64,000 bases of DNA from Flavobacteriales bacterium (GTDB lineage Bacteria; Bacteroidota; Bacteroidia; Flavobacteriales_E; Vicingaceae). This document shows positions 1 through 64,000 of this stretch, piece after piece. Below the pieces are notes generated by a model. That model saw only the letters and a list, made by a program, of their open reading frames with translations, searched no databases and was not told where the DNA came from. How positions within the stretch are numbered: the stretch's first letter is position 1; each line of letters starts with the position of its first letter. The stretch is from NCBI GenBank assembly GCA_020853105.1, contig JADYZM010000061.1:13410-77409 (forward strand). Direction: 5' to 3'. Made by a program: the position numbers and the translations under genes.

Positions 1-214
1 CAGCTTCTTTGTTAAAATTTCTAACAGAAGCAGCACAGGTTCCTGTATCAATACTCGGAAAAATATTGAAGACAAGCTTTTTTCCTTTGAAATCGGCTAG
101 TGTTTTTGTTGTGAGGTCAGTAGCTGTTAAGTTAAAATCAATTGCCAAACTACCAATATTTGGTAAATTTCCGGAAGTATTTATTTCATTTCCTTTTAAA
201 GTTATTTTTGCCAT
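1..214 (-). CDS. tpx: Thiol peroxidase (Tpx-type peroxiredoxin), 5' part; runs off the window start
   Basis: Not in the ORF track. My translation of the minus strand from ATG at 214 gives MAKITFKGNEINTSGNLPNIG...FNIFPSIDTGTCAASVRNFNKEA, which has the Tpx FPSIDTxxC peroxidatic motif. Confidence 0.9.
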   Translation of the reverse strand, partial: MAKITLKGNEINTSGNLPNIGSLAIDFNLTATDLTTKTLADFKGKKLVFNIFPSIDTGTCAASVRNFNKEA

Positions 215-234
215 TATTTTTTGATTTAGAGTTG

Positions 235-1434
235 TTATTCAATTAGTAATACCAAGCCCTTTAGGTATTCTCCTTCGGGGTGAAACAGATTAACAGGATG
301 ATCCGGCGGCTGTGATAAATGATGTAAAACTTTTATGTTTCTTCCTACTTCTATTGCTGCTGCTGTTATTGTGTCGTAAAAAACTTTACGACTTATTGCC
401 TGCGAACATGAAAATGTGAATAGAATTCCACCCGATTTAATTTTTCGTAGAGCTGTTGCATTTAATCTTTTGTATCCTTGAATTGCGTTATGAGTAGTTT
501 TTTTGCTTTTGGCGTATGCAGGAGGGTCAAGAATGATTACATCGTATTCTTCACAATTTTGTTTGAAAAACTGCAAAGTATCTGAGACAAAAGACTGATG
601 TTTATTATGAAATCCGTTTAATCGGATATTTTCATCAACCCATTCAATAGCTTTTTGTGAACTATCCACAGAGTGAACTTCCGAAGCCCCAGCAGTTAAA
701 GCATAAATCGAGAATCCTCCGGAATAGCAAAAAGTATTCAATACCTTTTTTCCATTTGTGTATTTTGCCAATAAATTACGATTTTCGCGTTGGTCTAGAA
801 AGAATCCTGTTTTTTGCCCGTTAATCCAATCTAAATTAAATTTACAATTGTTTTCCAACCCAACAAAATTTGGCTTTGATGCTTCAAACAAATACTCGTT
901 TTTGATTTCTGTTTGGCTTTGTTTGAACAAACTTTCTGAGCTTTTGTCATAAATTGCTATCAACATTTTTTTATCAAAGCAATTTTTTAAGGCTTCTACA
1001 ATTTGATTTTTGTGGTTATGCATACCTATGGAATGGCACTGAATAACGGCGGTTCCATTGTAATAATCGATAACCAATCCAGGTAGTCCGTCTCCTTCCG
1101 CATGAACCAATCGATACATGTTGGTTTCCGGATTACTAGTTAAATTCAATTTTTCTCGAAGTTGAAAAGCTGACTTTATTTTTTTATTCCAAAAATCTTG
1201 ATTGATTTCTTCTTCTTCAAAGCTGAGTACACGAACTGCAATATTACTGTTACTAAAATGACCAACTGCAAGAAATTCGTTTTTGAAGTTTACAACAGTA
1301 ACTAACTCTCCATCTTCAGGCATTTGAGCCGTTTCATTAATTATTTTATGAATAGCTCCTGAGAATATCCAGGGGTGTTTACGTTCTAAAGATTTTTCTT
1401 TGTCTTTGTGAAGTACAATTGTTGCTGTTTTCAT
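235..1434 (-). CDS. rlmI: RlmI-family 23S rRNA m5C methyltransferase (PUA + SAM MTase)
   Basis: HPWIFSGAI N-terminus, HAEGDGLPGL, GQKTGFFLDQRENR, ILDPPAY and FSCS motifs. Confidence 0.88.
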   Translation of the reverse strand: MKTATIVLHKDKEKSLERKHPWIFSGAIHKIINETAQMPEDGELVTVVNFKNEFLAVGHFSNSNIAVRVLSFEEEEINQDFWNKKIKSAFQLREKLNLTSNPETNMYRLVHAEGDGLPGLVIDYYNGTAVIQCHSIGMHNHKNQIVEALKNCFDKKMLIAIYDKSSESLFKQSQTEIKNEYLFEASKPNFVGLENNCKFNLDWINGQKTGFFLDQRENRNLLAKYTNGKKVLNTFCYSGGFSIYALTAGASEVHSVDSSQKAIEWVDENIRLNGFHNKHQSFVSDTLQFFKQNCEEYDVIILDPPAYAKSKKTTHNAIQGYKRLNATALRKIKSGGILFTFSCSQAISRKVFYDTITAAAIEVGRNIKVLHHLSQPPDHPVNLFHPEGEYLKGLVLLIE

Positions 1435-1483
1435 GAATTAGCTTGAATGATGCAAAGGAAAACAAAAGCAAACAATTTGAAAA

Positions 1484-2344
1484 TCATTTTTTATTCTTTT
1501 TAACAGCTTTTATTGGAATCGTTAAAGTTATAATGGTGAGTAACAACAAAAAAAACAAATTAAACAGGATAGAAATCAACAGCATCAAGTAAAATCCGGT
1601 GATGAGATTTGAAAATGAGACAAAAATATGTGTTGCAAAATTTCCTATCCAAAAAGTGGTCAGATTAAAAATAAAAACCAACAACACAAAGAGCATCAAA
1701 CCGGAAAATGAGCCTTTGATATCCGATTTACTCAATGAAATAGAACCTCCAATTGAAAACAACAAATAAAAAAACAGTAAAAATTTCCACCAAGGTGATT
1801 CGTTATTTTGGAGGATTTGTTGAATTAAATTCATCATCGAATCAAATACTGAAATCAAAATATTTTTAGTAACTTCAAGAATACTCGGAGCTGCTAAATC
1901 AATGGAGTTGTTTATTACCTTAAAAAAATTGATATCAAGCAACAAAAATCCAACAATAAACAATGAAATTCCTCCTAATAAAATCGGACCAATTCCAATA
2001 AAAAAATTACCGATATTTTGATACCAATTTTTTTTGTTAAAAGAATGTTGTACATGCCCCATTTCAGGGTTTTTAGAGTCTAATGAAAAAAGTTTAACAT
2101 TAGAAACATGATGTCCGAAAATCAAAGCAAACACCAAATGACCCAATTCATGAATGGTTGTGCCTATCCATCCAAAAAGATACAAATAGCCTTTCATTCC
2201 GATTAATTCTACTGTTTTTTTTTCGAGTTGCTTCGAAACCAAATGCATGATTAGTCCTAAAATTAAAATCGGCACAATCAATATTGACAAATGAATAAGC
2301 GATGCAACAAACACGTTTAAAATATAGTCAAGAACTGCTTGCAT
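1484..2344 (-). CDS. Membrane-embedded M50-like zinc metallopeptidase
   Basis: HELGH (HExxH) inside a hydrophobic segment, GxGP motif, several TM helices. Confidence 0.65.
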   Translation of the reverse strand: MQAVLDYILNVFVASLIHLSILIVPILILGLIMHLVSKQLEKKTVELIGMKGYLYLFGWIGTTIHELGHLVFALIFGHHVSNVKLFSLDSKNPEMGHVQHSFNKKNWYQNIGNFFIGIGPILLGGISLFIVGFLLLDINFFKVINNSIDLAAPSILEVTKNILISVFDSMMNLIQQILQNNESPWWKFLLFFYLLFSIGGSISLSKSDIKGSFSGLMLFVLLVFIFNLTTFWIGNFATHIFVSFSNLITGFYLMLLISILFNLFFLLLLTIITLTIPIKAVKKNKK

Positions 2345-2349
2345 AAAGT

Positions 2350-2943
2350 TTAAATTCCGATTTTAGCAATTATCAAATCTGATTTTTTTTGTGCTTGCAA
2401 ATGACAAGAAAAAGCAGAGAAGATGTTCAACACCACTATATTTTCTTTTTTCAAAACAACTAATTTATCATTGATTTCAGCATATATTTCTCCCGAAACA
2501 AGATACAGTGCCATGCATTTTATATGTGGAGTTCTTTTAATTTCAATTCGATGATTGGCTTTTAGCTCAAGATGACTCAATTCGCCACGAAAAGGTTCTC
2601 TGACCATTAGATTAAAATCAATCCCTTTCCCTATTGAAGTTGTTTTCCATCCGCCGGAAAAAGAATCTGACTCAAATGTATTGAGTGTTTTTGAATGGTG
2701 ATTTTCATGAATTAGTTTTATTTGACCATTTAAAACCATTAATTCTCTGTTGTAGTTTTTAAGTTCTGTAAATACTGTTTCGTTACTCTCAATTTTAGCT
2801 GAGCTGATTCTGAAATCAAAGTTTTGCAAATGGTATTGTGAACTTTCAGGATAGATATACAATTGTGTGGTTGAACAACCAGACCACTTACTTGTAATGT
2901 AATTTTCAGTGGTAAAAATTTGAATCGTATTTGTCTCTATCAT
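2350..2943 (-). CDS. HutD/Ves family cupin protein
   Basis: WSGxxTTQLYIYP, FDFRISSA, F-x-GGW and DFNLM motifs typical of the HutD family. Confidence 0.75.
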   Translation of the reverse strand: MIETNTIQIFTTENYITSKWSGCSTTQLYIYPESSQYHLQNFDFRISSAKIESNETVFTELKNYNRELMVLNGQIKLIHENHHSKTLNTFESDSFSGGWKTTSIGKGIDFNLMVREPFRGELSHLELKANHRIEIKRTPHIKCMALYLVSGEIYAEINDKLVVLKKENIVVLNIFSAFSCHLQAQKKSDLIIAKIGI

Positions 2944-3100
2944 TTTTCACGAAAGTAATTAAAAAAATGTCTTGTTTTAGCAATCAATTTTAGGCATCTT
3001 TTTGTAATAATTCATAATCTTTTTTACTGTTGATGTTTCACTAAATAAAATTCAATTAAACCACAATAAGTCAATTAGATTTTTTTATTTTCATTTTCAA

Positions 3101-3922
3101 TTGTTTACATTTGAAAGTATTATGAATATAGAAGTTTTTAACGGATTAAAATTTGAAAACAATCAATTTTGTTCAACTCAAGATGTATTACTTGTTGAGC
3201 ACCCATTAAAAATTGCAGTTAACGGAAAAATCTTTACAGTTACTATGCAAACTCCGGGCAACGAAATGAATTTGGTGAGGGGCTTGCTTTATACCGAAAA
3301 TGTATATACAAATATTGATTCAGTTTTAGATATTTCTGTAGTAGAAACCTCTAAAGAAGGATATATCAGCAAAATTAATGTTGATATCGATAATAAATTT
3401 ATTGACGTTGGAATAGGAGTTGAACGTAATCAAATATCAGTTTCATCTTGTGGAGTTTGTGGTAAAACTGAACTTTCTGAATCACAAAATGACTTGGCAA
3501 ATTTGTCCGAAATTTTATTTTCTTCAGAGCAACTCAATAGTATGTTTAACACCATGAATTCATCTCAACCTTTGTTTGAAAGCACAGGAGGTTCTCATGC
3601 TTGTTCTGCGTTTAACAAATCTTCACAATTAATTATAACTCAAGAAGATGTAGGACGACACAATGCTGTTGATAAGGTGATAGGAACCCTGCTCTTAGAA
3701 AAAAAATTATCAGAAGCCTCAATATTGTTAGTTAGCGGTAGAATTTCGTATGAAATAGTGGCAAAATGTATTGCCGCTAAAATTCCTATACTTGCTGCTG
3801 TTTCTGCCCCATCAACACTTGCAGTAGATTTGGCTCAAAAAAAAGGAATAACTCTAATTGGTTTTTGTAGAAATAATCATTTTACAATTTACACACATAA
3901 AGAAAGAATAAGAACTAAATAA
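3101..3922 (+). CDS. fdhD: Formate dehydrogenase accessory sulfurtransferase FdhD/FdsC
   Basis: SSCGVCG, TGGSHAC, EDVGRHNAVDKVIG, SGRISYE and AVSAPSTLAV motifs. Confidence 0.93.
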   Translation: MFTFESIMNIEVFNGLKFENNQFCSTQDVLLVEHPLKIAVNGKIFTVTMQTPGNEMNLVRGLLYTENVYTNIDSVLDISVVETSKEGYISKINVDIDNKFIDVGIGVERNQISVSSCGVCGKTELSESQNDLANLSEILFSSEQLNSMFNTMNSSQPLFESTGGSHACSAFNKSSQLIITQEDVGRHNAVDKVIGTLLLEKKLSEASILLVSGRISYEIVAKCIAAKIPILAAVSAPSTLAVDLAQKKGITLIGFCRNNHFTIYTHKERIRTK

Positions 3923-3928
3923 AATTTT

Positions 3929-5566
3929 ATGTCAAAAAATTTAAGTGAACTGTCAGGAAGAAAAGGAATTGACGACAATCTTTTTGAAAGAATCGGAAAC
4001 TCAGCTCAATCAACAGGTTCACCGTCTCAAGAAGAGTTGAGTAAAATTGCAGATGAATTTTTAGTCGGAAATGCCAACACATTTGGTACATCTAGCTTTT
4101 ATGATTTTACAAAATCAGAAAATAAGGGCAAAAAAATATACGTATGCAACGGCAGTGCTTGTCTTTGTGCAGGAACTCAAAAAAATGTATCCGATATTCT
4201 AGAAAATCATTTTAAATCTGAAGAAATCGGACACATGACTTGTTTGGGAAGGTGCTATGAAAACAGTGCTTTTCATTACAATGGAAAAAACTATTCGGGA
4301 AGAGATATTGATAACTTCTCGGTGAATACACCGCCAAAATCTTTTTCAAAATACGTTGGAAATATTGATTCAAATTCATTTTTAACTACACCCTTTGAGG
4401 GGTTTTCAGAATTTTCAGCATTAATTAAAAAAACCTTATCTCGTTCACCCGAAGATTTGCTTGATGAAATTAAAAAATCTCAAATTAGAGGTCGCGGTGG
4501 AGCCGGATTTCCTATGGGTTTAAAGTGGGAATCTTGTAAAAATGAAACTAGTAGCCAAAAATTTATCATCTGTAATGCAGATGAAGGCGACCCCGGTGCT
4601 TTTTCAGATAGATTTTTATTAGAAGAACGCCCTTATTCCGTGCTGTTTGGAATGATTGTAGCCGGATATATCACCGGTGCAAACCGTGGAATTTTATATA
4701 TTAGAGCTGAATATCCCGAGGCAGTTGAAATTGTTCAGCAAGCAATTGACTCAATTGTAAAATCAGCGATTTTAACGAATACAAACGGATTTAATTTTGT
4801 TTTTAAGATTATTAAAGCAAAAGGCGCTTATATCTGTGGCGAAGAAACAGCTTTGATAAATTCAATAGAAGGACAACGCCCCGAAGTGAGAACACGACCA
4901 CCTTTTCCAACGCAAATGGGATTATTTAACAAACCAACCGTAGTTAATAATGTAGAAACTCTTGCATCAGTTCATGGTATTATTAAAAAAGGTGCTGAAT
5001 TCTTCTCAAAATTAGGTACTCCTAAATCAAAAGGTACTAAGTTGGTATGTCTAGACAGCTTTTTCAACAATCCCGGTTTATATGAAGTTGAAATGGGTTC
5101 GCAATTGTCTGATTTAGTTTTTAAACTAGGTGGCGGTTTCAAAACGCCAATAAAAGCCATGCAAATTGGCGGTCCGTTAGGTGGTATTGTTCCTGTTTCT
5201 ATGATTAATGAATTAACGATTGATTTTGAATCATTTGCTTCACATGGTTTTTTGCTTGGGCACGCATCAATAGTTTGTATTCCTGAAAGTTTCCCAATGA
5301 TTAACTATTTGGAACATCTTATGGAATTTGCTGCGTATGAAAGTTGTGGAAAATGTTTTCCATGCAGACTGGGAACAAAAAGAGGACACGAATTGTTGCA
5401 CAGTGCCATTCACGAAAACAATAAAATTGAGCATTCTTTATTTCAAGATTTGCTAAATACACTCCAACAAGCCTCGCTATGTGCTCATGGTGGAGGAATT
5501 CCTCTTCCAATAAAAAATGCCATGTATTATTTTGAAAACGAACTTAATGCATACTTCAAAAAATGA
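3929..5566 (+). CDS. NAD-linked formate dehydrogenase diaphorase subunit; fused NuoE-like [2Fe-2S] and NuoF-like FMN/NADH domains (FdsG-FdsB-like)
   Basis: CNGSAC...CLGRC [2Fe-2S] ligands, then GRGGAGFP, CNADEGDPG, YICGEETAL and SCGKCFPC...LC [4Fe-4S]. Confidence 0.88.
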   Translation: MSKNLSELSGRKGIDDNLFERIGNSAQSTGSPSQEELSKIADEFLVGNANTFGTSSFYDFTKSENKGKKIYVCNGSACLCAGTQKNVSDILENHFKSEEIGHMTCLGRCYENSAFHYNGKNYSGRDIDNFSVNTPPKSFSKYVGNIDSNSFLTTPFEGFSEFSALIKKTLSRSPEDLLDEIKKSQIRGRGGAGFPMGLKWESCKNETSSQKFIICNADEGDPGAFSDRFLLEERPYSVLFGMIVAGYITGANRGILYIRAEYPEAVEIVQQAIDSIVKSAILTNTNGFNFVFKIIKAKGAYICGEETALINSIEGQRPEVRTRPPFPTQMGLFNKPTVVNNVETLASVHGIIKKGAEFFSKLGTPKSKGTKLVCLDSFFNNPGLYEVEMGSQLSDLVFKLGGGFKTPIKAMQIGGPLGGIVPVSMINELTIDFESFASHGFLLGHASIVCIPESFPMINYLEHLMEFAAYESCGKCFPCRLGTKRGHELLHSAIHENNKIEHSLFQDLLNTLQQASLCAHGGGIPLPIKNAMYYFENELNAYFKK

Positions 5567-6768
5567 ATTTACTAAAAAAATTTCTTCTTTTTTCTGACAG
5601 TTTTCATCAAAAAGAAAAGATGAGGCTGGCGTCGTTTATTTCTATCTTATTTTTAATTCTATTTTCTATTCTTGCATTGTTTGAGTTGTTTAACTCAATA
5701 ATAAATGTTTTAACCTATTCCATTTGTACTCTAATTCCCACATTATTTTATTTCTATTTAAAAAAAACAGGAAAATACCAAATTGTTTATCTTTTTTACT
5801 GCATACTGGGAACTATCATAGCATTTGTTACTTTAAATTTTCTAAACACAGAAATCCATTTTGGCGAATTTTTATGGATGGTTTTGATAATTATTCTTGC
5901 TTTTTGGGGGTTGAATAATTACTATGGTTTTTTATTCCTATGTCTAAACATTTTTAGTATTGTGTTTTATATGGCATTTTCTATTCAAATCAACTTCGAA
6001 TCGTTGAGAGAAATAAATACATCTTATCGTTTTACTTTAGGTATTGAAACAAGTGTTGCATTGATTTGTATTTCATTTATACTTTATCAATTTGTTTCGT
6101 TTTATAAGTTTTCAATTAAAAAGATGGATTTAGTAAATAACAAATTGAATATTACCAATAGTGAAATCAATCAAAAAAATAACGAAAACATTTTATTATT
6201 AAAAGAAGTTCACCATCGAGTAAAAAATAATCTTCAAATAATTATCAGTCTATTAAGGCTTCAAAAACAATCCGTTAAACCGGAAGACGAACAAAAATTT
6301 GACGACTCCATCAACAGAATTATGTCAATGGCATTGATACATAGAAAATTATATCAATTTGAAACATTATCGAACCTGTTAATTGAATCCTATTTAAAAG
6401 ACCTTGTTGATGAAATTTCCAATACGTATTCTGCTGCTGAAATCACAACTAAAATCAATTCATCATACGATAAAATTGGTTTCAATACACTTGTTCCACT
6501 CGGATTGATGTTAAACGAACTCATTTCTAATTCCATAAAACACGCATTTGACAATCAAAAAGAACCTGAAATATCTATTTCAATTCAAAAAATAAACGAA
6601 ACTTTTTTTGAATTTGTTTATTCAGACAATGGTTCATGGAAAGACAAGAAAACCGAAAGTTTTAATTTTGGAGAAGAACTAATAACAACATTAACTGAAC
6701 AACTGGAAGGAACTTTTACCAGAATTGACTCAAAATATTGTTTTAAATTAAAAAATTTGGATTTATAA
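5563..6768 (+). CDS. Membrane sensor histidine kinase (HisKA_2/HWE-like), no adjacent response regulator
   Basis: Multi-TM N-terminus, H-box EVHHRVKNNLQ, N-box NELISNSIKHAF, atypical G1 box DNGSW. ATGA overlap with the upstream gene. Confidence 0.85.
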   Translation: MNLLKKFLLFSDSFHQKEKMRLASFISILFLILFSILALFELFNSIINVLTYSICTLIPTLFYFYLKKTGKYQIVYLFYCILGTIIAFVTLNFLNTEIHFGEFLWMVLIIILAFWGLNNYYGFLFLCLNIFSIVFYMAFSIQINFESLREINTSYRFTLGIETSVALICISFILYQFVSFYKFSIKKMDLVNNKLNITNSEINQKNNENILLLKEVHHRVKNNLQIIISLLRLQKQSVKPEDEQKFDDSINRIMSMALIHRKLYQFETLSNLLIESYLKDLVDEISNTYSAAEITTKINSSYDKIGFNTLVPLGLMLNELISNSIKHAFDNQKEPEISISIQKINETFFEFVYSDNGSWKDKKTESFNFGEELITTLTEQLEGTFTRIDSKYCFKLKNLDL

Positions 6769-6778
6769 AGCGAAAATT

Positions 6779-9496
6779 ATGAATACAGCCTTTATCAACA
6801 ACAAACCTTATACTTTCAATACCGGAGAAAGTATTTTAGCTTTTGTAAGGCGTATCGAAGGTGAAAAATCTATTCCAACACTATGCGATGCACCAAACTT
6901 GGAAGCCTTTGGATCGTGTAGAGTTTGTAGCGTTGAAGTAGCCTTTGAAAAAGACGGAAAAACCAAGACAGTGGCATCTTGCCATACTCCTGTTACAACT
7001 AATTTGCATATCTACCACAATACAAACTCTATTTTGGAACTCAGAAAAAACATCATCGAATTGGTGTTAACTGATTATCCAACAGATTTAATAAACAACA
7101 AGACAAAAGAAAAAAATGAACTGCAACAAGTGGTTGAGGCTGTTGGTATTAAAAAAATTAGATATCCAAAAGGAGCAAATCATTTCCGTATTGAATCAGA
7201 TGAATCACACCCCTACATGCGTTCAGATTTTTCGAAGTGCATCAATTGTTTTAGGTGTATAAGAGCATGCGACGAAGTTCAGGGAGAAATGGTTCTGTCA
7301 ATGGCAGGAAGAGGATTTGAAGCTCATGTTGTTAAAGGTTTTAATCAGTCTTTTATGGATTCTGACTGTGTGAGCTGTGGGGCTTGTGCACAAGCTTGTC
7401 CGACAGGTGCTATTTCAGATGTTTTTGAATCAAAGAATCTTGAAAATGCAAAAATCACAAGAACCATTTGTACTTATTGCGGCGTGGGCTGTAATTTGGA
7501 AGTTGCAACTCTAAATGGGAAAATAAAATCTATTCAAGCTCCATATAATGCAGAAGTAAACCAGGGTCATACATGTTTAAAAGGACGTTATGCTTTTAAG
7601 TTTTACGACCACCCCGACAGATTAAAAACCCCACTAATCAAGAAAGACGGTATATTTAAAGAGGTATCTTGGAATGAAGCCTATGATTTTATATCTTCCC
7701 GACTTGAAAAAATAAAATCCGAAAATGGAGCTGATGCTATAGCAGGAATTTCATCAGCAAGAACACCAAATGAAGAAAACTACCTGATGCAGAAATTTAT
7801 GAGAGCTGTAATCGGCACAAATAATATTGATTGTTGTGCAAGAGTTTGCCACTCGCCAACTGCTCTTGGAATGCAGAAAACATTTGGAACCGGAGCAGCT
7901 ACAAATTCCATTTCTGAACTGGAATTTACCGACTGTATTTTTGTTGTTGGGGCTAACCCAACCAATGCCCACCCTGTAACTGGTGCTAAAATCAAGCAAA
8001 AACTGATGAAAGGAACGGTAGGTATTGTTGTTGACCCAAGAAAAACACAACTTGCAAAGTATGCAACATACCATTTGCAACTAAAACCTGGAACAAACGT
8101 TGCCCTCCTAAACATGATGTTGTATTTTATCATCACTGAAAACATGGAGGACAAAGAGTTTATCGCAAAATATTGCGAAGGCTTTGAAGAAATGAAAAAC
8201 GAAATTCTTCGGTTAGACATCAGCCAACTTGAAAAAATTACTGGAGTTGATAAAAATTTAGTTAAACAAGCAGCAATTGCTTATGCAAAAGCAAATGCAG
8301 CCATGGAATTTCACGGGCTTGGCGTAACTGAACATTATCAAGGAACTTATACTGTTCAATTGTTGGCAGATTTAGCTATGATTACAGGGAATGTCGGAAA
8401 AAAAGGTGCAGGAGTCAATCCATTACGAGGACAAAACAACGTTCAAGGGGCTGCTGACATGGGTGCTCAACCACATCAAGGTGCCGGGTATTTAGATGTA
8501 ACCGATGCTAGCATAAACAAAAAGTACAACCAGTTTTATGGAGTTGAAGTGCCTTCAAACATTGGATACAAAATTCCGGAAATGTTTGATGCAGCAATTG
8601 ACGGAAAACTCAAAGCACTTTGGGTTATTGGTGAAGATGTTGTTCAAACAGACCCGAATACACAAAAAGTGATGAAAGCTCTAAAAAATTTAGACTTGCT
8701 CGTTGTTTCGGAATTGTTTATGACCGAAACAGCTAAGCTCGCAACTGTTATATTACCTGCTTCCTCATTTTTAGAAAAAGAAGGAACTTTTACCAATGGA
8801 GAACGAAGAATTCAACGCGTTCAAAAAGTGGTAGAACCTTTAGAAAATACAAAACCTGATGGACAAATTATTGTTGAAATGATGCGTAAAATGGGCTATA
8901 ATCAATGTGATTATACAGCCGAAAATATGCTGAAAGAAATTTCTCAAATCGTACCATTTTTTGCCGGAGTTAAATGGGATGAGCTTGGAATCAACGGAAA
9001 ACAATGGCCTGTAAAAGCTGATGGTAGCGATACAGAAATTCTTCACAAAGATGGATTTGTCAGAGGAAAAGGAAAATTCTATTATTGCGAATATGAAGAA
9101 AGCAATGAGGTGAAAACCAACAGTAAGGATTACCCATACATAATAACCACCAATAGAGAATTGGAGCACTACAATTGTGGAGCCATGACACGAAGAACAG
9201 GAAATGTGGAAATTGTTACCGAAGATTTTCTTTTAATAAACCCAACAGATGCAGAAAAAAATTATATACACGATGGCGATTTAGTTTGTGTTGAAAGTCC
9301 GAGAGGTAAGGTTGACATCAAAGCTAAAATTACTGATGAAGTAAAACAGGGTATATTGAGTTCAACTTTTCACTTTCCTGAAATAATGCTAAACAACATT
9401 ACTTCAAATGAACACGACAGTGAAGCTATGTGTCCGGAATACAAGGTAGTTAGCTGTAGAATTAGAAAAAGTAGAGGAAAAAATTTAGTTGTTTAA
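6779..9496 (+). CDS. fdhF: Mo/W-bisPGD formate dehydrogenase alpha subunit (FdsA/FdhF type, Cys-ligated)
   Basis: N-terminal [2Fe-2S] Cys set, CINCFRCIRAC and CVSCGACAQAC, CTYCGVGC...CLKG, active-site CARVCH (Cys-His), RGQNNVQG Arg, EKEGTFTNGERR. Confidence 0.92.
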   Translation: MNTAFINNKPYTFNTGESILAFVRRIEGEKSIPTLCDAPNLEAFGSCRVCSVEVAFEKDGKTKTVASCHTPVTTNLHIYHNTNSILELRKNIIELVLTDYPTDLINNKTKEKNELQQVVEAVGIKKIRYPKGANHFRIESDESHPYMRSDFSKCINCFRCIRACDEVQGEMVLSMAGRGFEAHVVKGFNQSFMDSDCVSCGACAQACPTGAISDVFESKNLENAKITRTICTYCGVGCNLEVATLNGKIKSIQAPYNAEVNQGHTCLKGRYAFKFYDHPDRLKTPLIKKDGIFKEVSWNEAYDFISSRLEKIKSENGADAIAGISSARTPNEENYLMQKFMRAVIGTNNIDCCARVCHSPTALGMQKTFGTGAATNSISELEFTDCIFVVGANPTNAHPVTGAKIKQKLMKGTVGIVVDPRKTQLAKYATYHLQLKPGTNVALLNMMLYFIITENMEDKEFIAKYCEGFEEMKNEILRLDISQLEKITGVDKNLVKQAAIAYAKANAAMEFHGLGVTEHYQGTYTVQLLADLAMITGNVGKKGAGVNPLRGQNNVQGAADMGAQPHQGAGYLDVTDASINKKYNQFYGVEVPSNIGYKIPEMFDAAIDGKLKALWVIGEDVVQTDPNTQKVMKALKNLDLLVVSELFMTETAKLATVILPASSFLEKEGTFTNGERRIQRVQKVVEPLENTKPDGQIIVEMMRKMGYNQCDYTAENMLKEISQIVPFFAGVKWDELGINGKQWPVKADGSDTEILHKDGFVRGKGKFYYCEYEESNEVKTNSKDYPYIITTNRELEHYNCGAMTRRTGNVEIVTEDFLLINPTDAEKNYIHDGDLVCVESPRGKVDIKAKITDEVKQGILSSTFHFPEIMLNNITSNEHDSEAMCPEYKVVSCRIRKSRGKNLVV

Positions 9497-9532
9497 ACAA
9501 AAAATCCCGACAATTGTCGGGATTTTTTGTTT
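9495..9532. terminator. Bidirectional intrinsic terminator (perfect 38-bp palindrome)
   Basis: AAACAAAAAATCCCGACAATTGTCGGGATTTTTTGTTT between convergent genes, with T-runs on both strands. Confidence 0.85.
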
Positions 9533-9535
9533 CTA

Positions 9536-9907
9536 TTAAAACTCTTTTAACATATCTCTATACGTTTCCAAATCCTCCCTATTGGAAGTGTTTTTTCTAT
9601 CCAACATCAATGATAATAAATAATCTAAGCTTTCTCGTTTATTTTCAAAATCTTCCATATCCATTTCATCAATTTCCACACCCTCTTCTATCACCTCATC
9701 TGTTGGAATTGGAATACTAAACGTGCCGGTATTACTTATGTGCTCATAAGTCAGCCTTAAAACTTTTGTAAGAGTTGGATCGTTTTCAGCCAATGCGAAA
9801 TTTCTTAATTCTTGTAAATCTTTAACTAATTTGTCTTTAACAATACCAGATTTAGCTAAATCTCGTTGTATCTTTACAATTAATTTGTTTCCTTCTAAAT
9901 TTTCCAT
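9536..9907 (-). CDS. Hypothetical acidic protein
   Basis: 123-aa ORF with a plausible start and composition; no motif recognised. Confidence 0.6.
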   Translation of the reverse strand: MENLEGNKLIVKIQRDLAKSGIVKDKLVKDLQELRNFALAENDPTLTKVLRLTYEHISNTGTFSIPIPTDEVIEEGVEIDEMDMEDFENKRESLDYLLSLMLDRKNTSNREDLETYRDMLKEF

Positions 9908-9987
9908 AAATGATTGAGTATAATTTGGTGGCTGCGAAATTAAAAAAAAGTTTAAACGTAATTTTATTTTAAATTCAAATTTTATCT

Positions 9988-10956
9988 ATGTCGCAATCGA
10001 TAAATTCAAAAAAAACCATGTTAAATGAACTGTTAGGCACAAAATATCCTATAATTATGGCTCCTATGTTCTTGGTTTCAAACCCAGAAATGATTATTGC
10101 CGCAGGAAAATCAGGAATTAGCGGTGCAATTCCTGCTCATAATTACAGGAGTGTAGATGAGTTTCGCCAAGTATTGGCTATGTTAAAAAAAGACTGTCCA
10201 GCTCCTTTTGGGGTAAATTTGATTGTTAATAAATCAAACTTTTTTTACAAAGAACAACTCAAGGCTTGTTGCGATTTACAAGTAGATTACATCATCACTT
10301 CATTGGGTTCACCAGAGGAAACAATTGTTGCTGCACATAAAAAAGGCATAAAAGTATTTTGCGACGTGGTAGATTCGGGATATGCGAAAAAAGTAGAATC
10401 GTTAGGTGCTGATGCTGTTATTGCCGTAAACAACAAAGCAGGAGGTCATGCCGGTCCAAAACCTGCTAAAGAGCTGATTGAAGAGCTAAATTCAACATGT
10501 AACATTCCTGTTATTTCAGCAGGAGGTGTTGGAAACAAAAAACAATATCAAGAAATTCTTTCTTATGGTGCTGCAGGACTATCTATTGGAACAATTTTTA
10601 TAGCTTCAAACGAATGTCCTGTGTCTGATGAATACAAAGAAGCTTGTATCCAATATGGTGCTAAAGATATTGTTATGACCTCCAAACTTTCAGGAACACC
10701 TTGTTCTGTGATTAAAACTCCATACGTTGAAAAAATTGGAACCGAACAAAACACTCTGGAAAAACTGTTGAATAAAAACAGACAATTAAAAAAATGGGTA
10801 AAAGCATTTACATTCTACAAAGGCATGAAAAAACTCCAAAAAGCTGCATTCAGCGCAACCTATCAAACGGTGTGGTGTGCCGGACCTAGTATTGAAGAGG
10901 TAAAATCAATTAGACCTATTTCACAAATAGTTGAAGAGTTAGTAAATGGAAAATAA
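9988..10956 (+). CDS. Nitronate monooxygenase / FabK-like flavin oxidoreductase
   Basis: YPIIMAPMFLVS, PFGVNLIV, AGGHAG, PVISAGGVG and GTIFIAS motifs. Confidence 0.8.
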   Translation: MSQSINSKKTMLNELLGTKYPIIMAPMFLVSNPEMIIAAGKSGISGAIPAHNYRSVDEFRQVLAMLKKDCPAPFGVNLIVNKSNFFYKEQLKACCDLQVDYIITSLGSPEETIVAAHKKGIKVFCDVVDSGYAKKVESLGADAVIAVNNKAGGHAGPKPAKELIEELNSTCNIPVISAGGVGNKKQYQEILSYGAAGLSIGTIFIASNECPVSDEYKEACIQYGAKDIVMTSKLSGTPCSVIKTPYVEKIGTEQNTLEKLLNKNRQLKKWVKAFTFYKGMKKLQKAAFSATYQTVWCAGPSIEEVKSIRPISQIVEELVNGK

Positions 10957-11416
10957 GCTACTAAAAAAAATAAAGTGGAATCTTTTCTTAATGGGAAAGT
11001 TTAAAATCCCTTTGCTTGGTTATACGGGAGTTAAACTAGATTACATATCTGATTCTGAGGCAAGGGTGAGCATCAAACTAAAACGACGCACAAAAAACCA
11101 CTTGAACTCGATGTATTTTGGTGCAATGGCAGTTGGAGCTGATGTCGCTGGAGGCATTCATGCTTTTTATTATGCTCTCAACATGAACAAAAAAATTTCA
11201 TTTGCATTCAAATCCATGAATGCCCAGTTTTTAAAACGAGCAGAATCAGACTGTGTTTTTATTTCAAAAGATGGGGAAAAAGTTAAAAATGCGGTACTGC
11301 AATCTATTAGCAATAATGAAAGGATAAATCAGAAAATTAAAGTTGTTGCGTTTAATTCTTTGCATGAGCCTGTTGCAGAATTTGAAATGGAGATTTCAGT
11401 AAAATGTCTGAATTAA
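10946..11416 (+). CDS. PaaI/YiiD-like hotdog-fold thioesterase (DUF4442-like)
   Basis: TKNHLNSMYFGAM hotdog signature; overlaps the end of the upstream gene. Confidence 0.7.
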   Translation: MENKLLKKIKWNLFLMGKFKIPLLGYTGVKLDYISDSEARVSIKLKRRTKNHLNSMYFGAMAVGADVAGGIHAFYYALNMNKKISFAFKSMNAQFLKRAESDCVFISKDGEKVKNAVLQSISNNERINQKIKVVAFNSLHEPVAEFEMEISVKCLN

Positions 11417-11418
11417 CT

Positions 11419-11832
11419 TTACTTTTTACTCTCCAGATAACTCTGAAGAATAATGGTAGCACTGATTTCATCAATTAATGCTTTGTTTTGACGAGCCTTT
11501 TTGCTCAATCCTGAATCTATCATCGTTTGAAAAGCCATTTTCGATGTAAATCGCTCGTCAACACGTTCTACTTTTATTTCCGGAAATCTTTTTTTCAAGT
11601 TTTTTACAAACGGTTCAATAAATCTAGCCGATTCAGCAGGATTATTTTTCAAATCTTTAGGCTCACCCACCACAAAACATTCAACCCGATTGTTTTTCAA
11701 ATAATTTTCTAAAAAAGAGATTATATTTTTAGAGTGAACAGTAGTTAATCCGCTTGCAATAATTTGCAAATCATCAGTTACAGCTATTCCTACCCTTTTT
11801 TGACCATAATCTATTGCAACAATTTTCGGCAT
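11419..11832 (-). CDS. ruvX: Holliday junction resolvase-like / pre-16S rRNA nuclease RuvX (YqgF)
   Basis: AIDYGQKRVGIA, VVGEP, DERFTS and DEISATIILQSYL. Confidence 0.92.
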   Translation of the reverse strand: MPKIVAIDYGQKRVGIAVTDDLQIIASGLTTVHSKNIISFLENYLKNNRVECFVVGEPKDLKNNPAESARFIEPFVKNLKKRFPEIKVERVDERFTSKMAFQTMIDSGLSKKARQNKALIDEISATIILQSYLESKK

Positions 11833-11917
11833 TTGATTTCTGTTTTAAATCAGTAATTATTTTGAAAACTTCACTTAACATTTTTTACCACAATTCGGTT
11901 GGGTCTATACATTTTAC

Positions 11918-11925
11918 TAAATTTG
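11918..11925 (+). promoter_or_regulatory. Bacteroidota sigma-A -7 element for ribBA
   Basis: TAAATTTG matches TAnnTTTG 13 bp before the ATG. Confidence 0.55.
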
Positions 11926-11938
11926 CAAAAAAAATCTG

Positions 11939-13150
11939 ATGGGAACAAAGTTAAACAAAATTGAAGAAGCTATTTCCGATATTAGAAACGGCAAAATAGT
12001 TATTGTGGTTGATGATGAAGACAGAGAAAACGAAGGCGATTTTGTTGCTGCTTCACGATGTGTTACTCCCGAAATGATTAATTTTATGGCTACTCATGGC
12101 AGAGGACTTATATGTGCACCTCTCATTGAAAGCCGTTGTGTAGATTTGGATTTGAACCTGATGGTACAAACCAATAACGCAGCCTACGAAACACCATTTA
12201 CGGTTTCTGTTGATTTAATTGGACATGGCTGCACAACCGGTATTTCAGCAAGTGATAGAGCAAAAACTATTTTAGCTCTGATTGACCCCAAAACAAAAAA
12301 AGAAGAATTAGGAAAGCCGGGGCACATCTTCCCTCTAAAAGCAAAAACCGAAGGCGTTTTAAGAAGGGCTGGACACACCGAAGCAGCTATTGACTTAGCC
12401 CGTTTAGCAGGTTTTGAACCTGCAGGCGTTATTGTTGAAATAATGAACGAAGACGGCACTATGGCTCGACTTTCGGATTTATTAAAAATTGCCCAAAAGT
12501 TCGAACTTAAAATAATTTCCATAAAAGACCTTATCTCCTACCGACTCCAACATGAAACCCTCATTAAAAGAGTTGTTGAAGTTGATTTGCCTACTGAATT
12601 TGGAGATTTTAAAATGATTGCCTTCAAACAACTGACAAACGACATGGATCATTTGGTTTTAGTGAAAGGAACTTGGAAAAAAGATGAACCTGTTCTTGTT
12701 CGTGTTCACTCATCATGTATGACAGGAGATATTTTCGGCTCTTGCAGATGCGACTGCGGTCCACAACTCCACAAAGCCATGCAGTTGATTGAAGAAAATG
12801 GAAAAGGGGTTATTGTCTATATGAACCAAGAAGGAAGAGGTATTGGTTTAGTGAATAAACTTAAAGCATACAAACTTCAAGAGCAAGGAAGAGATACGGT
12901 TGAAGCTAATCTTGAGCTGGGGTTTAAACCCGACCAACGTGACTATGGAATTGGTGCTCAAATTCTACGTGATTTGGGTATTTCTAAAATTAAATTATTG
13001 AGCAACAATCCTAAAAAAAGAACAGGATTAACAGGATATGGTCTAGAAATAGTTGAGAATGTAGCCATCGAAATCAAATCAAACAAACACAATAAAAATT
13101 ACTTAAAAACAAAGAGAGACAAACTCGGTCACTCGCTTAAAATGGATTAA
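11939..13150 (+). CDS. ribBA: Bifunctional DHBP synthase / GTP cyclohydrolase II
   Basis: [37 protein letters not shown] and QEGRGIGL. Confidence 0.95.
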
Positions 13151-13154
13151 ACCT

Positions 13155-13877
13155 ATGGGAAGAGCATTTGAATTTAGAAAAGCCCGAAAATTTAAACGAT
13201 GGGGGCAAATGGCAAAAACTTTTACCAGAATTGGTAAAGACCTTGTTATGGCTGTTAAAGAAGGTGGTCCAGACCCTGAGGCAAACTCCAGATTAAGAGC
13301 AGTTATGCAAAATGCAAAAGCTGCAAACATGCCTAAAGATAATGTTGAGAGAGCCATTAAAAGAGCTACCGATAAAGATACAAGTAACTATAAAGAAATA
13401 CTTTTTGAAGGATATGCACCCCATGGAATAGCCATTTTGGTTGAAACAGCAACAGACAACAACAACAGAACTGTTGCAAACCTTAGAAGTTATTTCAACA
13501 AATGTGAAGGAAACTTAGGTACTTCAGGTTCTGTTGTTTTTATGTTCGACCACACATGCAATTTCAGAATTAAAAATGACGGAACAAACATTGAAGATTT
13601 AGAATTGGAATTGATTGATTTTGGTGCTGAAGAAGTTTTTACCGACGAAGACGGCATAATTATCTACGCTCCGTTTGAAAGCTTTGGTAAAATCCAATCC
13701 TATTTAGAACAAAACAAAAAAGAAATACTTTCTTCCGGGTTTGAACGTATTGCTCAAGTTACAAAAAAACTCACTCCCGAACAAGAAGCCGATGTGAACA
13801 AACTCTTAGAAAAAATCGAGGAGGACGATGATGTTCAGAATGTTTATCACACAATGGAAGCAACAATAGAAGCATAA
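13155..13877 (+). CDS. yebC: YebC/PmpR family protein
   Basis: GGPDPEANSRLR, NMPKDNVERAI, FEGYAPHG, TDNNNRT and EDDDVQNVYH. Confidence 0.9.
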   Translation: MGRAFEFRKARKFKRWGQMAKTFTRIGKDLVMAVKEGGPDPEANSRLRAVMQNAKAANMPKDNVERAIKRATDKDTSNYKEILFEGYAPHGIAILVETATDNNNRTVANLRSYFNKCEGNLGTSGSVVFMFDHTCNFRIKNDGTNIEDLELELIDFGAEEVFTDEDGIIIYAPFESFGKIQSYLEQNKKEILSSGFERIAQVTKKLTPEQEADVNKLLEKIEEDDDVQNVYHTMEATIEA

Positions 13878-13985
13878 AGTATTTTTGAGTACTTTATACT
13901 TCGTACTGGATTGTAATAAAAGTTTACAAATTACTTTTACAACATTTTTCTTTTGGGTAAAGTATAGTTCCGTTTTTGTATTCCG

Positions 13986-13993
13986 TAATTTTG
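13986..13993 (+). promoter_or_regulatory. -7 promoter element for the TonB-dependent receptor
   Basis: TAATTTTG 16 bp upstream of the ATG. Confidence 0.5.
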
Positions 13994-14009
13994 CAGCTTC
14001 TTATCTAAG

Positions 14010-16427
14010 ATGAAACTATTTGGTTCTATACTTCTATTTGTCGTGTTTCTGCATGAATTAAATGCTCAAACAAACAAAACCCACCAATTATCCGGAAAAA
14101 TAATTGACAATACAGGTGACGTAGTTTCGTATGCAGCAATAGCAGCTTTTAAAACATCTGACTCTAGTTATGTGAGTGGTGCTGCATCTGACATGAATGG
14201 TAACTACTCTCTGAAACTTACCAATGGAAACTACTACATCAAGGTTTCTTTCTTAAGCTTTGAAAATAAAATCATTCCGAACGTAAAAATAGAAAACAAA
14301 GATATTAAGCTCCCTCCCATCAAACTAGTTCCTTCTTCATTAAAAATTGAGGAATTTGAATTTGTTGACGAAAAAAAAATAATGGAAATCGATTTGGATA
14401 AAAAAGTATTCAATATCGATAAAGACATAACTTCGCAAGGAAGCAACGCAGCCGAAATTTTAAACAACGTTCCGTCTGTTTCCGTAGATGTTGACGGAAA
14501 CGTAAGCTTGAGAGGAAGCGGTAACGTGAGAATACTTATCAACGGTAAACCATCTGGACTCACAGGAACAAACACAGCTGACGCAATAAGACAACTTCAG
14601 GGAAGTCAAATTGAAAAAATTGAAGTCATTTCAAACCCTTCGGCAAGATACGATGCTGAAGGTGAAGTTGGAATTATCAATATTGTTTTGAAAAAAGACA
14701 ACAGACAAGGAATCAATGGCTCTGTTAATGTAGATTTTGGTTATCCTTCATTTTTGGGAGGAGGATTTAACCTTTCTTATAAAAAGAAAAATATTACTGT
14801 TTTTACCGGCTTGGGTTCTAATTATAGAGAATCTGTTGGTGTAAGCAATTTCAAACAAACATTTACATATCCAGACACCAGTTTTAAATACGTGAATAAA
14901 ACCGATAGGTTGAGGGCTGAACAAAACAACAACTTCAGGCTGGGTACCGAAATTTATTTGAACGAAAAAAACTCATTTACCCTTTCCGGAAGTGGCAATT
15001 TAGGAACCGGATACAATACTGTTGATGTAGATTATACAGACTACAACGAACAACTAAAACCTGTCCAATTAGTAACCCGAAACGAGTATGAAGACAAAGA
15101 CCTAAATTCGTATGATTTGGCTTTTAACTATAGAAAAACTTTTGAGCAAAAAGACAGGCTGTTAACTTTCGATGCTCAATATTCATCAAATACAGACAAC
15201 GAAAAATCCATCATTGTTCAAAATAATTCTGTTGATATGAACGACAACACCTACTCGTCTGTTTTTAACAACGAAGGTTCTAAAAACATTTTGCTTCAAA
15301 CCGATTATATTCACCCCTTTGAAAACAAAGGAAAACTGGAAATGGGTTTTCGCGGAAATTACAAGTCAATAGATGACGATTATGCGGTTAGTACGCTCAA
15401 CAAAACAACCGGACAATTTGAAATTTATCCAGGATTTAAAAATCTGATGTACTACTACGAAAACATTTCTGCAGCCTATATCATGTATGGGCAAAAAATC
15501 AATAAATTTTCATATCAAATAGGGTTGCGAACAGAACATTCAAATGTTTCTACAAAATTTGTAGCAACAAACGAAACAAATAATCGCAATTACACAAATC
15601 TTTTTCCAAGCACGCACCTTTCGTATCAAATAAAAGGTGAGAACGCTATACAATTCAGCTACAGTAAAAGAATCAAACGTCCACACCATTGGAGTTTACT
15701 ACCGTTTTACGGCATTAGCGACATCAGAAACACCTTCTTCGGTAACCCTAAATTAAACCCGGAATATACTGACGCTTTGGAACTGGGATATATGAATTAC
15801 TTCAAAAAAGGTTCGTTACTTTCTTCGGTGTATTACAGATATTCAACAGGAGTAACCGAGCATATCCTTATCTCATCAGGAACAGGAACAACTTCTCGTA
15901 TACCAATTAATTTGGGATACAGAAACTCTTATGGAATTGAATTTTCAGGCTCTTACCAGCTTTTCAAGTGGTGGGATTTAAGAGGCGACTTAAACTTCTA
16001 CCGTGCAATAACTGATGGAAATTATCTAGGAGTAAGCTATTTTAGTGATACCTACTCTTGGTCAAACAAGTTAACTTCAAAATGGAATATCAAAAAATTG
16101 GTGGGTATTCAATCTTCATTTGATTTTAATGCACCTCAAAAAACCACACAAGGTGAAGATTATGCCAGGTATGGTCTTAATCTGGGAGTTTCTGTTGACG
16201 TGTTAAAAGGCAACGGCACTATCAATTTTAACATTAATGATGTTTTTAACTCCAGACGAAGAAGAGGAACAAGTTACGGTGAAAACTTTTACTCTGAAAG
16301 CGATTTTCAATGGAATTCTCGTTCTTTCAGAATAAGTTTCACATATCGAATCAATCAAACTAAAAAACAAGCAGAGAGAAACAACAGAAACAACTCGTTC
16401 GACGAAGGTGGTGGTGGTGGAATGTAA
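14010..16427 (+). CDS. TonB-dependent receptor / outer-membrane beta-barrel with N-terminal carboxypeptidase-regulatory-like domain
   Basis: Signal peptide, plug motifs (VPSVSVDVDGNVSLRG, IEVISNPSARYDAEG), GNPKLNPEY, terminal RISFTYR strand. Confidence 0.85.
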   Translation: MKLFGSILLFVVFLHELNAQTNKTHQLSGKIIDNTGDVVSYAAIAAFKTSDSSYVSGAASDMNGNYSLKLTNGNYYIKVSFLSFENKIIPNVKIENKDIKLPPIKLVPSSLKIEEFEFVDEKKIMEIDLDKKVFNIDKDITSQGSNAAEILNNVPSVSVDVDGNVSLRGSGNVRILINGKPSGLTGTNTADAIRQLQGSQIEKIEVISNPSARYDAEGEVGIINIVLKKDNRQGINGSVNVDFGYPSFLGGGFNLSYKKKNITVFTGLGSNYRESVGVSNFKQTFTYPDTSFKYVNKTDRLRAEQNNNFRLGTEIYLNEKNSFTLSGSGNLGTGYNTVDVDYTDYNEQLKPVQLVTRNEYEDKDLNSYDLAFNYRKTFEQKDRLLTFDAQYSSNTDNEKSIIVQNNSVDMNDNTYSSVFNNEGSKNILLQTDYIHPFENKGKLEMGFRGNYKSIDDDYAVSTLNKTTGQFEIYPGFKNLMYYYENISAAYIMYGQKINKFSYQIGLRTEHSNVSTKFVATNETNNRNYTNLFPSTHLSYQIKGENAIQFSYSKRIKRPHHWSLLPFYGISDIRNTFFGNPKLNPEYTDALELGYMNYFKKGSLLSSVYYRYSTGVTEHILISSGTGTTSRIPINLGYRNSYGIEFSGSYQLFKWWDLRGDLNFYRAITDGNYLGVSYFSDTYSWSNKLTSKWNIKKLVGIQSSFDFNAPQKTTQGEDYARYGLNLGVSVDVLKGNGTINFNINDVFNSRRRRGTSYGENFYSESDFQWNSRSFRISFTYRINQTKKQAERNNRNNSFDEGGGGGM

Positions 16428-16428
16428 A

Positions 16429-16458
16429 AAAAAGAGGCTGATTTTTCAGCCTCTTTTT
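16429..16458. terminator. Bidirectional intrinsic terminator
   Basis: AAAAAGAGGCTGA-TTTT-TCAGCCTCTTTTT hairpin between convergent genes. Confidence 0.85.
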
Positions 16459-16461
16459 AAT

Positions 16462-17709
16462 CTATTTACTAAATTCCAAAATAGTTTTCTTTATAATTGA
16501 AACGCAATCCAGAAGATGCTCTTTATTCATCACTAAAGGTGGTGCAAAACGAATAATATTACCGTGTGTAGGTTTTGCCAGTAATCCGTTATCTCTCAGT
16601 TTCATACAAATATCCCAAGCCGTTGAACTATCTTCAGTATCATTAATTACAATAGCATTAAGAAGACCTTTTCCTCTAACCAATTGTACCAACGGTGATT
16701 GGTCAACCAAGGTCTGCATCTCTTTTCGAAACAATTCTCCTAAAACTTTTGCATTTCCTGCTAAATTTTCCTCTTTAACAACCTCTAAAGCAGCAATAGC
16801 TACCTTTGCAGCAATTGGGTTACCACCAAAAGTGGAACCATGCTGACCAGGTTTTATAACATTCATTATATTATCATTAGCTAATACAGCTGAAACGGGA
16901 TAAACACCTCCCGACAATGCTTTTCCTAAAATTAACACGTCCGGTACCACATTTTCATAATCGCAAGCTAACAGTTCACCTGTTCTTGCAATTCCTGTTT
17001 GAACTTCATCGGCTATAAATAGAACTCCGGCAGCTTTACACAATTCATACGCTTCTTCCAAATATCCATCGTTTGGCACATATACACCTGCTTCTCCTTG
17101 AATAGGCTCTACTAAAAATCCAACCACATTATCATCTCTAAGTGCCTTTTCCAATGCATCAATATTATTGTATGGAATTTTAATAAATCCGGGAGTAAAC
17201 GGTCCGAAATTAGTGTAAGAAGTTGGATCGCTGCTAAAAGAAACAATCGTAGTAGTTCTTCCGTGAAAATTACCTTCACAAACAATAATTTTTGCTTTGT
17301 TTTCTTCAACACCTTTTACTTCATAACCCCACTTTCTTGTAAGCTTAATTGCTGTTTCAACTGCTTCAGCACCAGTGTTCATGGGTAAAACTTTATCATA
17401 GCCGAAATATTCGGTAACATATTTTTCATAAACACCCAACACATTGTTATAAAAAGCTCTTGAAGTAAGAGTAAGCGTTTGTGCTTGTTCTATAAGTGCC
17501 TTAATTATTTTGGGATGACTGTGTCCTTGATTTACAGCAGAATACGCTGATAAAAAGTCATAATATTTTTTCCCTTCTACATCCCAAACATAAACACCTT
17601 CTCCTTTAGCCAATACCACGGGCAAAGGGTGATAGTTATGAGCCCCATACTGGTTTTCCAGATTAATCAATTGACTTGATGTAGATTTTGGTTTTGTCAT
17701 TGTTTCCAT
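16462..17709 (-). CDS. rocD: Ornithine--oxo-acid aminotransferase
   Basis: [40 protein letters not shown] lysine in [17 protein letters not shown]. Confidence 0.95.
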
Positions 17710-17801
17710 AGTTTATAGATTTAAAAAGGCTCATCGCGGAGAGCAAATATCCTTTCCTCATTGAAACAACATAAAATGTTATTAATGGAGAGAAATCATC
17801 C
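17710..17801 (-). promoter_or_regulatory. Candidate structured 5' leader of rocD
   Basis: Starts just downstream of a TAACTTTG -7 element. Contains a bulged hairpin with inner stem AATAACAT/ATGTTGTT, then a GCTC/GAGC hairpin followed by CTTTTT. Confidence 0.35.
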
Positions 17802-17805
17802 AAGA

Positions 17806-17813
17806 CAAAGTTA
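17806..17813 (-). promoter_or_regulatory. -7 promoter element for rocD
   Basis: TAACTTTG on the minus strand. Confidence 0.55.
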
Positions 17814-17825
17814 ACAAAAGAAACT

Positions 17826-17833
17826 TAATTTTG
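17826..17833 (+). promoter_or_regulatory. -7 promoter element for the DUF559-rlmD transcript
   Basis: TAATTTTG(C) on the plus strand, back-to-back with the rocD element and ~13 bp before repeat copy 1. Confidence 0.5.
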
Positions 17834-17846
17834 CTAAAACTTTTAA

Positions 17847-17916
17847 ACTCTCCCCTAACTCCTCTCTTGAAAGAGAGGGGAAAGAATAACAAAAGTTATT
17901 CAGGGGTGAGTTAAAA
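17847..17916 (+). repeat. Structured REP-like direct repeat, copy 1
   Basis: ACTCTCCCCTAACTCCTCTCTTGAAAGAGAGGGGAAAGAATAACAAAAGTTATTCAGGGGTGAGTTAAAA; an outer stem plus two hairpins. Confidence 0.9.
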
Positions 17917-17933
17917 TGCTGAATTCTTCCTAA

Positions 17934-18353
17934 ATGAAAGAAAAGAAAACCATTACCCAACTTGCAAGAGATTTAAGAAAAAATCAAACTGCTTCAGAAA
18001 ATTTATTATGGCAGAACTTAAGAAATAGAAAACTTAATGGCTTTAAATTTAACAGGCAATTTCCTATAGTTTATGGTCGTAATTTTGATGGGACTTCACT
18101 CTTTTTTATCGCTGATTTTTATTGCCATGAAAAGAAATTAATAATAGAACTTGATGGAAAAATTCATGAATTTCAGAAAGAATACGATAAAGAAAGAGAT
18201 ACTATATTAAACAAACTTGGTTTAAGCGTTATTAGAATTAAAAATGAAGAACTTGATAAATTATCAGAGGTTTTGGGAAAAATTAGAAACATACTCTCCC
18301 CTAACCCCTCTCTTGAAAGAGAGGGAAAGATTATCGTAGATAATCAAGGGTGA
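17934..18353 (+). CDS. DUF559 family (Vsr-like PD-(D/E)XK) endonuclease
   Basis: ARDLRKNQTASENLLWQNLRNRKLNGFKFNRQFPI, FIADFYCHEKKLIIELDGKIH, YDKERDTIL..LGLSVIRIKNEE. The last ~19 codons read through repeat copy 2. Confidence 0.9.
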   Translation: MKEKKTITQLARDLRKNQTASENLLWQNLRNRKLNGFKFNRQFPIVYGRNFDGTSLFFIADFYCHEKKLIIELDGKIHEFQKEYDKERDTILNKLGLSVIRIKNEELDKLSEVLGKIRNILSPNPSLEREGKIIVDNQG

Positions 18354-18360
18354 GTTAAAA
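18293..18360 (+). repeat. Structured REP-like direct repeat, copy 2
   Basis: ACTCTCCCCTAACCCCTCTCTTGAAAGAGAGGGAAAGATTATCGTAGATAATCAAGGGTGAGTTAAAA; 60/70 identical to copy 1 by manual alignment. Confidence 0.9.
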
Positions 18361-18372
18361 AAGTAAAAACTT

Positions 18373-19800
18373 ATGTCGATAAAAAGAGGAGAAACCATAG
18401 AAGTTGAAATTACAGATGTAGCTTTTGGAGGTAATGGAATTGCAAAATTGGAAACAGAACAAGGAAATTTAGTCGTTTTTGTTCCAAATACATTTACTGG
18501 TCAGCGAGTTAAAGCCCGAATTACCAATAAACGCAAGAAACACGCTGAATGCAAGTTGGTTGAAATTATAAATAAATCGCCGTTGGAACACAAAGTACCT
18601 TACCAACCTATTTCAGGTGCACCATATATTTCTCTCCCCATAGAAGTACAAAAATCGTTTAAAATAGATTCTTGTTTAAACATTTACAAACGTATTGGAA
18701 AGGTTGAAAAAATTGAACAGATTTTTGATGAATACATTGAATCTCCTGAGTTTTACCATTACCGCAACAAAATGGAATATTCATTTAGTGCAATTGGTTA
18801 CGATTTAGAAAAAAAGGAAGAATTTGACGGCTTTGCATTGGGTTTTAAAAAACGTGGAACTTGGTGGATAGTGGAGAACTTAGAAAAAGATTCAGGTATG
18901 TTTGACGCCGAATTTGAAGACAAATTAAAATTAATTAAAAATTTCTGTATTAAAACAGGGCTTCCTGCTTGGCATCCACCAAAAAAAGAAGGTTTTTTCC
19001 GTTTTTTAATTGTTAGAAAAAGCTACCAAAACAATCAATTACTAATTAAATTAGTAACCAGCGATACAAACATTGGTTTATTCAATTTCAATGCTTTTGC
19101 AGATTATATTGTTGAGTTGTTTGGCGACAGAGTTGCTGGTGTTTTGCATACCATAAACAACGATATTGGCGACAATGCTCAATCTCGTTTAGGAAACGAA
19201 ACTATACTTTATGGTAAATCAACCATTTCAGAAAATCTGTTGGGATTGTCGTTTGATGTAAGTATGCAAAGCTTTTTTCAAACCAATCCAAAATGTGCCG
19301 AATTGTTATACCAAAAAGCAATAGCTTATGCTATGGAAAACAATGACACTATTGCTGAAGGTGTTGTAATGGACTTGTTTTGCGGAACAGGAACCATTGG
19401 TCAGTTAATTGCTGCTAAAACTAACACACGCGTTATTGGAGTTGATATTGTTGAAGAAGCCATAGAAAATGCCAAAGAAAATGCAATTAAAAACAACATT
19501 AAAAACGTGGAGTTTTTTGCTGCAGATGTCAATAAATTTTTATTTGAATATCCGCAATACAAAAACCAAATTGGCACCATCATTTTAGATCCGCCTCGTG
19601 CAGGAATTGCTCGTAAAGCATTGCTAAAAGTAATTGAATTAAATGCTAAACAAATTGTTTACGTAAGCTGTAATCCATCAACACAGGCTCGCGACATGGA
19701 AGATTTGTTTGCAGCAGGATATCAATTAAAAAAGTTAAGTTTAGTCGATCAGTTTCCTCATACAGCACACGTGGAAGCGGTTGCATTATTTGTAAAATAG
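18373..19800 (+). CDS. rlmD: 23S rRNA (uracil-C5)-methyltransferase RlmD/RumA with TRAM domain
   Basis: N-terminal TRAM, YRNKMEYSF, SFFQTN, DLFCGTGTIG, LDPPRAG, YVSCNP (catalytic Cys) and DQFPHTAHVE. Confidence 0.92.
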   Translation: MSIKRGETIEVEITDVAFGGNGIAKLETEQGNLVVFVPNTFTGQRVKARITNKRKKHAECKLVEIINKSPLEHKVPYQPISGAPYISLPIEVQKSFKIDSCLNIYKRIGKVEKIEQIFDEYIESPEFYHYRNKMEYSFSAIGYDLEKKEEFDGFALGFKKRGTWWIVENLEKDSGMFDAEFEDKLKLIKNFCIKTGLPAWHPPKKEGFFRFLIVRKSYQNNQLLIKLVTSDTNIGLFNFNAFADYIVELFGDRVAGVLHTINNDIGDNAQSRLGNETILYGKSTISENLLGLSFDVSMQSFFQTNPKCAELLYQKAIAYAMENNDTIAEGVVMDLFCGTGTIGQLIAAKTNTRVIGVDIVEEAIENAKENAIKNNIKNVEFFAADVNKFLFEYPQYKNQIGTIILDPPRAGIARKALLKVIELNAKQIVYVSCNPSTQARDMEDLFAAGYQLKKLSLVDQFPHTAHVEAVALFVK

Positions 19801-19831
19801 AAGAAACCCGAGAAATTTTCGGGCTTCTTTT
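19801..19831. terminator. Intrinsic terminator, probably bidirectional
   Basis: AAGAAACCCGAGAA/TTTTCGGGCTTCTTTT imperfect hairpin between convergent genes. Confidence 0.65.
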
Positions 19832-19853
19832 AACAATTCAGTTTTGTTTATAC

Positions 19854-21809
19854 TTACTCTTTAATCAATTTTAACACTTCTTGATTACTATCAGCAAACA
19901 CTTTTACAAAGTAAATCCCTTTGTTTAAATGGCTAATGTTCAAATTTATTTTATCTGATTTTACATTATTTAAAGTGTAAACTTCATTACTAGTAACATC
20001 TACAATTGAAATAGTACAATTGTTTTCATTTTTTAATTGTAAAGTAAATGAACCATTGGTTGGGTTAGGATATATTGATGAAAAATAATTCAATTGATTT
20101 TTATAAACACCAACAGTAGTAACATTTATACAAGCGGATGTATCAGTACAACCATTTTCTGTTATTGCTACAGCATAATTACCATTAACAGTTGCAGTAA
20201 AAATTTGAGCTGTTTCACTAGAAATAATTGCATAAGCATTATCACAGTCTAACCACTGGTAAGAAGCACCAACTACATTTGCTGAAATGGTATGATTATT
20301 TACTATTAATGAAGTATCTACTGTAATAATAGTTATATCAACAGTAAGATTAGAATCACAACCATATTGATTAACCAAAAATTGAGGATAAACTCCCGTT
20401 GAAGTATAAGTTTGACCATTTAAAGTAAAACTACTACAAGCTGTTTCTACAACCAATCCATATGAGGGTTGATTTACTGTAATAGATATTGTATCAATGT
20501 TTTTACATCCATTTGCATTATAACCTGTTACAATATAATCTGAAGTAGAAGAAGGAGTAAACGGCACATTATTGGTTACTCCATTATTCCAATTATAAGA
20601 AGTGCCATCGCCACTACCAAAAAGTGTTACAGAATTTCCGTTACAAACTTCTAAATCAGAAGCATTTGCAGAAATAACTGGAACAATTGTATTTAAAATA
20701 ATAGCATTCGAATTGGTATTTGTACCATTTGCAGTTGCAATATCTAATTTTGAATCGCCATTAAAATCTGCAATAGTAAGAGCTTGTGTTAGAAATGTAC
20801 TATTGTTAACAATAAACATATGAGAATCAAAATTTCCTAATCCGTTTCCAAGATAAACATTTACAATGCTAAAACCACTTTTCCCTGCTCCTGCCAAATC
20901 TAGGAAACCATCACCATTAAAATCGGCTGAAAAAAGTGATGAATTATAAGTATAAGTAGCAAAAACTGAAAAAGTACTAAACAATCCTGTTCCGTTTCCT
21001 TGAAATATACATGTTGTTGTTGATGCACCAGTAGCTCCATCATGACCTACAATTATATCTGCAAATCCATCATTATTGTAATCTCCACTTGTAATAGAAA
21101 TAGGATTATCTCCATTGCTTGAAAAAGTTGTTGAAATTCCAAAAGTACCATCACCATTTCCTGAGAAAATATAAACTAAATCAGAAGTTTTTTTGGTAGT
21201 AGCAATATCTAAATTATTATCTCCATTAAAATCAGCGACTGTAATTGCTGAAAAACCACCACCAGTTAATGATGAGGCTGTCACAAAAGCAGAACCTATA
21301 CTACCTAGCAAAATTGTAATACTTTGAGAAGAACTGTTAAAACTTACAACAGCTAAATCAGGATCTTCATCTTCATTAAAATCAGCCACTATAATTGATT
21401 CTGGATTTGAACCTACTGCAATTGATGTAGGGCTACCAAAACTTCCTGAGCCATTATTTATTAAAATTGATACCGTTCCATTTACATCATCGTTTGTTAC
21501 TGCTATATCAATATCACCATCAGCATCAAAATCTGCTGTAGCAATTTTATAGGAATTTGAATTTGATGAAAAAGCATTAGCCGTACCAAAGGTACCATCA
21601 CCATTTCCTAAATTTACAATTACATTTGAACCAAACGCAGATGTGATTAAATCAATATTTCCATCTCCATTTAAATCGGCACTATGAATTTCGTTTTTTC
21701 CGCTGTTAAAATGAACAGGTGGTGTAAAACAAACTTGTGCAGCTAACTGAAGTGTATTAAGTAGCAATCCAGCACCTAAAAAGCTTTTAATTAATAATCG
21801 TTTTTTCAT
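19854..21809 (-). CDS. T9SS-secreted FG-GAP/VCBS repeat beta-propeller protein
   Basis: Signal peptide, seven (A/G)D(F/L/Y)(N/D)xDxxxD repeats, Ig-like stalk, C-terminal IYPNPT...KGIYFVKV...KLIKE T9SS signal. Confidence 0.85.
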   Translation of the reverse strand: MKKRLLIKSFLGAGLLLNTLQLAAQVCFTPPVHFNSGKNEIHSADLNGDGNIDLITSAFGSNVIVNLGNGDGTFGTANAFSSNSNSYKIATADFDADGDIDIAVTNDDVNGTVSILINNGSGSFGSPTSIAVGSNPESIIVADFNEDEDPDLAVVSFNSSSQSITILLGSIGSAFVTASSLTGGGFSAITVADFNGDNNLDIATTKKTSDLVYIFSGNGDGTFGISTTFSSNGDNPISITSGDYNNDGFADIIVGHDGATGASTTTCIFQGNGTGLFSTFSVFATYTYNSSLFSADFNGDGFLDLAGAGKSGFSIVNVYLGNGLGNFDSHMFIVNNSTFLTQALTIADFNGDSKLDIATANGTNTNSNAIILNTIVPVISANASDLEVCNGNSVTLFGSGDGTSYNWNNGVTNNVPFTPSSTSDYIVTGYNANGCKNIDTISITVNQPSYGLVVETACSSFTLNGQTYTSTGVYPQFLVNQYGCDSNLTVDITIITVDTSLIVNNHTISANVVGASYQWLDCDNAYAIISSETAQIFTATVNGNYAVAITENGCTDTSACINVTTVGVYKNQLNYFSSIYPNPTNGSFTLQLKNENNCTISIVDVTSNEVYTLNNVKSDKINLNISHLNKGIYFVKVFADSNQEVLKLIKE

Positions 21810-21835
21810 AATCTTTATTTTATAGTTAGTTTTCT

Positions 21836-22501
21836 TTAATTCACATAAACCACCCCATATCGGATGGCTTTTTGTTGTTTTATAGCATTGGTTTCATTGC
21901 TAAATTTTGCTTCAATTTCATTCCAAGATTGTTTAATAAATTGGTCAACTCTAACTCTACTTCTCACAATGGTTAATTTATTGTTTTGTATTTCAGCTTC
22001 TATTTTTGTTAATTCTTGTTGTTTAACCATCAACTCTACTTTTTGCTGTTCAATTTTTTTAACAGTTGGATGAGAAATCGGCAATTTATCTATTGACACT
22101 CTTTTTTCTTCTCCTTTTATAATTTTATCGACCCAAAAATTTAATTGTTCTACATTTGATAGTTCTGGAATATTTCCCATGTTAGCCTGTAAACCATATA
22201 ATTTTCTCACCGATTTATCCATTTCACCCCTGTCAATCGAAAAATTCAATACCTGGAAATAATGAGAAACATATAATCTCAATTTGATTGTAAGAACACT
22301 TTTAGTTGTATTAATATCTTTCTTCTGCTCTGCTAAACTCGCTCTTTTATCCAATAGACTTCCAAATTCATTAAACAAGCCAATCATATCATTTTCTTTT
22401 ATCAACAAAATATCAAATTCATCTTTACCAATCATGGTCAACATTCTTTCCAATGCCAAATACCTCGCTCTATCTGTAGTTGGTAATCTTCTGTATCCCA
22501 T
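21836..22501 (-). CDS. Conserved Bacteroidota hypothetical protein
   Basis: YRRLPxTD N-terminus, RLYVSHYFQVLN and WNEIE motifs recalled from a Bacteroidota family of unknown function. Confidence 0.65.
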   Translation of the reverse strand: MGYRRLPTTDRARYLALERMLTMIGKDEFDILLIKENDMIGLFNEFGSLLDKRASLAEQKKDINTTKSVLTIKLRLYVSHYFQVLNFSIDRGEMDKSVRKLYGLQANMGNIPELSNVEQLNFWVDKIIKGEEKRVSIDKLPISHPTVKKIEQQKVELMVKQQELTKIEAEIQNNKLTIVRSRVRVDQFIKQSWNEIEAKFSNETNAIKQQKAIRYGVVYVN

Positions 22502-22689
22502 ATATTGTGCTAATAAATAAAAAAATTAACAAGCTTGTTACGAATAGCTTTTGTTTAATCAATTTCAATTGTTATTCGGCAACGAACAGCTCTAATTCTA
22601 TTCAAAACAACCCTTTATTCGGGGTTAAAAAAATAATGTTTTTGCAGATGGTTTAATTAGTTTTGTGGGTGAACTGTATTTTTTTGTAA

Positions 22690-24654
22690 ATGGATTTTAG
22701 AAATTTTATTACTTGCTTTTTTCTCTTTTTGTTCTCACTTTTTAGCTTAGATTCAATAGGAAACGAGGAACAAATGAGAATTGAACAACTGGCTAATCTG
22801 ATATCAACCCAACAACACGACAGCACAAGAGCTGCTGCATATATTGAATTATCAACCATTCTATACACTTCAGATTTAGACACACTTCTTTATTTGAGTA
22901 AAAAAGCAAGTGAAATAACAGAACAAAATTTAAATACGAATTTAAGTAAACTCGAAAGAGAAACATTTATAAAACTTAACTCTGAAGCATTGGCCAACAT
23001 TGGATTTTATTACCAAACTATTGGTGATTATTCAACTGCAAGAAGTTATTACCTAAAATGTTTAAAACTGGATAGAGAAATTAAAAACCTAAGAGGACTT
23101 TCATCTACTTTTAATAACATGGGTATGCTTTTTACCTACAAAGGGAACATCAAAAAAGCATTAAAATATTACCTTATCAGTTTAAAAATTGATGAGTTTC
23201 TACAAGACGATGAAACCATTGGTACTTCATTAAACAACATTGCTTACACATACGAACAGCTAGGCGACATTTCAAATGCGTTGATGTACTATCAAAAAGC
23301 TCAACAATATTTTCAAAAGCAAAATGATGAAAACAGCGAGGCCGCAGTTTTTATTAACATAGGTTCAATTTACCGAAAACAAGGAAAAACAGCTCAATCA
23401 TTAAACTATTTCAAGCAAAGTTTAGATAATTACACAAAGCTTTCCAATGAATTAGGTATGGCTTCTGCCCTATTAAATATTGGCGTGGCTTATTTCGATT
23501 TAAAACAATTCGACTCATCATTGGTTTATATTGAAAATAGCTTGAAATATTATAAAAAAAACAATCGAGTAAGTGGAATTACAATTGCACTGGTTAATCT
23601 TGGAAAAATACATCTAGAAAACCACGCTTTCGATAAAGCTATTTGGGTTGGAGAAGAAGCTCTCCTATTAGCAAAAGAAAATGGAAACTTGTATAACATT
23701 CAAAATTCGGCACAGCTTTTAAGTAAAGCATACCAACAAAAAGATCGATATAAAGATGCTTTGCAGATGCATCAATTGTATATCAATTCTCGCGACAGTA
23801 TAGAAAACAATGAAACTCAACGCTCAACCATTCAACAACAGTTGGCTTATGATTATGAAAAAAAAGAGCTTTTATCACGAGCCGAAAACGACAAGAAATT
23901 AGCCATAGCTCAAAGCGAAAAACAAAAGCAAAAGGCAATTATTCTAATTGTTTCAATAGGTTTAATTCTTGCTTTAATTCTTGGATTGTTTGCATTAAAC
24001 AGGTGGAGAATAACCCAAAAACAAAAAATCTTGATTGAAGAAAAAAACAATAAAATTAACCTGCTACTCGGAGAAATTCACCATCGGGTAAAAAACAACC
24101 TTCAAGTGGTCTCTAGTTTATTGAGTTTGCAAGAGCGTAACATCAAAGATGAAACAGCAAAAACTGCCATTTCGGAAGGAAAAGAACGTGTTAAATCAAT
24201 AGGATTAATACACAAAATGCTGTATCAAAACGACAATTATACTTGTATTGAAATGAACTCTTTTGTTCACGAACTTGCAAATGGATTAATAAGCACTTTT
24301 GACTTAAACAAAGTTCTGTTGAAAGTTAATATTGAAAACATTAAAATTGATGTCGACACCGCTATTCCCCTTGGGTTAATTTTAAATGAGTTGATAATGA
24401 ATTCATTGAAATATGCTTTTTATGAAATTGATAAACCCAATTTAAACATCAAACTTTTTGAAAAAAACAAACAAATGGTGTTAGAATTTTCCGACAATGG
24501 GAAAGGCAAAGCCGAAGATTTAAAAAATTCAACCCATTCGTTTGGAATGAAATTAATTCATTCGTTAACTCGTCAGTTAAATGGTAACTTGTCAATAATC
24601 AACGCTGATGGATTGAAGATAACGATTACTTTTGCATCATACAAATTGGTTTAA
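22690..24654 (+). CDS. TPR-repeat sensor histidine kinase (HisKA_2)
   Basis: Signal peptide, tandem TPR helices (NNMGML, NNIAY, INIGSI), one TM, EIHHRVKNNLQ, NELIMNSLKYAF and DNGKG. Confidence 0.9.
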   Translation: MDFRNFITCFFLFLFSLFSLDSIGNEEQMRIEQLANLISTQQHDSTRAAAYIELSTILYTSDLDTLLYLSKKASEITEQNLNTNLSKLERETFIKLNSEALANIGFYYQTIGDYSTARSYYLKCLKLDREIKNLRGLSSTFNNMGMLFTYKGNIKKALKYYLISLKIDEFLQDDETIGTSLNNIAYTYEQLGDISNALMYYQKAQQYFQKQNDENSEAAVFINIGSIYRKQGKTAQSLNYFKQSLDNYTKLSNELGMASALLNIGVAYFDLKQFDSSLVYIENSLKYYKKNNRVSGITIALVNLGKIHLENHAFDKAIWVGEEALLLAKENGNLYNIQNSAQLLSKAYQQKDRYKDALQMHQLYINSRDSIENNETQRSTIQQQLAYDYEKKELLSRAENDKKLAIAQSEKQKQKAIILIVSIGLILALILGLFALNRWRITQKQKILIEEKNNKINLLLGEIHHRVKNNLQVVSSLLSLQERNIKDETAKTAISEGKERVKSIGLIHKMLYQNDNYTCIEMNSFVHELANGLISTFDLNKVLLKVNIENIKIDVDTAIPLGLILNELIMNSLKYAFYEIDKPNLNIKLFEKNKQMVLEFSDNGKGKAEDLKNSTHSFGMKLIHSLTRQLNGNLSIINADGLKITITFASYKLV

Positions 24655-24658
24655 AATC

Positions 24659-25369
24659 ATGATAAAGGTTTTAATTGTTGAAGATGAAATGTTGGTTGCT
24701 GAAGAGTTGGCTTTAGACCTCGAAGAAAATGAATTTGAAGTAACTGCAATTGCCATTTCTTCGGAAGAATGCATGGATTCTATTTCTAAAAATAAACCTC
24801 ATGTAATTTTAATGGACATTAACATTAAAGGACAAAAAGACGGAATTGAAACAGCAAAAATTATTAACGAAAACCACCGAATACCTATCATTTATCTAAC
24901 AGCAAACACTGATACTGCAACTATTCAACGAGCAATAGAAACCACGCCAAGTGCTTTTATTTCAAAACCATTCAACAAAAAAGATGTTATTATAGCGTTA
25001 GAATTAGCCTTTAACAGCTACAATGAAAGCCTTTTAAAACAAAAAATCTTATTAACCGAAGACAATTTTTTTGTAAAGTCAGGAAAATACTATACAAAAA
25101 TTAAACTTTCTGAAATTGATTATCTAGAAGCTAATGGAAGTTATACCGAAATTTTTACTCCTACAAAACACTATACACTTTCAACAAATTTGAATCATTT
25201 TCAAGAAAGTTTAAATCATCCTGTTTTTGTACGAATTCACCGCTCATACATTATAAATATTAAAAAAGTTGAAGCCTTTGATAACAATACAGTGGTAATA
25301 AGTGGAAAAACGTTGCCAATCAGTAAATCTTACCAAAAATCAGTTTTTAGCTTTTTTAATAAACTATAA
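24659..25369 (+). CDS. LytTR-family response regulator
   Basis: Start reassigned to ATG 24659 (MIKVLIVEDE). Receiver with MDI, YLTA and KPF; LytTR C-terminus FVRIHRSYIIN. Confidence 0.9.
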   Translation: MIKVLIVEDEMLVAEELALDLEENEFEVTAIAISSEECMDSISKNKPHVILMDINIKGQKDGIETAKIINENHRIPIIYLTANTDTATIQRAIETTPSAFISKPFNKKDVIIALELAFNSYNESLLKQKILLTEDNFFVKSGKYYTKIKLSEIDYLEANGSYTEIFTPTKHYTLSTNLNHFQESLNHPVFVRIHRSYIINIKKVEAFDNNTVVISGKTLPISKSYQKSVFSFFNKL

Positions 25370-25379
25370 TATTATTATT

Positions 25380-25940
25380 ATGCAAAACGAAATCAATAAA
25401 TGTATTGAAGTTTTAAAATCAGGAGGAATCATACTTTACCCAACCGATACGGTTTGGGGAATTGGTTGCGATGCCACCAATGAAGAAGCTGTAAAGAAAA
25501 TTTACGAACTCAAACAACGTGAAGATAGCAAAAGCATGATTGTTCTTGTCAGCAGCGATGCTATGCTTCAAAAATACGTTGTTGATGTTCCTCCTCTAGC
25601 ATGGGACATCATTGATTTAGCAACAAAACCAACTACTATTATTTACCCTAAAGCCAGGTTGATTGCAAAAAATGCTGTTGCCATTGATGGAAGTGTCGGA
25701 ATTCGAATGGTTAAAAATAATTTTGCCCACCATTTGATACAAAAATTTAACAAACCTATAATTTCTACCTCTGCAAATATCAGTGGAAAATCAACACCTC
25801 TAACTTTTCAAAACATTGATAAAAGCATTACCACCCAAGTTCTTCATGTTGTAAATCAGTTATTTGACAATGGAAATCACAACCCATCTTCTATTATTTC
25901 GCTGAATTTAAAAGGCGAAATCAAAGTGTTAAGAAAATAG
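25380..25940 (+). CDS. tsaC: L-threonylcarbamoyl-AMP synthase (Sua5/YrdC/TsaC)
   Basis: Start reassigned to ATG 25380. YPTDTVWGIGCDA, KIYELKQR and PIISTSANISG. Confidence 0.9.
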   Translation: MQNEINKCIEVLKSGGIILYPTDTVWGIGCDATNEEAVKKIYELKQREDSKSMIVLVSSDAMLQKYVVDVPPLAWDIIDLATKPTTIIYPKARLIAKNAVAIDGSVGIRMVKNNFAHHLIQKFNKPIISTSANISGKSTPLTFQNIDKSITTQVLHVVNQLFDNGNHNPSSIISLNLKGEIKVLRK

Positions 25941-26063
25941 TTATATCATTCAAATTCGTTTGAATCTTAACACCGGCTTTACCTGTGTAATTATTTATGT
26001 TTTTTTAACAACCTTTTTGTTATTTTATTCTTATTATTGTTGGTTATTCTTTGAAATTAATTC

Positions 26064-26078
26064 AAAAAAAAAAAAAAA
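26064..26078 (+). repeat. Homopolymer A15 tract upstream of a giant T9SS gene
   Basis: 15 consecutive A, 19 bp before the probable ATG at 26098. Confidence 0.85.
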
Positions 26079-26097
26079 CGAATATTTTAACAATTTG

Positions 26098-29000
26098 ATG
26101 AAAATTTTAAAACTATTTACGCTTATTGCGATTCAACTGTCAGTAATCAATCCGCTAAAAAGTCAGTGCTATTTTACAACAACAGGAGATACAACTTCAA
26201 TAAAAACCTGTAAATATACTTTGGAAAATGTTGTTTGGAAAAACCATGTCGGAACAGCATCAACACTCAACAACATAACAAAACCAGCCGGTATTGCAAG
26301 CTGGGATTCAGACGCAGTTTCGGAAAACAAAGTGTATAACAATGGCTTTGTTCAAACGATTATTGCTGAAAACAATTCCGACAGAATGATTGGACTGAAC
26401 ACGGTGAACTCAAACACTTCTTATACTGATTTGGAGTATGCCTTTTTTCTTACATGGAATGGTACTTTTCAAATCTATGAAAGTGGTTCTGGCAGAGGCA
26501 CATGGGGTTATTATCAAACCGGAGATACTTTACGGATTTCAGTAATGAACAGTACTGTATTTTATATTCAAAACAACCATATCGTTTATACCAGTACTGT
26601 TACACCGTCACTACCCATGTTTGTAGATATTTCCATGAATACTGTTGGCAGTACTTTAAAAAGTGTGGTTGTTGGTAACGGAACAGACTCTATCTACAAC
26701 GCTTATGAAGCAAATCCGGGTGTTCCGCCAACCTATCAGTGGAAGTTGAATGGTGGAAATGTGGGGGCAAACATTCCAACATACACAAACAACTTAACCG
26801 ATGGCGATTCTCTAGAATGTGTATTAACGCCTGGTATAGGTGGTTGTTCTTTAACACCAGTAACTTCAAACACCATTCATATCAAATCATTACCTATTGA
26901 TTTTGACATCAATTTTTTTATTGAAAATGATTCTATTCTGAACGGAAGTTGTAAATACTTAAGCGAACGAATCCGTTGGGAAAGCATATCATCTGATTAT
27001 TTAAACGGCTCTAATAATGTGAGTAAAAATTCCGGAATTGGAGCATGGAATGTAGGAGGATTTTCACACAATAGGGTTGAAGACGGAGGGTTTCTGCAAT
27101 TTATTGCATCAGAAACAACCACAAGCAGAATGATAGGTTTAAATGCAGTAAACACTAATGTAAGCTATACAGATATTGACTACGCGTTTTATTTACAAGG
27201 TGCAGGCGTTTATGGGGTATATGAAAATGGTTCATCAAAAGGAAATTGGGGATCTTATTCAACAGGCGACACAATGCAAATTGCAGTAGTAGGAAATGAA
27301 GTTAGATATGTTCAAAATGGAAATGTGGTTTATACCAGCACAATTGCCCCTACTCTACCCTTATATGTTGATTTTAGTATCAATTCCATTGGAGCTACCA
27401 TTCAGAATATTTCAGTTTCTAATCCTACTTATGGAAGGTTTAAAGCTCGCACTTATGGTATGGCAAATGTAAACTACCAATGGAAACTCAACGGTGGTAA
27501 CGTGGGGACGAATAGTACCACCTACACAAACACTTCTCTTTCTACTAATGATGTAATAACTTGTGATTTTTATATTTCTCAAAGTACTGAATGCGGTGGC
27601 GACACCACATTTACATCGAATTCAATTACTGTGCTTGACCAAACACCTAAAAAGAATTTAATTTTTTCTATTCGAAATGATTCAATAGTCAATTCTTCCT
27701 GTAAATATGCTTTTGAGGAAGTTTCATGGCAAAGCATTTCAGGATTAACACAAAGTGGCTCAAATAATTTAGTGAAAACATCTGGAACAAATTCATGGAC
27801 GACAGGAGCTTTCTCATACAATATGGTTAAAGAAGGCGGTTATATGATGACAATAGCCGATGAAACAAATAAATTTAGAATGATTGGGTTAAGCTCATCA
27901 AATACAAACATGAGCTACAACGATATTGATTATGCTATATACATGCAAAACGGTGGAATTATAAATATTTATGAAAACGGAATAAACAGAGGGAATTGGG
28001 GCTCATTTTCAACAGGTGATACGCTAAAAATTGCTGTTGTAGGTAACGAAGTGAGATATATACAAAACAGTAATGTAATTTATACAAGTTTAGTAGCTCC
28101 AACACTCCCTCTTTTTGTGGATTTAAGCATAAATTCTGTTGGAGGAACTTTAAAGAATATTTATGTAAATAATACCACTTATGGAAAGTATTCTGCCTTT
28201 GTATCAGGAGCATCTTCCGTTAAATATCAATGGAAATTAAATGGAGCCAATGTGGGAACTGACAGTCCAACATACACAAATACAGGAATTGCAAATGGCG
28301 ACTCCATTTCTTGTGAACTCACGCTGACAAATACATTGGGTTGTTCTTCTGATACGGTCGCTTACTCAAACAAAATTTTCATCAACGAGCAGGATTTAAC
28401 CAGTTCCGTTATATTCTCTATTCGAAACGATTCTATTATTGATAACTCTTGTTTATTTGCAAATGAACAAGTTTCTTGGCAAAGCATTTCCGGGTTAACA
28501 TTAAACGGCACAAACAATGTAACCAAAACTTCAGGTGTTTGGGGTTGGTGGGATGTCGGCGGTTTTTCATACAACAAAGTAGATGAAGGTGGTTTTATGC
28601 AAACCATAGCTTTTGAAACTACTACCGACCGAATGATTGGGTTAAATGCTGTGAATACAAATGTTAACTATACCGAGATTGATTATACTTTTTATCTGCA
28701 AGCAGGAAACGCGTTGAGTATTTTCGAAAACGGAGTATTCAGAGGAAACTACGGCACATATTCAACAGGTGATACTCTCAGAATAGCTGTTATCAACAAT
28801 CAAGTTTTATACATACACAATGGAAATGTTATATACACAAGTGCAGTAGCACCAAGTTTACCATTGTATGTAGATATGAGTTTAGCTACAACAGGAGCAA
28901 CACTTAAGGATATTACTGTTTACAACGGATTATACGGTAAATTCACTGCGTATGTAAACGGAGCATCAAGTGTGAGTTATCAGTGGAAACTGAACGGTGG

Positions 29001-31359
29001 AAATGTTGGAGCAAACAGTCCAACTTATATAAACACTTCTCTGTCTAATGCTGACATCATCACTTGTGTTTTATCAATAAACGGAACTTCCGGTTGTAAT
29101 GGAGACACTTTAATAACTTCAAACACCATTACTATTAATGAAGAAAACCTTAATTCATTCTCAATATTTTTTATAACCAAAGAAACAACAGCCAGAAATG
29201 GTTGCCAATACGCAGTTGAAGATGTCTATTGGAAATCTGTTTCGGGAGTAACTAAAAGCAGTAACAACCTCACTAAATCTGGTGGAATACTTTCATGGAA
29301 TACCGGTGCAATTTCCGGAAACTCTATCAATTCTAATGGTTATTTTCAGTTTGTAGCTTCTGAAACAAACAAAAGTAGAATGATTGGACTAAATTCAAAT
29401 CACACCACATTCAACTACGTAGATATAGATTATGCTTTTTACTTAATAGGGGGTGGTGCATTACATGTATATGAAAATGGTACTAATATAGGAAGTGTTG
29501 GAACATATTCTACTAATGACACACTAAGAATTGAAGCAGTTGGAAATACTGTAAAATATATAAAAAACAACAATGTTTTATACACAAGTTTAGTTGCACC
29601 AACATTTCCATTGTATGTTGATGCTTCAATAAACTCCGTTGGAGGAACACTAAATAACGCTCAAATTGGAAATGCCACTCACGGAAATTTTATCGCAACC
29701 TATCAGAATGTTGGGACAAGCCCATCATTCCAATGGAAATTAAACGGTGTAAATGTTGGAACCAATTCTCCTTCATACAGTAATGACACACTCAAACACA
29801 ACGATGAAATTACTTGTGTTTTAACTCCTGATTTTCAAAATTGCTCCTCATCAACCCCTACATCAAATAAAATAACTATTAAAGACAATCCGCCAACCAA
29901 CATGCTTCCTTCATTTACAGCAACTAACAGCACATGGCTTGGAACAAATACAAGTTGGTACGATCCGACAAACTGGTCTGCAGGAGTTCCAAGATCCGGA
30001 TACAATGCAATAATTCCAACTGGTTTAGGAAATTATCCAAGTATTCCAACCAGAGCCTATTTATATTCGATGGACGTTGCAGCAGGTGCATCAGTTAGTC
30101 TTTCAAGCAATGCACACCTAAGTGTATATGATGAGTGGACTAATGCAGGTTCATTCACTACAAATGTGGGTATGGTTGAATTTAAAACTTGTGTTGATAC
30201 TTCCAGATGGAGTTCAACTATTCCGGTAACAATTTACGACATGAAAATAAACAACACCAAAGGAATGGTTATCAGTAATGGAAACATGCACATCTCCGAT
30301 TCTCTCATTTTTTCAAAAGGAATCATCTATAACAATGATAATGAAATAGTTTTTGATGATAATTCTTCTTGGAAATGGGCTTCAAACACATCATATATTA
30401 ATGGAGAAGCTCAAAAAACAGGTAATGATGCTTTTACATTCCCTGTTGGAGACAGTTCTGTTCTTCGACCGGCTTCAATTTCTGCACCAAGTATTGCAAC
30501 TGACCATTTTACAACCAGATACTACAAGAAAAATGCACATCCTACTTATGACAAAAATCTTAAAGATGCTTCGATAGACCACGTGAGCACATGTGAATAT
30601 TGGATAATTGACCGTACAGGAGGTTCTTCAAACGTTTCTGTTACATTATCTTGGAATAATCCAACCAGCTGTGGGGTTAACAATTTATCACAATTATTAG
30701 TTTCCAGATGGGACGGAACAATGTGGAAAGACCACGGAAATGGTGGAACAACAGGAAATGTAACAACAGGTACAGTAATAAGTAGTGCTCCTGTTACAAC
30801 ATTCAGCCCTTTTACTTTAGCAACCACTACCTCAAACAATCCATTACCTGTTCAGCTTTTAAACTTTGAAGCTGAACTCAACAAAAAAGTAGTGAATTTG
30901 AAATGGATGACTGAAACAGAAATTAACAACGATTTCTTTACCGTTGAAAGAAGTAAAGGTTTGTCTTTATGGATAGAAATTAGTGAGGTAAAAGGTGCTG
31001 GTAATAGTAATTATAAGTTGAGCTACTCTGCTATTGACCAAAATCCACTAGATGGAATTTCTTACTACCGTTTAAAACAAACAGATTTTAATGGAGAATA
31101 CAGTTACAGTGATATTGAATCTGTAAACAATAAAAATTTGAATGAATTTTTGATATATCCAAATCCTGTAAAAGATATTTTATTTATCAAGACACAATGT
31201 TCATCTTGTTTTGTGAAAATATACTCTTCAATCGGGCAACTTATCTATTCAGGGAACTTGACTGAAATCAACACTTCAAGTTGGTCAAATGGTTTATATA
31301 AAATTGTTATAACAGATAACATAGGAAATATATTCAATTCTGATGTTATTAAAAACTAA
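26098..31359 (+). CDS. Giant T9SS-secreted surface protein with five ~250-aa repeats (putative adhesin)
   Basis: Probable start ATG 26098 (MKILKLFTLIAIQLSVINPLKSQ signal peptide). The QWKLNG marker recurs at 26737, 27478, 28228, 28981 and 29731. Ends in PLPV, YYRLKQTDFNG and IYPNPV T9SS signal. Confidence 0.85.
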   Translation: MKILKLFTLIAIQLSVINPLKSQCYFTTTGDTTSIKTCKYTLENVVWKNHVGTASTLNNITKPAGIASWDSDAVSENKVYNNGFVQTIIAENNSDRMIGLNTVNSNTSYTDLEYAFFLTWNGTFQIYESGSGRGTWGYYQTGDTLRISVMNSTVFYIQNNHIVYTSTVTPSLPMFVDISMNTVGSTLKSVVVGNGTDSIYNAYEANPGVPPTYQWKLNGGNVGANIPTYTNNLTDGDSLECVLTPGIGGCSLTPVTSNTIHIKSLPIDFDINFFIENDSILNGSCKYLSERIRWESISSDYLNGSNNVSKNSGIGAWNVGGFSHNRVEDGGFLQFIASETTTSRMIGLNAVNTNVSYTDIDYAFYLQGAGVYGVYENGSSKGNWGSYSTGDTMQIAVVGNEVRYVQNGNVVYTSTIAPTLPLYVDFSINSIGATIQNISVSNPTYGRFKARTYGMANVNYQWKLNGGNVGTNSTTYTNTSLSTNDVITCDFYISQSTECGGDTTFTSNSITVLDQTPKKNLIFSIRNDSIVNSSCKYAFEEVSWQSISGLTQSGSNNLVKTSGTNSWTTGAFSYNMVKEGGYMMTIADETNKFRMIGLSSSNTNMSYNDIDYAIYMQNGGIINIYENGINRGNWGSFSTGDTLKIAVVGNEVRYIQNSNVIYTSLVAPTLPLFVDLSINSVGGTLKNIYVNNTTYGKYSAFVSGASSVKYQWKLNGANVGTDSPTYTNTGIANGDSISCELTLTNTLGCSSDTVAYSNKIFINEQDLTSSVIFSIRNDSIIDNSCLFANEQVSWQSISGLTLNGTNNVTKTSGVWGWWDVGGFSYNKVDEGGFMQTIAFETTTDRMIGLNAVNTNVNYTEIDYTFYLQAGNALSIFENGVFRGNYGTYSTGDTLRIAVINNQVLYIHNGNVIYTSAVAPSLPLYVDMSLATTGATLKDITVYNGLYGKFTAYVNGASSVSYQWKLNGGNVGANSPTYINTSLSNADIITCVLSINGTSGCNGDTLITSNTITINEENLNSFSIFFITKETTARNGCQYAVEDVYWKSVSGVTKSSNNLTKSGGILSWNTGAISGNSINSNGYFQFVASETNKSRMIGLNSNHTTFNYVDIDYAFYLIGGGALHVYENGTNIGSVGTYSTNDTLRIEAVGNTVKYIKNNNVLYTSLVAPTFPLYVDASINSVGGTLNNAQIGNATHGNFIATYQNVGTSPSFQWKLNGVNVGTNSPSYSNDTLKHNDEITCVLTPDFQNCSSSTPTSNKITIKDNPPTNMLPSFTATNSTWLGTNTSWYDPTNWSAGVPRSGYNAIIPTGLGNYPSIPTRAYLYSMDVAAGASVSLSSNAHLSVYDEWTNAGSFTTNVGMVEFKTCVDTSRWSSTIPVTIYDMKINNTKGMVISNGNMHISDSLIFSKGIIYNNDNEIVFDDNSSWKWASNTSYINGEAQKTGNDAFTFPVGDSSVLRPASISAPSIATDHFTTRYYKKNAHPTYDKNLKDASIDHVSTCEYWIIDRTGGSSNVSVTLSWNNPTSCGVNNLSQLLVSRWDGTMWKDHGNGGTTGNVTTGTVISSAPVTTFSPFTLATTTSNNPLPVQLLNFEAELNKKVVNLKWMTETEINNDFFTVERSKGLSLWIEISEVKGAGNSNYKLSYSAIDQNPLDGISYYRLKQTDFNGEYSYSDIESVNNKNLNEFLIYPNPVKDILFIKTQCSSCFVKIYSSIGQLIYSGNLTEINTSSWSNGLYKIVITDNIGNIFNSDVIKN

Positions 31360-31365
31360 AAAATT

Positions 31366-34300
31366 ATGAAGAAAAAAATACTCCTCTTAATATCTATTTC
31401 AATTCCGGTTTTATTATTTTCACAACCGGCAAATGATAATGTTGCTGGGGCTATTACATTAACTCATTCTGCAAACAATTGTTCTGCAAATGCGGCTTAC
31501 ACAACAATAGCTGCAACTGCTGACGGAAACTCAGGCAGTTGTTGGGAAAACGGACCGAATTATACCGTTTGGTTTAAATTTGTTGCTACAACCACCGAAG
31601 TAACTTTAAACCTAAAAGTGGGTGGTGCTTTCGGAACCATGCAACATCCAAACATGGCTCTGTGGGAAAGTGATGCCACTACTGAAATTGCTTGTGTTCG
31701 TAGAATTGATAGTTATACCGATGTACAAATCAGTAAATCCGGACTAACCGTAGGTAATACTTATTACATCTCAGTTGACAACTACGTAGGACTAGGATAT
31801 CGAGGAACTTTCTCTTTATGTATTGACAATACAGTAAATTATGATGAACCTGCTGGGGCAGTTACTCTTGTTCATTCTGCAAACAACTGTTCTGCTAATG
31901 CTGCCTACTCTACCTTGTTTGCTACTACAGACGGTTTAAAAGGCAGTTGTTGGGAAAACGGACCCAATTATACCCGTTGGTTCAAATTTGTTGCTACTTC
32001 ATCAAATGTAACTTTAGACTTAAAAGTGGGTGGAGCTTATGGAACCATGCAACACCCAAACATGGCTCTATGGGAAAGTGATGCAACAACAGAAGTGGCT
32101 TGTGTTCGCAGAATTGACAGTTATACAGATGTGCAAATCAGTAAATCCGGACTAACCGTTGGTAATACTTATTATATCTCCGTTGATAATTATGTCGGTC
32201 TTTCTTATCGAGGTACTTTTACACTTTGTATTGACAATACAGTAAATTATGACGAACCTGCAGGGGCAGTTACTCTTGTTCACTCTGCAAACAACTGTTC
32301 TGCTAATGCAGCCTACTCTACTATGTTTGCCACTGCTGATGGTTTAAAAGGCAGTTGCTGGGAAAACGGTCCAAATTATACCCGTTGGTTCAAATTTGTT
32401 GCTACTTCATCAAATGTAACTTTAGACTTAAAAGTGGGTGGGGCTTTCGGAACCATGCAACATCCAAACATGGCTCTATGGGAAAGTGATGCAACAACAG
32501 AAGTAGCTTGTGTTCGTAGAATTGATAGCTACACCGATGTACAAATCAGTAAGTCTGGACTAATCGTTGGTAATACTTATTATATCTCAGTTGACAACTA
32601 CGTAGGACTAGGATATCGAGGAACTTTCTCTTTATGTATTGACAATACAGTAAATTATGATGAACCTGCTGGGGCTGTTACCCTTATACACTCAACGAAT
32701 AATTGCTCTGCAAATGCAGCCTACTCTACTATGTTTGCCACTGCTGATGGTTTAAAAGGCAGTTGCTGGGAAAACGGTCCAAATTATACCCGTTGGTTCA
32801 AATTTGTTGCTACAAATAATGAATTGACACTTGACTTGAAAGTAGGTGGAGTTTATGGTACCATGCAACATCCAAATATGGCTCTTTGGGAAAGTGATGC
32901 AACTACTGAAGTTGCTTGTGTCCGTAGAATAGACAGTTATACCGATGTACAAATTGTTTATTCCAATCTTGTGGTTGGTAATACCTATTATGTTTCTGTA
33001 GATAACTATGTTGGAGCGGCCTATCAAGGAACATTTACAATTTGCATTTCTGACCAATCCAATTATGACAATATCTCTGGAGCACTTACATTAGTTCATA
33101 CTTCAAACAATTGTTCTTCAAATAGTGCATATACAACAATCAATGCGACTTCGGATGGATTAAAAGGTTCTTGCTGGGAAAACGGACCTAACTATACTCG
33201 TTGGTTTAAATTTGTTGCAACAACACCTTATGTAACCCTTGATTTAAAAGTGGGCGGAGCTTATGGTACTATGCAACATCCAAACATGGCTCTTTGGGAA
33301 AGCGATGCAACTACTGAAATTGCTTGTGTGCGTCGAATTGACAGCTATACCGATGTTCAAATTTCATATCCTTCATTGGTAATTGGTAATACGTATTATG
33401 TTTCTGTTGATAATTACGTAGGACTTGGATATCGGGGAACTTTCTCTCTTTGTATTGATAACACTGTTGATTACGATTATTCTCTAGGAGCAATTGAATT
33501 GACCGATTTAAATAATTGGTGCTCAGCAAATGCTGCATACACCACTATTAATGCAACTCCTGACGGATTAAAAGGAAGCTGTTGGGAAAACGGACCAAAT
33601 TATACCCGTTGGTTTAAATTTGTGGCTGTTTCACCTAATGTTACCGTACAAATGAAAACAGGTGGTGCTGAAGGAAATCTTCAACATCCAAATGTTGCTT
33701 TGTGGGAGTCAGATGCAACCACACAAGTTGCTTGTACTAAAAGAACATCAGCCTATGCAGACGTGTCAATGAGCTCTGGAGCTTTGGTGGTTGGAAACAC
33801 TTATTACATTTCATGCGATAATTATGTTGGAACAAGCTATAGAGGTACTTTCTCTTTGTGTATAGATAACGTAGATACTGAATATTATTCAATTGCAGAT
33901 GGAAATTGGAACAATCCTAATAATTGGTCAATTGTGTATCACAACGGACCAGCGGCTGCATCCTATCCAACATCAGGTGATATAGCGTATATCAGAGGAA
34001 ATTCAATTACTGTTCCAACAGTTGAAGCCGCTGCGGAAGTAATCATGAACGATTCAAGTTATGCCCCAACAAACATTACAATTAACGGAGGAACACTGAA
34101 TATTGCAGGTAAAATGTCATTTACAAATTCCGGAACTAATTTAGACCAAATTATTGCTGTTACTGTAAATGGTAAATTGAACATCAATGATAACCTAACT
34201 CTAAATAGAGCCGGTGGAAATAATCTTTTTGACTTGACTGTTGCCAACGGATGTTCAGTTACAGTAAACAAAGATTTTATTATAAACTCTAGTGGTGGTG

Positions 34301-35778
34301 GAACAAACAATAATCAAGTTATTATTAATGGTAATGGAACATTAACAGTTAATAGAGATTTTTTACTAACAGAAACAGGAGGGATAAAAACTTTTATCCA
34401 AATGAATAACACATCTAAACTAAATGCAAAAAGAGACATTCAAATTACTGCCACTACAGATAATAAAATAGCATTTGAACTTAACAACACAAGCACTTTA
34501 TCAATAGGCAGAAATTTTAAACGTGGAACTCCTGCTTATGGAATACTAACTTCAAATAATACTTCAACAGTTAATTACAATGGAACTATGTATTCTCAAA
34601 CAGTAGCTTCCGGTGGCTCAGGAACAGGAGATGTTATTTCTTATAAAAATTTAGTTTTTAATAATACACATATCACAGTTCCTCAACTTACAATTTCTGG
34701 TGGAAATCTTGCAGTTGAAAACCAACTTACTCTAACCAGTGGAATAGTTAAAACAACATCATCTAACCTACTAATTATGAATAACGGAACCACTACCTCT
34801 GGTGGTTCATCAACATCTTATATTGACGGGCCTATACGAAAAATAGGAACATCAGCATATACATTTCATGTTGGAAAGGGAGGTTTTTATGCTCCAATAA
34901 AAATTTCAGCACCTTCAGTAGCCACTGATTATTTTACTGCAGAATATTACAATGCCGACCCTACTCCATTGTATAATACTGCTCTCCATGATGTTAGTAT
35001 CAATCATTTATCTACAATAGAATATTGGACATTAGATAGAGCCGGAACAAGCAATGTTAATGTTACATTAACTTGGGACACCCCTCGAAGCGGTATAATT
35101 GATACTATAGCCAACTTGGTTGTTGCCAGATGGAATGGAACCACTTGGAAAGACCACGGAAATGGTGGAACCACAGGAAACACAACAGCAGGTTCAGTTA
35201 TCTCTTCTGCTCCAGTTACAAGTTTTAGCCCATTTACTTTAGCTTCAACAACTACTGCAAATCCATTACCGGTTAAACTTGTTTTATTTGATGCCAATTC
35301 TACTAAAAACTCTGTTTGGTTAACTTGGCAAACCGAAACCGAGATAAACAACGATTATTTTACTGTTGAAAGAAGTTCTGACTTAACAAATTGGGAAACG
35401 ATAAAACAAGTTCAAGGTGCAGGTAATAGTAATTCAAAACTGAATTATGCTGCTGTTGACCAAAAACCATTAAACGGAATTTCCTATTATCGTTTAAAAC
35501 AAACAGATTTTAATGGAGAATACAGTTATAGCGACATTCGTTCAATCAATTACAATTCAATAGGAGATTTTACAGTATATCCGAACCCTGTAAAAGACAA
35601 ACTAACCATTAAATCAAATTGTAAAGACTGTTTAGTTTCAATTTTCTCGTCAATGGGGCAAAAAATTTACTCAGGATCTGATTTTGAATTAGACACTAAA
35701 AATTGGGCAAGTGGTGTGTATGAAGTTGTTATCATCAACAACGAAGGAAATTCATTTGTAACTAAGATAATAAAATAA
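31366..35778 (+). CDS. Giant T9SS-secreted surface protein with six 136-aa Cys-containing repeats
   Basis: Signal peptide. The CWENGPNY Trp codon recurs at 31543, 31951, 32359, 32767, 33175 and 33583 (exact 408-bp period). Beta-rich middle region, T9SS C-terminal domain. Confidence 0.88.
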   Translation: MKKKILLLISISIPVLLFSQPANDNVAGAITLTHSANNCSANAAYTTIAATADGNSGSCWENGPNYTVWFKFVATTTEVTLNLKVGGAFGTMQHPNMALWESDATTEIACVRRIDSYTDVQISKSGLTVGNTYYISVDNYVGLGYRGTFSLCIDNTVNYDEPAGAVTLVHSANNCSANAAYSTLFATTDGLKGSCWENGPNYTRWFKFVATSSNVTLDLKVGGAYGTMQHPNMALWESDATTEVACVRRIDSYTDVQISKSGLTVGNTYYISVDNYVGLSYRGTFTLCIDNTVNYDEPAGAVTLVHSANNCSANAAYSTMFATADGLKGSCWENGPNYTRWFKFVATSSNVTLDLKVGGAFGTMQHPNMALWESDATTEVACVRRIDSYTDVQISKSGLIVGNTYYISVDNYVGLGYRGTFSLCIDNTVNYDEPAGAVTLIHSTNNCSANAAYSTMFATADGLKGSCWENGPNYTRWFKFVATNNELTLDLKVGGVYGTMQHPNMALWESDATTEVACVRRIDSYTDVQIVYSNLVVGNTYYVSVDNYVGAAYQGTFTICISDQSNYDNISGALTLVHTSNNCSSNSAYTTINATSDGLKGSCWENGPNYTRWFKFVATTPYVTLDLKVGGAYGTMQHPNMALWESDATTEIACVRRIDSYTDVQISYPSLVIGNTYYVSVDNYVGLGYRGTFSLCIDNTVDYDYSLGAIELTDLNNWCSANAAYTTINATPDGLKGSCWENGPNYTRWFKFVAVSPNVTVQMKTGGAEGNLQHPNVALWESDATTQVACTKRTSAYADVSMSSGALVVGNTYYISCDNYVGTSYRGTFSLCIDNVDTEYYSIADGNWNNPNNWSIVYHNGPAAASYPTSGDIAYIRGNSITVPTVEAAAEVIMNDSSYAPTNITINGGTLNIAGKMSFTNSGTNLDQIIAVTVNGKLNINDNLTLNRAGGNNLFDLTVANGCSVTVNKDFIINSSGGGTNNNQVIINGNGTLTVNRDFLLTETGGIKTFIQMNNTSKLNAKRDIQITATTDNKIAFELNNTSTLSIGRNFKRGTPAYGILTSNNTSTVNYNGTMYSQTVASGGSGTGDVISYKNLVFNNTHITVPQLTISGGNLAVENQLTLTSGIVKTTSSNLLIMNNGTTTSGGSSTSYIDGPIRKIGTSAYTFHVGKGGFYAPIKISAPSVATDYFTAEYYNADPTPLYNTALHDVSINHLSTIEYWTLDRAGTSNVNVTLTWDTPRSGIIDTIANLVVARWNGTTWKDHGNGGTTGNTTAGSVISSAPVTSFSPFTLASTTTANPLPVKLVLFDANSTKNSVWLTWQTETEINNDYFTVERSSDLTNWETIKQVQGAGNSNSKLNYAAVDQKPLNGISYYRLKQTDFNGEYSYSDIRSINYNSIGDFTVYPNPVKDKLTIKSNCKDCLVSIFSSMGQKIYSGSDFELDTKNWASGVYEVVIINNEGNSFVTKIIK
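31420..33870 (+). repeat. Intragenic tandem array, 6 x 408 bp
   Basis: Exact 408-bp periodicity with long identical nucleotide stretches between units; boundaries approximate. Confidence 0.9.
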
Positions 35779-35815
35779 GCCTTTATACAGTTGAAAAGGA
35801 TTTGTTTTTATCTTT

Positions 35816-35823
35816 TACCTTTG
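35816..35823 (+). promoter_or_regulatory. -7 promoter element for the cca operon
   Basis: TACCTTTG 17 bp before the TTG start. Confidence 0.5.
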
Positions 35824-35840
35824 TAAAAAAATAAATTACA

Positions 35841-37250
35841 TTGGTAGATTTTCTTAAACATCCCGTTTTTAAGCTTTTAGCTCAATCTTCAAAAGAACTG
35901 AAGTTTGAATCTTATGTAATTGGAGGCTTTGTTCGAGATAGTTTATTAAATAGACCTTGCAAAGACATTGATGTTGTTGCTATTGGCTCAGGAATTCAAC
36001 TGGCAGAATATGTAGCAAAATTAATCGGCAACAAAACCAAAGTAACCGTTTTTAAAAATTATGGAACTGCCATGCTCAATTATCAAGGTTTTGAAATTGA
36101 GTTTGTTGGAGCCAGAAAAGAAAGCTACGACAGAAAATCCAGAAATCCAATTGTAGAAAATGGAACACTGGAAGACGACCAAAACCGAAGAGATTTCACC
36201 ATAAATGCTTTGGCAATCAGTCTAAATGAAAATAATTTTGGCAAACTAATTGACCCATTTGGTGGCGTTGAGGATTTACAGAGAAAAATCATTCGAACAC
36301 CATTAAACCCGGTAATCACTTATTCCGATGATCCCTTACGAATGATGAGAGCCATTCGTTTTGCAACACAGCTTGGATTTGAAATTGAAGAAAATTCATT
36401 AAACGCTATTCAAGAAAACAAAAATCGAATAGAGATAGTATCAAAAGAAAGAATAATCGATGAACTCAATAAGATTATTTTATCCCCAAAACCTTCAATC
36501 GGTTTTAAATTATTGTTTAACACAGGAATTTTAGGACTGATTTTCCCAGAAATGGTCTTGCTTCACGGGGTAGAATTTATTGGAAAAAAAGGTCATAAAG
36601 ACAACTTCTATCACACTTTACAGGTTTTAGATAACATTTCTCTCAAAACAGATAACTTATGGTTGAGATGGGCTGCAATACTCCACGACATAGCAAAACC
36701 AGCAACAAAAAGATTTGATTCCCAACAAGGATGGACGTTTCACGGGCACGAAGACAAAGGTGCTCAGATGGTTCCTAAGATTTTCAAAAATTTAAAGCTG
36801 CCTCTGGACCACAAAATGAAATATGTTCAAAAGCTGGTTCGATTGCACCTACGCCCTATTGCACTGGTTAATGAAATTGTTTCTGACAGTGCAGTTCGAC
36901 GTTTACTTTTTGATGCAGGAGAAGATATTGATGATTTAATGACGTTGTGTAATGCAGATATCACTTCAAAAAATGAAGAAAAAGTAAGCCGGTATTTGTC
37001 TAATTTTGAATTGGTTAAAGAAAAACTCAACCAAGTTGAACAAAAAGACAAGTTGAGAAATTGGCAACCACCCATTACAGGTGAAGTCATCATGGAAATC
37101 TTCCAATTAAAACCATGCAAAGAAGTTGGTTTGATAAAAGATGCTATCAGGGAGGCAATACTTGAAGGAGAAATTCAAAACAATTACGACGACGCATACC
37201 AATTTATGTTAACAAAAGCGAAAGAACTTAAAATACACCCTAAAATATGA
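35841..37250 (+). CDS. cca: CCA tRNA nucleotidyltransferase with HD domain
   Basis: VIGGFVRD, KDIDV, RRDFTINA, DDPLRMMRAIRFA, LHDIAKP and FHGHE. Confidence 0.9.
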   Translation: MVDFLKHPVFKLLAQSSKELKFESYVIGGFVRDSLLNRPCKDIDVVAIGSGIQLAEYVAKLIGNKTKVTVFKNYGTAMLNYQGFEIEFVGARKESYDRKSRNPIVENGTLEDDQNRRDFTINALAISLNENNFGKLIDPFGGVEDLQRKIIRTPLNPVITYSDDPLRMMRAIRFATQLGFEIEENSLNAIQENKNRIEIVSKERIIDELNKIILSPKPSIGFKLLFNTGILGLIFPEMVLLHGVEFIGKKGHKDNFYHTLQVLDNISLKTDNLWLRWAAILHDIAKPATKRFDSQQGWTFHGHEDKGAQMVPKIFKNLKLPLDHKMKYVQKLVRLHLRPIALVNEIVSDSAVRRLLFDAGEDIDDLMTLCNADITSKNEEKVSRYLSNFELVKEKLNQVEQKDKLRNWQPPITGEVIMEIFQLKPCKEVGLIKDAIREAILEGEIQNNYDDAYQFMLTKAKELKIHPKI

Positions 37251-37798
37251 GCATTTACAAACTTAGAGTTTTGGCTGAAGGCGAAGAATTAATATTTAGA
37301 GATTTTATCATTAAAAGCACACAAACACTAGAAGACTTTCACGAAATTATTGTTGCTTCGTTCGAGCTTGACGGCAATGAAATGGCATCTTTCTATAAAA
37401 GCGATGAAAAATGGAACATCGGACAAGAAATTACTTTGTTTGATATAGGCAAATCTAATACCGACGAAATGCCATCTTTAGCAATGGAAGACGTCAAACT
37501 AAATTCTGTAATTAATTGTCCGGGTGATCATTTGCTGTATGCATACGATTTTCTTAATCTTAAAAACTTTTTTATTGAACTGCTGGAAATTATAGTAAAA
37601 GAAGATTCCGGTTTTTATCCACGTGTGATATACACTCAGGGAGAGTTAAAAGAATCTGAAAAAATGAATCAAAACTATTCTCAAGAAGACCACTTCGAGA
37701 ATAACGATGAAGACCTATTTATGGAAAATGAAAACTTTGATGAACATTTTGATGATTTTGATGACAATAACTTTGAAGACGATAATGCGAATTACTAA
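37247..37798 (+). CDS. pRiA4b ORF3-like protein with an acidic tail
   Basis: TLEDFHEII..F...EMASF, YAYDFL motif, Asp/Glu-rich C-terminus; in an operon between cca and miaA. Confidence 0.6.
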   Translation: MSIYKLRVLAEGEELIFRDFIIKSTQTLEDFHEIIVASFELDGNEMASFYKSDEKWNIGQEITLFDIGKSNTDEMPSLAMEDVKLNSVINCPGDHLLYAYDFLNLKNFFIELLEIIVKEDSGFYPRVIYTQGELKESEKMNQNYSQEDHFENNDEDLFMENENFDEHFDDFDDNNFEDDNANY

Positions 37799-37801
37799 TC
37801 C

Positions 37802-38704
37802 ATGTTACCTTTATTAGTTGTAATCACAGGTCCTACAGCAGTAGGAAAAACCAAACTTTGTGTTGAGCTGGCAAAACATTTTAACACGGAAATAATCAAT
37901 GCCGATTCTCGTCAATTCTTTAAAGAATTAACCATTGGAACAGCAAAACCAACCACCGAAGAAATGCAAAATGTTACACACCATTTTGTAGATTCACTCT
38001 CTGTTTCCCAAGATTATAACGCAACAAATTATGAAAAAGATGTGCTTATACTCCTCAATCATCTTTTTACCCGCCATTCATTAGTTATTTTAACCGGTGG
38101 CTCAGGGTTGTATATCGATGCCGTATGTAATGGTTTTGATGATGATATTCCTGCAGGAAATGCTGATCTTCGTAATGAACTAGAAATGTTATATAGTAAA
38201 TACGGAATTGAAATCCTACAACAAAAATTGGAGCAGCTCGACCCTGAAATGTTTAGTGAAATAGATAAAAACAATGTCAACCGACTATTTAGAGCAATTG
38301 AAGTATGTATGTTGAGCAAAAAAACATACACACAATTACGCACGGGTAAAAAACAGAAACGACCCTTTCGAATTTTGAAAATTGCTCTAACCAGAAACAT
38401 TGAAGAATTGTATGAAAGAATAAATACGCGTGTTGATTCGATGATAGAAAATGGATTAATAACAGAAGTTGCTCAATTGGAAAAATTCAAATCCAAAAAT
38501 GCCCTAAAAACCGTAGGATATTCTGAAATTTTTGATTTTTTTGATGGTAAAATAGATAAAGACACAGCAGTAAAAAAAATTAAAGTGAATACCAGAAGAT
38601 ATGCAAAAAAACAAATTCTTTGGTTTAAAAAATCAAATGATTACACTTGGTTTCACCCGAACGAAAAGGAAAAAATAATTTCATTTATCAATTCAAATAA
38701 ATAA
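37802..38704 (+). CDS. miaA: tRNA dimethylallyltransferase
   Basis: GPTAVGKT, ADSRQ, GTAKP, TGGSGLY, KTVGYSE and TRRYAKKQ. Confidence 0.93.
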   Translation: MLPLLVVITGPTAVGKTKLCVELAKHFNTEIINADSRQFFKELTIGTAKPTTEEMQNVTHHFVDSLSVSQDYNATNYEKDVLILLNHLFTRHSLVILTGGSGLYIDAVCNGFDDDIPAGNADLRNELEMLYSKYGIEILQQKLEQLDPEMFSEIDKNNVNRLFRAIEVCMLSKKTYTQLRTGKKQKRPFRILKIALTRNIEELYERINTRVDSMIENGLITEVAQLEKFKSKNALKTVGYSEIFDFFDGKIDKDTAVKKIKVNTRRYAKKQILWFKKSNDYTWFHPNEKEKIISFINSNK

Positions 38705-38731
38705 TTATATCTTAGCTAAAATTATTTTACT

Positions 38732-39088
38732 ATGGAAAACAATCAAGATAAAGGAAAAACAGTTGCAATAATAAGTTATATCACATTAATTGGCTTTGTT
38801 GTAGCACTTATAATGCATAACGATGATAAAAACAAATCTGAACTTGGGGCGTTTCATCTTCGTCAATCTTTAGGAATAATGATTACAGGTATTGCTCTCT
38901 CATTTTGTCAATTGATATTTGTATTTATCCCATTTATAGGTTGGTTGATAAATGGAGCCATTTCATTAGCTTTAATTGCTCTTTTTGTTTTTTGGATTTT
39001 AGGATTAATATCAGCAATAAATCAAGAGAAAAAAGAATTACCTTTTATTGGTTCCTACTATCAAAAATATTTAAACAGTATTAAGTAA
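38732..39088 (+). CDS. DUF4870-like small membrane protein
   Basis: AIISYIT, FHLRQSLG, IPFIGWL and LPFIG; three TM segments. Confidence 0.65.
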   Translation: MENNQDKGKTVAIISYITLIGFVVALIMHNDDKNKSELGAFHLRQSLGIMITGIALSFCQLIFVFIPFIGWLINGAISLALIALFVFWILGLISAINQEKKELPFIGSYYQKYLNSIK

Positions 39089-39113
39089 AAGCCTTTTCTC
39101 AAACAAATAATAT

Positions 39114-39809
39114 CTACAATATTCTCATCAATTCGCTCAGGCAACTAATTTCAGTGTCAACCGCATTGGTGTGAGGAGTTTTGTGAAAATTATAATACAC
39201 ACTATCCATTTTAATGCGTTGAGCGCCATAAATATCTGCTTGATAATCATCTCCAATCATTAATGATTCAGTAACTCTTGCTCCAGAATATTTTAAGGCT
39301 CTTTTAAAAATAAGCGGATGAGGTTTTTTTACACCAACTTTTTCTGAAAAAATCAGATGTTCAAAATAATGCCGAATATTAGATTCGTTGAGTTTAATGT
39401 GTTGAACTTCTTCAAATCCGTTGGTAATGATGTGCATCTTGTACTTTCCGTCCAAATAATCTAATATTTCTCTTGCAAAAGGCATAAGAGCAGTTTGTTT
39501 TGGAGATTCGCTAACATAAAAATCTCCCATCTCAAAAGCCATCTTGGTGTTGGTTATATGAAAATGCTCTAACGTAAGTTTAAATCGTTCGTCTCTGAGT
39601 TGTTCTTTTGTGATTGAATTGTTTCTGTACCTTTCCCACAAAAAATCATTGTAATAATAATATTTCTGAATAAAATCAGATTCGTTTTCAATCTGCTTGT
39701 CTAAATCAAATTTTTGAAATATAGCCTGTAAAACAAGCTTAGAATTTTCTTCAAAATTCCAAAGTGTACGGTCTAAATCAAAAAAAATATGACGATACGA
39801 TTTAGACAT
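39114..39809 (-). CDS. yjjG: YjjG-family HAD pyrimidine nucleotidase
   Basis: FFDLDRTLW, ITNGFEEVQ, KKPHPLIF and MIGDD. Confidence 0.85.
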   Translation of the reverse strand: MSKSYRHIFFDLDRTLWNFEENSKLVLQAIFQKFDLDKQIENESDFIQKYYYYNDFLWERYRNNSITKEQLRDERFKLTLEHFHITNTKMAFEMGDFYVSESPKQTALMPFAREILDYLDGKYKMHIITNGFEEVQHIKLNESNIRHYFEHLIFSEKVGVKKPHPLIFKRALKYSGARVTESLMIGDDYQADIYGAQRIKMDSVYYNFHKTPHTNAVDTEISCLSELMRIL

Positions 39810-39817
39810 TTTAACAA

Positions 39818-40684
39818 CTATATATGTCTTTCAGCATGATACGAAGACCTAACCAACGGACCGCTTTCAATGTATGCGATTCCCATTTCTAGTCCTTTCT
39901 TTTTATAAAATGCAAATTTTTCAGGATGAACAAATTCAACTACAGGTAAGTGTTTTGGAGTTGGTTGTAGATATTGCCCGATTGTGATAATTTCACAACC
40001 TGCATTTTTTAAATCTTGGAGGGTTTCAAGCACTTCTTCTTCAGTTTCTCCAAGCCCAAGCATAATTCCGGACTTCACTCTCATACCTCCTGCTTTCAGT
40101 CTCTGCAAAACTTCTAAACTTCTATCGTATTTGGCTTGTATTCGTACTTGTTTTGTTAACCTTCTAACTGTTTCTAAGTTGTGCGACACAATTTCAGGGG
40201 CAACATCAATTATTCGTTGTAAATTATCCCATTCGCCTTTAAAATCTGGAATCAAAGTTTCTAGTGTAGTATTTGGGTTTAGTTCTCTAATTTTTTTTAT
40301 GGTTTCTACCCATAGATTAGAGCCTCCATCTTTTAAATCATCGCGGTCAACTGAAGTGATTACCCCATGTTTAATTCGCATCAATTGCATAGATTTAGCG
40401 ACCCTTTCAGGCTCTTTCAAGTCAACTGGTTTGGGTTTTCCTGTTGCAACATTGCAAAAACCACACGAACGCGTACAAATATTTCCTAAAATCATAAAGG
40501 TCGCTGTTCCAGCCCCCCAACATTCCCCCATATTCGGACAGTTTCCACTTTCACAAATGGTATGCAGTTTATTTTCAGAAACTATATTTCGAACCTTTTT
40601 GTATTCTTCACCAATTGGTAATTTAACTTTTAACCATTCGGGTTTTCGAATTTTTGCTAAACCCTCTGTACTAATTTCATTCAT
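39818..40684 (-). CDS. lipA: Lipoyl synthase
   Basis: [20 protein letters not shown] radical-SAM motif and VRSSYHA. Confidence 0.96.
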
Positions 40685-40687
40685 ATT

Positions 40688-41431
40688 TTATTCAAGTTTT
40701 CTTTTACCGAAATTTAATCCGACATAAAAGTTTAGAAAAAATTGTTGATTTGGGACATTTGCCATTATCGGTACATTTTGAAAAAATGCATCTAATGTAG
40801 CTCCAACCTCAATAGCATTGATATAATTGGCTTGTCTGGCAGCTTCAAAATTCAATGCTGCTTTTGCAAACAAACCGGGGTAAAATCTTCCTTTAAAGAA
40901 TCCGTGGAAAAACGAAGCCTTCCCTACAATATCTCCCCTGTCGTGTTTTTCAGGGTCATATCGCTGAATTTCAGTAATTGGAAACATATCATCGTTTAAG
41001 GTAATAACTTCTAAATATACCGGTTTGGCGTAGGCTGTTGTAACTCCAATGTGTAGTATATAGTTTACTTCTACACCTTTCACACTTTGTTTACTTATAT
41101 AAGTTCTGTGTGAACCTATCGAAAATCTAGGTACCAATAAATAATTCATTTTACCATAAAAGTACCCATTGGAGTTATCAAAAATTGAACTGAAGGTTAG
41201 TATTTCTTTAGGGTGTTTTAACGTGGCAAACTCTACCTCATAGCTTCGTTTGCTAAAAGCAGATGTGTTTATTGAATATCGATAATTTAATCCCCAACCC
41301 GATGTATGAAAATAACCACCAAAAACTTGGTCACGCTTATATACGGTTCTGGCTTCTTCAAAAATTGTTTCTTGTGCATTTGAAGTTACAATGCCTATAA
41401 AAATAAATAAAAAGAGAAGTAGTCTTTTCAT
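40688..41431 (-). CDS. Hypothetical outer-membrane beta-barrel-like protein
   Basis: Signal peptide, alternating aromatic beta-strands, terminal FYVGLNFG. Confidence 0.55.
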   Translation of the reverse strand: MKRLLLFLFIFIGIVTSNAQETIFEEARTVYKRDQVFGGYFHTSGWGLNYRYSINTSAFSKRSYEVEFATLKHPKEILTFSSIFDNSNGYFYGKMNYLLVPRFSIGSHRTYISKQSVKGVEVNYILHIGVTTAYAKPVYLEVITLNDDMFPITEIQRYDPEKHDRGDIVGKASFFHGFFKGRFYPGLFAKAALNFEAARQANYINAIEVGATLDAFFQNVPIMANVPNQQFFLNFYVGLNFGKRKLE

Positions 41432-41499
41432 AAACCAAAATTAAGAATAATTTGAGTTGTGTTTATTTGTATTTTTGGAATTGAATACAATCACATTCA

Positions 41500-41910
41500 A
41501 TGGCAACTTCAAAAGTAAAATATCTTGGTAATTTAAGAACAGAAGCAGTTCATCTAAAAAGCAATACAACTATTCAAACAGATGCTCCAACTGACAATCA
41601 TGGTAAAGGTGAAAAATTTTCACCTACTGATTTGGTAGCAACGGCATTAGCTAACTGTATGATTACTCTAATGGGGATACAAGCCAATACAAGTAAAATA
41701 GAACTTGGTAATATTGAAGCGGAAGTAACAAAAATTATGAGTGATAAGCCAAGAAAAATTGCAGAAATTGCTATTGATTTTTACTTTACAGATAAGAAGT
41801 ATAGCGAACGTGAAAAAACCATTTTGAAAAATGCTGCAAAAACTTGTCCAGTTGCACTAAGTTTAAACTCAGAACTCAAACAGACAGTAACATTCAACTT
41901 TACTGAATAG
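41500..41910 (+). CDS. OsmC/Ohr family protein
   Basis: TDAPTDNHGKGEKFSPTDL...ALANCM and a second Cys in KTCPV. Confidence 0.85.
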   Translation: MATSKVKYLGNLRTEAVHLKSNTTIQTDAPTDNHGKGEKFSPTDLVATALANCMITLMGIQANTSKIELGNIEAEVTKIMSDKPRKIAEIAIDFYFTDKKYSEREKTILKNAAKTCPVALSLNSELKQTVTFNFTE

Positions 41911-41963
41911 AAGAACCAAGCATATTATTGCTTAATAAATTAAAAAAACGTATTCTGATTAAA

Positions 41964-42092
41964 TTAGGCAGGAATAGTTTTAGACGTTTTAGCTTTACTA
42001 TAAGCTGGGCAAGTTTCGTATGATTTACATGAAGAATAAATCAATGTTACCATGAAAAGTAGAGCAATTGCAAGTAAAGCTTTTTTTGTCAT
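41964..42092 (-). CDS. 42-aa small lipoprotein with CPAY motif
   Basis: Start reassigned to ATG 42092: MTKKALLAIALLFMVTLIYSSC-KSYETCPAYSK..., with a lipobox-like SSC and a second Cys. Confidence 0.65.
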   Translation of the reverse strand: MTKKALLAIALLFMVTLIYSSCKSYETCPAYSKAKTSKTIPA

Positions 42093-42267
42093 TGTTTCCT
42101 TATATTTGTTTTTTATTGTTTCCAAAGATAGTAAAAATATTTTCATGGAAAATAATTTTCTTATCAACAATTGAAAAATGATATTTTCGTTAATCAAAAG
42201 AATTGATTTCATTGATATCTTTTTATTCAATTCTGACATAATAAATATTTTATTCAACATATTTTAG

Positions 42268-42951
42268 ATGACTGCAATTACACCAAAAATTGAAAATTCG
42301 TGGAAAGAAATTTTAAAAGATGAATTTGAAAGTGAGTATTTTAAAAAAATAAAACAATTTTTGGTCGATGAAAAAAAACAATATTCCATTTTTCCAAAAG
42401 GGAATGAAATTTTTTCAGCCTTTGATTTAACTCCATTTTACTCGGTTCGAGTTGTGATTATTGGTCAAGACCCGTATCATGGGATTAATCAAGCTCACGG
42501 ACTTTGTTTCTCGGTGTTAGACGGTGTTGAACATCCACCTTCACTAAAAAATATTTTCAAAGAAATTCAAAATGATTTAGGGGGTGAATACCCAAAAAGC
42601 GGTAACCTATCGTCTTGGGCAGAACAAGGTGTTTTATTGTTAAATGCAACTCTTACTGTACGAGAAAATCAGGCAAACTCACACCAATATATTGGTTGGC
42701 AACTGTTTACTGATGCTGTAATTCAAAAATTATCAACAGAACGAAGCGGAATTGTATTTTTATTGTGGGGAGGCTTTGCTCAAAAAAAAGGGTGTAAGAT
42801 AGATACTTCTAAACATTATGTTTTAAAATCCGGTCATCCGTCTCCTTTAAGTGCAAATAAGGGGCACTGGTTTGGAAATAAACATTTCAGCAAGACTAAC
42901 GAAATACTGCTTCAAATGAAAACTGCCCCAATAAATTGGAAAATATCTTAA
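42268..42951 (+). CDS. ung: Uracil-DNA glycosylase family 1
   Basis: IGQDPYH, QAHGLCFSV, PPSLKNI, LLNATLTV and HPSPLS. Confidence 0.96.
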   Translation: MTAITPKIENSWKEILKDEFESEYFKKIKQFLVDEKKQYSIFPKGNEIFSAFDLTPFYSVRVVIIGQDPYHGINQAHGLCFSVLDGVEHPPSLKNIFKEIQNDLGGEYPKSGNLSSWAEQGVLLLNATLTVRENQANSHQYIGWQLFTDAVIQKLSTERSGIVFLLWGGFAQKKGCKIDTSKHYVLKSGHPSPLSANKGHWFGNKHFSKTNEILLQMKTAPINWKIS

Positions 42952-42976
42952 ACCAAACAATTCGTTTAATTTAATT

Positions 42977-44701
42977 TTGAAAAAAATACTCTTCATACTG
43001 TTGTTTTCCTCAAGTTTTACTGTATTTTCTCAACGAAAGGAGTTGAAAATTGCTTTTAACGACAGTCTGATTAAATCATCAAAAATTATTTCATACAGCA
43101 AAACTTCTACATTGCTGGAATTGAAAGATGAACTTAGAAAAGCTATCAATCAACTTCATCAAAACGCTTATCTTTTAGCAGGTATTGACAGTATTTTAAT
43201 TGATTCAACTCATTTTTCGGTATTCATGAATCTCGGAAAACAATACAAATGGAGCTACTTAAAAACCGTAGGCATTGATGAAGAAGTTTTGAGTAAAACA
43301 GGTTTCCGAGACAAACTCTTTCAAAACAAACCCTTTAATCAAAACAGTTTGTCTGTTTTGTTGGAAGAGATAATTAAACATTATGAAAACAATGGATATC
43401 CATTCTCTTCACTTCGATTTGACAGCATACAAATTGAAAATGATATTTTTAAGGGAAATATCATTCTGGAAAAAAATAAAAGATTTGAAATTGATAGTGT
43501 TTTAATAGTTGGAAATGCTACTCTCTCATCAAAATACATTCAAAATTACATACGAATAAAAAACAATGATTTATACAACGAAACTAATATCAGAAACATA
43601 AGCACTCGACTTAAAGAATTGCCTTTTGTTGAAGAAAATCAACCTTTTAAAGTGATTTTTAGTGAATCCGGGTCGAAGATTATTTTGGATTTAAAGAAAA
43701 AAAAAGCTAGCCGTTTTAATGGTATTTTGGGAATATTGCCCAACAACGAAACCGGAAAAATTAGACTAACGGGCGATGTTAAGCTAAACCTCCTCAATTC
43801 ATTCAAAAAAGGCGAAGAAATAACTTTCAACTGGCGGTCGATTCAAGAAAATACCCAAGATTTAAAAACAGGTTTTGTCTATCCTTTTGTGGCAAATTCA
43901 CCTTTTGGAATTGATTATTCGTTTAAGTTATACAAAAAAGACACCAGTTTCATTGATGTTTTTAATAAAATTGGGGCTCGTTATATATTAAAAGGAAACA
44001 ATTATTTTAGTGTTTTTTATCAAAACAAAAAATCAGCACTGTTATCAACTAATGGGTTTAAAACATTAACCGTGCTTCCCGATTATGCCGATATTACAAC
44101 ACAATTGTATGGAATTGGATTTACCTTTAATCAACTCGATTATTTGCTAAACCCAAGACGTGGATACAGCGTTTTTATTGAAGGTGCAGCAGGTTCAAAA
44201 TCAATTAAAAAAAATAGTGCTTTAAAAGAATCTCTTTACGAAAAATTAAAGCTAAACTCAAGCCTTTATCAAGCAACAACAATTCTTGATTTTTATTTTC
44301 CTGTTAAAAAACGAAGTGCAATTAAATTGAGCAACAAAAGTGGGTTTACAATTAACGAAAGCTTATTTGACAATGAGTTGAACCGTATAGGAGGAATTTT
44401 TACACTTCGAGGGTTTGACGAAGAGTCTATTAACACAACCTTGTATAGCATAGCAACTGTTGAATATAGATTTATTCTTGAGCAAAATTCTTATCTATAT
44501 TTATTTTTTGATGGTTCATACGTTGAAAAAGATAATGTCAAAGGATATTTGTCCGACCGACCTTATGGTTTTGGGTCCGGAATGAGTTTTGATACAAAAG
44601 CCGGAATTTTTTCTATTAGCTATGCTTTAGGAACACAATTTGACAACCCCATATTATTCCGAAACGCAAAAATTCATTTCGGGTTCGTCAACTTTTTTTA
44701 A
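42977..44701 (+). CDS. Omp85 family (BamA/TamA-like) outer-membrane protein with POTRA domains
   Basis: Signal peptide, ENNGYPF POTRA motif, RIGGIFTLRGFDE lid motif, terminal aromatic strand (HFGFVNFF). Confidence 0.75.
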   Translation: MKKILFILLFSSSFTVFSQRKELKIAFNDSLIKSSKIISYSKTSTLLELKDELRKAINQLHQNAYLLAGIDSILIDSTHFSVFMNLGKQYKWSYLKTVGIDEEVLSKTGFRDKLFQNKPFNQNSLSVLLEEIIKHYENNGYPFSSLRFDSIQIENDIFKGNIILEKNKRFEIDSVLIVGNATLSSKYIQNYIRIKNNDLYNETNIRNISTRLKELPFVEENQPFKVIFSESGSKIILDLKKKKASRFNGILGILPNNETGKIRLTGDVKLNLLNSFKKGEEITFNWRSIQENTQDLKTGFVYPFVANSPFGIDYSFKLYKKDTSFIDVFNKIGARYILKGNNYFSVFYQNKKSALLSTNGFKTLTVLPDYADITTQLYGIGFTFNQLDYLLNPRRGYSVFIEGAAGSKSIKKNSALKESLYEKLKLNSSLYQATTILDFYFPVKKRSAIKLSNKSGFTINESLFDNELNRIGGIFTLRGFDEESINTTLYSIATVEYRFILEQNSYLYLFFDGSYVEKDNVKGYLSDRPYGFGSGMSFDTKAGIFSISYALGTQFDNPILFRNAKIHFGFVNFF

Positions 44702-44736
44702 TTGAGTTTATTGTTATTTTTGTTTTTTTATAAATT

Positions 44737-45558
44737 ATGCTGAATAACATAAATTCTATCTATTTACAAAATTCAAAAATTGAAGAGTTGAAAACTCAAT
44801 TCAACAATGCTAAGCCTTGTAAACACGTTGTTTTGCCAAATTTTTTAACCGACGAATTTGCTCAATCTCTTTTTGAAAATTTTCCGAAAATGAATGTATT
44901 GAATGTGAACCGAAAAAGCATTAATGAAAACAAAAAAGAAGATTACCATTTTGAACGATTTCATCCAAATTTTTTAGAACTAAAAAATACGCTGGCAAGT
45001 GCTGAATTTATCAAAATCGTTGAAACCATCACAGGTATTACTCAATTGGTAACAACCAATGATGCTTTAGGTGCAGGTGTTCATCAAGGAGCAAATGGCA
45101 GCTATGTTGATATTCACATTGATTCAAACTATAATCCGATGCAAAACCTTTGGAGAAGGTTGAACTTATTGATATACTTAAATAAAAACTGGAAAACCGA
45201 ATACGGCGGCGAATTAGAGCTCTGGAATCAAGAAATGACACAATGTGTTACTAAAGTTCCGTGTGATTTTAACAGAGCTGTAATTTTTTTAACCGACGAA
45301 ACATCTCCTCATGGATATGGTAAAATTTCAGTTCCTGAAGATGAAACAAGAAAATCATTCTATACATACTATTCAACTCCAACCGATAAAAAGTTTAAAT
45401 ACGTAGATTCACACTTTATTTCCCGTCCCGATGATAATCTTACAAAGAAAATTGCCACGGCTGTTAAGGAACCGTTAAAACTAACCATAAAACGAATATT
45501 AAAACGATTCGGTTTAACTTCGCTGGATTTTCAAGACAAAAACAAAAAGAAATTTTAA
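44737..45558 (+). CDS. 2-oxoglutarate/Fe(II)-dependent oxygenase (prolyl-hydroxylase-like)
   Basis: HID (HxD), RRLNLLIYLN, GGELELW, distal His in SPHG and 2OG-binding Arg in RKS. Confidence 0.85.
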   Translation: MLNNINSIYLQNSKIEELKTQFNNAKPCKHVVLPNFLTDEFAQSLFENFPKMNVLNVNRKSINENKKEDYHFERFHPNFLELKNTLASAEFIKIVETITGITQLVTTNDALGAGVHQGANGSYVDIHIDSNYNPMQNLWRRLNLLIYLNKNWKTEYGGELELWNQEMTQCVTKVPCDFNRAVIFLTDETSPHGYGKISVPEDETRKSFYTYYSTPTDKKFKYVDSHFISRPDDNLTKKIATAVKEPLKLTIKRILKRFGLTSLDFQDKNKKKF

Positions 45559-47345
45559 TGAAAAGAAAAAAAAATAAAAATCCTCTTTCTAAAGAAGCAC
45601 TGAAAAAATCGATGCGTATTTTCAAATACATCAAACCGTATCGAGTTCAATTCTTCTTAGGATTGCTTGTATTACTAGTTTCTACAGTAGCAACGCTTTC
45701 ATTCCCTAAACTTTTAGGGGGAATAATGGATGCTGTAAAAATTTCTTCAAACGAAACTGTAACTCAATTGGTAGAAGTGTTGATCGTATTGTTTTTAGTC
45801 ATTGGAATTTCTTCATTTCTCAGAATTTATTTATTCGGAATAGTAGCCCATAAATCATTGGCATTACTCAAAACAAAAACATACGAACATTTGATTTCAT
45901 CTCCCATGTATTTTTTCTCTAAACATCGTGTTGGTGAACTTAGCAGTAGAATTAGTGCCGATATTTCATTACTTCAAGAAACTTTTACCATTACAATTGC
46001 AGAACTTATCCGCCAACTCATTACTATTCCGGTTGGTTTATTTTTTCTTTTTTACATCTCCGGCAGGTTAACTCTTTTTATTTTAGCAATCATTCCCATC
46101 ATAGCACTCATTGGGATTTTTTTTGGAAAATTCATCAAAAAACTTTCAGTTTCTGCCCAAGATGATATCACTGAATCAAACAAAGTAGTTGATGAAACTT
46201 TACACGGAATTTCTAATGTTAAAGCCTATGCAAATGAATTTTTTGAATTGCTACGCTATAAAAAAAGCATTCATCAATCGGTGGAAACCTCAATTCAGAG
46301 AGCAAAATGGAGAGGCGTATTTATTGGTTTAATCCTATTTATTGCAGGCTCTGCACTTATGGCAATAATTTGGTACGGCTTACACATGGTTCAGCAAAAT
46401 GATTTGAAACCCGGAACCGGAATTACTGTTGGCGAATTGGTTCAATTTGCACTTTATGCTTCATTTATAGGCGTTTCATTCGGTGGTACTGCCGATTTAT
46501 TTTCTCAACTCCAAAAATCTATTGGAGCCACTGAAAGTTTGATGAATATACTGGAGGAAGAAATAGAACCTATTACTCTTCAAAAGCCAAATTCAATTTC
46601 TATCGATGGAAATTTGGAGTTTAAAAATGTTTACTTCTCTTATCCCTCACGCAGAGATATTGAAGTTTTAAAAGACATAAGTTTTCGTTTAGATAAAGGA
46701 AAGTTGTTAGCTTTTGTAGGACATTCAGGGGCAGGAAAATCGACAATTGCGGCATTAATTTTTGGATTTTACAAACCAACGAACGGAATAATTACTATTG
46801 ACGGTAAAGAATTTCATGAATATCACATTTCGGAAATACGAAGCCAAATGGCTCTTGTACCTCAAGAAGTAATGCTCTTTGGAGGTACAATCAGAGAAAA
46901 TATTGAATATGGAAAGCCTGGTGCCACTGAAGAAGAAATTTTTGAGGCTGCCAAACAAGCTAATGCACTGGAATTTATTGAACGTTTCCCTGATAAACTT
47001 GAAACAATAGTCGGTGATAGAGGAATTCAACTGAGTGGCGGGCAAAAACAACGGATTGCTATTGCCAGAGCTATTTTAAGGAATCCTTCAATTTTAGTTT
47101 TAGACGAAGCAACAAGTGCTTTAGATTCAGAAAGCGAACGATTGGTACAAGAAGCTTTAGAGCGTTTAATGAAAGGTAGAACTTCAATAGTTATTGCTCA
47201 TAGACTATCGACAATTAAAAACGCTGACACCATTATTGTAATAGATAATGGGAAAATCAAAGAAGTGGGAACCCATGCGGAATTGCTAAAAAAAGACAAT
47301 GGTATTTATAAAAACCTAAGCAACATACAATTGGCAGCAGTTTAA
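45558..47345 (+). CDS. MsbA-like ABC exporter (fused TMD-NBD)
   Basis: Six-TM domain, Walker A GHSGAGKST, LSGGQKQR and LDEATSALD; one-base overlap with the upstream stop. Confidence 0.9.
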   Translation: MKRKKNKNPLSKEALKKSMRIFKYIKPYRVQFFLGLLVLLVSTVATLSFPKLLGGIMDAVKISSNETVTQLVEVLIVLFLVIGISSFLRIYLFGIVAHKSLALLKTKTYEHLISSPMYFFSKHRVGELSSRISADISLLQETFTITIAELIRQLITIPVGLFFLFYISGRLTLFILAIIPIIALIGIFFGKFIKKLSVSAQDDITESNKVVDETLHGISNVKAYANEFFELLRYKKSIHQSVETSIQRAKWRGVFIGLILFIAGSALMAIIWYGLHMVQQNDLKPGTGITVGELVQFALYASFIGVSFGGTADLFSQLQKSIGATESLMNILEEEIEPITLQKPNSISIDGNLEFKNVYFSYPSRRDIEVLKDISFRLDKGKLLAFVGHSGAGKSTIAALIFGFYKPTNGIITIDGKEFHEYHISEIRSQMALVPQEVMLFGGTIRENIEYGKPGATEEEIFEAAKQANALEFIERFPDKLETIVGDRGIQLSGGQKQRIAIARAILRNPSILVLDEATSALDSESERLVQEALERLMKGRTSIVIAHRLSTIKNADTIIVIDNGKIKEVGTHAELLKKDNGIYKNLSNIQLAAV

Positions 47346-47357
47346 AAGAATATAAAT

Positions 47358-47810
47358 ATGAAAAATGTATTCAATCATATTGACAGTATAGAAATCATTA
47401 ACAGAATAAATCAATTAACATCAAACTCAAAAGCACGTTGGGGAAAAATGAGTGTGGCTCAAATGTTGGCTCATTGTAATGTTACTTATGAAATGATTTA
47501 TGAAAACAAACATCCACAGCCAAATCCTTTCAAGAGATTTATTTTGCGTTTATTGGTTAAAAGAATTGTTGTTAGTGAAAAACCATATACCCAAAATGGA
47601 AAAACAGCACCCCAGTTTATTATCAAAGACGATAAAAATTTTGAAGCTGAAAAAAATAGATTAATTGAATTTATTATTAAAACCCAACAACTGGGAGAAA
47701 ACCACTTCAATAAAAAAGAATCTCTCTCTTTTGGCATATTGACCTCTAATGAATGGAACAACATGCTTTATAAGCATTTGGACCACCATTTAAACCAGTT
47801 TGGAGTTTAA
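47358..47810 (+). CDS. DUF1569 / DinB-like protein
   Basis: WGKMSVAQMLAHC and YKHLDHHLNQFG. Confidence 0.8.
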   Translation: MKNVFNHIDSIEIINRINQLTSNSKARWGKMSVAQMLAHCNVTYEMIYENKHPQPNPFKRFILRLLVKRIVVSEKPYTQNGKTAPQFIIKDDKNFEAEKNRLIEFIIKTQQLGENHFNKKESLSFGILTSNEWNNMLYKHLDHHLNQFGV

Positions 47811-47972
47811 TCAATTTTTTTTTTGATTTTTACTAAAAGAATACCAATCTTTCAAGTCAGGTGTCAATTCATTGTTGTAAGGCTTTGTGATGAGCAACAT
47901 TTTATATTAATTGAAAAATGTCTAACATTGAAGAATCAAAATATCTATAATTTATAGCCTTAACTCAAACTT

Positions 47973-49538
47973 ATGAAACAATTAATCTTTACACCTGTAT
48001 TCACCTTTATTGTTATTATTAACAGTTTAAACGCCCAAACTACATTAGCTTGGCAACATACCTTCGGGGGTTCAGCTCATGAATATATTTGGAATACCAC
48101 ACCCACTTCTGATGGAGGATATGTGTTTGTTGGTCAAAGCGAATCCAGTAATGGAGATGTATCTGGAAATAGTGGTGGTGCTGACTTTTGGGTAGGCAAA
48201 ATTACTTCCACTGGAGCCGTTCAATGGTCTTATCTTTTTGGAGGTTCAGATGATGATTACGGCAAGGATATTATACAAACTTCTGACGGAGGATACTTGG
48301 CTGTCGGTTTTACCCGTTCAACAGATGGTGATGTAGTCGGACTACATGGTACAGGAAGCTATGACGTATGGGTTATAAAGCTCTCGTCAACAGGAAGCCT
48401 TTTGTGGAGTAAATGTTTTGGAGGGAGTGGTGATGACGAAGGGGTTGCTATTGTAAAAAATAATACCGGTGATTATTACATCGGCGGAAGCACATATTCA
48501 ACAAACGGAGATGTAAGCGGAAATCATTCCAACTACACTGATGTTTGGTTATTAAAAATTGATAGTACAGGTAATCTGCTTTCCCAAAAATGTGTGGGTG
48601 GAACTGATTCTGACGAAGGGATTTGTTTAATAGCTACTTCAGACAACGGATGCATGGTTGCAGGTAGAACAACTTCAATCGATGCCGATGCTACAGGAAA
48701 TCATGGAAATGCTGATATGCTGATTACAAAATTAAGCTCTTCATTTGTTGTTGAATGGTCATATTGTTATGGTGGTTCTGAAACAGAAGAGTGTAATTCT
48801 GTAGTTCAACTAACTGACGGAAGTTATGCTGCACTCGGATACACCAGTACTCATAATAACGGACAGGTTACCGGACATCATGGTTCTCAAGGAATGGACG
48901 ACTTTTGGTTGTTAAAATTATCATCAACAGGTTCACTTGTCTGGCAAAAATGTATTGGAGGCAGTGGCGACGATCAGGCAAACGCTTTAGTTTATACATC
49001 TGATGGTGGGTTTGCTTTGGCTGGGTTAACAAATTCAATCGATGGAGATGTTAGTGGTTTACACGGAATGTTTTTTTCTCCGGATATCTGGGTTTGCAAA
49101 ACTGACAACAACGGAAACGTTCAATGGCAAAGATGTTGTGGAGGATCTGAACAAGATGAATCATTCAACATGTTTCAAGAAGCTGGTGGTGCACTTGTTG
49201 TATCCGGATTTACCTATTCAAACGACTATGATGTTACTTACAACAGAGGTAGTGCAGATGGTTGGATATTAAAAGTTACTGGAGGTGCTACCGGAATTGA
49301 GGATACCAAAAAATTATCCGATGTAGAAATTTATCCAAACCCAACCTCTGGTTTAATTTATATAAATTCGGATGATGTTTTGAATATTAATATTATCAAC
49401 TTAATCGGTGAAAAAGTGCTTTCCATTGAAAATATTTATAAAAACTCAATAGATCTTACTAACTTGGAAAAAGGGATGTATATCGTACGATTGTCAAACA
49501 AAGAAACATTTTTGGAAAAGAAGTTGGTAATAAACTAA
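47973..49538 (+). CDS. T9SS-secreted seven-repeat beta-propeller protein
   Basis: Seven GG(S/T)xxD/E repeats with TSDGGY-like turns; IYPNPT...KGMYIV...KKLVIN C-terminal signal. Confidence 0.82.
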   Translation: MKQLIFTPVFTFIVIINSLNAQTTLAWQHTFGGSAHEYIWNTTPTSDGGYVFVGQSESSNGDVSGNSGGADFWVGKITSTGAVQWSYLFGGSDDDYGKDIIQTSDGGYLAVGFTRSTDGDVVGLHGTGSYDVWVIKLSSTGSLLWSKCFGGSGDDEGVAIVKNNTGDYYIGGSTYSTNGDVSGNHSNYTDVWLLKIDSTGNLLSQKCVGGTDSDEGICLIATSDNGCMVAGRTTSIDADATGNHGNADMLITKLSSSFVVEWSYCYGGSETEECNSVVQLTDGSYAALGYTSTHNNGQVTGHHGSQGMDDFWLLKLSSTGSLVWQKCIGGSGDDQANALVYTSDGGFALAGLTNSIDGDVSGLHGMFFSPDIWVCKTDNNGNVQWQRCCGGSEQDESFNMFQEAGGALVVSGFTYSNDYDVTYNRGSADGWILKVTGGATGIEDTKKLSDVEIYPNPTSGLIYINSDDVLNINIINLIGEKVLSIENIYKNSIDLTNLEKGMYIVRLSNKETFLEKKLVIN

Positions 49539-49654
49539 TCATTTCTTTTATTTCACTCAATCCAAGTATTTTACTGACTTTAATATTAGATTTCTTTTAA
49601 AATCTTCGGATTCTCATTCAATTTAGTGCTAATTTTACTGAAAATTTATAAAAA

Positions 49655-50158
49655 ATGACACAAACAAAACACAAAGTAATTTCTGTTAACTATAATTTAC
49701 ACAGAGATAATGAACATGGAGATATGATTGAATCAACAATTGGCAAAGCTCCATTAACCTTTTTATCGGGAATGGGACAAATGATACCCGACTTTGAGAA
49801 TAATGTTGTCGGCTTAGTAGTTGGAGATAATTTTTCGTTTGGTATTAAATCTGAAAATGCTTACGGCTCGAAAAGTGATGAAGCCATCATTGAATTGTCA
49901 CACGAAATTTTTATTCAAGATGGAAAATTGGTTGATGAAGTTTTTGTAGGAAATATGATTCCTCTTCAAGACCAAAACGGTCATGTTGTTCAAGCTGTAG
50001 TTTTAAAAATTAATGATACTACAATTACCATGGACATTAACCATCCTTTGGCAGGACAAGATTTATATTTTACAGGCACTATACTTTCAGTCAGAGAGGC
50101 AACTTCTGATGAAGTGAGTCATGGACACGTTCATGGAGAAGGTGGACACCACCACTAG
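49655..50158 (+). CDS. slyD: FKBP-type peptidyl-prolyl isomerase SlyD
   Basis: DINHPLAGQDL motif and His-rich tail HGHVHGEGGHHH. Confidence 0.9.
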   Translation: MTQTKHKVISVNYNLHRDNEHGDMIESTIGKAPLTFLSGMGQMIPDFENNVVGLVVGDNFSFGIKSENAYGSKSDEAIIELSHEIFIQDGKLVDEVFVGNMIPLQDQNGHVVQAVVLKINDTTITMDINHPLAGQDLYFTGTILSVREATSDEVSHGHVHGEGGHHH

Positions 50159-50163
50159 CAAAT

Positions 50164-50199
50164 AAAAAAAAGAGCTGAAAAACTTCAGCTCTTTTTTTT
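50164..50199. terminator. Bidirectional intrinsic terminator
   Basis: A8-GAGCTGAA-AAAC-TTCAGCTC-T8. Confidence 0.88.
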
Positions 50200-50218
50200 G
50201 ATTTATTATATGATAAGA

Positions 50219-50704
50219 CTAACGTTTGGGTAAACCCGAAAAATTAGCCGTAACATTTGTTATTGAACCACCGGTAACTGTAACATTAAAATTACCATCA
50301 ATTTTGTTTGATGCACTTGCTGTAATATTTAAGTTTTGATTAGTTGAAATCGTATATGTATCACTTCCTTTCATAAAAGTAAATCCATAGTTTGCAGCAT
50401 CTAATACTTTTGTTCCAACACTAATGTTATCGGTTGTTGCCCAATTTATTTCAAAAAAATTAGCGTAACCACCTTTAAATACCCGAATTCCAGTCCCCCA
50501 TGATCCTGTTGTCCAAAAAGCTGAATCAGCAGTAATAACTGTTCCACCATCTTCCGACCAAGTAAAAGTACCTGTTACCGTAGGAGGAGTGGTTCCACCC
50601 CCACCTCCTCCACCGGAAGATGTTGGTGCAGGGTTATTATCCTTTGAACAACCCGTTAATATCATTGAAAAAACCAATGATGCAATAGCAATTTTTCTTT
50701 TCAT
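50219..50704 (-). CDS. Surface lipoprotein of unknown function
   Basis: Lipobox LTGC followed by SKD, Gly/Pro linker, beta-rich domain. Confidence 0.7.
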   Translation of the reverse strand: MKRKIAIASLVFSMILTGCSKDNNPAPTSSGGGGGGGTTPPTVTGTFTWSEDGGTVITADSAFWTTGSWGTGIRVFKGGYANFFEINWATTDNISVGTKVLDAANYGFTFMKGSDTYTISTNQNLNITASASNKIDGNFNVTVTGGSITNVTANFSGLPKR

Positions 50705-50778
50705 TTTTTTTAGATTAATTTTTTCACGAAACTACTCTTTAACCGTAAATCAAAATATACGGCATTTGTCGTAATTTA

Positions 50779-51774
50779 TCAATCACAAATTCTACCCTTT
50801 ACTTTTTTTTCTTCAAAAAGTTTATCGAGCTCAAAATCCTCTTTTGCTAATTGTTCGGTTGGAGTTTTTTCCATGAGTTTGTTTAAATCGGGCTGACCAG
50901 CATTAACCCACGCTGTGTACCAGTAGCTACCAACTTTTATGATTGCTTGAGTCAATCTGCGTTCAACCATTCCGTTAAGAATTTCATGATATGCTGATGA
51001 ATATTCTTCAGAATATGTTCTCATTACTACAGCACCTCTATTTTCAAAGGTAAATTTTCTATCTTCAGGAAAATTAGAGTTGAGTTGTTGTTCTAATTCT
51101 AACACTGAATCTTTTGCAGCAAAACTTTCTACAACTGTTTGCCATTCATCATCAACAATATTTTCAATATAACTAGCCCTTCCAACGAAATAGTCATAGC
51201 CTTGAGCTTTTAATTCCGGTAATCTTGATTCCCAAAATCCATGAATTCCTTTTTGATTCGTAAGCTGTCCATTGTAATTCTTGGTTGTATGCAGTGGAAC
51301 ATGTGAATCACCAATATAATGCCCTAAATCAGCAGAAATTCGTAAAATTTTATCTACATTTTTTTCTTCAAATGCTTTGGTAAGTCTATTTACCATTAAA
51401 AATACATGCCATGGAACTATGCCATAGGCTTGCAAGGTATCTTCTGTATATTTTTCAATAGCTTTATTCCAATGCTTAGGCATTATGTCTAACGGGTTTT
51501 CTCCTTTCTTTACATAATGGTCTAAATCAATGTAATGGCGTTGTGCCTCTCCCTCTACAGCGTATCGACGTTTATCTGGGTCAACAGCATGTTCGGTTAT
51601 GTATTCAATATTTTTCTTATAAAACCCAATCATTTCAGGAGGTAAAGTAAAAACAGCCATACGATTGATTTTTTTATGACCAAAAAAACCCCAAGAATAG
51701 ATATGTGGTTGATTGAGAATAACCAACAATGAAATCAACAAAATTCCGAGAAGATATTTCAGATAAAAGTTCAA
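50779..51774 (-). CDS. Zinc-dependent phospholipase C / S1-P1 nuclease superfamily protein
   Basis: Mature N-terminal WGFFGH, HYIDLD, HYIGDSHVPLH and IHGFWE zinc ligands. Confidence 0.8.
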   Translation of the reverse strand: MNFYLKYLLGILLISLLVILNQPHIYSWGFFGHKKINRMAVFTLPPEMIGFYKKNIEYITEHAVDPDKRRYAVEGEAQRHYIDLDHYVKKGENPLDIMPKHWNKAIEKYTEDTLQAYGIVPWHVFLMVNRLTKAFEEKNVDKILRISADLGHYIGDSHVPLHTTKNYNGQLTNQKGIHGFWESRLPELKAQGYDYFVGRASYIENIVDDEWQTVVESFAAKDSVLELEQQLNSNFPEDRKFTFENRGAVVMRTYSEEYSSAYHEILNGMVERRLTQAIIKVGSYWYTAWVNAGQPDLNKLMEKTPTEQLAKEDFELDKLFEEKKVKGRICD

Positions 51775-51792
51775 TTCTAAAAGTTGATTTTT

Positions 51793-52530
51793 TTAAATAT
51801 TTACCAATTTTCCATTTTTTAATACAGGAACACAATTCATAATATCTTGCTTTAAACAATAAATGATATCTTCCTCTAAATTAAGTCTGCTTAACCTTTT
51901 GCGATGAGAAGACTCGTCAAGAAATTTATACAAATCATTTTTAGCTGATTCGTACAAAGTAATTGAAGCTATTGCACAGTCTGATAAATTACTGAATCGT
52001 TTGTTTTTATTGAGTTTCTGAGCTAAAGCACCGGCAAAAAGGGTATCTTCTAAATTAAATCTGTTTTTCCAACCTGCACATAACAATATTATGTCTTTGT
52101 CTTGTTTTTCAACAAATTCAGCCACAGCACTCAAATTTAGAAAAGAGCCAATAACCACTTTACTTGCATCTTTTGCCATATCAATTGCAGTAGTCCCATT
52201 GGTGGTAGTCAACACAATTGTTTTTCCTCTTTGTTTACCTTCTTTAAAAAATAAAGGAGAGTTTCCAAAATCAAAACCTTCAATCACTTCAGCAGAACGC
52301 TCGGCTCCAACAATAAATCCTTTTGACTTGTATTCAGTGGCTTCTTCAATTGTTGATACAGGAATCACAGCTTCTACTCCACTTTCAATTGCAGCACAAA
52401 TTGCAGATGTTGCTCTAAAAATATCAATTACTACAACCACACAATTTTTATCCTGAAAATAAATAGGGAAAAGAGCAGGCGAGAAGCAAACTTCAATTTT
52501 ATTTGAATAACCTGAAGACTCTTCACTCAT
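51793..52530 (-). CDS. comB: 2-phosphosulfolactate phosphatase family protein
   Basis: VVIDIFRATS, GAER, FGNSP, TTTNGT and LEDTLFAG. Confidence 0.85.
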   Translation of the reverse strand: MSEESSGYSNKIEVCFSPALFPIYFQDKNCVVVVIDIFRATSAICAAIESGVEAVIPVSTIEEATEYKSKGFIVGAERSAEVIEGFDFGNSPLFFKEGKQRGKTIVLTTTNGTTAIDMAKDASKVVIGSFLNLSAVAEFVEKQDKDIILLCAGWKNRFNLEDTLFAGALAQKLNKNKRFSNLSDCAIASITLYESAKNDLYKFLDESSHRKRLSRLNLEEDIIYCLKQDIMNCVPVLKNGKLVNI

Positions 52531-52567
52531 AGGTAATTATTTTAGAAACTGAATCAGAATATAAAAA

Positions 52568-53662
52568 TTACTGCTTGTAAAAAGGTGTGCTGACTACTCT
52601 TGCTTTGATTTTTTTATCACGAATTAATATATAAATTTCTGATCCAACAGTAGAAAATTCAGTTCTCACATATCCCATACCAATTGGAATATTCAACGAA
52701 GGCGATTGTGTTCCAGAAGTAACCACACCTATTTTATTTCCATTTGCATCAACAATTTCATAATCATGACGAGGAATTCCTCTCTCCAAAAGCTCAAAAC
52801 CAACCAACTTTCGTTGAACGCCTTTTTCTTTATGATTTTTAATATATTCGTAGTTCACAAAGTCTTTACTGAATTTAGTTATCCAGCCCAATCCTGCTTC
52901 AATAGGTGATGTTGTGTCGTTAATGTCATTGCCGTATAAAACAAATCCCATTTCTAAACGTAAGGTATCTCTACAAGCCAAACCTGCCATTTTTGCACCA
53001 ACTTTTTCACCGGCTTTCATCACAGCGTTCCAAATTGCTTCGGCATCACTGTTTTTAAAATAAATTTCATAACCGCCAGCCCCTGTATATCCGGTTGACG
53101 AAATAATTACATTATCAATACCGGCAAAAATACCTTGCTGAACAGTATAATAAACCATCTCTAAATCCATGTTTGTTAATGGTTGAAGCATTTTTTTTGC
53201 ATTTGGACCTTGTATTGCCAATAAAGAAATGTTCTCAGAAATGTTTTGAACAGAAACTCCATTGGTATTGTGTTTAACAACCCAATTCCAATCCTTATCA
53301 ATGTTTGCTCCATTTACAACCAACATATATTCATTTTCAGCAAGCATATATACCAACAAATCATCAACAATACCGCCATTGTAGTTCGGAAAACAAGAAT
53401 ATTGAACCTTTCCGGGCACCAATTTTGAAGCGTCATTAGAAGTAATTCGTTGAATCAAATCAAGAGCACCATCTCCACAAATCATAAATTCTCCCATGTG
53501 TGAAACATCAAATATTCCAACATTATTTCTAACATTTATGTGCTCATCAATAAGCCCTGTATATTGTAGCGGCATATTAAATCCGGCAAAGGGGACCATT
53601 TTTGCACCCAATTCAACATGTTTTTGTTTTAATGCAATATCTTTCAAATCTAAAACTTCCAT
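52568..53662 (-). CDS. gcvT: Glycine cleavage system aminomethyltransferase T
   Basis: [39 protein letters not shown] and PFYK terminus. Confidence 0.95.
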
Positions 53663-53684
53663 GATTATATAAATTTATGATTCA

Positions 53685-53692
53685 CAAATGTA
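53685..53692 (-). promoter_or_regulatory. -7 promoter element for gcvT
   Basis: TACATTTG on the minus strand. Confidence 0.45.
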
Positions 53693-53822
53693 TCATTTTA
53701 TAAGAAATACAATAGAAATAACTGTTTATAAGTTTTTAACTATTTAAATTCTTTTTTCACAGCTGTGTTTCAATTAGTTTATTGATTTTGATTGAACATA
53801 GAACAATTGGCAATAGAATGTG

Positions 53823-53830
53823 TAATTTTG
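53823..53830 (+). promoter_or_regulatory. -7 promoter element for pruA
   Basis: TAATTTTG(C) upstream of ATG 53887. Confidence 0.45.
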
Positions 53831-53886
53831 CTTTCGTTTTTGTTATTTATAGTCTCAATTATCATAAATTAAAATTTAAATTATCT

Positions 53887-55512
53887 ATGGCTAACGCATT
53901 TTTTAATGTTCCAAAAGCAATAAATGAACCAGTAAAATCATACGCTCCCGGTAGTGCAGAACGAAAGGAACTACAAGAAACAATTGCAACACTCAAAAAT
54001 TCAACTGTTGATTTGCCAATGATAATTGGTGGAAAAGAAATTCGAACAGGTAAAAAAATTTCAATGCACCCTCCTCATGAAATTGCACATGTATTGGGAA
54101 GTTACCATCAGGGAGATGCAAACCATGTTAGTGAGGCAATTGATGCAGCAATGGCAGCCAGAAAAACATGGGCAATAACTCCATGGCAAGATAGAGCTGC
54201 AATATTTTTAAAAGCTGCCGAACTGCTTGCCGGTCCTTATCGTGTAAAGATGAATGCCGCAACCATGCTCTGTCAAAGTAAAAATGCATTTCAAGCAGAA
54301 ATTGATTCGGCTTGTGAAATGATAGATTTCTTCCGGTTTAATGTTCAGTTTATGACTGAAATATATCAAGAACAACCAATATCTGCACCAGGAATATGGA
54401 ACAGATTGGAATATAGACCGTTGGAAGGTTTTGTTTTTGCATTAACTCCTTTTAACTTTACATCTATTGCTGCTAATCTATGTGCAGCACCAGCTTTGAT
54501 GGGTAATGTAGTTGTTTGGAAACCATCAAATACACAAATTTATTCTGCTCACGTAATAATGGAATTATTTAAAGAAGCCGGATTGCCTGACGGAGTAATA
54601 AACATCATTCATGTTAACAGCTCTGTAATTGCCGATACAATTTTTAAAAGCCCTTATTTTTCAGGTGTTCATTTTACAGGTTCTACTAGTGTATTTAACC
54701 AGTTGTGGAAAACCATTGGCTCAAACTTAGAAATATATAAAGGCTATCCACGAATTGTTGGCGAAACTGGTGGAAAAGATTTTATTATTGCTCACAAATC
54801 TTCCAATCCAGCCGAAGTTGCAACCGCAATTGTACGAGGAGCTTTTGAATTTCAGGGTCAGAAATGTTCAGCAGCATCTAGAGTTTATTTACCATCAAAC
54901 CTAGCAGACGAAATTTTGGATTTGGTGAAAAAAGATGTAGAATCATTCAAAATTGGTTCTCCTGAAGATTTCGGTAACTTTATTAATGCTGTTATTGACG
55001 AGAAAAGTTTTGACAAAATTGCAAACTATATTGAATACACCAAATCTCAAAACGATGCAGAATTTGTTTGCGGAGGAACTTATGATAAAAGCAAGGGGTA
55101 TTTCATTTCACCAACAGTAGTAAAAACTACAAATCCTTTATTTAAAACCATGTGTGAAGAGATTTTCGGACCATTCTTAACTGTTTTTGTGTATGAAGCG
55201 GATAAATACGTAGAAACTTTAGAACTGCTCGATAAATCTTCAGAATACGCACTCACAGGTGCAATTTTTAGTAAAGATAGAGCTTCAATTAATATTGCTA
55301 CTCAGGTGTTGGAAAATGCAGCCGGTAATTTCTATATCAACGACAAGCCAACAGGAGCTGTAGTGGGTCAACAACCTTTTGGTGGTGCTAGAGCATCAGG
55401 AACAAACGATAAAGCAGGTGCTGCTCAAAATTTGATGAGATGGGTAAACTCAAGAACTATCAAAGAAACTTTTGTTCCTCCTACTGATTATCGATATCCA
55501 TTTTTAGGGTAA
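53887..55512 (+). CDS. pruA: L-glutamate gamma-semialdehyde (P5C) dehydrogenase
   Basis: Start reassigned to ATG 53887 (MANAFFNVP). NEPVKSYAPGS, PFNFTSI, FTGST, GETGGKD, QGQKCSAASR and EEIFGP. Confidence 0.93.
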   Translation: MANAFFNVPKAINEPVKSYAPGSAERKELQETIATLKNSTVDLPMIIGGKEIRTGKKISMHPPHEIAHVLGSYHQGDANHVSEAIDAAMAARKTWAITPWQDRAAIFLKAAELLAGPYRVKMNAATMLCQSKNAFQAEIDSACEMIDFFRFNVQFMTEIYQEQPISAPGIWNRLEYRPLEGFVFALTPFNFTSIAANLCAAPALMGNVVVWKPSNTQIYSAHVIMELFKEAGLPDGVINIIHVNSSVIADTIFKSPYFSGVHFTGSTSVFNQLWKTIGSNLEIYKGYPRIVGETGGKDFIIAHKSSNPAEVATAIVRGAFEFQGQKCSAASRVYLPSNLADEILDLVKKDVESFKIGSPEDFGNFINAVIDEKSFDKIANYIEYTKSQNDAEFVCGGTYDKSKGYFISPTVVKTTNPLFKTMCEEIFGPFLTVFVYEADKYVETLELLDKSSEYALTGAIFSKDRASINIATQVLENAAGNFYINDKPTGAVVGQQPFGGARASGTNDKAGAAQNLMRWVNSRTIKETFVPPTDYRYPFLG

Positions 55513-55551
55513 TCTTTTGTTTGCTTAGATAAAGTAGTCAATTAAATGTAA

Positions 55552-55785
55552 ATGACTTTTCCGATTTATAGGAAATACAAAAACAACCAAAGTTATTTCA
55601 AGGTTGAATCTTCATCTAAATTTGAAGAAATCAAATTGGAGAGTGGAAAGTGGAAAAGATATTCATTTGAAGTTTCAATTCTACCCGATAGGAATTTTAT
55701 ACTCGATATGTGTACCAATTATGAATTGTACTGGGATGAAATAGCTGAAAATGAGTATATGATTATTTCAAATCAAGTTGTTTAA
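55552..55785 (+). CDS. Small conserved hypothetical protein
   Basis: FPIYRKY..SYFK...FEEI pattern recalled from Bacteroidota small proteins; 3' end overlaps aroK. Confidence 0.55.
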   Translation: MTFPIYRKYKNNQSYFKVESSSKFEEIKLESGKWKRYSFEVSILPDRNFILDMCTNYELYWDEIAENEYMIISNQVV

Positions 55786-56278
55786 TAATATCTTCAACAG
55801 AAATGTTTTTTGCATCAATAATTATCTGGCTTTGATTGTAGAATGTTTCACGTTCAGCCAGTAGTTCTTTGATGATTAACTTTAACTCATCATCTGATTT
55901 ATTTGCAATCAACGGTCTGCCTGATTTTGAATTTTGAAGACGTGAAAAAAGCATTCCTTCGTTTACTCTTAAATAGATACTTGTCGAATTTTTATTGATT
56001 AAATCCATGTTTTTATTAAAGCAAGGTGTACCACCTCCAACAGAAATAACCAAATTGTTGGACAATTGTATTGCTTTTCCTAAACATTCGGATTCAATTT
56101 TTCTAAAATTAATCTCTCCACCGTTTGCAAAAAGATGGGAAATTGAATTTCCGGTATAGTCCTCGATATATTTGTCTAAATCAATAAACTTATAGTTAAT
56201 TTTATTTGCCAATCGCTTAGCAAGTGTGGATTTTCCCGCACCCATAAACCCCAAAATCACTATTTTAGTAAATGCCAC
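55763..56278 (-). CDS. aroK: Shikimate kinase
   Basis: GFMGAGKST, DLD, GEINFR, VGGGTPC and RPL. Confidence 0.92.
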   Translation of the reverse strand: MAFTKIVILGFMGAGKSTLAKRLANKINYKFIDLDKYIEDYTGNSISHLFANGGEINFRKIESECLGKAIQLSNNLVISVGGGTPCFNKNMDLINKNSTSIYLRVNEGMLFSRLQNSKSGRPLIANKSDDELKLIIKELLAERETFYNQSQIIIDAKNISVEDIIKQLDLK

Positions 56279-56288
56279 TTTAATTAAA

Positions 56289-57095
56289 TTATTGAAACGG
56301 ACTATTGGGTTCTTTTGCCAATTTATTAAAAACCGCTTTAGAAATGAATGAAGGTAAAAATTTACTGAGAAACACTGCTAATTTCCCCTCAAAAGTCAGT
56401 ATATGCAGTCGTTTTCGTTTCATAACTCCTTCATAAATATGTTCTGCAACTTTTTCAGCCGTCATCATTTTTCCCTCATCGCGAGGTGTTTCTCCTTGAG
56501 CCTTGCCCGTTGCATCAAGTGCTGTATTTCTAATGTTTGAAGAAGTGAATCCTGGACAAGCTATCATAACATGTAGCCCTGTATTAAGATTTTCAGTACG
56601 TAAAGCGTCTAAGAAACCATTCATTGCAAATTTAGATGCTGAATAACCTGTTCTGGCTGGTAATCCAACAAATCCTGCAATTGAAGACACACCAACAACA
56701 GACCCGTTGGTTTTAAGCAAATAAGGTAATGCAAATTTGGTGCAATACAATGTCCCGTAAAAGTTTATTTTCATAACTTGGTCTATTACATTCAAATCAA
56801 CATCATTCAGCAAAGCCCGCATCGAAATTCCGGCGTTGTTAATCAATACATCTATTCTTCCATACTTATTAATTGTTTCTTTAATGATGTTACGACAATC
56901 TTGTTCAATTGAAACATCAGCCGTTACAGCTAATACATCAACACCTTTTGAAGATAATGAAATGTGAATTGATTGTAAATTGTCTTTATTTCTAGCAGCA
57001 ATAACCACTTTATATCCACACTTTCCAAAATGTTCAGCACATGCTTTACCAATTCCGGAAGATGCTCCAGTTATTATTGCAACTTTGTTCAGCAT
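56289..57095 (-). CDS. Short-chain dehydrogenase/reductase
   Basis: TGASSGIG, NNAG and YSASK. Confidence 0.9.
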   Translation of the reverse strand: MLNKVAIITGASSGIGKACAEHFGKCGYKVVIAARNKDNLQSIHISLSSKGVDVLAVTADVSIEQDCRNIIKETINKYGRIDVLINNAGISMRALLNDVDLNVIDQVMKINFYGTLYCTKFALPYLLKTNGSVVGVSSIAGFVGLPARTGYSASKFAMNGFLDALRTENLNTGLHVMIACPGFTSSNIRNTALDATGKAQGETPRDEGKMMTAEKVAEHIYEGVMKRKRLHILTFEGKLAVFLSKFLPSFISKAVFNKLAKEPNSPFQ

Positions 57096-57297
57096 TTTTT
57101 CTTTTTTTACAAATCTATAAAAAAGTTTAGTAGAAGAAATTAATCAATCATTTACTTTAGAACTTTTTCATCAAACAATACTAAATAATCTGCGGTAATT
57201 ACAGCATATTCAGAAGTTGAAAATTGCACTTACTATGTAACAACAACACTGTTAATCAACCAATTAAAACAAATAATTTAAAAAAGGCATTTTAAGT

Positions 57298-57328
57298 TTT
57301 GTTATTTAAAATAAGGCATTTATATTTG
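57298..57328 (+). promoter_or_regulatory. Bacteroidota sigma-A promoter for tRNA-Lys
   Basis: TTTG (57298-57301), 19-bp spacer, TATATTTG (57321-57328); canonical -33/-7 arrangement. Confidence 0.75.
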
Positions 57329-57345
57329 CACTCCTTTTTTGAGGA

Positions 57346-57418
57346 GACCTGGTAGCTCAGCCGGTAGAGCATTTCACTTTTAATGAAAGGGTCCCGGGTT
57401 CGAATCCCGGCCAGGTCA
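57346..57418 (+). tRNA. tRNA-Lys (anticodon TTT)
   Basis: Acceptor GACCTGG/CCAGGTC, anticodon arm TTTCA-CTTTTAA-TGAAA, T-arm CCGGG-TTCGAAT-CCCGG; CCA not encoded. Confidence 0.96.
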
Positions 57419-57424
57419 CAACAC

Positions 57425-57459
57425 AAAAAACCCGTATTTAAAGAGTACGGGTTTTTTTT
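57425..57459 (+). terminator. Intrinsic terminator after tRNA-Lys
   Basis: AAAAAACCCGTA...TACGGGTTTTTTTT. Confidence 0.75.
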
Positions 57460-57461
57460 AC

Positions 57462-57469
57462 TATTTTTG
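57462..57469 (+). promoter_or_regulatory. -7 promoter element for tRNA-Leu
   Basis: TATTTTTG 14 bp before the tRNA. Confidence 0.5.
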
Positions 57470-57483
57470 AAACGATTGAGTAT

Positions 57484-57565
57484 GCCCACGTGGTGAAATT
57501 GGTAGACACGCCATCTTGAGGGGGTGGTTCCGTTAGGTGTGCTGGTTCGAATCCAGTCGTGGGCA
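57484..57565 (+). tRNA. tRNA-Leu (anticodon GAG)
   Basis: Acceptor GCCCACG/CGTGGGC, anticodon arm CCATC-TTGAGGG-GGTGG, long variable arm, T-loop TTCGAAT; CCA not encoded. Confidence 0.95.
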
Positions 57566-57569
57566 CAAT

Positions 57570-57806
57570 TTACTCTTCAATTATTACTCCTTTATGAGGG
57601 CGTAATGCATCTCTAAAAAATATCATATCTTTTTCGTCAACAATCAAATAGGTTGACCAAAATACACCTGATTGTTCGGCTCCTGTTGTTAAGTGGTTAA
57701 AATTGTGTTTCTCCAAAAATTCTCGAATATGAAATTCGTGATGTTTGGCAGTTCCTTCAGATTCCGGTCCGGAAAAATTCCACAACAATTTAATCTTTCT
57801 GCTCAT
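57570..57806 (-). CDS. Small conserved hypothetical protein with a His cluster
   Basis: RKIKLLWNFSGP...TAKHHEFH; starts 1 bp after the mbnH-like stop. Confidence 0.6.
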   Translation of the reverse strand: MSRKIKLLWNFSGPESEGTAKHHEFHIREFLEKHNFNHLTTGAEQSGVFWSTYLIVDEKDMIFFRDALRPHKGVIIEE

Positions 57807-57807
57807 T

Positions 57808-58917
57808 TTACGGTTGAGAAAAGTTGGGGTTATTTATAAAACTGCTGTCGGATAAAGACAATAAAAAAGCTTTTAATGCTGCTTTGTCCGCAGGAGATAG
57901 CTGAACTCCACCTTGTCCAATATATTTTAGCAATGGGTCAACTGTTGAAGAATTTTGCAAACCCTCGCTATAATGATTGATAACCTCATCAAGAGTTGCA
58001 AACCTTCCGTCGTGCATATAGGGTGCTGAATAGGCAAGATTTCTTAAAGAAGGTGTCCTAAATTTACCATTATCACTGGCTATTCCCGTTATTGAACCTA
58101 ACCCTAAGTCAGTAAAAGTTGCATCTAACCCATTGTTATGAAATAAATTATCTGTCCATAAAGGATTTGCAGCATTTCCATGACAATGAAAACAGTCGCC
58201 TCTATTTTCTGCCATAAACACGTTAAATCCTTCTATTTCTAGTGCTGTCAATGAAATTTGTCCATTCAAATATTGATCAAATCTTGAATTTCCTGAAATT
58301 AAAGTTCGTTCAAACTGAGCGATGGCTTTTGTTACCAAAATAGAATCTATTGTTGAAGTACCAAAAGCGGCATTGAACAAGCCAGGATAAACAGAATGAC
58401 TTTGCAGGCTAGACATTGCGTTCACCCATGTATTATGCATTTCTATGGGGTTTACAACTGGACCTAGAGCTTGATCTTCAACACCAGAGGCTCTTCCGTC
58501 CCAAAAAAATTGGTTTCCCCAATTCCAAGCCATATTAAAAATTGGCATGGCATTTCTATTTCCCTGTATTCCATCTATACCGGTACTGAAACGGGTACTT
58601 TCACTAAATGCAAATTGAGGAGCATGGCATGTGGCACAAGACTGGTTACCGTTTCCGGATAAAATAGGGTCATAAAAAAGTTTTCTACCCAAGGCAACAC
58701 CTTCTACAGTTGTTGGGTTATCACTTGGAATATAGGGTTGAGAAATGTATTGAGCAAAAAGTGGTGGTATTTCCAAATTTAAGGGTGTCGGATTATTTGT
58801 TGTCGGTGTGTTTTTTGGTGTTTCAACAACTTCTTTTTCAGGGTCTTTAGCACAAGAAAAAATCATGGTTAAAGTCAATAATAAAAGAATATTTCTACTT
58901 TTAATAATCATAATCAT
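57808..58917 (-). CDS. mbnH: Di-heme cytochrome c peroxidase, MauG/MbnH family lipoprotein
   Basis: Two CxxCH motifs (CATCH, CFHCH), LGRKLFYD, FFWDGRA and FRTPSLRNLAYSAPYMHDG; lipobox FSC. Confidence 0.82.
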   Translation of the reverse strand: MIMIIKSRNILLLLTLTMIFSCAKDPEKEVVETPKNTPTTNNPTPLNLEIPPLFAQYISQPYIPSDNPTTVEGVALGRKLFYDPILSGNGNQSCATCHAPQFAFSESTRFSTGIDGIQGNRNAMPIFNMAWNWGNQFFWDGRASGVEDQALGPVVNPIEMHNTWVNAMSSLQSHSVYPGLFNAAFGTSTIDSILVTKAIAQFERTLISGNSRFDQYLNGQISLTALEIEGFNVFMAENRGDCFHCHGNAANPLWTDNLFHNNGLDATFTDLGLGSITGIASDNGKFRTPSLRNLAYSAPYMHDGRFATLDEVINHYSEGLQNSSTVDPLLKYIGQGGVQLSPADKAALKAFLLSLSDSSFINNPNFSQP

Positions 58918-58937
58918 TTTCTATAAGATTAAAAAAA

Positions 58938-59792
58938 TTACTGAACTACAGTTCCTAAGCTGAATACATCAACTCCATTTGATTGCATATTTCGCTGAGC
59001 AGTATAATTCATCATAAGTCCACTGTGGTAGTCATTCAAACTCCAAGTATATGGATTTTTATACCATTCTGAAATATCCATTTTAAATTGTATAGTTGCA
59101 TTATTTGTTATAGAAATTGCACCCAAATCGGCAACAAAATAGTTCTGAACGTTGGTCATTGTCATCATGTCGTGAGCTGTTCCCATGTGATAGGCATAAG
59201 TTGAATCATTGCCTTGGAATTTATATTTGCCTTCCATCATCATGAAATGATATCCTCCACCAATAGAAGTTGGCCAATTCCAACTGACAGAATTTAAATC
59301 AGTATAAATGTTCGAAACATTATCAGTACTATCAAAGCCAAAATTAAATCGTATGCTTGTGTAGTTATCAAAAGGAACATCAAGCGTTGTTTCCCAAGTT
59401 TGTGTAGTTTCATCACCTAAATCAACTAATTTGTAACCTTCAATCAAAACGCTGTCGCCATTTGATTTCATTAATCGAACATCGGATACCAAATACATTA
59501 GTTTTGTTAAACTAAGTGTATCACCAAAAGCATTTATAAAACTAAATGCTGGAGCGTGTACATCAGTGTGTGATACAGAAATTCCGTCAAAATGATGAAC
59601 AAATTTAAAAGTCAACTTACCCGATGTGGCAACAGGCACTTCCGGAGTTTTGTAAACACATGTTCCATTGTCTTTTTCAGCATTTGCGTCATAGTTCAGT
59701 GCTGTTGGGTCTGTGCAACCTTCTTTTTTTGAGCACGATGATAAAATAGAAAGAACAGTTAACAATAAAGTTGCTTTGATAAAATTTTTCAT
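58938..59792 (-). CDS. mbnP: MbnP-family putative copper-binding lipoprotein
   Basis: Lipobox SSC, KLMYLVSDVRL, FNFGFD, WxW motif (SWNW), GYHFMMMEG, His/Met-rich loops; directly upstream of an MbnH-like gene. Confidence 0.72.
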   Translation of the reverse strand: MKNFIKATLLLTVLSILSSCSKKEGCTDPTALNYDANAEKDNGTCVYKTPEVPVATSGKLTFKFVHHFDGISVSHTDVHAPAFSFINAFGDTLSLTKLMYLVSDVRLMKSNGDSVLIEGYKLVDLGDETTQTWETTLDVPFDNYTSIRFNFGFDSTDNVSNIYTDLNSVSWNWPTSIGGGYHFMMMEGKYKFQGNDSTYAYHMGTAHDMMTMTNVQNYFVADLGAISITNNATIQFKMDISEWYKNPYTWSLNDYHSGLMMNYTAQRNMQSNGVDVFSLGTVVQ

Positions 59793-59930
59793 GATTTAGA
59801 TAATTTATTTTGATAAAATTAAGCCCAAAAATTAACTTTTTGTATGATATTCAACACATCATTGAAAGTCTAATCTCAATTTTATCCAATAATTTTACGG
59901 ATATTTGAACTACAAACAAGCCAATTTTCT

Positions 59931-60848
59931 TTGCAAAACAACGAATTGATAGTAATTTTAGGTCCAACAGCCACAGGAAAAACAAAGTTGGCAGCTCACT
60001 TGGCCGACAAAATAGATGGTGAAGTTATAAGTGCTGATTCCAGACAAGTATATAAAGGAATGGACATAGGAACAGGAAAAGATTTGGCTGATTTTGTTAT
60101 TGAAAATAAAAAAATTCCCTATCATTTAATTGATATTATTGATGCCGGCAAGGAATATAACGTATTTGAATTTCAAGAAGACTTTTACAAAGTGTTCAGC
60201 GAGATCACAAATCGAAATAAAAAAGCTATTTTATGCGGTGGATCAGGCTTGTACTTAGAATCAGTTTTAAAAAGCTATCAGTTTATGAAAGTTCCTGCAA
60301 ATATGGAATTACGCGAAGAGTTAGAAAAAAACAATATTGAGGAGTTAAATACTATTTTACAAAAACTCAAGCCAATTCATAATACTACCGACAGCGTTTA
60401 TAAAAAAAGAATAATCAGAGCTATAGAAATAGCAATATATCAAAAAGAAAATCAATCCGTATCACGTGAATACCCAAAACTTAATTATAAATTGTTCGGG
60501 ATACATTTTGAACGTGAAATCCTAAAAAAAAGGATAACTCAGCGACTGTTGCATAGGATTGAAAACGAAGGAATGATTGACGAAGTAAAAACATTAATCT
60601 CAAACGGAATTTCTCAGGAAAAACTAATGTTTTATGGATTGGAATATAAATTCATAACTCTATTTCTGAATAATGAGTTGAGTTATGAAGAGTTAATTGA
60701 AAAATTAACGGTATCGATTCATCAGTTTTCCAAGCGACAAAGCACATGGTTCAGAAAAATGGAGAGAGAAGGGTTTCACATTCACTGGATTGACGGAAAT
60801 TTATCTCTGTCTGAAAAACTAAGAACTATTTTGGAACAAATTAATTAA
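59931..60848 (+). CDS. miaA: Second tRNA dimethylallyltransferase paralog
   Basis: GPTATGKT, SADSRQVYKGMDIGTGKD, CGGSGLY, YGLEYK and FSKRQSTWFR; TTG start. Confidence 0.85.
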   Translation: MQNNELIVILGPTATGKTKLAAHLADKIDGEVISADSRQVYKGMDIGTGKDLADFVIENKKIPYHLIDIIDAGKEYNVFEFQEDFYKVFSEITNRNKKAILCGGSGLYLESVLKSYQFMKVPANMELREELEKNNIEELNTILQKLKPIHNTTDSVYKKRIIRAIEIAIYQKENQSVSREYPKLNYKLFGIHFEREILKKRITQRLLHRIENEGMIDEVKTLISNGISQEKLMFYGLEYKFITLFLNNELSYEELIEKLTVSIHQFSKRQSTWFRKMEREGFHIHWIDGNLSLSEKLRTILEQIN

Positions 60849-60875
60849 ATTTGGTTCAACAAATTACTAATTAAT

Positions 60876-63800
60876 TTGAATACTTCCCTAGCTAATTTTG
60901 CAGTTTATAATTCATCAGCCGGCTCAGGCAAAACTTTTACTTTGGTAAAAGAATACTTGAAAATTGCCCTCAAAACAAAAGATTCAAATGCATATCGGAC
61001 AATCCTTGCCATTACTTTTACCAATAAGGCTGCCGCCGAAATGAAAGACCGAATCATTGAAACCCTACAATATTTTGCTGAAAACAAAGAATTTAAAAGT
61101 ACATCAAAAACATTACTTGAACTTTACTTAAACCCAGACAATGAAGATTATTTAGGCATCACACAAGAAGAAATCAAATTAAGAAGCCAAAAAGTTCTTG
61201 GCTCGATTTTGCACAATTATAATGATTTTGCTATCAGTACCATAGATAAATTTACAACAAAAATTATCCGAACATTTACTATGGACTTGAAACTTCCATT
61301 AAATTTTGGGATAGAACTCAACGAGAAAGAAGTAATTGAAAATGCTGTTGACCTACTATTAGCTGATATCGGAACAAATGAACAGCTAACTCAACTATTA
61401 TTGAATTACAGCAAAGAGAAAGCCGATAGCGAAAAAAGCTGGAAGATAGATAGCGACTTAATTAGTTTTACCAAAAAAATTATTCAAGAAGGCGGGGAAC
61501 AACATTTAGAAACGCTTAGAGAATTGAGCATTGATAATTTTAATGCAATTCATAAAACAATTGTAGATGAAAACAAAGCTTTTGTAGCTAAAGTTCGTAG
61601 TGTTGGTACAGAAACTATGCACTTTTTTGAAAGTTTAGGAATAACAGAAAACTATTTTCTAAAAGGATATATTTATAAGTTTTTTAAAGCCTTGTCAGAA
61701 TATTCTGGTGGAGAGATAAAAGAAAACAAAACAGTTAATAATTCATTTACAAACACAGAAGAATGGTATCCTCAAAGACTAAGTTTAAATGAAAAAAATT
61801 TAATAGACAGCAACAAAGAAAATATTACCGTTTTTTATAAGAAATATGAAAATCTAAAAGGAAAAGAATACAGTGATTATTTAATAAAATCAAACTTCTT
61901 AAAGAATTTCTACCAAACAGCGGTTATCAACGAAATTGAAAAAACAATTGCTGAGTACAAGTCCGACAACAATATTCTAACCCTTTCTGATTTTAATAAA
62001 AAAATTTCAAACATAATTCTAACTGAATCCATTCCATTTATTTACGAACGTTTGGGTGAAAAATATCATCATTTTATGATAGATGAATTTCAGGACACTT
62101 CAGTTCTTCAGTGGCAAAATTTAATTCCATTAGTAGAAAATTCTTTAAGTAATGGCAGCTACAACATGGTGGTTGGTGATGCAAAACAAGCTATTTATAG
62201 GTTTAGAGGTGGTGAAGTAGAACAAATCATCAATCTGCCGAAAATATTTAACAACAACAATCCTTTTTTGATTGAAAGAGAAAAAGCCCTTATCAGAAAT
62301 TTTAAACCAAATAACCTTGACACAAACTTTCGCTCAAAAACAGAAATAGTTACATTTAACAATCAATTCTTCAACTTTGTTTCCACATTTCTATCCGCAC
62401 GATACTCCAATTTATACAGCAAACTAAATCAAAAATCAAACATAAAAAATACAGGAGGTAGCATTGATATTTTACTTCTCGACAAAGATGAATATAAAGA
62501 AAACACCTTGAAATCAATTTTGGATTTTATCAACCAATGCAGAAACGACGGTTTCAAACTAAACGACATAGCTATCCTTTATAGAAATAACAATTTTGGC
62601 TCTGAAATTTCCAGGTTCTTGTTAGAAAACAATATTTCGGTTATTTCTTCTGAAGGCTTATTAATAAACAGTTCGCTCGATGTAAAGTTTATACTAAACC
62701 TTTTAAAATACATTTCAAATCCAAAAGATAAAAGTTGCCATCTCAATTGTATAAACTACCTAATCAATACAAAATATCCGGAAGAACAAATTGCTATTTA
62801 TTTTAACTCAGACAGCGATGATGCATTAAGCAACTTTTTAGAAAAACACAACCGTAAATTTGAACTAGACAGGATTACCCAATTATCAATTTATGAATTG
62901 GTTGAATATTTAATTAATCATTTTGAATTGTCTCAAACATGCAACACGTATCTAGAATTTTTCATTGATAAAATTCATCTGTTTGCAACAAAAAATAACA
63001 ATTCAATTCTTGATTTTCTTGATTGGTGGGAACAAAAATCTGAAAAATTTTCAGTAATAATTCCTGAAGGCATTGAAGCCGTTCAAGTGATGAGTATTCA
63101 TAAATCAAAAGGGCTCGATTTTTCAGTCGTTATCTATCCACATAAAAATTCAAAAAAAAATAATGATTCGTTTTTTTGGACAAGAAAACCTATTGTTAAG
63201 GGCTTAGAAGCAACATATATTGCCCAAAAAACAGAGTTGACAGAAACTGAACTAAAAGACGAATACGAATATGAAATAGAAAAATCATTATTAGATGATA
63301 TAAACGTGCTTTATGTAGCACAAACTCGACCAAAAAATAGGTTGTATATTATTTCTAATCAGCTTGAATACACGAAGAATAACGAGTTAACCAAAGATTC
63401 ACAGAAAAACTATTACGGGCTTTTTTGTCGGTTGGAAACTATGACAAAAATTTCTGAAAACCACTATTTATATGGTAAACATACTCCTTGTGTTCAAAAC
63501 GCAGAAGAAAAACCAAAAAAGTGTTATACCATGTCTAACATTCATTATACACCATGGAGAGATAAAATATCTATAAGTTACCAGGCACCAAAATTCTGGG
63601 AAGTTGAAAACCCAAAAACATCAACCGATTACGGAAAAAAACTTCACCAAATTTTATCAACTATCAACCAACTATCAGACATTGATACTATTCTCAATGA
63701 TTTCTATTTGAAAGGTATTATTAATCAAGACGAAAAAACAAAAATTTCTATCGAAATTCAAGAATTACTAACTATACTCGAAATTGCTAATTTTTTTAAC

Positions 63801-64000
63801 GATTACATTTCGTTTAAAGCAGAAGCTGCTATTTTGGATATTGATGGAAAATCGTATCAGCCTGATAGAATTTTAGTAAAAAATAACGAAACTGTAATTT
63901 TGGATTACAAATCAGGGCAAAAAAAAGAAAAACATAAAGACCAAATTTTACACTACAAGTTACTGCTTGAAAAAATGGGGTATCAAAATGTAAAGTGTCA
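60876..64000 (+). CDS. addA: UvrD-family helicase / PD-(D/E)XK nuclease (AddA-like); 3' end beyond the window
   Basis: Not in the ORF track because it has no stop in the window. From TTG 60876: SSAGSGKTFTL, TFTNKAA, IDEFQDTS, VGDAKQAIYRFRG, SIHKSKGL, then PDR...LDYKSG. The start and end motifs are in the same frame. Confidence 0.88.
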   Translation, partial: MNTSLANFAVYNSSAGSGKTFTLVKEYLKIALKTKDSNAYRTILAITFTNKAAAEMKDRIIETLQYFAENKEFKSTSKTLLELYLNPDNEDYLGITQEEIKLRSQKVLGSILHNYNDFAISTIDKFTTKIIRTFTMDLKLPLNFGIELNEKEVIENAVDLLLADIGTNEQLTQLLLNYSKEKADSEKSWKIDSDLISFTKKIIQEGGEQHLETLRELSIDNFNAIHKTIVDENKAFVAKVRSVGTETMHFFESLGITENYFLKGYIYKFFKALSEYSGGEIKENKTVNNSFTNTEEWYPQRLSLNEKNLIDSNKENITVFYKKYENLKGKEYSDYLIKSNFLKNFYQTAVINEIEKTIAEYKSDNNILTLSDFNKKISNIILTESIPFIYERLGEKYHHFMIDEFQDTSVLQWQNLIPLVENSLSNGSYNMVVGDAKQAIYRFRGGEVEQIINLPKIFNNNNPFLIEREKALIRNFKPNNLDTNFRSKTEIVTFNNQFFNFVSTFLSARYSNLYSKLNQKSNIKNTGGSIDILLLDKDEYKENTLKSILDFINQCRNDGFKLNDIAILYRNNNFGSEISRFLLENNISVISSEGLLINSSLDVKFILNLLKYISNPKDKSCHLNCINYLINTKYPEEQIAIYFNSDSDDALSNFLEKHNRKFELDRITQLSIYELVEYLINHFELSQTCNTYLEFFIDKIHLFATKNNNSILDFLDWWEQKSEKFSVIIPEGIEAVQVMSIHKSKGLDFSVVIYPHKNSKKNNDSFFWTRKPIVKGLEATYIAQKTELTETELKDEYEYEIEKSLLDDINVLYVAQTRPKNRLYIISNQLEYTKNNELTKDSQKNYYGLFCRLETMTKISENHYLYGKHTPCVQNAEEKPKKCYTMSNIHYTPWRDKISISYQAPKFWEVENPKTSTDYGKKLHQILSTINQLSDIDTILNDFYLKGIINQDEKTKISIEIQELLTILEIANFFNDYISFKAEAAILDIDGKSYQPDRILVKNNETVILDYKSGQKKEKHKDQILHYKLLLEKMGYQNVKC

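Follow-up and report, generated by a model that had tools for sequence, protein, structure and literature searches.

The intergenic region between the rocD-like and rlmD-like genes of this Flavobacteriales bacterium raises the question why a single small nuclease gene is bracketed by two structured direct repeats, and what the gene and the repeats have to do with each other. In the window (the whole stretch of DNA that was analyzed, 64,000 nucleotides), the 139-aa DUF559 gene and the ~70-nt direct repeats on either side of it were found as a first-pass annotation had described them (Table 1). It was also correct that no other copy of the repeat lies in the window, judged both by the core pattern and by a covariance model, and that a transposase or integrase is absent from the cassette. 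We consider a selfish cassette of nuclease and repeats, expressed from a host promoter and with the nuclease acting on its own repeats, to be the best explanation, with a probability of roughly 55%. The locus is a favorable minimal case, with one gene, two well-defined repeats and clean empty sites in close relatives. The sequencing runs that contain this stretch are sludge and wastewater metagenomes; the window's own genome is referred to below as G000, and G001, G003, G004, G005, and G009 are congeners.

Table 1. Features of the cassette and its surroundings, in positions of the window.
Feature	Positions	Strand	Basis or remark
rocD-like class-III aminotransferase, divergent neighbor	16462-17709	-	Pfam Aminotran_3, E 2e-124
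Second TAnnTTTG box	17806-17813	-	Sequence
-7 box TAATTTTG, Bacteroidota-type	17826-17833	+	Just upstream of the cassette
Upstream repeat	17844-17917	+	Covariance model 92.1 bits; fold z -6.2; family alignment, pair counts
Upstream repeat, pyrimidine third-strand block CTCTCCCC	17848-17855		
Upstream repeat, hairpin 1	17859-17880		
Upstream repeat, hairpin 2	17884-17901		
Upstream repeat, purine block GGGGTGAG	17903-17910		
Mini-ORF, five codons (MLNSS-stop)	17916-17933	+	In frame with and abutting the DUF559 start codon
DUF559 nuclease gene, Vsr/EDxHD-fold, 139 aa	17934-18353	+	Pfam match
Downstream repeat	18290-18361	+	Covariance model 81.8 bits; fold z -5.5
Downstream repeat, block CTCTCCCC	18294-18301		
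Downstream repeat, hairpin 1	18306-18325		
Downstream repeat, hairpin 2	18329-18345		
Downstream repeat, block AGGGTGAG	18347-18354		
A-rich 17-nt tail, from cassette to rlmD start codon	18356-18372	+	Sequence
rlmD-like 23S rRNA (uracil-5-)-methyltransferase	18373-19800	+	Pfam TRAM and tRNA_U5-meth_tr; co-directional, downstream of the cassette

The -7 element of Bacteroidota promoters has the consensus TAnnTTTG, and two such boxes had been noted back to back upstream of the cassette. Both are present and are conserved in the cassette-free congeners G001, G004, and G009, although the motif by itself occurs at chance frequency. The plus-strand box is probably the host rlmD promoter and, because it is kept at the empty sites, the cassette can be placed between this probable promoter and the start codon of rlmD, a gene with orthologs in 11 genus members. 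No intrinsic terminator-like sites were found in 17600-18500; the repeats are therefore not classical terminators, and with the cassette co-oriented between promoter box and rlmD start, read-through from the host promoter is possible. In one run labeled cDNA, contigs cover 17718-18263 and 18339-18642, strandless and with DNA carry-over possible, and two true metatranscriptomes gave no contigs over the cassette. The DUF559 stop codon TGA (18351-18353) falls inside the last block of the downstream repeat; the mini-ORF ahead of the gene is conserved in G003 (as MQNSS-stop). A-rich tails are also found in relatives, of 17 nt between the G005 cassette and the hutU ATG and of 22 nt between the G003 cassette and rlmD, and we infer that the 17-nt tail of the window is part of the element.

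The 30-nt core pattern of the repeat matches twice in the window against 0 matches in 100 shuffles, and both copies, folded singly, give the same three-way junction (z-scores against shuffles in Table 1). The family consensus, in the orientation of the gene, is TCAACTC(T/A)CCCC, TAAC, CCCCTCTC-loop-GAGAGGGG (hairpin 1), AAAG, hairpin 2, and CAGGGG(T/A)GAGTTGA. The outer ends of the cassette had been read as a possible terminal inverted repeat with a 3-bp duplication (TAA-ACTC...GAGT-TAA), which did not hold up: ACTC and GAGT are the ends of the outer stem of each repeat, and the flanks differ among 32 copies. An Rfam search of 17000-19000, with E up to 10, returned no credible family for the repeats and no intron family. 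Pair counts over 28 copies, drawn from five genomes, gave compensatory changes in 7/7 pairs of hairpin 2, which is 98% paired; these counts come from an alignment fitted to the covariance model and hence favor pairing. In the same copies, it is the sequence that is conserved in hairpin 1 and in both outer blocks, and the outer stem shows no compensatory change. Covariation at this locus separates the parts of the repeat that are read as sequence from those that are read as structure. At the middle position of the outer blocks (5'/3'), T/T is found in 17 copies and A/A in 5, with the Watson-Crick combination A/T in only 5. Unlike a plain stem, the outer blocks keep this mismatch, a pattern that a triplex reading would explain. 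CTCTCCCC mirrors the pyrimidine arm of hairpin 1 and GGGG(T/A)GAG mirrors the purine arm, with A or T facing A-T pairs; purine-motif third strands tolerate A or T opposite A-T pairs under established triplex rules (PMC4666352).

The module CTCTCCCC / CCCCTCTC-loop-GAGAGGGG / GGGGTGAG is kept in sequence and is of the BoxC/PIT/TM type. Membership of the repeat in this 'intrastrand triplex' class had been missed by the first-pass annotation. BoxC and PIT repeats were reportedly described by Bergler in 1992 and by Hoyne in 2000. Repeats of the BoxC/PIT/TM class have been known since the 1990s from hundreds of bacterial genomes, form triplexes in vitro and are associated with unstable loci, and no origin, partner protein or function is known for them (PMC4666352). 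The ITxF definition describes three consecutive triplex-compatible blocks, with a stem of 6-15 nt, at most one mismatch and loops of 1-6 nt (PMC4666352). The plus strand of the repeat contains CTCTCCCC-TAA(C)-CCCCTCTC-TTGAAA-GAGAGGGG, with blocks of 8 nt and loops of 3-6 nt, and its minus strand reads hairpin-TTA-GGGGAGAG, the layout of the 'type A' motif of E. coli TM(ECO). Like the repeats of the class, it is intergenic and multi-copy, with 3 copies in G000 and 24 matches in G003, all of them intergenic. Judged from its sequence, the repeat is a BoxC/TM-type triplex-capable module that carries a structure-only second hairpin in one long loop; the sequence-conserved triplex module is likely to be the recognition site and is our candidate for it, and hairpin 2, free in sequence, reads as a structural spacer.

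The protein matches DUF559 (PF04480) in Pfam over residues 6-120, scoring 109.3 bits (cut-off 20.6; E = 1.1e-31). Its core comprises residues 1 to ~122, and the tail (121-139) is the downstream repeat in translation. DUF559 is the only ORF of the cassette, and the Y1_Tnp (HUH) profile gave no match. Among solved structures only one is close by sequence, that of an uncharacterized 'endonuclease-like protein' (PDB 3HRL, E = 3.9e-15). An AlphaFold model based on 72 homologs has a pLDDT of 83.9, with the tail from 125 to 139 below 50, and a Foldseek search with this model returned 3HRL and the catalytic domain of I-Bth0305I, both at a probability of 1.0 (3R3P for the latter, TM 0.70 normalized to the target), along with weaker matches to the Vsr-like domains of PvuRts1I and AbaSI. 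The putative catalytic residues D61, E72, D74, and G75 are invariant in the 72 homologs, at least 90% of which have H78. Between congeners, dN/dS amounts to 0.11-0.16, indicating purifying selection; the gene is therefore maintained and not decaying. Defense, phage and NCBIfam libraries gave nothing beyond 'DUF559', PADLOC found no full-length defense-model match and only partial matches to nuclease domains (PDC-S69, 9.7e-6; DpdF, 2.5e-4), and no DNA methyltransferase partner lies beside the gene, whose neighbors are rocD and an rRNA m5U methyltransferase. Published descriptions of DUF559/YcjD go no further than the prediction of a Vsr-related PD-(D/E)XK nuclease. For the Caulobacter DUF559 protein VsrA, an SOS response has been described when the partner methylase is absent (PMC12907096), and DUF559 genes are enriched among predicted inversion targets, where they are listed in a table without comment (PMC9881135).

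The first-pass annotation had suggested a search for empty sites in the rocD-rlmD interval of relatives, and these were indeed found. In G001, G004, and G009 the gap is repeat-free and measures 147-149 bp; in G000 it measures 663 bp and contains repeat-gene-repeat, and in G003 it measures 864 bp and contains repeat-gene-repeat-repeat. The cassette of ~520 bp is gained or lost as one block, both repeats included. The cassette-free G001 and the carrier G003 are sisters (DNA identity of 92.4% in rlmD and 90.6% in rocD), closer to each other than either is to G000, and the empty site of G001 is similar in sequence to those of G004 and G009. This distribution requires a minimum of two events, be they gain, loss or allele replacement. 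The G000 and G003 cassettes have diverged from each other as much as their flanks have (~84% DNA identity, dS 0.95), and the insertion is therefore old. The identical protein of the window occurs on 14 metagenome contigs, with rocD and/or rlmD beside it wherever the contig is long enough, and the contigs of four wastewater runs contained no cassette-less or joined form; with one fixed locus and no joined forms, these contigs do not suggest that the cassette is currently mobile in this species.

A second locus is found in G005, in which a 74% identical DUF559 homolog lies directly before hutU; its downstream repeat is the same, and its upstream repeat is degenerate. The corresponding empty site in G009 and G004 reads ...GAAATAAAAC before ATGG, and the G005 insert opens with the initial bases of the repeat and closes with ...GAGTCAAAAAATAGAAGTAAC before ATGG. 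As the empty sites of both cassette loci are free of the repeat, gene and repeats must have arrived as one block. At rocD-rlmD, the cassette takes the place of ~17 nt of the empty-site sequence and does not split it, and no convincing target-site duplication was found at cassette loci or solo sites. The short direct matches beside the cassettes (AAAACTT in G000, AAATTA in G003, AAC in G005) were rejected as target duplications, as they do not fit the empty-site sequence, lie in A/T-rich DNA and were noticed post hoc. A third setting is recG, in which an in-frame DUF559 insert is present in four congeners and absent from G000.

These loci bear on the idea of homing, in which the nuclease gene would invade pre-existing solo or doublet repeats by cutting and repair copying, so that the repeats would be its targets and not the ends of an element. 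The fold does match that of a homing endonuclease, and repeat doublets exist: the G003 gene is followed by two copies in tandem, G003:C1 has a pair separated by 115 nt, and a contig of run X13 carries two repeats with 16 nt between them. However, the rocD-rlmD and hutU empty sites are without any repeat, and apart from A/T-rich sequence before ATG no common target is evident at the two places of insertion; this makes homing a very improbable account of the cassette.

Copies of the repeat outside cassettes are found as well. The proposed genome search for solo repeats yielded one in G000, on another contig (G000:C25:59417-59490) and with no DUF559 nearby. Matches to the covariance model number 24 in G003, 9 in G004, 2 each in G005 and G009, and 1 in G001, and 26 solo copies were aligned (16 from G003, 7 from G004, and one each from G001, G009, and G000). 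Many of these lie 17-30 nt before the next start codon. In the element-free G000 counterparts of the G003 solo sites, the spacer from stop codon to ATG is 9-20 nt long; at the G003 sites it is replaced by a block of 105-140 nt that holds the repeat and extra flank, without a clear target duplication. The G003 site orthologous to the solo copy of G000 carries a different, degenerate structured element, and this copy therefore lacks a clean empty site.

One rival reading is that the repeat is an autonomous or otherwise mobilized REP/MITE-like BoxC/TM element that spreads or recombines independently of DUF559; the nuclease gene would then be a trapped passenger, or the repeats would gather at its ends for some other reason. 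Repeats do occur without a cognate gene, with the 9 matches in G004 (7 of them strong and solo) next to only a distant, recG-embedded DUF559, and a single match in G001 without any DUF559; G000 itself holds a solo copy, and none of the 26 solo copies adjoins DUF559 remnants. It is also in line with the TM survey of Holder et al. (2015), which met no mobility gene near the E. coli copies and whose authors report that no remnant of a transposase or integrase ever turned up close to a TM site (PMC4666352). We nevertheless regard a passenger gene as rather unlikely, since the empty sites of both cassette loci are repeat-free and since the association of gene and repeat is far too regular across genomes and phyla, as set out below.

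Among 41 relatives, DUF559 and the repeat co-occur (15/21 vs. 2/20, p = 9e-5), the repeat being almost never present in DUF559-free genomes. The same holds for one genome per genus outside the genus of the window (7/11 vs. 1/17, p = 0.001), and the copy numbers of the two are correlated (Spearman 0.72). The survey of DUF559 loci for flanking repeats, another suggestion of the first-pass annotation, was made by a protein-guided scan with a 4-sequence alignment and gave 80 loci in 80 species (Bacteroidota, Balneolaeota, Ignavibacteriae, Cloacimonadota, Margulisbacteria and others). A hairpin motif scan within 200 nt of the gene ends, run independently of the covariance model, showed pyrimidine-loop-purine hairpins of the CCCCTCTC type beside DUF559 in 69/80 species, in 49 of them on both sides. 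Counted by side, 118/160 DUF559 ends have such a hairpin against 11/120 (9%) of the other intergenic gaps at the same loci (Fisher p = 2e-29). About three quarters of the hairpins have an adjacent mirror third-strand block, their arm is nearly always C3-6TCTCT(T), and matches to the covariance model cluster at the same two positions, the gene ends. The orientation of the triplex module varies on both sides of the gene across the 80 species and is direct in the window. Concordance between upstream and downstream arms within loci was 6 against 0.7 in shuffles; as the arm is conserved across all species, this says little about cognate specificity. In a Prolixibacteraceae genome, the whole repeat-gene-repeat unit is duplicated in tandem (98% identical).

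The pairing extends to E. coli. YcjD is 38% identical to the protein of the window (E = 3e-25), and ycjD ends inside a hairpin, CCCTCTCCC-TGAAAGA-GCGAGGGGG, giving the tail ...RSPSP where the window protein has ...LSPNPSL...; a canonical BoxC copy lies ~180 nt downstream. The reading frame of the gene merges with the repeat alike in Flavobacteriales and E. coli, again at odds with a passenger gene. Full-text literature searches found no paper that links DUF559 to BoxC/PIT/TM-type repeats or describes the pairing; the enzyme family and the repeat class have not previously been connected in print, whereas a nuclease gene among its own structured repeats is an arrangement of a known kind. It is tempting to speculate, and we do so only tentatively, that DUF559 nucleases are the protein partner of the BoxC/PIT/TM 'intrastrand triplex' repeats, and that the two form a new class of mobile element found across phyla. 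In such a class, the sole enzyme would be a Vsr-fold nuclease that recognizes triplex/hairpin ends, expression would depend on sense orientation before host genes or on an in-frame position inside them, and solo repeats would be scars left over or copies mobilized in trans.

Alternatively, DUF559 might be a repair or defense nuclease that is useful to the host, with repeats that act in the transcript (stabilizing, insulating or autoregulatory) and are not the DNA ends of a mobile element. Orientation could be taken in its favor: 22/24 solo copies with an identifiable upstream ORF share its orientation (p = 4e-5), and among 58 free-standing cassettes, one per species, each neighbor is co-oriented in 42 (p = 9e-4). 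This bias is equally expected, however, if cassettes need host promoters and solo copies are what remains of them. Similarly, on the sense strand the hairpins have 14 G-T wobbles against 6 A-C mismatches, but a test for the strand of function based on these was not significant. The covariation that maintains hairpin 2, the purifying selection on the protein, the possible read-through in the absence of a terminator and the possible cDNA contigs over the cassette would all suit a host function. Against it stand the presence and absence of the cassette among close relatives and its other locus in a congener, the missing DNA methyltransferase partner in the vicinity and the weak and partial nature of the defense-model matches; altogether, we consider a host gene with transcript elements distinctly unlikely.

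Under the selfish-cassette reading, the DUF559 nuclease would bind its own repeats and nick or cut them at the conserved CCCCTCTC/GAGAGGGG module, and repair of the break by recombination or template switching would copy the cassette into new intergenic sites upstream of start codons and, by the same route, in frame into genes such as recG. The direct repeats could then recombine, which would yield tandem duplicates or collapse the cassette into solo copies, comparable to solo LTRs. Such collapse would explain both the sense orientation of the solo copies and their persistence in gene-free genomes. Present activity is argued against by the single locus at which the cassette is fixed in all populations sampled, by the lack of joined forms and of a target duplication, and by the repeats of G004 and G001 that have no close DUF559 in their genomes; the variable orientation of the triplex module across the 80 species also speaks against this reading.

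DUF559 is a large family with a nuclease fold and no assigned function, and if it is paired with the BoxC/PIT/TM repeats, a purified 14-kDa protein and a 70-nt substrate would allow both problems to be put to a direct test. The pairing would constitute a second partnership of repeat and enzyme beside that of REP and RAYT, independently evolved, and would account for the many cases in which a DUF559 domain lies within a housekeeping protein such as RecG.

When compared to known systems, the cassette shares features with several of them. With the very-short-patch repair endonuclease Vsr, the protein has the fold superfamily in common; in contrast to Vsr, there is no adjacent C5 DNA cytosine methyltransferase, and the gene forms an indel that is bounded by repeats. 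I-Bth0305I, a Vsr-like EDxHD homing endonuclease (PMC3239194), has the same catalytic fold and likewise shows presence and absence with clean empty sites. The gene of the window differs in being free-standing, with its own start and stop and outside any intron or intein, its cassette has structured terminal repeats, and related copies are found at unrelated sites, in the leaders of rlmD and hutU and in frame within recG. Like MITEs, the repeats are short, non-coding, hairpin-forming and dispersed in intergenic regions, with complementary ends (TCAACTC...GAGTTGA), but no target-site duplication is established and no DDE transposase with matching ends is present.

The first-pass annotation had proposed a REPtron-like unit, and REP/REPIN-RAYT systems also combine one nuclease-type gene with short structured repeats that flank it and are dispersed gene-free, without a classical transposase or integrase. 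The proposal stands as far as the cassette comes and goes, given its empty sites, second locus and solo copies, and as far as gene and repeat go together. It falls short in that the enzyme has a PD-(D/E)XK Vsr fold and is not an HUH Y1 transposase (IS200/IS605-like), the flanking copies are direct and not inverted, and the copies per genome are few (3 in G000); the solo copies, moreover, are mostly in sense orientation between co-directional genes.

The BoxC/PIT/TM(ECO) repeats are built, as is the repeat of the window, from three consecutive blocks of 8 nt arranged in mirror symmetry about a pyrimidine-purine hairpin. Both have a purine third strand with one T (GGGGTGAG here, GGGTGAGGGG in E. 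coli) and a TTA-type second loop on the purine strand. The BoxC/PIT/TM repeats are likewise intergenic and multi-copy, and the literature ties them to locus rearrangement. Here, in contrast, the module sits inside a ~70-nt unit with a covarying second hairpin in its long loop and has third-strand blocks on both sides, so that either DNA strand could form a purine-type triplex, and it is present in only 3 copies in G000. Finally, whereas no protein partner is reported in the literature on these repeats, the repeat described here brackets a nuclease gene.

In a Prolixibacteraceae MAG, a 777-bp repeat-DUF559-repeat unit is duplicated in tandem with 98% identity (L158, 2555-4313), as expected from unequal recombination between flanking direct repeats. 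In one metagenome run (X13), a single contig joins a repeat end to a repeat start with 16 letters between them (TATAAATTACTCTCCT), at the equivalent of window positions 17854/18362. Either a related strain has a repeat doublet here, or the junction is circle-like; contigs do not distinguish between the two. Also in this run, the 3' end of DUF559 occurs as a variant allele that shows 10 differences over 143 nt.

The repeat itself occurs in a longer variant of ~90 nt in two congeners (L123, G003:C56; L131, G004:C70), in which an additional hairpin follows the 5' block and precedes hairpin 1. The extra hairpin makes the element near-symmetric, with a four-way form, and the repeat model matches this variant on both strands. 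A distinct dispersed sequence of ~62 nt, which is either an unrelated repeat or an IS end, adjoins the solo repeat of the window's own genome (G000:C25:59321-59382; about 922-983 in L058); G002 contains 41 copies of it, several of them located where a contig ends, and the other congeners contain fewer.

The DUF559 start codon is directly preceded by a mini-ORF that is conserved in G003 as MQNSS*. For the cassette homolog located in front of hutU in G005, the codons matching the mini-ORF belong to the ORF itself. At the same hutU-upstream intergenic spot, G003 and G008 carry another insert, consisting of a tandem AGAGGTTAGAAATT repeat and a short gene that encodes about 115 aa; this intergenic site is an insertion hot spot.

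The recG helicase of four related genomes (G003, G004, G005, and G011) also contains a DUF559 domain, ~140 aa long and in frame, that separates the DEQH motif from motif III and is edged by the repeat-like peptides SPSNLPERE... and ...SLPFGEGRGGA. The recG gene of G000 is without the insert, and the empty site lies at about 15942-15955 of G000:C14.

Coordinates of the features discussed in this part
Feature	Location	Strand	Description
Mini-ORF MLNSS*	window 17916-17933		five codons; abuts DUF559 start codon, in frame
Conserved rocD leader	window 17735-17805	minus	~75 nt
recG with DUF559 insert	L021 (G004:C62); L022 (G011:C1)
hutU-upstream inserts other than DUF559	L097 (G003:C21); L100 (G008:C38)

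Each of the 10 genus members examined retains the leader upstream of rocD. Its invariant stem, AUGAUUUCUCUC / GAGGAAAGGAU, encloses a hairpin of variable sequence with compensatory changes, and is followed by a GCUC...GAGC hairpin. Comparison with Rfam gave no match at E up to 10; the leader may be a cis-regulatory RNA for the catabolism of ornithine or arginine.

Follow-up and report, generated by a model that had tools for sequence, protein, structure and literature searches.

Background

Short folded repeats in intergenic DNA, such as ERIC/IRU, Correia, RUP and BOX, are transcribed together with their neighbours and behave according to their orientation; to our knowledge, none of them flanks a dedicated nuclease gene or has mirror-repeat arms. 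In integron attC sites, the fold is kept rather than the sequence, one strand is active, unpaired bases are kept, and the orientation to the cassette ORF is fixed. Work on BoxC/PIT/TMECO-type repeats goes back to the 1990s and has linked them to genome instability, though we know of no protein that has ever been linked to them. DUF559 is among the commonest "unknown" nuclease domains, and Vsr-fold homing endonucleases, for example I-Bth0305I, also exist. In REP/REPIN-RAYT systems, a single-copy gene for a nuclease (RAYT, a Y1 HUH tyrosine transposase) is bracketed by a folded repeat that is dispersed in tens of intergenic copies.

Holder et al. (2015, PMC4666352) described the BoxC/PIT/TMECO repeats as "intrastrand triplex" repeats that occur in E. 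coli and in other bacteria, after earlier work (Bergler 1992 and Hoyne 2000, as cited in PMC4666352), and this literature names no protein partner (PMC4666352).

In the window – the whole 64,000-nucleotide stretch of Flavobacteriales DNA that was analysed – a DUF559 gene lies between two direct copies of a ca. 65-nt element, here called Y. This insertion points to an undescribed partnership between a nuclease and a repeat, rather than to a stand-alone RNA gene.

The cassette and its site

The two copies of Y are both on the plus strand. The features of the locus are:

16462–17709, minus strand: class-III aminotransferase gene (rocD-like), the divergent left neighbour (Pfam PF00202, 2e-124; synteny)
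17826–17833, plus strand: putative Bacteroidota -7-type promoter box TAnnTTTG, TAATTTTG, assigned from the known Bacteroidota consensus
ca. 17835–18370, plus strand: Y-DUF559-Y insertion of ca. 535 bp, with its left edge run (17835–17846) between the promoter box and Y copy 1
17847–17911, plus strand: Y copy 1 (R1 model, 89 bits), with C-arm 17847–17855, hairpin 1 17859–17880, hairpin 2 17884–17901 and G-arm 17903–17911
17916–17933, plus strand: five-codon upstream ORF seen in the sequence (MLNSS and stop), the stop of which abuts the DUF559 ATG
17934–18353, plus strand: ORF for a DUF559 (Vsr-fold, PD-(D/E)XK) nuclease of 139 aa (Pfam PF04480, 1.1e-31), of which 17934–18292 is outside Y copy 2
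18293–18355, plus strand: Y copy 2 (R1 model, 74.1 bits), with C-arm 18293–18301, hairpin 1 18306–18325, hairpin 2 18329–18345 and G-arm 18348–18355
18373–19800, plus strand: rlmD/rumA-type gene for a TRAM + m5U methyltransferase (Pfam), the host gene of the cassette

The cassette occupies the gap between the promoter box and the start codon of rlmD. Orthologs of rlmD are syntenic with rocD across the genus, and three genomes (G086, G085 and G078) have empty sites, with rocD/rlmD intergenic regions of 147–149 nt that contain no repeat and no DUF559 gene. The block ...AAAGATAACTAAATTTGC is conserved in these three genomes and in G077. The TAATTTTG box is the last block that this locus has in common with the empty sites, and the cassette begins 1–2 nt later; its right edge, at 18356–18372, is uncertain by ca. 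15 nt. The cassette is a discrete insertion of ca. 0.5 kb that would borrow the promoter of its host, just past the putative rlmD -7 box. G077 has it at the same point as the genome of the window (G000), and further cassettes were found at a locus in G079 and another in G020. At all three loci, the cassette is upstream of its host gene and in the same sense.

No target-site duplication was seen at the cassette or at solo copies of Y. At either edge of the cassette, short matching AT-rich stretches (TAAAACTT / AAAAACTT) were considered as a duplication and rejected as unconvincing, being missing from the solo copies. Two metagenome contigs, of 15 kb and 5.6 kb, are identical to the window, and no deletion joints at the cassette were found in metagenome contigs.

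The DUF559 protein, encoded once in its genome, matches the Vsr-like protein PDB 3HRL (3.9e-15). The ORF is intact and has a dN/dS of 0.08–0.21 against relatives; by these measures the gene is under purifying selection and is counted as functional. Y itself is still ca. 85% identical between G000 and G077, at a dS of ca. 0.9. Its last 20 codons and its stop (TGA, 18351–18353) are inside Y copy 2. The upstream ORF is kept in G077, as MQNSS and stop.

Fold of the two copies

Both copies fold as a common three-way junction, as in the original prediction, with energies of -33.5 kcal/mol (z = -5.6) for copy 1 and -26.9 kcal/mol (z = -4.6) for copy 2. Of 200 shuffles, none gave a fold as good. The minus strands are nearly as stable, at -29.1 and -28.2 kcal/mol. 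Y has a pyrimidine arm (ACTCTCCCC) on its 5' side and a purine arm (GGGGTGAGT) on its 3' side; between them are first hairpin 1, a pyrimidine/purine hairpin that is conserved, and then hairpin 2, which covaries freely.

Most of the predicted details of the fold hold in both copies. The outer arms, ACTC[T]CCC(C) and (G)GGG[T]GAGT, have a T-T in the same place (17851/17907 in copy 1, 18297/18351 in copy 2), and hairpin 1, CCTCTCT-TGAA-AGAGAGG, is identical. Hairpin 2, GAATAAC-AAAA-GTTATTC in the first copy and GATTATC-GTA-GATAATC in the second, has two compensated pair flips. The linkers, which had been called invariant, are so only in part: TAAC is the same in both copies but is followed by T in the first and by C in the second, and of the linker GAAAG both copies have AAAG but one G before it is missing from copy 2.

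A 19-nt core of Y occurs twice in the window against an expected 0.00, and a covariance model made from a clean subset of 10 sequences with a hand-written structure picks up ca. 100 further copies among the relatives, so the pair is not due to chance. A comparison with Rfam gave no match (best E = 0.37, 19.6 bits against a gathering score of 55.5), and all of the hits were to eukaryotic families at chance level. Y was also considered as an intrinsic terminator and rejected: between 17600 and 18500, 0 terminator-like sites (GC-rich stem, then a T run) were found on either strand, and in the flank profiles the sequence 3' of Y is A-rich, not T-rich.

Y as a dispersed repeat

Y is a dispersed folded repeat of Flavobacteriales and not a private RNA gene of this locus. 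Its own genome has 3 copies, i.e. one solo copy besides the cassette pair. Among relatives there are 21 copies in G077, 33 in G018, 47 in G017, 59 in G010 and at least 60 in G020, giving a range of 3 to 60 or more per genome, and Y was not found in 20 of the 25 genera of the family. Every copy is intergenic, and many lie between co-directional genes, 20–150 nt from each. An empty site was sought for the solo copy in the genome of the window (at C25), the neighbour gene of which has no close ortholog in the genus.

Pairing is kept in 98.4% of the 2259 pair cells of the whole fold. Only hairpin 2 covaries: all 7 of its pairs have double changes, 98.9% of its cells are paired (95 distinct copies) and its stem stays paired in 10 or more different sequences. 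In hairpin 1 and the outer arms, it is the sequence that is kept. By helix, 1 and 2 scarcely vary, with a double change in only 1 pair, against 7 of 7 covarying pairs in helix 3. The covariation observed was reached by 0 of 500 shuffles. In the outer stem, T-T is the norm and is uncompensated – 82 of 104 copies have T,T, 15 have A,T and none has T,A.

The two strands of Y are not equivalent. G·T outnumbers A·C by 46 to 18 across the element and by 14 to 2 in hairpin 2. Between co-directional genes, 53 copies are sense and 11 antisense; with orthologous loci merged, 32 loci are sense and 7 antisense (p = 7e-5). Because of this bias by locus and the excess of G·T across Y, the sense single strand appears to be the selected form. 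The covariation of hairpin 2, the excess of G·T and the sense bias also support the earlier proposal that selection acts on a single-stranded fold.

Mirrored arms and the BoxC/PIT/TMECO repeats

Each outer arm of Y mirrors the purine strand of hairpin 1. On the minus strand, both copies read CCCCTCTCTT-tcaa-GAGAGGGG-TTA-GGGGAGAG, i.e. hairpin 1, TTA and a mirrored block. Near DUF559 genes, 168 of 435 hairpins follow the mirror rule (allowing G·GC, A·AT or T·AT triads), compared to 29 for the register that is not mirrored and 76 of 8700 positions taken at random (0.9%), and the relation between arms and hairpin 1 is kept through ca. 25 different hairpin sequences. Watson-Crick pairing in RNA cannot account for this mirror-repeat rule.

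Since the arms mirror the hairpin 1 purine strand, Y is classed, on its sequence, as a "hairpin plus third-strand" element of the BoxC/PIT type, the loop of which contains a further hairpin. It has the pyrimidine/purine hairpin of those repeats, with a 3–6-nt loop, and ca. 3 nt later the mirrored purine block; the order is that of a C-rich arm, loop, G-rich arm, TTA loop and mirrored second G-rich block. Like them, it is multi-copy, strictly intergenic and patchy in copy number among close relatives. Its G-arm also has the T-for-A after the G run that is found in the E. coli repeat (GGGGTGAG in Y, GGGTGAGGG in E. coli). The DUF559 gene of E. coli K-12, ycjD, also has its end within such a hairpin, and TMECO no. 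9 is just downstream.

There are also differences. The literal TMECO consensus, CCCTCNCCC N3-6 GGGNGAGGG N3 GGGNGAGGG, has 0 matches in the whole genome of the window, where the stems of Y are CCCCTCTCTT/AAGAGAGGGG. Unlike the BoxC/PIT/TMECO repeats, Y has a further hairpin, which covaries, between hairpin 1 and the G-arm of the plus strand, and it has both a C-arm and a G-arm, which makes a three-way junction possible. Its orientation bias is strong, whereas TMECO was reported to have none (PMC4666352).

Linkage of DUF559 genes to folded repeats

Nearly all of the stand-alone DUF559 genes examined in the family have such hairpins on both sides, as do most of ca. 80 DUF559 relatives from Bacteroidota, Cloacimonadota, Ignavibacteria, Calditrichota, CPR and others. 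The repeat type tracks the DUF559 tree, with 37 changes against a mean of 54.5 and a minimum of 49 in shuffles, and the two DUF559 paralogs of G077 each have their own repeat type. The copies run antisense to the DUF559 gene in Chryseobacterium (L199), L190 and L197, and most other subfamilies have inverted half-elements as the two ends.

Four genomes (G017 with 47 copies, G018 with 33, G016 and G086) have Y, and a stand-alone DUF559 gene was not found in them. The assemblies of G017 and G018 are in 220 and 380 contigs, and such fragmentation would lose a gene of 380 bp with a repeat on either side, so the absence there is weak evidence against a partnership.

The arrangement resembles REP/REPIN-RAYT in several ways – a single-copy nuclease gene bracketed by a dispersed folded repeat, a repeat type that co-varies with the enzyme clade, patchiness among relatives, and one strand that appears to be selected. 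It differs in that the enzyme has the Vsr fold of a PD-(D/E)XK nuclease and is no Y1 HUH transposase, and in that the flanking Y copies are direct, while REPs around RAYT genes are typically inverted. RAYT itself was rejected as the partner of Y. Y1_Tnp (RAYT-like) genes are present in Y-bearing genomes and absent from two Y-free ones, but they are flanked by a different REP (GTCGCCCCTACGGGGC type) and none by Y.

Y is also like transcribed MITE-like elements (ERIC/IRU, Correia, RUP, BOX) in being short, folded and intergenic. It shares with integron attC sites a fold kept over sequence, one strand as the apparent active form, kept unpaired bases and a fixed orientation to the cassette ORF; unlike them, it has no integrase and no cassette array. 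The attC analogy was rejected, as no R''/R' core sites were found in the Y flank profiles.

Explanations for the cassette

The explanation that is preferred, tentatively and with slightly less than even confidence, is a REP/RAYT-like partnership between the Vsr-fold nuclease and its own folded repeat. DUF559 would recognise the folded sense strand of its own Y, which may be exposed as the non-template strand in transcription, or in replication, and would nick it at or near the arms. A break at Y would then be repaired by copying. In this way, solo copies would multiply or be maintained and the cassette would move, much as in REP/REPIN and RAYT but with an unrelated nuclease. Several observations count against such a partnership. 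The single solo copy in its own genome is little sign of recent spread, the match of protein clade to repeat type could reflect co-inheritance of a linked unit, and the transcription-ward orientation bias suits a role in RNA at least equally. In addition, target-site duplications are lacking at the copies seen, and its own genome has other hairpin-plus-mirrored-arm motifs without a matching DUF559. A broader claim, that DUF559 proteins are structure-specific nucleases with their own folded repeat as natural substrate, and so a second, independent nuclease-repeat symbiosis in bacteria, is possible but on present evidence doubtful. Candidate features for such recognition would be the junction, or a triplex formed from hairpin 1 and the GGGGTGAG arm; the kept T-T mismatch could be read as well, by analogy with Vsr, which reads a T:G mismatch.

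An element that acts in RNA is a somewhat less probable explanation, and an unlikely one overall. Y within mRNAs would fold as a three-way junction and serve as a signal for processing, stability or translation, with the DUF559 mRNA and other operons as its targets and the link to the nuclease secondary. This would suit the strong sense bias relative to flanking genes, the tolerance of G·U over A·C, and the intergenic placement of all copies, many of them between co-directional genes. Y lacks the shape of a terminator, so read-through into rlmD is possible. Copy 1 is right at the predicted transcript start, and its position directly after the conserved TAnnTTTG-type box (17826–17833) fits the earlier suggestion that it forms the 5' end of the transcript. 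Contigs of a cDNA-labelled metagenome run cover 17718–18263 and 18339–18642; these are assembled contigs only, with no ends and no strand, and as they begin upstream of the promoter and have a depth as flat as that of DNA, they may come from DNA carry-over. A role in RNA leaves the mirror relation unexplained, and is also opposed by an outer-stem T-T (U-U in RNA) that is the majority state and never T-A, by the antisense copies of Chryseobacterium and the two other loci, by the inverted half-elements of most other subfamilies, and by the lack of an Rfam match.

The dedicated ncRNA (guide or scaffold) suggested in the original prediction is not supported, given that Y is dispersed, covaries only in hairpin 2, has arms ruled by mirror symmetry and an uncompensated T-T, and is antisense to DUF559 in some genomes. 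Of the two options offered there, a recognition hairpin in single-stranded DNA is the better.

Slightly less likely than an element that acts in RNA is that DUF559 is a free-standing selfish gene of the homing type, or a passenger, and that Y is its landing pad or vehicle and not its product. Solo copies would be scars of recombination between direct repeats that deleted the gene, like solo LTRs. Direct repeats would leave exactly one solo copy with its orientation unchanged, which would account for genomes with solo copies only and for solo copies outnumbering genes; the sense bias of solo copies would follow from the need of cassettes for host promoters. As for one conserved target with empty alleles, empty alleles do exist, and the cassette is at three unrelated intergenic loci. 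Solo Y is absent from the empty rocD/rlmD sites, which means that the cassette did not enter a Y already present at this locus, and genomes with at least 60 solo copies would need a separate insertion and deletion of the cassette for each. Copies 1 and 2 have distinct hairpin 2 sequences in both G000 and G077, and so have neither recombined nor been homogenised since the two species split.

Finally, that DUF559 is an ordinary solitary Vsr-type T:G mismatch-repair endonuclease with flanking repeats there by chance, a role proposed for Caulobacter VsrA (PMC12907096), is very improbable and was rejected: the family and Vsr fold (E. coli Vsr, VsrA, the match to 3HRL) and the functional tie of the Caulobacter DUF559 protein to a cytosine methyltransferase favour it, but the gene is within a repeat-bounded insertion, no C5-cytosine methyltransferase (PF00145) was found in the 100%-complete genome of the window, PF00145-type methylases are present where no stand-alone DUF559 was found (G086, G076 and G083), and flanking hairpins recur at DUF559 genes across phyla and track the protein tree.

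Implications

This locus is an unusually clean case of the pairing of a DUF559 gene with a folded repeat, with a minimal cassette and exact empty sites in sister species. The extra hairpin of the Y variant gives real covariation, and the strand asymmetry statistics indicate which strand is selected. The RAYT genes with a different REP serve as an in-genome control, and the methylase on which an ordinary Vsr would depend is absent.

If the broader claim on DUF559 proteins is true, the long-orphan BoxC/PIT/TMECO repeats would gain their missing protein partner, and the Y variant would show that a single sense strand is the active form. If the nuclease does not act on the repeat, Y is still a well-supported new family of structured repeats in Flavobacteriales; if it does, the pairing would represent a new class of genomic repeats that are driven by an enzyme, and would explain a widespread source of rearrangement in bacterial genomes.

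A folded repeat on both sides of a DUF559 gene

The Flavobacteriales host of the window is a MAG from wastewater or activated sludge. Between the putative promoter box and the start codon of its rlmD gene lies a cassette (ca. 17835–18370) consisting of a DUF559 gene and two copies of a repeat of ca. 65 nt, designated Y:

17847–17911, + strand: Y copy 1, a direct repeat with copy 2
17934–18353: DUF559 ORF of 139 aa, between the Y copies (Pfam DUF559 at 1e-31)
18293–18355, + strand: Y copy 2, a direct repeat with copy 1

Both Y copies have the outer arms ACTC[T]CCC(C) and (G)GGG[T]GAGT, with a T-T opposition at the equivalent place (17851/17907 and 18297/18351), and a common hairpin 1, CCTCTCT-TGAA-AGAGAGG. 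The 7-bp hairpin 2 is GAATAAC-AAAA-GTTATTC in copy 1 and GATTATC-GTA-GATAATC in copy 2, a difference of two A-T to T-A flips and a changed loop. ViennaRNA gave one three-way junction for both, at -33.5 kcal/mol (z = -5.6) for copy 1 and -26.9 kcal/mol (z = -4.6) for copy 2. The shared junction and matching T-T of the original prediction are confirmed. None of 200 shuffles matched this folding, and the opposite strands folded nearly equally. A 19-nt core of Y occurs at only two places in the window, with 0.00 expected.

Distribution of the repeat

The host genome (100% complete) has a third Y copy, solo, between two minus-strand genes on another contig (C25). A covariance model of 24 base pairs (R1), built from ten clean copies, was searched in 87 genomes of the family. 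Y numbered at least 60 copies in G020, 59 in G010, 47 in G017, 33 in G018, 21 in G077 and 9 in G078, and was absent from 20 of the 25 genera. Nothing comparable is found in Rfam, and neither strand is terminator-like.

Composite forms of the repeat also exist – in genus g6, some Y copies form part of a longer unit of ca. 138 nt, TTGACACAAATTAAAG..TTTCACTAATTATCACAA-Y-TGAAA.. (L136 and L149 at about 1461–1598, both G020; also L129 and L135). In genus g5 a variant Y, CCTCTCCCC...GGGGTGAGG with GCCC/GGGC as hairpin 2, is arranged in short tandem arrays at L029 1480–2036, L072 1184–1586 and L038 (genome G010), with a period of 155–159 nt and 2.6–3.5 units. A Chitinophagales MAG has four element copies in a row downstream of its DUF559 gene (L186, about 1880–2150), each with two extra hairpins flanking hairpin 1 (GTCTCGGC/GCCGAGGC and GCTCCGC/GCGGAGC); this would be a four-way junction version.

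Covariation and the selected strand

Across 101 R1 matches (95 distinct), 98.4% of pair cells were paired, falling to 44–64% when partners were slid by 1–3 columns, and the observed covariation was reached by none of 500 column shuffles. It was confined to hairpin 2, where double changes occurred in all seven pairs and at least ten distinct stems were all paired (GATTATC, GATTAAC, GAATAAC, AACTATC, AAGTTATC, AATTAAC, AATTATC, GCCACGC, GATTGCC, GCCC); Chryseobacterium stems are GTCAAAC and GTCGACC. Hairpin 1 and the outer stem were nearly invariant, with a double change in one of 17 pairs. The predicted compensatory changes are therefore real and general, but support only one helix of three.

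Within the outer stem, T-T was the majority state at the mismatch site (C-arm and G-arm base, respectively), in 82 of 104 copies; 15 had the perfect pair A, T, two had A, A, and none had T, A. The G-arm GGGGTGAGT was almost invariant. This is not the behavior of a stem selected for pairing.

G·T wobbles outnumbered A·C mismatches 46 to 18 across the Y copies (14 vs 2 in hairpin 2, 17 vs 4 in the outer stem, 15 vs 12 in hairpin 1). In duplex DNA the two are expected to be equal, because a single kind of change, the C:G to T:A transition, gives rise to both. Between co-directional genes, 53 copies were sense and 11 antisense; after copies with similar flanks were merged (59 loci), the counts were 32 and 7 (p = 7e-5). 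These statistics carry caveats: the copies are mutually related, the alignment is model-fitted, and genes are long ORFs. The wobble excess and the sense bias support the sense strand as the selected strand, and with it the earlier proposal that selection acts on a single-stranded fold. Such selection is compatible with RNA or with the non-template DNA strand; the orientation bias points to transcription.

Mirror symmetry of the arms

The minus strand of Y reads CCCCTCTCTT-tcaa-GAGAGGGG-TTA-GGGGAGAG: a C-rich and a G-rich arm enclose a loop, and TTA leads on to a second G-rich block mirroring the first. The "intrastrand triplex" repeats of E. coli, BoxC/PIT/TMECO, follow the pattern CCCTCNCCC N3-6 GGGNGAGGG N3 GGGNGAGGG, with TTA as the second loop in type A (Holder et al. 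2015, PMC4666352). The architecture is the same (hairpin, TTA, mirrored G-rich block), but Y has an extra covarying hairpin. The host genome has no match to the literal TMECO pattern, which makes Y a relative in kind rather than a TMECO.

The mirror relation was tested on 435 mirror-asymmetric pyrimidine/purine hairpins in 3-kb loci at 81 stand-alone DUF559 genes spanning many phyla. A hairpin passed when at least 88% of positions in a 3' arm 1–6 nt away were compatible with purine-motif triads, with G facing G and either A or T facing A.

Hairpins passing the mirror test
Mirrored register: 168 of 435
Non-mirrored register: 29 of 435
Random positions: 76 of 8700

The matching arm was specific to each of ca. 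25 different hairpin sequences, for example AGGAGAAGG with GGATGAGGT, AAGGGAGG with GGAGGGTT, and AAAGGGGG with GGGGGATT. This mirror covariation is beyond what Watson-Crick pairing can produce. It also accounts for T-T – each arm is a legal third strand for its own DNA strand, one as T·AT and the other as A·AT, so complementarity at that position is not needed. RNA does not form purine-motif triplexes (literature quoted in PMC4666352), and the mirror rule therefore points to DNA.

In E. coli K-12, the DUF559 gene ycjD terminates "...SPSP*" within a CCCTCTCCC hairpin, the same gene-repeat contact as in the window, and TMECO no. 9 lies ca. 170 nt downstream. Eight more hairpin-plus-mirrored-arm motifs of other sequence types are found in the host genome (contigs C68, C77 and C23). 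The 9-kb C68 has four of these, and none of the eight is accompanied by a matching DUF559 gene.

The DUF559 gene and its link to the repeats

DUF559 is a single gene in the host genome, and its final 20 codons and stop codon lie inside Y copy 2. The gene product matches 3HRL (4e-15), a Vsr-like "endonuclease-like protein". With dN/dS of 0.08–0.21 (against G077, G079 and G020), the gene is under purifying selection. At dS of ca. 0.9, the flanking Y copies of the host and G077 are still ca. 85% alike, and both genomes maintain the copy-1 and copy-2 variants of hairpin 2. A five-codon upstream ORF (17916–17933, ATGCTGAATTCTTCCTAA, MLNSS*; conserved as MQNSS* in G077) abuts the DUF559 ATG, an arrangement that suggests possible translational coupling or a leader peptide.

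Within the family, stand-alone DUF559 genes are nearly always bracketed by such hairpins, as are most of ca. 80 relatives (Bacteroidota, Cloacimonadota, Ignavibacteria, Calditrichota, CPR phyla and others). Most subfamilies have inverted half ends – hairpin-TTA-G-arm, gene, C-arm-TAA-hairpin – and Y is both halves united around one hairpin 1, with two direct copies at the gene. In a Chryseobacterium gleum MAG, R1-type Y flanks DUF559 on the strand opposite to the gene. Repeat type follows the DUF559 tree (37 changes; shuffle mean 54.5, minimum 49), and the two DUF559 paralogues of G077, from different clades, each have their own repeat type. Counting against a partnership, stand-alone DUF559 was not found in four Y-bearing genomes (G017, G018, G016 and G086), of which G017 and G018 are very fragmented assemblies, from which a 380-bp gene enclosed by repeats would be missing.

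RAYT-like Y1_Tnp genes are present in Y-bearing genomes, but were rejected as the partner of Y: the repeats around them are of another REP type (GTCGCCCCTACGGGGC), with no Y nearby. At L266 (1–1400) and L268 (1300–1900) they lie amid their own REP family (..ATGTCGCCCCTACGGGGCT.. / AAGTCCCGTAGGGAC), with inverted copies on both sides of the gene at L268. This looks like a classical REP/RAYT system beside the Y/DUF559 one.

Insertion upstream of rlmD

The rocD(-)/rlmD(+) synteny is kept across the genus. In G086, G085 and G078 the intergenic region is 147–149 nt (...GATAACTAAATTTGC|CGCTTATTATTTAGTAT|ATG) and has neither repeat nor DUF559, while the host has Y-DUF559-Y and G077 has Y-DUF559-Y-Y. 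In both filled genomes the cassette starts directly after a conserved TAnnTTTG-type box (window 17826–17833) and ends ca. 15 nt before the rlmD ATG. The RlmD proteins of empty G086 (95% identity to the window) and filled G077 (94%) are equally close. The empty sites are free of solo Y, which means that the cassette was gained as a whole or lost precisely. G079 and G020 have the cassette at other loci, each upstream of a host gene and in the same orientation; in G020 it is flanked by exonuclease-III-like and rarA-like genes. No convincing target-site duplication was found at the edges of cassettes or Y copies.

Exact matches to the window occur in metagenome contigs (15 kb and 5.6 kb), and the cassette is thus stable in present populations. 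In another contig (runs X11 and X19), position 18362 is rejoined to 17854, copy-2 end to copy-1-like start, with 16 other letters between (TATAAATTACTCTCCT); this may reflect two Y copies in tandem in a related strain, or else the cassette joined to itself in tandem or as a circle. On the rocD side, a block at 17710–17815 (GGCTCATCxCGGAGAGC ... CCTTTCCTC ... GGAGAGAAATCATCC) is conserved across the genus, which supports a candidate cis-regulatory leader for rocD as real.

Function and significance

The original interpretation was half right. A single-stranded fold is selected, but Y is not a dedicated ncRNA; it is a BoxC/PIT-type repeat, dispersed and extended by a covarying hairpin, that brackets a mobile DUF559 cassette. 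Linkage, co-variation, mobility and selection make a REP/RAYT-like partnership the leading mechanism, at a little under an even chance: the Vsr-fold DUF559 nuclease would act on its own repeat, in the folded form of the sense strand.

In Caulobacter, a DUF559 protein (VsrA) has been linked to a cytosine methyltransferase (PMC12907096). No C5-methyltransferase was found in the host genome; DUF559-free relatives have one. No published description of a DUF559-repeat pairing was found in the literature – PMC9881135 tabulates DUF559 among predicted inversion targets, and the BoxC/TMECO papers name no protein. The window locus adds the three-way-junction variant of Y, the direct-repeat layout, and the strand-asymmetry statistics, along with clean empty sites, a RAYT control, and the missing methylase.
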